Assembly (NCBI GenBank): GCA_049964795.1
Contig: JBMFWY010000013.1
Location: 1 to 23,427 of the forward strand
Direction: 5' to 3'
DNA: 23,427 nt
Source of the DNA: Candidatus Micrarchaeia archaeon
Lineage (GTDB): Archaea > Micrarchaeota > Micrarchaeia > Micrarchaeales > Micrarchaeaceae
Both the position numbers and the translations under genes were made by a program. The notes under the pieces were generated by a model. That model made no database searches. It worked only from the letters and a program-made list of their open reading frames with translations, and was not told where the DNA came from. Each line of letters opens with the position of its first letter. The first letter of the stretch is position 1. Below are positions 1 through 23,427 of the stretch, one piece after another.

Positions 1-987
1 CTTAGAGGCAGTATTGTCCCAGCTGAAACTTTTTGCGTACTCGACAGCTTCATCCGAAAGCTCTGGCTTTTCCTTCGCAAGCCTTGATATAAGGTCCGAC
101 GCCGAGCTTTCGCTTGTTTTTATCGCGTATTTTGAGACTGCTTTTGGGATATCTGCATTCTCAAGGATTACTGCAGGCGTGCCTACTGCCATAGCTTCTA
201 ATATCGGCACGCCAAAGCCTTCCAACTTGCTGAAATGCAGCAACGCAATGCTTTTTTTGAGCTTTTCAATTATCTCCTCTGTAGATGCGCCTATTATAAT
301 TTTGACTTTTTCCATTTCAAAATATTTTGGATTTATAAGGTCCTTGTGCGTAGGCGTGAATATGTAAAGCTTATTCGATCCGGTTTCGGCCTTTTTGAAA
401 GCTGAAATGAGAAAAGGTATGTTTTTGTGGGAATACTGCACAGAGCCAACGTAAACAAAGTCGCTTCTGTCTCTGCCTTCTTGGACCTTTTCCTTTATGA
501 AAGCGTCATCTATGGCATGCAGTATTACCTCGTTTATTTTGTCTTCACATTTGCCTATGTATGGAACAAGGCTTTTTCTCGTTTCTTCACTATTGTAGGT
601 AATTCCCTGCGCCCTGCCTGTATTTCTCAGCGCAGGCAAAACTACGCCAAGATAGTGGTAGAAGTCGGGATTTAGGGGATTGTATACTGCATATCTGGTG
701 AATATTGAGGCATCATGCCATGTTACCGCGTAAGGGGCTTTTGTTCTTGCGTAAATTGCGTTAGGATAGGTAAGGTGCACAATGTCTACATCCTCGTCTA
801 TCTTGGTGCCTATAAAATAGCGCTTAAACCCTGGCAAGATGTTAGCTACAAAGCCCATTTTGCTCTTTGCCTCGTAAACAAAAACGGTGTTCGATTTTTG
901 CAGGCGCTTGTAGAGCTCGTAGGAATATCTGCTTACTCCATCTTTGTTGGAAAAGTTGAAATCATGTCCTACCAGAGCAATCTTCAT
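1..987 (-). CDS. Glycosyltransferase family 4 (GT-B, RfaB-like); 3' end runs off the window
   Basis: Not in the ORF track because it has no stop in the window. Manual translation from ATG 987 gives MKIALVGHDFNFSNKDGVSRYSYELYKRL. The GT4 E-x7-E motif EGFGVPILEAMAVGTP lies at about 175-222. SD-like GAAGGAGA at 992-999 (minus). I read the start and the motif region, not every codon between them. Confidence 0.9.
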   Translation of the reverse strand, partial: MKIALVGHDFNFSNKDGVSRYSYELYKRLQKSNTVFVYEAKSKMGFVANILPGFKRYFIGTKIDEDVDIVHLTYPNAIYARTKAPYAVTWHDASIFTRYAVYNPLNPDFYHYLGVVLPALRNTGRAQGITYNSEETRKSLVPYIGKCEDKINEVILHAIDDAFIKEKVQEGRDRSDFVYVGSVQYSHKNIPFLISAFKKAETGSNKLYIFTPTHKDLINPKYFEMEKVKIIIGASTEEIIEKLKKSIALLHFSKLEGFGVPILEAMAVGTPAVILENADIPKAVSKYAIKTSESSASDLISRLAKEKPELSDEAVEYAKSFSWDNTASK

Positions 988-1116
988 AGCATCTCCTTCG
1001 TGTATTTTATTTTTTGCATGGGCATCTATAAATATGGTTTATACAGAATTAAGCTTGATGCGCATGCACGCCTTAGCAGATAGCATAGCCGCATAGCATA
1101 TAAAAGGATAAAGGCA

Positions 1117-1133
1117 GGCAAGGTTTTATATAA
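1117..1133 (+). promoter_or_regulatory. Putative archaeal BRE/TATA promoter of the sulfatase-like gene
   Basis: GCAAGG followed by TTTTATATAA in the divergent intergenic region, about 95 nt upstream of ATG 1227. Confidence 0.45.
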
Positions 1134-1226
1134 GATTACCTAAATTAAGAAAATGTTTGGTTCAGTAAGCAAGCTGGTTTGCGCCCCAACGATTGCACTG
1201 CTCGAACCTTGCGATGGTGCCTTTCA

Positions 1227-2447
1227 ATGAAAAACGAAAAGCCCAACATCATAATAATAGTTTTGGATTCGGTAAGGTTTGACACATTTTACAGCGTTGC
1301 AAAAAGCGTAGGCGAGAAGCTGGACGGCTTTTACCACATACAGAAGTGCATAGCTCCTGCTTCTTGGACCTTGCCTTCCCATGCCTCGCTCTTTTCCGGC
1401 ATGTATCCAAGCGAGCACGGCTCACACGAGACAAAGGAAATAAAGGCACTCGATATAGACCAAATTAAGCTAAGGAAGTACACTATAATAGACGACCTCA
1501 AGGCTTATGGCTATAGGGCTTACGGTATATCCGCAAATCCTTACATACACCCAATCTACGGATTCACAGGCTTCAATTCTTTCATAGAGGAGAGCTATTT
1601 TACCGATTTGCAGGGCCATGTAATAGAAGTTCCAAAAAGGCTAAAGCCCCTGCTTGCAAAGTACAGGATGCAATACGGCGGCAGCTTCTTCAAGATAGGG
1701 TTCGCGATGCTGCGCGACGACCCTGCGCTAGTAACAGAAGTTGTAGGCTTGCCAGAGACAGGAATACTCACCCTGAAAAATATTGCAAAAAGGCTCAAAG
1801 CCAAAATCATAGAGGGTTGGCCTGTTGAAAAAGGAGGCAAGAACGCACTGCCCAATTTCATAAAGTTTAAGGTGAAAGAGCCATTCTTCCTCTTTGTCAA
1901 CCTCATGGAAGCGCACGAGCCTTATGTCGGCAAGAAAGGTATGGATTTTGATTGGTCAACTCCCTTCCTCAAAAAGCAGCCGAGAAGGCAGCTCATAGAG
2001 CTGTGGAGGAAAAAGTATAGAACAGGCATAGCCAAAGCGCTTTCATATGCAACTGGCTTGTATGACTATATAATAGAGAAATATCCAAATTCCATATTCA
2101 TAATAACTTCAGACCACGGGCAGGAGTTCGGAGAACACAATTTCATAGGGCATGGCGCAAGACTCGATGACGAGCTCGTGCACGTGCCATTTCTGATTCA
2201 TTTGCCCGATTGGCTAAAATACAAAAAAAGCAATGATTACATAAGCCTGGCGAATGTCCGCAGATTTATTAATCTTGCGGCTAGCGGAAACAGCGAAAGC
2301 ATAAAGGCATTGTATTCAAAGAAGGTCTACGCTGAAAGTTTTGGCGTGCAGTCCAATTTCACTAAAAACAAGGAGCTACTAGGAAAGTTAAACCTCAAGA
2401 AACTCAATGAGCTGGACAGATACCAAAGGAGGACATTTGGCAACTGA
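1227..2447 (+). CDS. Sulfatase-like / alkaline phosphatase superfamily enzyme (Thr at the nucleophile position)
   Basis: KPNIIIIVLDSVR N-terminal strand, APASWTLPSHASLFSGMYPSEHG, EPFFLFVNLMEAHEPY, IITSDHGQEFGEH and HVPFLI. Start moved from TTG 1179 to ATG 1227, just before the PNI motif. Confidence 0.88.
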   Translation: MKNEKPNIIIIVLDSVRFDTFYSVAKSVGEKLDGFYHIQKCIAPASWTLPSHASLFSGMYPSEHGSHETKEIKALDIDQIKLRKYTIIDDLKAYGYRAYGISANPYIHPIYGFTGFNSFIEESYFTDLQGHVIEVPKRLKPLLAKYRMQYGGSFFKIGFAMLRDDPALVTEVVGLPETGILTLKNIAKRLKAKIIEGWPVEKGGKNALPNFIKFKVKEPFFLFVNLMEAHEPYVGKKGMDFDWSTPFLKKQPRRQLIELWRKKYRTGIAKALSYATGLYDYIIEKYPNSIFIITSDHGQEFGEHNFIGHGARLDDELVHVPFLIHLPDWLKYKKSNDYISLANVRRFINLAASGNSESIKALYSKKVYAESFGVQSNFTKNKELLGKLNLKKLNELDRYQRRTFGN

Positions 2448-2535
2448 TTTGCAAGTCACTTTCTCTTCTTCGGCAGAAAAAGATTGTGTTGCCGCACGTG
2501 ATGGATTTTAATTAAAGCTGAACAAAGAGGTTCCC

Positions 2536-3738
2536 TTGACCAGTATTGGCATTGATGGTAAATTCAAGTTCCTGCTATATTCCAGGGCTTTCAGGAGCGT
2601 GGCGCTCATCTACATGAGCCTCGCATTTTCCCTTTACCTTGTCGTGCTGCACGTGAGCATAATAAATATAGGGCTCGTTGCCGCGGCTACTATGCTAGTA
2701 ATGATATTGCTTACGATGCTGTTCGGCATGATAGGAGACAGGAAAGGCTACAAGACAGAGCTTGTCATCGCAGAGCTCATATCCTTTGCGGGTGCAACGG
2801 TAATAGCTTTTTCAACAAGCGCTTTTTTCGTGATAATAGGGATGATCTTGGCGGGGCTTAGCGGAGGAGCCGGAGGCATGCGGGGCGCCTTTTCTCCGGG
2901 CACAAACGCTTTTGTGGCAAGCATTTACAGCGATGAAAACGAGAGGGTGAAAAAGTACTCCATTATCACCATGACAGCCTCTGCCTCTGCGATAGGCGGC
3001 AGCCTGCTATTCAGCGCTGTTACCCCATTTAGCGCTTATGTTGGCCTTGCGAATGCGTACAGATACTTGTTCATTGTTGCTTCGCTGCTGCTCGGCATAT
3101 CAGTTGTTTTCTTAATGCTGCTCGAAGAGTCGAAGAGACCGGAGAAAACGACGAAGCTTATGAAGGCGAGCAGCATGAAATATTCGCTGCGCGTCATAAC
3201 AGCGAATGCGTTGGGAGGCGTCGGGCTGGGACTTTTCATGCCATTGCTGCCTCTCTGGTTCAAGCTCTCCTACCATGCCGATCCCTTCCAGATAGGGCTT
3301 ATATTCAGTTTTGCGTATATTGCGACAGCCTTCGGTTCTTACGCCTCTTCTAGAATCGCGCACAGGTTTAGCGCGCTCAACATCTCTTCGTATACCAGGA
3401 TGCTGTTAGGAGTCCTGCTTTTTGCCATGGCGGTATCGCCGGCAATGGTGATTGCGGGCGCTTTTTATCTCTTGAGAGCCGTAATAGCGGGCTTTGGCAG
3501 CCCTAGCAGGACAATTATTAACGTTAGGGGCATAGATTCAGAAGACTACGGCTCTGCTACAAGCGTACAAGGCATAGCGTCGAGGGCTGCTCAGTTGAGT
3601 TCTGGCGCAAGCGGCTACCTCCTTGATTATTCCCTTCCTTTCCCGCTGCTTTTGGGCGGCTTGTTGCAGTTGATTAGCGGCGCGAGCTACAAGTTCCTAT
3701 TCAAGGAAAAGAAGAACGCGAAGAAAGAGGAAAAATGA
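2536..3738 (+). CDS. Major facilitator superfamily transporter
   Basis: About 12 hydrophobic segments in 400 aa, motif A-like GMIGDRKGYK after TM2, central hydrophilic loop. GAGGT SD before the TTG start. Confidence 0.9.
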   Translation: MTSIGIDGKFKFLLYSRAFRSVALIYMSLAFSLYLVVLHVSIINIGLVAAATMLVMILLTMLFGMIGDRKGYKTELVIAELISFAGATVIAFSTSAFFVIIGMILAGLSGGAGGMRGAFSPGTNAFVASIYSDENERVKKYSIITMTASASAIGGSLLFSAVTPFSAYVGLANAYRYLFIVASLLLGISVVFLMLLEESKRPEKTTKLMKASSMKYSLRVITANALGGVGLGLFMPLLPLWFKLSYHADPFQIGLIFSFAYIATAFGSYASSRIAHRFSALNISSYTRMLLGVLLFAMAVSPAMVIAGAFYLLRAVIAGFGSPSRTIINVRGIDSEDYGSATSVQGIASRAAQLSSGASGYLLDYSLPFPLLLGGLLQLISGASYKFLFKEKKNAKKEEK

Positions 3739-3798
3739 TGCGTTGAGGCTTTGAACAGCTTTGGAAATCAATGCTAAGCTTCGAGCACTGCACGCATT

Positions 3799-4644
3799 CT
3801 ATATTCCTATAAGCAATCCCCCTACGACTATCGCGATTATTCCAATAACCTGCGGCTTAGTAAGCTTGTCATGGTATATGAAGTGTGCGAGGATTGCTAT
3901 TATGGCAGGAGATCCATTGGATAAAAGAGTTCCTATTGCGAGCTCTTTTATTACTATTACCACGCCATACAACGCGTTTCCCAATCCGGAAAGAAGTCCC
4001 GCGGAGAGCCCGCCAAGGGCGTCCTTCGCGGTAACTTTTCTTGCGCTTTTATGGCTTGAAGTCGAACGCAACATTGCTACCAAGATAATTGCTGCTGCAG
4101 CAGTAAAGCTAATCCAAATCGGCAAGAGCACATTTTTAGTGCTTGATATTGGATTGATGAGCAAAATCCATCCCAGCGCCCAAAATACATTTGCCGCTAT
4201 GGCAGGAACAAGAGCTTTGTTGAATTTCTTTTTTTCAACCGAGACTGCAAGTATCCCAAACAATATAAGCACTCCTCCGGCCACTGCTAGAGCCGAAAGC
4301 CTCTCACCTAAAAACGCAACGCTATACGCTACAATCAGCGCAACCTGTATCTCGATAGTTGCGTACGTGTTTGACGCTTGCTGCCTGCTCAGTGAAAAGA
4401 AGAAAAGCATGTAGCCGATGCCATTCGTAATACCTGCCAAAAGCGAAAACATTATGTTGTTTGCGCTAATGCTGAAATTGCCAATAACAGCTGCCGCTGC
4501 TCCTATGATCATAAGGTTTCCTAAAGCTATGGCGAGTGCTGCAATCGCGTTGCCGTGCTTTGATGAAAACCATTTTACTATTATCCCGGAAAGCGACCAG
4601 GAAAGGGCAATAAAAACAGATAGGTAAATACCTTCTTCCAGCAT
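3799..4644 (-). CDS. EamA/DMT family transporter
   Basis: About 10 TM segments in two repeats, FLGERLS and IYHDKLT...IGI motifs typical of EamA. ATG 4644 preferred over 4692. Confidence 0.88.
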   Translation of the reverse strand: MLEEGIYLSVFIALSWSLSGIIVKWFSSKHGNAIAALAIALGNLMIIGAAAAVIGNFSISANNIMFSLLAGITNGIGYMLFFFSLSRQQASNTYATIEIQVALIVAYSVAFLGERLSALAVAGGVLILFGILAVSVEKKKFNKALVPAIAANVFWALGWILLINPISSTKNVLLPIWISFTAAAAIILVAMLRSTSSHKSARKVTAKDALGGLSAGLLSGLGNALYGVVIVIKELAIGTLLSNGSPAIIAILAHFIYHDKLTKPQVIGIIAIVVGGLLIGI

Positions 4645-4772
4645 GAAACCAGCTTTTTTGCAGAGTTGGCGAGCACGGCATTTTGGCCGCAAATTCGAGT
4701 TTGTTATTGCTGCTCACCTTTATATAAGCATCACATCCGCGTATGGGCGGAATCCGCTTTCCTGCGCAACTA

Positions 4773-4779
4773 TTATAAA
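4773..4779 (+). promoter_or_regulatory. TATA box of the cold-shock gene
   Basis: TTATAAA about 30 nt upstream of ATG 4810. A second TTATATAAA on the minus strand near 4719-4728 would serve the divergent EamA gene. Confidence 0.55.
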
Positions 4780-4809
4780 TCCTCCCGACACAGCTTAAAG
4801 CGTGATTAG

Positions 4810-5001
4810 ATGAAAGGAAAAGTGAAGATGTTCAATTCCTCAAGAGGATTTGGTTTCATCACTGGAGAAGATGGCAAGGACGTATATGTGCACATGACCG
4901 CAATTCAAGGCGGAGCTTCTTTGGCTGTCGGCGATAGCGTAGAATACGAAGTAGAGCAGGGAGATCGTGGACTGAGGGCAAAAAACGTAAGGAAACTCTG
5001 A
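4810..5001 (+). CDS. cspA: Cold-shock protein (CspA family, OB fold)
   Basis: 63 aa: [12 protein letters not shown]1 RGFGFI, RNP2 DVYVH, and [20 protein letters not shown], a textbook cold-shock domain. Confidence 0.95.
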
Positions 5002-5041
5002 TCCTTGGCATATAGCACAATAAGAACAGATTAAGATCGCA

Positions 5042-5062
5042 TTTTTTTCTTTTTTTCTTCTT
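5042..5062 (+). terminator. Oligo-T archaeal intrinsic terminator after csp
   Basis: TTTTTTTCTTTTTTTCTTCTT about 40 nt after the stop codon. Confidence 0.6.
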
Positions 5063-5203
5063 GCTGTTTTGCTTTCTAGCTGTGCCTATACAGCGCGAGC
5101 TTTTGCAAGTCAACGAGCGTGCCAACAACTCGCGGAAAATGTCTTGCAGCGCAAGAAAAATATTTATATATTAAGAAGAAAGCAATACCTTGGAGGTGTT
5201 TAA

Positions 5204-5755
5204 ATGGAGAGATTGCAATCGAAAAAAGATGCAGGGAAGCCTTACGAAACCGCGGAAGAGGCGTTTAACGACATAAATGCGACATTGAAAAATCTTAAAA
5301 CACTAAGAATGCTAAGGCCCAAAGGGCTTTCGCCTTCCAAAGGTGCAGAGAGCATGTTGAAAACAAGTGAAGGAGGGAGGAAGGAAATAAACGAGATAGT
5401 GGCCTCCAAGATTTCTGAAAGCCTCTCACACGGTTTCATAAATGATGCAAGAAAGCTCAAGTTGAAATATATAAGCTACAGCCCACTCTCCAAGGATGAA
5501 TCAGAATACATAGATACTGTGCGGGCAGGCATAGAAAATTTGTTGAAGGATGGCGGCAGCGTTTTGCAAGTCATAAACGCAGCTTATGACCATGGCGTGC
5601 CGATTGAAAAGCTGGTGCCTGCAGCAAAAGACGCATTTAAAAAGAGGATAGAGGAAAATACCCCAGACTCTTTGAAATCAGCAAGCGAGATAGCCCATGC
5701 CTTTCGATTCAAAAGAAGTGAAGTTAGAGAACTGGTGTACGAGCTGCTTGCCTAA
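5204..5755 (+). CDS. Hypothetical soluble, charged, probably alpha-helical protein
   Basis: Strong SD GGAGGTG at 5192-5198, AT-rich TATA-like element at about 5161-5172, 183 aa with native-looking composition. No motif recognised. Confidence 0.75.
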   Translation: MERLQSKKDAGKPYETAEEAFNDINATLKNLKTLRMLRPKGLSPSKGAESMLKTSEGGRKEINEIVASKISESLSHGFINDARKLKLKYISYSPLSKDESEYIDTVRAGIENLLKDGGSVLQVINAAYDHGVPIEKLVPAAKDAFKKRIEENTPDSLKSASEIAHAFRFKRSEVRELVYELLA

Positions 5756-5960
5756 AAAGCTTCTGGTGCAGCGAGCAAATGCAATGCAAAGCTTGAAGAT
5801 TATGGTCTGCAAGGTTAAATTCGTACTTGCCTCTTTTGCCCTTTGCCTTTGACTATTGATTTGGCATGCTTCTGCTCTTCCTATTTACAGTATTTGCCGA
5901 GCCTGTGTCAACTTTAAGCAAAACCTGTTAAAGTTTTTGCTTAGAAATAGATTCGATTTA

Positions 5961-6344
5961 ATGGGTAGAAAAGACTTTGACATTGATGATCTAATAAAAG
6001 GGCAGGAGGAGCGTGAAAGCAGGGCAGAAGCAAGCAAAAACAGCGAAACTGCCGCGCCTAAAGCAGGGAAGACCTACATAGGTCTTGTGGAAAAGTACTT
6101 TTCGGGTTTAAAAGTGGCAGCGGTAGTGCTCGAGGATAGCCTTTCCGTAGGAGACGTAATAGAGATAGGCGACGACGACAACGCCATACGGCAAAGAGTG
6201 GAAAGCATGCAAATAGAAAGGGAAAATGTTGAAGAAGCGCATGCAGGCGATTCTGTCGGGATTCTTGTGCATTGCCCTGTAGAAAGAGGTGCTGCAGTAT
6301 ATAAAATCAACAAGCAACTTCGCAGTAATGGCTTTCAGAATTGA
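5961..6344 (+). CDS. Stand-alone EF-Tu domain II-like / U32 peptidase C-terminal-like beta-barrel protein
   Basis: IGLVEKYFSGLKVAAVVL...LSVGDVIEI...QRVESMQIERENVEEAHAGDSVGI...VYKI pattern. ATG 5961 preferred. Confidence 0.75.
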   Translation: MGRKDFDIDDLIKGQEERESRAEASKNSETAAPKAGKTYIGLVEKYFSGLKVAAVVLEDSLSVGDVIEIGDDDNAIRQRVESMQIERENVEEAHAGDSVGILVHCPVERGAAVYKINKQLRSNGFQN

Positions 6345-6453
6345 AAACTCTGCGGATATTGCAACTCCATGCAAGCTGGATCAAGTTAGACAACGGATAA
6401 ATCTCTTGCAAACTGCTTTATATCTTAAGGGCTTTCTTGTTCTATGGGTTGGT

Positions 6454-6627
6454 ATGGAGAAAAAGAAAGGCAAAAACCGCCAAAGCAAAGAGGATGAGCA
6501 GGACGCACATTACAGGATTTACGGCAAAAAATTCTATGAAGCAAAATATAGCGACGAAATATGCCCCATATGCAAAAGCAGGATAGACGAGCTTGGATAC
6601 TGTGCATGCGGGGCGGGAGGCATGTAA
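6454..6627 (+). CDS. Small Cys-rich (CPxC...CxCG) zinc-finger-like protein, 57 aa
   Basis: From ATG 6454: MEKKKGKNRQ...ICPICKSRIDELGYCACGAGGM. The upstream part of the 112-aa ORF overlaps the previous gene and looks non-coding. Confidence 0.7.
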   Translation: MEKKKGKNRQSKEDEQDAHYRIYGKKFYEAKYSDEICPICKSRIDELGYCACGAGGM

Positions 6628-6670
6628 ACGCGCGCCCGTAGCATATTCAAAAAATACAATTAGGTCTCGC

Positions 6671-9458
<2,788 letters not shown>

Positions 9459-9530
9459 GAAACAAATAAATACTTATACAAAATCTGCGTAGTCTTGAAA
9501 CGGTTTGCGCCATTTTGGTTATTGTCCTAA

Positions 9531-9581
9531 AAGGAAGGCTTATAAATTAGTATTATGCTAAATTATTGAGTAATATACTAA
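9531..9581 (+). promoter_or_regulatory. BRE/TATA plus two tandem TTAG-N7-CTAA operator-like palindromes upstream of the DtxR/MntR gene
   Basis: AAGGAAGG, then TTATAAA (9540-9546), then TTAG-tattatg-CTAA (9547-9561) and TGAG-taatata-CTAA (9567-9581), with a 20-bp period. Confidence 0.7.
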
Positions 9582-9609
9582 AAGTTGCACCGCGTGCAAA
9601 GGGAAGAGC

Positions 9610-10008
9610 ATGATAGTTAAATTTACAAGGAGGGAAAGGGACTGTCTTGAAGAGATAAGGCGTGCCGAAGAAATAAATCTTACCCGGCTCAGCAGAGTTC
9701 TGAACATAAAGCCACCAACTACCCTTGCACTTGCGCAAAGGCTTGTCAAAAAAGGCATGGTATTGAGGGATAAAAACAATCTCTTCAGGCTTACGGAGGC
9801 TGGTGAGAAAAGCTTTGAAAAGATAATTTTCAGGCACCGCGTGCTCGAGACGCTCCTTGCAAACAATGGCGTTAGCGCAAATGATGCCTGCAGGGAATGC
9901 AAGAAGATGGATTTTCTAGTGAGCGACAAGGTGGTCAAAGAGCTGTTCAAAAAACTGCACGAGCCAAAAGATTGCCCTCATGGCAAACCTATAAGGATTA
10001 CCTCGTAG
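9610..10008 (+). CDS. DtxR/MntR-family metal-dependent transcriptional repressor (no C-terminal FeoA/SH3 domain)
   Basis: Winged HTH (LSRVLNIKPPTT...LVKKGMV...FRLTEAGE), RHRVLE dimerisation helix and C-terminal CPHGKPI signature. Confidence 0.9.
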   Translation: MIVKFTRRERDCLEEIRRAEEINLTRLSRVLNIKPPTTLALAQRLVKKGMVLRDKNNLFRLTEAGEKSFEKIIFRHRVLETLLANNGVSANDACRECKKMDFLVSDKVVKELFKKLHEPKDCPHGKPIRITS

Positions 10009-10033
10009 GATGAAAATGCTAAAGGTGTGATAG

Positions 10034-11014
10034 ATGTCTTTTGATTTTAGCCTCAATCTCTGGAACCCCACCAATGTAACAATACTGGAAGCAGTAATAT
10101 TGGCTTATGTTCTCGGCATAGTGCACGGTATAACTCCGGACGAACACACGTGGCCCATAACATTTTCTTACGCGGTAGGGAGCTACAGCGTTAAGGGCGG
10201 GGCAAAGGCCGGCCTCATTTTTTCCACGGGCTTCACGATCCAGAGAGCAATACTTTCCGAAATAGCCTTTTTTGCGCTTGCTGCAATTTTCATGACCAAT
10301 TTTGCATTCGGCATGACCTACATAGTAGTAGGTGTGGCAATGGCCGCAGCTGGCTTTTATATAGCAGAGCGTGGCAATTATCCACATTGGCATTACATAG
10401 AGGAAAAGCTTGGGGTTTTCTTCAGGATTCATAAGAAAGGCAGTAGGGAGCAGGAGAGAGAGTTCGAGCACAAGGTCAATCCAGCGCTCTGCTGCGAAGA
10501 CAAAATCTCCACGAAGCCGGTTCCTGCGAAGCTCGCACTCATACACGGATTTATAGCAGGGTTCGGCTTCGGGGCTTTTGCACTAATAATATATACCGTG
10601 CTCTCCCCTGCAATGCACTCCCCTTGGCTTGGCTGGGTTCCTGGAGCTCTTTTCGGCCTTGGCACTATGACAATGCAGGTCGCTTTCGGCTCAGTTTTCG
10701 GCGGCTACATGCGCAGGATTAAAAAGCTCACTGAGCAAGGGATGAAATTTGTCGCAGTTTCAATCTCAACTTACGTGCTGAAGTATGGCGGTCTGGCCTT
10801 CATAGTGGGAGGAGCGCTTGTGCTGCTGTTTCCGCAAATACTGGGCTTTGCGATAAATACTGGCATAAAGGTGCACAACCTAGATTCCTTGGGCTTGGGA
10901 TTCTTCCTAGTAATAATAAGCGTAGTAGTGATAGGAATCGCAGGCTACTTCAAAGCAATGCGCGATGTTGAAAAGCTAGGTTACATAAAAGCAGCGCAGG
11001 CGCGTGGGTCGTAA
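10034..11014 (+). CDS. Integral membrane protein, putative transition-metal permease (NiCoT/UreH/RcnA-like superfamily)
   Basis: About 8 TM segments. TM1 motif LGIVHGITPDEHTWP resembles the HAxDxDH/HxxxPGH motifs; second repeat LIHGFIAGFG; charged loop with His and CC. Starts 25 nt after the regulator with a GGTGTGA SD. Confidence 0.7.
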   Translation: MSFDFSLNLWNPTNVTILEAVILAYVLGIVHGITPDEHTWPITFSYAVGSYSVKGGAKAGLIFSTGFTIQRAILSEIAFFALAAIFMTNFAFGMTYIVVGVAMAAAGFYIAERGNYPHWHYIEEKLGVFFRIHKKGSREQEREFEHKVNPALCCEDKISTKPVPAKLALIHGFIAGFGFGAFALIIYTVLSPAMHSPWLGWVPGALFGLGTMTMQVAFGSVFGGYMRRIKKLTEQGMKFVAVSISTYVLKYGGLAFIVGGALVLLFPQILGFAINTGIKVHNLDSLGLGFFLVIISVVVIGIAGYFKAMRDVEKLGYIKAAQARGS

Positions 11015-11087
11015 AACCTCCATGCCCTATTTGGGATTTGCGGCATCTTGCAATTCCGCGACACGCCTGCGCTTTGCAAACTGGCGC

Positions 11088-13049
11088 TTAGTGTGCGCTT
11101 TTTGATTTTTCGCGCACGGCTTCCACCGCTTCCTTTCTTCCTTCAGCAGACTTGCTTCCGTTCAAGAGCAGCGAGTACACCATCATGTCTTTCACAGACC
11201 TGAGTAACGCTTCTTCGTTGATGCTCATGAAAAGTCCGCTGCTCGAAATTGGCAGGTTTGGATTCGCTATCGGCATTGCCTTCCTTGACCTTTCCAGCTC
11301 GAGGTATTCCTCCGCGCTTATGAAGCGCCTGCGATCCATTTCGTATCTCCAGTTTGCCCCTATGGCGTGCCGCAATTGCTCTATATTCACCTTCTTTGCC
11401 TTGAGCCATATATTGCTAGAAGTGCTTCCGTAGAAGTCTATAAGCATAGGCTTGTCGTTGTTTGCATTATAGATGCTGCTTGCTATTCCAAGAAGCGCAG
11501 ATCCCGTGTCTATATTGCCGATTTCCTTTGAGAATTCAGTAGCCTCCGCAATGTGTATGCCTTCTGCAAGCTTCTTAAATTCCTCAGTACTCTTCATCGA
11601 AGCGTTGTACGCCATATCCTCCTTTTCAAATGCGCTTATCAAATTGTTGAGCGGCGCTATTATCATATCTACCTCGCTGAGCTTTACAGGCGCATTGCTC
11701 TTTGATAAAGCCTCAAGTCCAGATATTGCGGATGCTATTGCATCTTTTGTTTTGCCACCTATCATATCGCCGTATTTCTGCAACACTTTGCGCATCGCCT
11801 CGGCAGAAAGCCCTGCCTGCTGCGGAAGCGCTTTCTCTACCGCATTTGCATATTTTGAAGCTATCTCCTTCCTTGTATTTTCACTGAAATCCGCATTTTC
11901 AAGCCTGTCAAGCTCCTCCTTTATTATGGTAAATGGAAGATATGCTTCTCCTATGTCATGGAGGAATTCGAACTCCGACTCCAGATTTGTAAAGTTCTCC
12001 AAAAAAGGCTCCTCTATTTTGAGCTGCGATCTTATCGATTCGCTAAGGTATAGATCATTCCTTGCAAGATGCCTCAAGAAGTATGCTATTGAATCTATCG
12101 GCATGTTGGCATAAGGTACATGCATTGCATGATCATACATCGCTATGCCTTCTATGCTGGACGGCGGATTCTCCATCTGCTTAAATATAGCTTTCAAGGC
12201 GTTGTATGCAAGGTAGTGGTACGAATAGTTGGAATGATTGCCAAGCACTATAGGGTCCGTATTTATTATGGAAAGCCCTTCGCCTATATCATATACAACT
12301 TTTTTCAGGAATTCGATGCTGTCTATGTTTGCTTCTCCAAGCAGCTTGGAAGAGATGAAAAGGCCGCCCTTTGCATTTGCTGCCGGCTTTATTATTACGG
12401 CTATTGCGCCCGCTCCGCCTGTCTCGTCTTCAGGCTTCCTCTTCCTGTAGCTGCCGTAGTCGCTTGCTATAAGCAGCTTCACGCTTTTTGGATTCATACC
12501 GTCTTTGGCGTCTTCGTATATCTCCTGGCCCGCAGAATCGCACGCGCTTTGATGCTGATTCGTGTGGACAGCCTTTATGTCCAAATCGCCGCTCGCCCTT
12601 TCATTTATATGCCCTATGTTTATGCCTTGCTTTGCAAGCACATCGCTCGCTGCGTTTACATATTTTATTATCTCCAACATCCTGTTTTTTGAAAGCTCCC
12701 TTGCAGATTCTGTTGCAAAGTCTGCCTCTGTTATTTCATCAAGCGAAATTCCTGGGTTGAATATGACAGCTTTTATTACTGCCATCGCGGCCAAAGAGAT
12801 AGGCGTCTCACCCAATTCAGGCAGCGAGCTGCTTTTCGCTCCAAGCCTTTTGAGTATGTGATCATACTCCCTTTCGGGATCGACGGGCTTGCCATGCCTT
12901 AGTATCGTTTTCGCCTTCTCCTTTGAGCTTATTGCAAGGCTGCCGAATGACATGCCTATTGCGGTTATGGCTATCTTGTACTCCTCTCTATCTTCGCCCT
13001 TTTCCACTTCCCTCAAGAAATCCTTTCGAATTGCATTTTCAGATTCCAT
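11088..13049 (-). CDS. Divergent hydroxymethylglutaryl-CoA synthase-like (thiolase-fold) enzyme with a large insertion
   Basis: HMGS motifs in the expected order: ATESA (Glu114), QSACDSA (Cys170), IASD, ETGGAGAIAVII, PIVLGNHS, MHVPY (His310), EIGNIDTGS (Asn512), FYGS, and RRFISAEEYLEL. Confidence 0.75.
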   Translation of the reverse strand: MESENAIRKDFLREVEKGEDREEYKIAITAIGMSFGSLAISSKEKAKTILRHGKPVDPEREYDHILKRLGAKSSSLPELGETPISLAAMAVIKAVIFNPGISLDEITEADFATESARELSKNRMLEIIKYVNAASDVLAKQGINIGHINERASGDLDIKAVHTNQHQSACDSAGQEIYEDAKDGMNPKSVKLLIASDYGSYRKRKPEDETGGAGAIAVIIKPAANAKGGLFISSKLLGEANIDSIEFLKKVVYDIGEGLSIINTDPIVLGNHSNYSYHYLAYNALKAIFKQMENPPSSIEGIAMYDHAMHVPYANMPIDSIAYFLRHLARNDLYLSESIRSQLKIEEPFLENFTNLESEFEFLHDIGEAYLPFTIIKEELDRLENADFSENTRKEIASKYANAVEKALPQQAGLSAEAMRKVLQKYGDMIGGKTKDAIASAISGLEALSKSNAPVKLSEVDMIIAPLNNLISAFEKEDMAYNASMKSTEEFKKLAEGIHIAEATEFSKEIGNIDTGSALLGIASSIYNANNDKPMLIDFYGSTSSNIWLKAKKVNIEQLRHAIGANWRYEMDRRRFISAEEYLELERSRKAMPIANPNLPISSSGLFMSINEEALLRSVKDMMVYSLLLNGSKSAEGRKEAVEAVREKSKSAH

Positions 13050-13408
13050 CGCATCGCCTTTTGTAGAGCTTCCACACGCAATTTATTTATATGACGATAT
13101 TATGTTCGCTTATTGTCAAATAAAGCGTTTGCGCAAACTAATGGATCAAATCGCCTGGATTCGCAAAGCGCAGGAGCTGCAGGAGTGTCAGCAGGGCAAA
13201 TTATTAATAAGCATCTGCATAATATTATATCGCCAATTTTCTGGCAGCGTCAAGCATTTAGGTGCCCGCGCAATTTTGGCATGAAGCCAAGCTGGTTTCA
13301 AAACTCTTCGAAGCACGAGTATTTTTAAACTTAGGGCGCCAATAATGAATGTGCGGCGCATGCCTTAAACAGGTGCAATCGGTTTGCAATTAATTGCAGG
13401 TGAACATT

Positions 13409-15565
13409 TTGGTAAACGGAATAGAACTTACTGTGGCTGGTGCGGTTGTAACCGACGACGGTCGCGGAATAGCGAGGATAGACTCTAAAGCGCGCAAGAT
13501 GCTAAACGTAATTTCAGGAGACATTATAGAAATAAAAGGAAAGAAGCGATCCACTGCCGCGGTTGTCTGGCAGGCGCATACGCAGGATGAAGGTCTAGAT
13601 TTCATAAGGATAGACGGCTATATAAGGCAAAACATAGGCGTTGGGATAGGCGATAGGGTATTTGTAACGAAAGCCGAAGTCAGCGAGGCGCAGAAGGTTG
13701 TCCTTGCTCCTCCTCCAAACCAGAGAACCCCTATATCGCCAGACTTCGCGGAATACGCTAAAAACAGGCTTGAAGACAGGCCGCTTTCCAAGGGCGACGT
13801 GGTGCCAATACCAATGTTCGGCTACATGTTCAGCTTCATAGTGGCGCAAGTAACTCCGCACGGAATAGTAAAAGTCACAAAGAACACGGAAATGGTGGTA
13901 AAAACGGAGCCTATACCAGAATCGCTAGTAAGGATAGGTGACGTGCACTATGAGGATATAGGAGGGCTGAAGAATGAAAAGGAGAAGATAAGGGAAATGG
14001 TCGAGCTGCCTATAAGGTATCCGGAGCTTTTTGAAAGGCTAGGCATAGATCCGCCGAAAGGAGTTTTGCTGTTCGGTCCGCCTGGCACAGGCAAGACACT
14101 TCTCGCGAAAGCGGTGGCAAGCGAAAGCGATGCGCATTTCATTGACATTTCAGGGCCGCAGCTTGTCAGCAAGTTTGTAGGAGAAAGCGAAGAAAGGCTT
14201 AGGGAGATATTCAACGAAGCGAAGGAAAAGGCGCCTACAATAATATTCATGGACGAGATCGACGCTATAGCGCCGAACAGGGAAGAAGCAACTAACGAAG
14301 TCGAAAGGAGGATGGTTTCGCAGCTTCTTACCCTGCTTGACGGCATGAACTCCAGGGGCCAGGTCATAGTCATAGGCGCGACAAATAGGCCTAACGCTGT
14401 GGACCCTGCGCTGAGAAGGCCTGGAAGGTTTGACAGGGAGATAGAGATCGGCGTGCCTGACAGAAATGCAAGGAAGGAAATACTCCAGATTCATACAAGG
14501 AACATGCCTCTTACTGAAGATGTCAGCATAGATGAGCTTGCAAATATGACCCACGGCTTTACCGGAGCAGATCTCGCGGCGCTCGCGAGAGAAGCCGCAA
14601 TGTCTTCGCTCCGCAGGATAATGCCAAAGATAATAGACAAAAGGTCGATACCGAATGAGATACTTACCACGCTCAGCGTTTCAAGGCAGGACTTCATAGA
14701 CGCATTCAGCACGATACAGCCTAGCGCATTGAGAGAGGTATTCGTAGAAAGGCCCAATGTCCATTGGAGCGACATAGGAGGCTTGGAAAGCGTCAAGAAC
14801 GAGCTTAAAGAGGCGGTAGAGCTTCCTCTCAAGAATCCCGAAGTATTCGAAAAAATAGGCATAAGGCCCATAAAAGGGCTCATACTTGTCGGCCCGCCTG
14901 GCACAGGCAAGACGCTTCTCGCGAAGGCGGTGGCAACAGAAAGGGAGTCGAACTTCATTTCGATAAAGGGGCCGGAGCTGCTAAGCAAGTATGTAGGAGA
15001 AAGCGAAAAGGCCGTCCGCGAGATTTTCAGGAAGGCAAAGCTTGCGGCGCCATGCATAATATTCATGGACGAAATAGACTCAATAGCGAGCACGCGGGGC
15101 AGCAGCGACATGGACTCAATGGTAACCGAAAGGGTGGTAGATACGCTGCTTACGGAGCTTGACGGCTTGCAAGAGCTTAAAAACGTTATAGTCATAGGCG
15201 CGACGAACAGGCCAGATATACTCGATCCTGCGCTCCTTAGACCGGGAAGGTTCGACAAAATCATAGAGATACCAATGCCCGATGCGCAGACCAGATACGA
15301 GATCTTCAAGGTGCACACAAGAAGAATGCCTTTGGCAAAGAATGTCTCGCTCGAGGAGCTTGCGAACCAAACTGAAGGATACACGGGAGCGGAAATAGAG
15401 AACCTTGTCAGGGAAGCAGGCATGTTTGCCATAAGGGCCAACAGGCTCGAGGTTACTAAGCAGGATTTCGAGAATGCAATGCTCGAGGTCAAGCCCGCAG
15501 TGCCGAAAGAGCTTGCCGAAAGGATAAGAAGGTTCAAGGAGGAGCCCCAAAGCATGTACAGGTAA
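13409..15565 (+). CDS. cdc48: VAT/Cdc48 (p97-like) AAA+ ATPase
   Basis: N-domain [10 protein letters not shown]...[10 protein letters not shown], two AAA modules each with [16 protein letters not shown] and [21 protein letters not shown] 13409 chosen because AGGTGA at 13398-13403 is SD-spaced (ORF track start 13394). Confidence 0.96.
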
Positions 15566-15617
15566 GTGACTATTTTGATGTAATAATGCAAGGCAAAAGT
15601 ATGATTAGGTGTTTTCA

Positions 15618-15998
15618 ATGAAACTGGTATATTCGACAAAAGATGGGAAAAGCACGCAGATAGAGCTTGACGAAGCTTCCAAAAACAGGCTTTTGGGGGT
15701 GAAGATAGGCGAAACGATAGAGGGCGAAAGCGTTGGCGTACCTGGCCATATGCTGAAGATAACAGGAGGAAGCGACAACAGCGGCTTTCCTATGGTCGCC
15801 AACATAGAGGGAAGCAGAAAAATTAGTATACTCAAGACTTTGAAATCTTCATCGCACAAAGGTGAACGCGCCAGGAGAACCATAGTAGGCAACACGATAA
15901 GCGCCACAACGGCACTGGTAAACGCGGTGGTTGTCGAAGAGGCCAAGTCCGAAGGAAAGGAGAGCAACGCCAAAGAGCAAGAGAGTGCAAAGCAGTGA
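15618..15998 (+). CDS. rps6e: 30S ribosomal protein S6e (eS6)
   Basis: MKLVYS...LLGVKIGETIEGESVG...LKITGGSDNSGFPM...GERARRTIVGNTIS. Sits in the usual archaeal position upstream of aIF2-gamma. AGGTG SD before ATG 15618. Confidence 0.93.
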   Translation: MKLVYSTKDGKSTQIELDEASKNRLLGVKIGETIEGESVGVPGHMLKITGGSDNSGFPMVANIEGSRKISILKTLKSSSHKGERARRTIVGNTISATTALVNAVVVEEAKSEGKESNAKEQESAKQ

Positions 15999-16076
15999 AA
16001 GTTCGTGCATAATATTGGTTTTGCAATTTTGGAATGATGCTTTGCAATTAAGAAAGTGGTAATTTTGGAAAATTTT

Positions 16077-17288
16077 ATGAAGCAAGGAGTCTTGAACGTA
16101 GGAACTTTGGGTCACATAGATCACGGCAAGACCACGCTTGTGAAGGCGATAACGCACAAGTGGACGGATGTGCACAGCGAAAGCCTAAAAAGGAACATGA
16201 CCATAAAGCTGGGCTATGCAGATGCAATAATAAGGAAGTGCGAGCAGTGCCAAGGCTCGGAAGCATATACTACTTCTGACAAATGCGGATCTTGCGGCGG
16301 CGAGGCCAAGCCCGTGCTGAGAATTTCGGTGCTAGACGCACCCGGCCACGAAACGCTCATGGCAACAGCGATTGCAGTGGCGAACATGATAAACGCCATA
16401 CTTTTCGTGATAGCCGCCAATGAGCCGTGCCCGATGCAGCAAACCAAAGAGCACCTTATGATCATAAACACCCTTGGCATAAAAGATGCAATAATCGTTC
16501 AGACTAAAGTTGACTTGGTGAGCAAGGAAGCGGCAATGAAGCACTACAAGCAGATAAAGGATTTCATAAAGGGCAGCGTAATAGAAGATGCGCCGATAGT
16601 GCCTGTAGTATCAAGCCACGACATAAACATAGATATAATACTGGAAATGATAGTGAAGATGGCTTCGCAGAGAAATGCAGATACCTCTTCCGAGCCTCTT
16701 ATGTATATAGCAAGATCTTTCGACATAAACAAGCCCGGCAAGGAGATAGGCGACATAAGCGGAGGCGTGATAGGAGGCACCCTTGTGCGCGGCGTGTTCA
16801 AAGTTGGCGACGAGATAGAGATTAGGCCAGGCATAAGCAAATCGCAGGATTCGAAGCGCGAACAGTACGAGCCTGCAATTACCGTAATAAAAGGAATAAG
16901 CAGCGGGGAGGAGAAGCTCGAAGAGGCGCTGCCCGGCGGCTTGATAGGTGTGCTCACGGAGCTCGACCCTGCATTTACAAAAGCAGACTCCATGGTAGGC
17001 AATGTTGCAGGGCATGTAGGGAAGCTTCCGCCAACGTCAAGCACTTTAAACATTAAGTTTCACAAGCTTTCGAGAGACGATCTTCCCGAAAGGGCAATAA
17101 CCGTTAATGAGCCTTTGATACTCAGCATCGCAACCGCCACAGTGGTAGGCAATGTGACGAGGATAAAGAAGGACAGCATAGAAGTTGCATTGAGAAGGCC
17201 GGTCTGCGCCGAGAAAGGCACCAAAGTGGCAGTAATGAGGAATTTCATGCAAAGATGGAAACTTTCAGGCTACGGGGTCATGGAATAA
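16077..17288 (+). CDS. eif2g: Translation initiation factor aIF-2 gamma subunit
   Basis: GHIDHGKT, TIKLGYA, Zn knuckle CEQC...CGSC, DAPGHE, ARSFDINKPG, GGVIGG, GDEIEIRPG and C-terminal RWKLSGYG. Confidence 0.95.
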   Translation: MKQGVLNVGTLGHIDHGKTTLVKAITHKWTDVHSESLKRNMTIKLGYADAIIRKCEQCQGSEAYTTSDKCGSCGGEAKPVLRISVLDAPGHETLMATAIAVANMINAILFVIAANEPCPMQQTKEHLMIINTLGIKDAIIVQTKVDLVSKEAAMKHYKQIKDFIKGSVIEDAPIVPVVSSHDINIDIILEMIVKMASQRNADTSSEPLMYIARSFDINKPGKEIGDISGGVIGGTLVRGVFKVGDEIEIRPGISKSQDSKREQYEPAITVIKGISSGEEKLEEALPGGLIGVLTELDPAFTKADSMVGNVAGHVGKLPPTSSTLNIKFHKLSRDDLPERAITVNEPLILSIATATVVGNVTRIKKDSIEVALRRPVCAEKGTKVAVMRNFMQRWKLSGYGVME

Positions 17289-17371
17289 AGCCACAAACGC
17301 GGAAAAGCTCTGCTGCAAAGCAAAAAGGCATTGCATGATTCTATGGTTGTAAGAGGTGTGAAAAGGAAAGG

Positions 17372-17764
17372 GTGCTTTCAACGAAGGCAAAAACTGCTAT
17401 GGATCTGATGGACAGGAAAGTAGTCGCGCTTTCTCCTGATTCTACAATACTCGTTTCGGCAAGATTGATAGAAACTTCAAGCGTAGAGCTCCTGCCGGTT
17501 GTAGAAGGCGGCAAGCTCATCGGCATAATAGAAGGCTCCGCTATTTTGAATTATACCCTGAAGCATGGCAGGGAGGAGCTCGGCGCGCCGATAAGACCGT
17601 TCATGAAGCCGCCGCTGTTTGTTGAAAAAGACGAGCCAGTAAACAGCGTAGTGGCGAAGATAATAAGCAACAATCTTACGAGAATACCTGTTGTGGACTC
17701 CAAAAAAAGCATGAAGTGCATCGGCATAATAAGCGCTTCCGACCTGCTAAAGGAAATAGGCTAA
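17372..17764 (+). CDS. CBS-domain pair (Bateman module) protein
   Basis: TAMDLMDRKVVALSPD...LPVVEGGKLIGII and IRPFMKPPLFV...RIPVVD...IGIISASDLL. GTG start after AAGGAAAGG. Confidence 0.88.
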   Translation: MLSTKAKTAMDLMDRKVVALSPDSTILVSARLIETSSVELLPVVEGGKLIGIIEGSAILNYTLKHGREELGAPIRPFMKPPLFVEKDEPVNSVVAKIISNNLTRIPVVDSKKSMKCIGIISASDLLKEIG

Positions 17765-17855
17765 TTTGTTTTGCATGCGCTTGTCTTCATTGATCAAGGC
17801 AATGCAATCAGCATGCCAAACGCGTGTGAAAAGCAAGCTAAAAAGCGAAAGCCGC

Positions 17856-17913
17856 GAAAAACAAAACTCAAAAACAAGAAATACAAAGAACAATCAAAAA
17901 GATAAAAACAAAA
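17856..17913 (-). terminator. T-rich terminator region downstream of alba
   Basis: Long A-rich tract on + (repeated TTTT/TTTG runs on -) directly after the alba stop, between convergent genes. Confidence 0.55.
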
Positions 17914-17925
17914 TTAGGAGCAGAT

Positions 17926-18252
17926 TTACTTCGCAAGCGTTATGTGTATAGCGCTTACCTTCGACTTTGTGCCGTCTTCGTTAGTCAGCTCTTCCGAAGA
18001 AGTTACGATGCTCTTTGTCTTTACGTTTGGCAAGAACCTGCTTACTGCTATCTCCTTTATGTCAACAGCCTTGGAGATCGCCTTGCCACGGGCCTTTATC
18101 ACTACCTCGTTGGCTCCGCTGTTGAATTGCGTTACTACAGCGAGAACGTAGTTCATAGTGGATTTTTTGCCAACGTATATAACGTTGTCAGCCCCATCCT
18201 TGTTCCTCACCTCGTTCCTAAATTCATTTTCTGCCTGTGGTGTTTCGTTCAT
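17926..18252 (-). CDS. albA: Chromatin protein Alba (Sac10b family)
   Basis: [22 protein letters not shown]...[16 protein letters not shown]...[13 protein letters not shown] 18252 preceded by AGGTTGGT. Confidence 0.95.
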
Positions 18253-18403
18253 ATCTACCAACCTGTTATTTCTGGATAACTGTACAATAAAGTCCAACTG
18301 CGCCTAAAAACTCTGCGTGGTTGTCTTGTTATAAGTAGATTCGCGGCAAAACATATATATTAGTTCCTCTCCCCTGCGTCGCTGTGTGCCGCGCCGTTGA
18401 TCA

Positions 18404-19273
18404 TTATTTCCTTTTACTTGCGCTTAGAATTTCGTCTACTTTCTTCTTTACGTTTACTTCTATTCCATGCTCGTTGAGGAATTGCAGAGGATGGGCCAAT
18501 GCAACTGCGATTATAAGCTCTACCTCTTCCGCTATTTTCTCCTTCTTAGCTATGGGCATATAGGCATGCATGGAATCGTAAGCCTTGACAAGCAGCTCTT
18601 CGGAAAGTTCGAGAACCCTCTCTTTGCCTATCTCATTGCTCGCAAGAAGCCTCTCAACCTCTTTCGATTCCCAGCTTTCTATTTCCTCTGACCTGAAGAC
18701 CTTCGCGAAGGAGCGCATAAATTCAGGGGAGGCAGGATAGAACACCTTATAGAATACCATCCCGAAAGTCGCATAGCTCCTTTTCAGTATTACCTCAAGG
18801 GCTATAAGCCTCTCGGGCCATGAGTTTACGGCTTCCAGCGAGTCGAAAACTTCCTTGAGCTCTTGCTTCGGTTCGCCTATCTTGATACCTAGTCCTTCCG
18901 TAAGGTTCTTTATCGCTCGCGCATGTCTTTTGTCATTTTCCGAAATCTTCTGGAAATGTTCTCCATACTCCAAATAATCGTGGCCCGGGGCTACGCTGAG
19001 CCATTCGTCTATTATCCTGGACACCCTGTCCTCCAAATAGAAGAAGGCGCTAAGTATTTCGGAGATCGAGCCTATGTCAAACACATAGTTGTTTGGCAGC
19101 ACCACGCCCTTCTTTGTAACTTCTCCCTTCTTCCTCTTCGTATCGATGAAGCTAAGGCCTTTCTTAACCGCATTTATCGGGTCTTTTTTTACGTAATCGT
19201 AGATGAAAGGCGAGACCCACGGGGGGATGCCGTACCTTTCCATTATTGGACCTATAATATCAAGTTTGCTCAT
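18404..19273 (-). CDS. Ferritin-like superfamily protein (degenerate di-iron motifs)
   Basis: Four-helix pattern FFYLEDRVS, QKISENDKRHARAIKNL, LIALEVIL, KVFRSEE. Start ATG 19273 preferred. Confidence 0.55.
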   Translation of the reverse strand: MSKLDIIGPIMERYGIPPWVSPFIYDYVKKDPINAVKKGLSFIDTKRKKGEVTKKGVVLPNNYVFDIGSISEILSAFFYLEDRVSRIIDEWLSVAPGHDYLEYGEHFQKISENDKRHARAIKNLTEGLGIKIGEPKQELKEVFDSLEAVNSWPERLIALEVILKRSYATFGMVFYKVFYPASPEFMRSFAKVFRSEEIESWESKEVERLLASNEIGKERVLELSEELLVKAYDSMHAYMPIAKKEKIAEEVELIIAVALAHPLQFLNEHGIEVNVKKKVDEILSASKRK

Positions 19274-19518
19274 TCGCATGCACCTTGCATATTGAAAGTC
19301 GCAGGCCAAAACAGCTTAAGCCTAAACCAAAGGAGAAACACGAATTTAAAACAATTCGACTAGCCTGCATGACCCGATTGCATCGACATTTCGCATTATG
19401 CCGTGCAATTTCACAATTTCATGCCCTTTTTTAAGATAAACCTGCAACCATCCTATTTCTCTTTACGCATAAAAGCATTTTAAAACTTTGCTGTTATAGG
19501 TTATAATTGAGTGATTAA

Positions 19519-19968
19519 TTGGCTAAAGCTATAAGCAAGCACAAGAGAGGGAAGAAAATGGAGGGTGGGGCAAGCGGCCCAATGTTTGCGAAGCGCACGC
19601 TTCCCTTTTTATTCACCATAGTCGGAGCAGTGGTAATACTTGTAGCAGGAGTCGCTACCATGGCCTATACTATTACGGCAGGCAAGTTAATAGCGGCATA
19701 TTTCGTAAACAAATATAATATAGACCTGCCGTTTCAGATGATATATAGGGCAGTACTTGTCTCAGGCGCCATAGGTACACTATCGGGCCTTGTGCTCCTC
19801 GGCGTTGGCGTTACAATTAACACGCACAAGCGCGGCAAGATCGTTGCAAGTGGCATGGTAGGGCTTGCCTTTTCACTGCTTAGCCTACTAAACGGCGGCG
19901 GCTTTTATCTCGGATTCATACTAGCTTTCATGGGCTCGCTTTTGGCCATAATATACAACAAGACTTGA
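19519..19968 (+). CDS. Small 4-TM membrane protein (DUF6114-like C-terminal GGGFxxGxIL motif)
   Basis: Hydrophobic segments ending FSLLSLLNGGGFYLGFILAFMGSLLAI. GAGTGA SD before TTG. Family assignment is from recall only. Confidence 0.7.
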   Translation: MAKAISKHKRGKKMEGGASGPMFAKRTLPFLFTIVGAVVILVAGVATMAYTITAGKLIAAYFVNKYNIDLPFQMIYRAVLVSGAIGTLSGLVLLGVGVTINTHKRGKIVASGMVGLAFSLLSLLNGGGFYLGFILAFMGSLLAIIYNKT

Positions 19969-20018
19969 ATTCAAAAAATAGGAGCCTAATAAAGCCCGAG
20001 ACGCAAGCGGTTGTAGTG

Positions 20019-20141
20019 CTACCATACAAAGCCTTTGTCGCTGCAATCCATCTCCGCGCCGCAGTTGGGGCAGCGCAAGTGGCAGGCTTGCATTCTTGCC
20101 ATTTCTGAGCCGCACACTAAGCAGCGAAAAACTTCTCTCAT
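20019..20141 (-). CDS. 40-aa CPxCG-type zinc-finger microprotein (below the ORF-track cutoff)
   Basis: Manual translation: MREVFRCLVCGSEMARMQACHLRCPNCGAEMDCSDKGFVW*. Two CxxCG knuckles plus CH and DCSD; AT-rich promoter-like region at about 20165-20200. Confidence 0.8.
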   Translation of the reverse strand: MREVFRCLVCGSEMARMQACHLRCPNCGAEMDCSDKGFVW

Positions 20142-20227
20142 AAGCGCGCCGATTTTTTTCAGGCAAAATAAAATTTTTATTTTATGCTAGGTAATAAAAA
20201 TACTCGTGGTAAACAATTAGCATGCTC

Positions 20228-20908
20228 TTACTTCTCCATTGTTTGCTCTATCTCCTTTATCGTTTCCTCATCTTTGGAGTCTAAGTAGGGTGTCAGGTCC
20301 AAATCCTTTGGGCTTTTCTCCAATTTTGAGGAAGAGACTTCGTGCAAATTCTTTTCCACTTCTTTGGAATAGAGCTCCCAGTCTATGCCAAGCGATTCGA
20401 CGTATTCGCGTTCTATCTTCGTAGCAAGCATATGCGCATACTGATAGGTATAGCCCTCTCCTATCATCCACTTTTCTGGGAGCTCGTGATGCTTGGCTAT
20501 GCTCTCAACCGTGCTTATCTCTTTTCCGTTTATTACCAGGCTTTTCGGGAAACGGCTGTCCAGGTAGATGGTTTTGCCGTCTTTTGAATAGCCTCCTATG
20601 TATTTTATGCTGTGCGAGAGATCTATGTTTATCTGCGAGGAATCTTTTCTTTCTATGACCTTGCCTATCTCCTTTTCTTCAAAGAAAACGGTGTCGCCGT
20701 CTATCTTTACTTTATTGTCGAATTTTAACCCTTGGCTTGATTCGAATTTTACATATTTCGGGCCCGCAAAAGCTACTGCAACTGCAATGAAAGAGGTTGG
20801 CGGCGAAGGCGACACCGAAGGATTGTCTTGCGCTACATTGCTTTCATCGCCTGGGGCAGGGTCTATTTTGTTTTCGACTACCTTCAACACTTCAAATTCC
20901 TCCCACAT
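20228..20908 (-). CDS. Hypothetical protein with an HExxE...H putative metal-binding domain
   Basis: YIGGYSKDGKTIYLD...HHELPEKWMI...YQYAHMLATKIERE...PKDLDLTPY. GAAGTGTGA SD-like site upstream of the ATG. Confidence 0.75.
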   Translation of the reverse strand: MWEEFEVLKVVENKIDPAPGDESNVAQDNPSVSPSPPTSFIAVAVAFAGPKYVKFESSQGLKFDNKVKIDGDTVFFEEKEIGKVIERKDSSQINIDLSHSIKYIGGYSKDGKTIYLDSRFPKSLVINGKEISTVESIAKHHELPEKWMIGEGYTYQYAHMLATKIEREYVESLGIDWELYSKEVEKNLHEVSSSKLEKSPKDLDLTPYLDSKDEETIKEIEQTMEK

Positions 20909-21088
20909 TCTTCACACTTCTTCTATGGCCTGTTACTATTATCCGCCAACAGTATAAAATATTTTAGTGCTTGACGTTTACGATGGCGTTACAAAGTTTT
21001 ATCCGAATATCCTGCTTAGCTTTACGTTACTTTAACATATAAGAAAGCTTAAAAATCCTGTTTAATAAAAGACATTAAGTGTGATTGC

Positions 21089-21535
21089 ATGGATTCTAAT
21101 ACTCCAATAGGGCAGGAGATGAGTGGCGGAAGCAGGTCAGAACCTTTCACGAGCGATCTAACAACGAGCGACTTTTGGCTTCTGATGGATAGGGGTTATC
21201 AGCCGATTGCGCTGGTACTGGGCAACTCTGTTTACAGCATGGGTTTTGTTGGGGGTATAGCGAGCGGGATCAAGGGATTGCAAAAAGGCGAGATTCCCCA
21301 GATAACCGAGCTTATGTACAACGCAAGAGAGATGGCGCTTGGCAGGATGAAAGAAGAAGCTGCGAAGCTCGGAGCTGATGGCATAATAGGTGTAAAGCTT
21401 AAGATAGAGTATATGGCTGGCAATTGGATGGAAGTTACTGCTATAGGCACCGCGATAAAGTATACGGGCAAGACTCCAAAATCTAACGGAGGCGCAGCCG
21501 TAGTTCTACCAGTAAGAAGCGTCAACCCTGTGTAA
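21089..21535 (+). CDS. YbjQ/UPF0145-like (putative heavy-metal-binding) domain protein
   Basis: PFTSDL...GYQPIALVLGNSVY...YNAREMALGRMKEEAAKLGADGIIGVKL...EVTAIGTAIK. Promoter-like AAAGCTTAAAAA at about 21044-21055. Confidence 0.88.
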   Translation: MDSNTPIGQEMSGGSRSEPFTSDLTTSDFWLLMDRGYQPIALVLGNSVYSMGFVGGIASGIKGLQKGEIPQITELMYNAREMALGRMKEEAAKLGADGIIGVKLKIEYMAGNWMEVTAIGTAIKYTGKTPKSNGGAAVVLPVRSVNPV

Positions 21536-21550
21536 ATAAGGGGTAAGGCA

Positions 21551-22348
21551 ATGCCTGTAAAAGCGAAAGAGGCAAAGGATATAAAATTTGCAGCCACCCC
21601 TAAAAAATATAATTTTGAAAATGACACAGTATATACTTCCTATGAGGGGCTTAGCGCAAGAAAGGCCTTGGGCTTGATAAAACCCCAATATATCTTGCCG
21701 ATGGTCGCGGCTGAAGTGCCCGAAGCGGCAATCCTCTCTTTTCTGTTCTATTATTTTGCAGTAGTATTGCCAAAAATAGGCGCAGGCGTTGTGCTGCCTG
21801 CCTTTGTAAGTTTGCTACTTTTTTACATCCTTGATGTGATATTCGGAGGCATTGTAGGATTTTCCAAAACCTTCCCGATAAGAAAAAATGGAAGCGCATC
21901 AATGTCAAAAATGATGGCTATGTCATTCTCAAGCTTCAGCGCATTCACATACATGCTGGCAGCTTTGGCGCTCTTTTGCCTCAAGATTTCAAATTACATT
22001 TTCTTTTATATAATTGGCGCGATAGCAATCGTGTCCTATTTAGTAACAATTCGGTTCGGGCTTGCGCCTCTTCTAATCGTGGCAAGAAGCGAAAGGACCA
22101 GGAGCCAGGCATTGGAGCTCAGCACGCAGTATTTCGGCGGCAGCTTTGGCGCGATGCTAGAGCTAAGCCTTCTTGCGATATTGGTGCCTGCAATTGCCAT
22201 TGCGTTTGTCGTTATAAGCGGGTCTATGCTATCTCTAGCCGTCCTTTTTGCCTCGATTTTGGTGTTTGGGGCTTTTTGGCAGCTTGAACTTAATTCAGCT
22301 TTTGCTCAATTTGAAAAAATAAAGAAAATAAGCTATAAAATAAATTGA
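21551..22348 (+). CDS. Hypothetical multi-pass membrane protein (about 6 TM)
   Basis: Long hydrophobic stretches with the loop RFGLAPLLIVARSERTRSQALELS. Starts 15 nt after the YbjQ-like gene with a GGGGT SD. Confidence 0.75.
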   Translation: MPVKAKEAKDIKFAATPKKYNFENDTVYTSYEGLSARKALGLIKPQYILPMVAAEVPEAAILSFLFYYFAVVLPKIGAGVVLPAFVSLLLFYILDVIFGGIVGFSKTFPIRKNGSASMSKMMAMSFSSFSAFTYMLAALALFCLKISNYIFFYIIGAIAIVSYLVTIRFGLAPLLIVARSERTRSQALELSTQYFGGSFGAMLELSLLAILVPAIAIAFVVISGSMLSLAVLFASILVFGAFWQLELNSAFAQFEKIKKISYKIN

Positions 22349-22353
22349 TTGCC

Positions 22354-23196
22354 ATGCGAATGGAAGCACTTGCAATGCCTATTTTGCTCTTGGCCATGCT
22401 CGCCGTTGGGCTTGCCGGAGCAGCTAATGGCCCAATTCAATCCTGCGCCAATTTAAGCCTTAACTTTGGAAACGCCTTCGGTTCTACAAAAAACGCTACA
22501 TGCTATTGGAGTGGCGGAAACCTTTCTATCTACGTTGCCACCGGCGATCCTGGATGGTTGGGAATAAATATAGTGGGTCAGAACGGCACCACATATTTGA
22601 ACACATCAACGACGAACTGGTGCCTCTTCAAACTTGCAACAATTTACATGCCGAGTCAGAATTATACTGTTACTGCAATGGATGGCAACGGAGGAGGAGC
22701 ATGCCCTACTATACAAAATGCGATTGTGAAATTCGCTATAGCGAACAATTCAAGCGCTTCCAACATCACTACAAGCGTGCCTGGTGCAGCATTTCCATCA
22801 GGTTCTAGTTCGCAGCCCTCAAGCACAACAATACCGGCGCCCGCCTTTCCAGCCAATGCGAGCAGATCCGGCTCGGTTACAACCAGCACAGGCAAAAGCT
22901 CCGGAGGCTCGAATTACGCTAGCCTCTATCTATTCATCATCATATTCTCATACGTAGCGGCCCTCTATCTTAAAGTTAAAAAAAGGACTCTGATGAGGAA
23001 TAGGCGCTCAACGATCGTTAGTGATTCCCAGACAGGAAGCTTCCAGATGTCCGGCTCGCCGGGCGGAAGCGCTGCTACAGCAGGATACGCACAAGCCAGA
23101 GGCTTAAATAGAGCAAATTTGAGAGGAAATGGCATGGTAGTAAGGACTGTAATCTATACTGGCGGAAGTGTGCAAGACTCTTTTGACGGAATGTAA
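22354..23196 (+). CDS. Putative secreted, C-terminally membrane-anchored surface glycoprotein
   Basis: Signal peptide (ILLLAMLAVGLAGA), about 105-aa domain with 4 Cys, 10 N-x-S/T sequons, S/T/P/G-rich linker, TM LYLFIIIFSYVAALYL followed by KVKKR, and a ~70-aa tail. Confidence 0.8.
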   Translation: MRMEALAMPILLLAMLAVGLAGAANGPIQSCANLSLNFGNAFGSTKNATCYWSGGNLSIYVATGDPGWLGINIVGQNGTTYLNTSTTNWCLFKLATIYMPSQNYTVTAMDGNGGGACPTIQNAIVKFAIANNSSASNITTSVPGAAFPSGSSSQPSSTTIPAPAFPANASRSGSVTTSTGKSSGGSNYASLYLFIIIFSYVAALYLKVKKRTLMRNRRSTIVSDSQTGSFQMSGSPGGSAATAGYAQARGLNRANLRGNGMVVRTVIYTGGSVQDSFDGM

Positions 23197-23256
23197 AAAG
23201 CGAATCTAAGCGCTATGCTTTATTGTGCCAATGACCAAAACAGGATTTACACGGCA

Positions 23257-23281
23257 CAAAGGTATAAATATATATATAAAA
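23257..23281 (+). promoter_or_regulatory. BRE/TATA region with a (TA)n tract upstream of the RHH gene
   Basis: CAAAGG-TATAAATATATATATAAA, 25-45 nt upstream of ATG 23307. Confidence 0.55.
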
Positions 23282-23306
23282 GGAAAAAAATTGTGCAGGT
23301 GTTGCA

Positions 23307-23427
23307 ATGGTAAAAAAGGTAAAAATTAAGATTACCGTCTCGTTGCGTGAAGATGTTTATGATGCAGCCAGAGATGCGGCAACAGCTAAAAATGAGAGCC
23401 TATCAAGTATCATAGAAAAATTGCTTA
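23307..23427 (+). CDS. Ribbon-helix-helix (CopG-like) protein, possible antitoxin; 3' end runs off the window
   Basis: Not in the ORF track. Translation MVKKVKIKITVSLREDVYDAARDAATAKNESLSSIIEKLL shows an alternating beta strand, helix, turn and SLSSIIE second helix. AGGTG SD at 23297-23301. Confidence 0.75.
   Translation, partial: MVKKVKIKITVSLREDVYDAARDAATAKNESLSSIIEKLL

Follow-up and report, generated by a model that had tools for sequence, protein, structure and literature searches.

A long-form HMG-CoA synthase homologue with a four-helix insert and altered signature motifs in Micrarchaeota

The window analysed here is a stretch of 23,427 nucleotides from a Candidatus Micrarchaeia archaeon, and the gene under study, like every feature described below, lies on its minus strand. 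An intact open reading frame with an ATG start occupies positions 11088..13049, stop codon included, and encodes 653 amino acids; the ORF listing, its homologues and an AF2 model identify it as a long-form homologue of HMG-CoA synthase (HMGS) of clade A, subclade A1. An A/T-rich TATA-like box, ATATAAATAAAT, can be read at 13081..13092, 32-43 nt upstream of the ATG, and is a possible archaeal promoter. An Rfam scan of the whole window returned no RNA match. The family profile and the invariant columns delimit an HMGS core in two parts, an N-terminal part of residues 20-334 (12048..12992) and a C-terminal part of residues 501-616 (11202..11549). They are separated by an insert of residues 335-500 (11550..12047), a predicted antiparallel four-helix bundle that is absent from solved HMGS structures. 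The C-terminal tail, residues 617-653 (11088..11201), is modelled as a low-confidence terminal helix with a basic end (pLDDT 43-58 across the last 30 residues). In a search against PDB sequences, family profile positions 15-304 and 469-567 align to MvaS residues 4-265 and 296-392, respectively, while positions 305-468 have no counterpart among PDB HMGS sequences.

The N-terminal part of the core bears E114, C170, Y201, F247, S273 and H310, and the C-terminal part bears N512, D514 (Tyr elsewhere) and G541-S542. A script check placed the motifs at residues 112-115 (ATES), 169-173 (ACDSA), 309-313 (MHVPY), 511-517 (GNIDTGS) and 539-543 (FYGST), and the length, the Glu, Cys and His residues and the three unusual motifs given in the first-pass annotation are all confirmed. 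An alignment of relatives shows no variation (38 of 38 sequences) at E114, A169, C170, Y201, F247, G270, S273, H310, P312, N512, S524, G541 and S542. The putative catalytic residues fall in columns homologous to the Glu, Cys and His of HMGS. The E114 codon lies at 12708..12710, in a column that we take from the HMGS literature to hold the general base, and Y201, F247, N512 and S542 presumably correspond to the supporting Tyr after DxAxY, Phe of the DF motif, Asn of GNxYT and Ser of GSG. The C170 codon (12540..12542) marks the likely acetyl-accepting cysteine. In the family-profile search of PDB sequences its column pairs with the Cys of Myxococcus MvaS, which after a 2-residue chain offset is residue 115, and the title of PDB entry 5hwp reads 'acetylated Cys115'. 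The H310 codon lies at 12120..12122.

The signatures that would read ACxxG, GNxYTxS and YGSG in a canonical enzyme are not intact in this protein. The alteration noted at first reading is therefore real, but it is not private decay, since the changes are fixed across subclade A1. Three A1-fixed substitutions, G68R, D246E and Y514D, fall at sites whose conservation elsewhere is 95% or higher; the Asp of Y514D (codon 11508..11510, alignment and script check) is carried by 11 of 11 subclade A1 members, where 98% of the remaining 56 rows have Tyr. Within the insert, F353, F362, H364, E368, R382 and Q410 are invariant inside the subclade. All seven A1 genomes and 10 relatives from the database have the open reading frame unbroken, and relatives with 40-74% identity all carry it intact. 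Against the 74% relative, a rough Nei-Gojobori estimate gives a dN/dS of ~0.095, which is a rough upper guide only because dS is saturated (~1.9); the value is comparable to that of the neighbouring oxidoreductase alpha subunit (0.068). Intact relatives together with a dN/dS near 0.1 show that the reading frame is not a chance one. Its divergence is faster than that of its flanks: in the closest relative its identity is 74%, and those of CDC48 and the membrane protein are 98.5% and 90%.

The AF2 model of the whole protein is confident (pLDDT 90.1, pTM 0.89) and predicts a full MvaS-type fold, an HMGS-type version of the thiolase fold. Superposition on MvaS 5hwo gave a Z of 40.2, with 397 of its 418 residues matched at an rmsd of 2.6 A; the HMG-ACP synthases PksG, CurD and VirC scored 38.0, 37.3 and 38.4, archaeal HMGS 6esq 32.3 and type III PKS ~27. 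At least the top 30 Foldseek matches are all HMGS or HMGS-like structures. Searches of the family profile against PDB sequences ranked MvaS first (1.2e-66), ahead of archaeal HMGS (1.6e-28) and PksG/CurD (~1e-26). The insert of ~165 residues sits between the His and Asn motifs, with predicted helices at 356-384, 390-429, 432-449 and 457-485, and is confidently modelled when folded on its own (pLDDT 91.4). A comparison with 48,161 PDB representatives returned generic helical bundles only, the best Z of 8.6 being under the meaningful level for helical proteins. This bundle accounts for the large size of the protein, which had been described as a giant enzyme; the length of 653 residues stands, but what has been added is a single four-helix bundle and no further enzymatic domain.

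Standard family models recognise the protein poorly. Pfam gives no HMG_CoA_synt match at E values up to 1, and the NCBIfam models TIGR01835 and NF041302 score 51.7 bits (cut-off 360.35) and 39.1 bits (cut-off 800), respectively. Scores so far under the curated cut-offs bear out the suspicion that annotation pipelines overlook the gene, and the one name available from the source annotation of a relative is 'hypothetical protein'. A literature search found no description of a long-form HMGS in Micrarchaeota or DPANN.

Close relatives of the protein are recorded only as Candidatus Micrarchaeota or Micrarchaeaceae, in agreement with the DPANN origin implied by the first-pass annotation, and the long-form lineage has so far been seen in Micrarchaeota only. 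Besides clade A, it includes a clade B, and the two share a genomic slot, bounded on one side by a membrane-anchored protein of ~365 aa and on the other by a DUF2666 gene in convergent orientation. In genome G017, the neighbours of clade A on its two sides are orthologous to those of clade B (on contig C16 of the present assembly and in G065). In three genomes (G117, G083 and G029), a thiolase gene lies immediately next to clade B and is read in the same direction. The neighbour upstream of the long forms, a protein of 368 aa, yielded no match in Pfam, NCBIfam or PDB sequences and bears a C-terminal membrane helix; it is therefore no clear candidate for a reductase. DUF2666 was considered as a DUF35-like partner and rejected: it occurs in 109 of 121 genomes with or without a long HMGS, and the gene pair is convergent rather than operonic, so its presence carries no evidence on function. 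No paper mentioning DUF2666 was found in the literature search.

The present assembly is 91.6% complete. A Pfam scan of the 23 ORFs of the window found neither thiolase nor DUF35, confirming the earlier statement that neither is adjacent, and the whole assembly has no match to Thiolase_N or to the DUF35 OB domain; the gene cluster of the thiolase/HMGS/DUF35 complex is thus found in neither. HMG-CoA reductase (HMGR) was not found in this assembly, nor were an HMG-CoA lyase-like gene and a KAS III C-domain, and tblastn with relatives' proteins against the whole assembly detected no remnants of HMGR or thiolase. The thiolase and the reductase expected before and after an HMGS in the pathway are thus both missing from this genome, although, because the assemblies are incomplete, they are to be read as 'not found' and not as 'absent'. 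A mevalonate kinase (MVK), an MDD-family decarboxylase and an isopentenyl phosphate kinase (IPK) form one cluster, and the genome also has three polyprenyl synthases and a GGGP synthase; the gene upstream of MVK is an uninformative DUF929. The genome search that had been proposed thus recovered the mevalonate kinase and not the reductase. The generalisation that many DPANN lack lipid synthesis does not hold for this genome, and we count the demand for mevalonate that these genes suggest in favour of an HMGS role.

The same proposal had raised a second, canonical HMGS. Contig C16 of this assembly does carry a clade-B long homologue of 629 aa, but the contig is probably foreign, and the gene was rejected as the organism's second canonical HMGS. 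Full-length paralogues on other contigs exist for 6 of its 13 ORFs, compared with 0-7% on most other contigs, 14% on C18/C20 and 22 of 657 ORFs genome-wide. The copies on C16 look like those of genus g3, and G121, the closest relative, matches the contig only in scattered genes at 68-72% nucleotide identity. Tetranucleotide composition did not flag C16, and the contig may therefore be a recent 16-kb acquisition.

The distribution of the genes was followed across 121 genomes of the order. HMGR and MVK occur together in 54, in which the HMGS candidates are canonical archaeal (28), the long form only (20), a ~540-aa form only (1) or none (5). Canonical archaeal HMGS has HMGR alongside in 34 of 35 cases and thiolase in 35 of 35. 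Of the 57 sampled genomes with a long form of clade A or B, 27 have no HMGR, among them G065 and G071, each a single contig. Five genomes (G015, G068, G081, G082 and G114) carry clade A alongside an archaeal HMGS that is canonical or nearly so, which argues against simple equivalence of the two. Among the seven A1-bearing genomes (G000, which is the present assembly, G063, G109 and G121-G124), thiolase and the KAS III C-domain were each found in none, HMGR in one and MVK in four, and no enzyme of the thiolase superfamily other than the A1 protein was found in the lineage. The exception for HMGR is G109, in which an A1 protein with R68 and D514 is the sole HMGS-like gene found beside HMGR and MVK. 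The slot common to clades A and B, the adjacency of clade B to thiolase and the 20 of 54 genomes with only a long form together point to an ancestral HMGS role for the long forms.

On balance, the protein is more likely than not a functional, fast-diverged, long-form MvaS-type HMGS that makes HMG-CoA. The analysis shows its fold, the conserved set of residues, purifying selection, the clade structure, the common gene slot and the co-occurrence counts; its substrates and product, and what the insert does, are inferred. In the reaction proposed from the conserved residues, acetyl-CoA would acetylate C170, E114 would deprotonate the acetyl group, and the resulting enolate would attack a beta-ketoacyl thioester (acetoacetyl-CoA being the likeliest) at its keto group with assistance from H310 and N512, after which HMG-CoA would be freed by hydrolysis. 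The four-helix bundle would be an addition peculiar to the clade, serving perhaps as a lid or for oligomerisation or docking, rather than a second catalytic domain. The enzyme would act alone in this genome as far as thiolase and HMGR are concerned, with MVK, the decarboxylase, IPK and the downstream lipid genes present.

The first-pass annotation had offered two alternatives, a cryptic entry enzyme of the mevalonate pathway or a neofunctionalised condensing enzyme. HMGS homology and the intact Glu/Cys/His core fit its framing, and the clade-level evidence favours the first, but thiolase and HMGR are missing together from six of the seven A1 genomes, which keeps the second alive. An A1 enzyme of HMGS fold that kept the acetyl-Cys/Glu chemistry and took another keto acceptor or served another pathway, an unrecognised mevalonate route among them, is a tentative possibility that we hold to be rather unlikely. 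It would account for the persistence of the gene under purifying selection where thiolase, KAS III and, in all but one genome, HMGR were not found, and it is consistent with the fixation of G68R, D246E and Y514D at near-invariant sites, with the conserved insert and its subclade-invariant residues, and with the co-occurrence of clade A and canonical archaeal HMGS. Yet every column invariant among HMGS relatives has been kept, G109 pairs the same A1 substitutions with HMGR and MVK, no alternative partner genes are consistently adjacent, and there is no candidate for an alternative substrate or pathway. More specifically, it is somewhat doubtful that the R68/E246/D514 variant works non-canonically, in an unrecognised mevalonate route or with a new acceptor and product. 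Such a route could draw the C4 acceptor from elsewhere and use a non-homologous reductase, or it could depend on the exchange of intermediates with the host; in either case, route or new product, canonical pathway maps would fail to describe these symbionts.

Decay has also to be weighed. The lack of both pathway neighbours, thiolase and HMGR, and a divergence faster than that of the flanking genes would suit a non-catalytic or decaying relic of a lost upper mevalonate pathway, but a relic would hardly be expected to keep an intact frame in so many genomes and database relatives, invariant catalytic columns, a low dN/dS and a confidently modelled structure, and we consider this improbable. Least probable of all is a beta-branching enzyme like the HMG-ACP synthases PksG, CurD and VirC, acting on substrates bound to a carrier protein. 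The structural scores of these enzymes come within about 2 Z units of those of HMG-CoA synthases, but the profile match to PksG/CurD is 40 orders weaker than that to MvaS, polyketide genes are not among the neighbours, and the genomes are small (0.4-0.8 Mb).

If the protein is an HMGS, as we favour, the consequence is practical. The lipid autonomy or host dependence of DPANN archaea is judged by scoring mevalonate genes with standard models, and since the long form is the sole HMGS candidate in 20 of the 54 genomes with HMGR and MVK while being invisible to Pfam and well short of the NCBIfam cut-offs, the step would be wrongly scored as missing in those genomes. The persistence of A1 under purifying selection, with neither thiolase nor, in most genomes, HMGR found, would mean a route or partner yet to be recognised, or a new function. 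The protein thus offers one expressible enzyme with which to probe how these symbionts obtain isoprenoid precursors.

Among characterised systems, the nearest is bacterial MvaS (Myxococcus xanthus 5hwo/5hwp, and the mvaS of Enterococcus and Staphylococcus), which has the same fold, the best profile match, and in common with the present protein the Glu/Cys/His columns and those of the Tyr, Phe, Ser and Asn residues that are likewise invariant. It differs in its length of ~385-420 aa, lacking the bundle between the His and Asn motifs, in an identity to the 653-aa protein of only 16-20%, and in having the Tyr of GNxYTGS, Gly68 and Asp246 where the present protein has Asp, Arg and Glu. Haloarchaeal-type HMGS (NF041302) is likewise bacterial-like rather than canonical archaeal, and the cluster of MVK, MDD-family decarboxylase and IPK is the gene set of the haloarchaeal-type variant of the mevalonate pathway, which runs through MVK, a phosphomevalonate decarboxylase and IPK; the present protein is ~210 aa longer and scores far below that model's cut-off. 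Canonical archaeal HMGS (6esq/6et9), part of the thiolase/HMGS/DUF35 complex, belongs to the same superfamily with the same chemistry but is far more distant by profile, is ~350 aa in length, and adjoins thiolase in 33 of the 121 sampled genomes, whereas the present gene stands without thiolase or DUF35. Clade B resembles clade A in being long (520-660 aa), in its restriction to the same order, and in its slot and catalytic columns. It is nonetheless a separate, well-supported clade, barely detectable by BLASTP from the window protein (E 0.023), with a shorter middle insert; unlike that protein, it keeps the canonical ACxGG, GNxYS and GYGSG motifs and passes the Pfam HMG_CoA_synt_C cut-off.

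The gene at 11088-13049 on the reverse strand of the window is an unbroken ORF with an ATG start that encodes 653 amino acids. The first-pass annotation had described its product as a giant, divergent HMG-CoA synthase (HMGS)-like enzyme with altered active-site motifs, and the ORF listing and scripted motif positions agree, with ATES at residues 112-115, ACDSA at 169-173, MHVPY at 309-313, GNIDTGS at 511-517 and FYGST at 539-543. Its expectation that annotation pipelines could miss the protein was borne out: Pfam HMG_CoA_synt gave no match at E up to 1, the NCBIfam models TIGR01835 and NF041302 scored 51.7 and 39.1 bits, far under their cut-offs of 360 and 800, and a single-sequence search against the PDB returned marginal matches only. 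The protein is nevertheless an HMGS homologue. When 1.84 billion cluster representatives were scanned exhaustively with HMMER, 34 proteins had E no higher than 1e-3 and 21 of them E no higher than 1e-30 (nearly all of 590-733 aa); searching 5.8 billion clusters by words yielded 10 relatives, one labelled 'hypothetical protein [Candidatus Micrarchaeaceae archaeon]'. With 38 relatives combined into a profile, the match to Myxococcus MvaS was at 1.2e-66, compared with 1.6e-28 for archaeal HMGS and about 1e-26 for the HMG-ACP synthases PksG and CurD. All six close-relative loci in species-representative genomes are recorded as Candidatus Micrarchaeota or Micrarchaeaceae; the long-form clade of this protein, which standard models fail to recognise, is seen in Micrarchaeota only.

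Structural modelling predicts, with confidence, a real and conserved enzyme of the HMGS fold. The top Foldseek matches of an AlphaFold2 model built on the 38-relative alignment (mean pLDDT 90.1, pTM 0.89) were HMG-CoA synthases throughout. Superposition on MvaS, proposed at first pass, recovered this fold (5hwo; VIA-align Z 40.2, rmsd 2.6 Å over 397 of 418 residues), followed by the S. aureus and E. faecalis enzymes (Z 38.6-39.7), VirC, PksG and CurD (about 37-38), archaeal HMGS (32.3) and type III polyketide synthases (about 27). The sequences of solved HMGS contain nothing that corresponds to profile positions 305-468, and across this insert four long helices were modelled (356-384, 390-429, 432-449 and 457-485). 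Residues 335-500 folded separately again gave a confident four-helix bundle (pLDDT 91.4), for which structure searching returned generic helical bundles only (best Z 8.6). The 'giant' size is therefore due to a single inserted helical domain and not to an additional enzyme.

Twelve residues are invariant in 38 sequences, which span the two long-form groups, clades A and B, as well as shorter proteins some 450 aa long: E114, C170, Y201, F247, G270, S273, H310, P312, N512, S524, G541 and S542. These include the Glu114, Cys170 and His310 that had been noted as retained. By analogy with HMGS roles at these columns, we take the Glu, Cys and His to be catalytic and the Asn, Ser, Tyr and Phe to be supporting; superposition and alignment together suggest that E114, C170 and H310 converge in space. 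The alignment partner of the C170 column is the MvaS cysteine, which is residue 115 once the 2-residue offset of the chain is counted, and the title of 5hwp names an acetylated Cys115.

A maximum-likelihood tree of 67 proteins (quick search, SH-aLRT support), rooted on canonical archaeal HMGS of the same order, contained clade A (37 rows, support 97), clade B (18 rows, support 100) and a group of 450-550-aa forms. The window protein falls in A1, a fully supported subclade of A with 11 rows and a stem length of 0.73. Scored against the other 56 rows, the changes fixed in A1 are K64H, D118E and A191K at conserved positions, together with G68R, D246E and Y514D, where the other rows have Gly (95%), Asp (96%) and Tyr (98%). 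The altered motifs are thus lineage-fixed, and private damage was rejected as their explanation. One idea is that R68 and D514 might contact each other. Between the window and its closest relative, identity is 98.5% for CDC48, 90% for the membrane protein and 74% for the HMGS homologue. Nei-Gojobori dN/dS values, which are rough because dS is saturated at about 1.9, are 0.095 for the HMGS homologue, 0.068 for the oxidoreductase alpha subunit, 0.036 for the membrane protein and 0.007 for CDC48. The gene is evolving fast, yet it is under purifying selection.

The surroundings of the gene are archaeal housekeeping genes. Its neighbours code for a 2-oxoacid:ferredoxin oxidoreductase of two subunits, a regulator of the DtxR type, a membrane protein without assignment, CDC48, ribosomal protein S6e, aIF2-gamma, a CBS protein and Alba; CDC48 is the adjacent, divergent gene in four of the six A1 loci. 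As first noted, neither thiolase nor DUF35 is among the neighbouring ORFs. The assembly (724,721 bp in 34 contigs, the window being C13; 91.6% complete, 2.2% contaminated) gave no HMG-CoA reductase (HMGR) or thiolase by tblastn with relatives' proteins, and neither an HMG-CoA lyase-like gene nor DUF35 was found in it. The suggested search for mevalonate genes recovered a mevalonate kinase (MVK) and not the reductase. On contig C3, L005:7819-12854 holds one co-directional cluster of Nudix hydrolase, PAP2 phosphatase, DUF929, MVK, MDD-family decarboxylase and isopentenyl phosphate kinase (IPK), a set that fits a haloarchaeal-type mevalonate lower pathway. The assembly also encodes three polyprenyl synthases, GGGP synthase and cis-prenyltransferases on C16 and C7. 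With HMGR and thiolase not found, and MVK, IPK and lipid genes present, this genome clearly makes use of isopentenyl units, and the HMGS homologue stands alone in it as an 'upper pathway' gene. Among seven A1-bearing genomes (G000, the window's own, G063, G109 and G121-G124, the last four without given completeness figures), HMGR was found in one (G109), MVK in four, clade B in one (G000) and thiolase and the KAS III C-domain in none. Loss of HMGR in Micrarchaeota is already on record, since passages on Ca. Micrarchaeum harzensis report no HMGR homologue and a probable host dependence for lipids or precursors (Krause et al., 2022; PMC8975820). Passages on Micrarchaeota mevalonate genes elsewhere leave a long HMGS unmentioned (PMC12892359; PMC11052028; PMC5864196).

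A second canonical HMGS, another of the proposed checks, is apparent on contig C16 (L007:1-16138), as a clade-B protein of 629 aa whose motifs are canonical, but membership of this contig is doubtful. Full-length paralogues on other contigs of the assembly exist for 6 of 13 C16 ORFs, against 22 of 657 genome-wide (0-7% on most other contigs, 14% on C18 and C20); the C16 copies resemble genus g3, and the other copies the window's genus. In G121, the closest relative, only scattered genes match C16, with nucleotide identities of 68-72%. A 3.6-kb block (L007:8371-11952) that contains the genes for the clade-B HMGS and DUF2666 along with a 97-aa ORF shares 87% nucleotide identity with G107, of another genus, and its flanks share 69-75%. 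A composition comparison did not flag C16 as unusual. The paralogue and identity results suggest that C16 is foreign to the assembly: most likely it comes from a related Micrarchaeon and was binned with this genome, or it was acquired recently by transfer between Micrarchaeota, and its HMGS is therefore not relied on.

Across 121 genomes of the order, queried with the window protein, a clade-B protein and five families, HMGR, thiolase and MVK occurred in 12, 8 and 13 of 19 clade-A genomes, 20, 20 and 29 of 41 clade-B genomes, 34, 35 and 29 of 35 with canonical or near-canonical archaeal HMGS, and 6, 3 and 9 of 34 in which no HMGS-like gene was found, where class thresholds were hand-set and related genomes are not independent. 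The counts include G070 (flagged unpublished), a clade-A genome with MVK and no HMGR found, which also supplies one tree row and one insert-alignment row. Several observations favour an HMGS role for the long forms. HMGR and MVK occur together in 54 genomes, of which 20 have a long form only (28 canonical, one a ~540-aa form only, five none); a co-directional thiolase directly adjoins clade B in G117, G083 and G029; and in G109 an A1 protein (R68, D514) is the sole HMGS-like gene beside HMGR and MVK. Clade A in G017 is flanked by orthologues of both clade-B flanking genes of C16 and G065, so the two clades share one gene slot, which argues the same way. Against a simple HMGS role, 27 of 57 long-form genomes have no detectable HMGR, single-contig G065 and G071 included, and clade A accompanies the canonical type in five genomes.

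Of the alternatives raised at first pass, a mevalonate entry enzyme is modestly preferred: it is somewhat more likely than not that the window protein performs HMGS chemistry on acetyl-CoA and acetoacetyl-CoA, a role that would be ancestral to the long forms. The main rival, a neofunctionalised condenser whose substrate or pathway shifted in A1, is possible though rather unlikely; it would account both for the survival of A1 in the absence of thiolase and reductase and for the changes that became fixed there at near-invariant sites.

G065 and G071, of the same family, keep a clade-B HMGS with no HMGR match; in G065 MVK is present and thiolase was not found, and in G071 the reverse holds. As both are single-contig, incomplete upper and lower pathways appear to be a true feature of the group rather than assembly gaps. 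The HMGR match at G006:C1:36745-37882 is split, its second part carrying four TAG and one TAA stops, so this reductase gene may be decaying while a clade-B HMGS is kept.

The long HMGS match has a DUF2666 gene tail-to-tail with it, within 700 bp, in 19 of the 41 genomes with clade B and 5 of the 19 with clade A (for example L007:10350-10805, reverse, and L031:1486-1950, forward, with many relatives), which looks like conserved synteny; DUF2666 overall occurs in 109 of the 121 genomes and in Methanocaldococcus. A candidate operon partner is a ~365-aa protein with a C-terminal membrane helix and no family match (L007:4377-5483, forward; L034:6963-8057 and L015:3230-4369, reverse), which is immediately upstream of the long HMGS on the same strand in G017, G070 and G107; C16 and G065 have a 910-aa metallophosphoesterase gene between the two. 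In the window, 9610-11014 on the forward strand holds a DtxR-family metal-dependent repressor and then a 326-aa multi-pass membrane protein without a Pfam match, 81-90% conserved beside the HMGS gene in the two closest relatives, and our guess is that they form a metal transporter pair.
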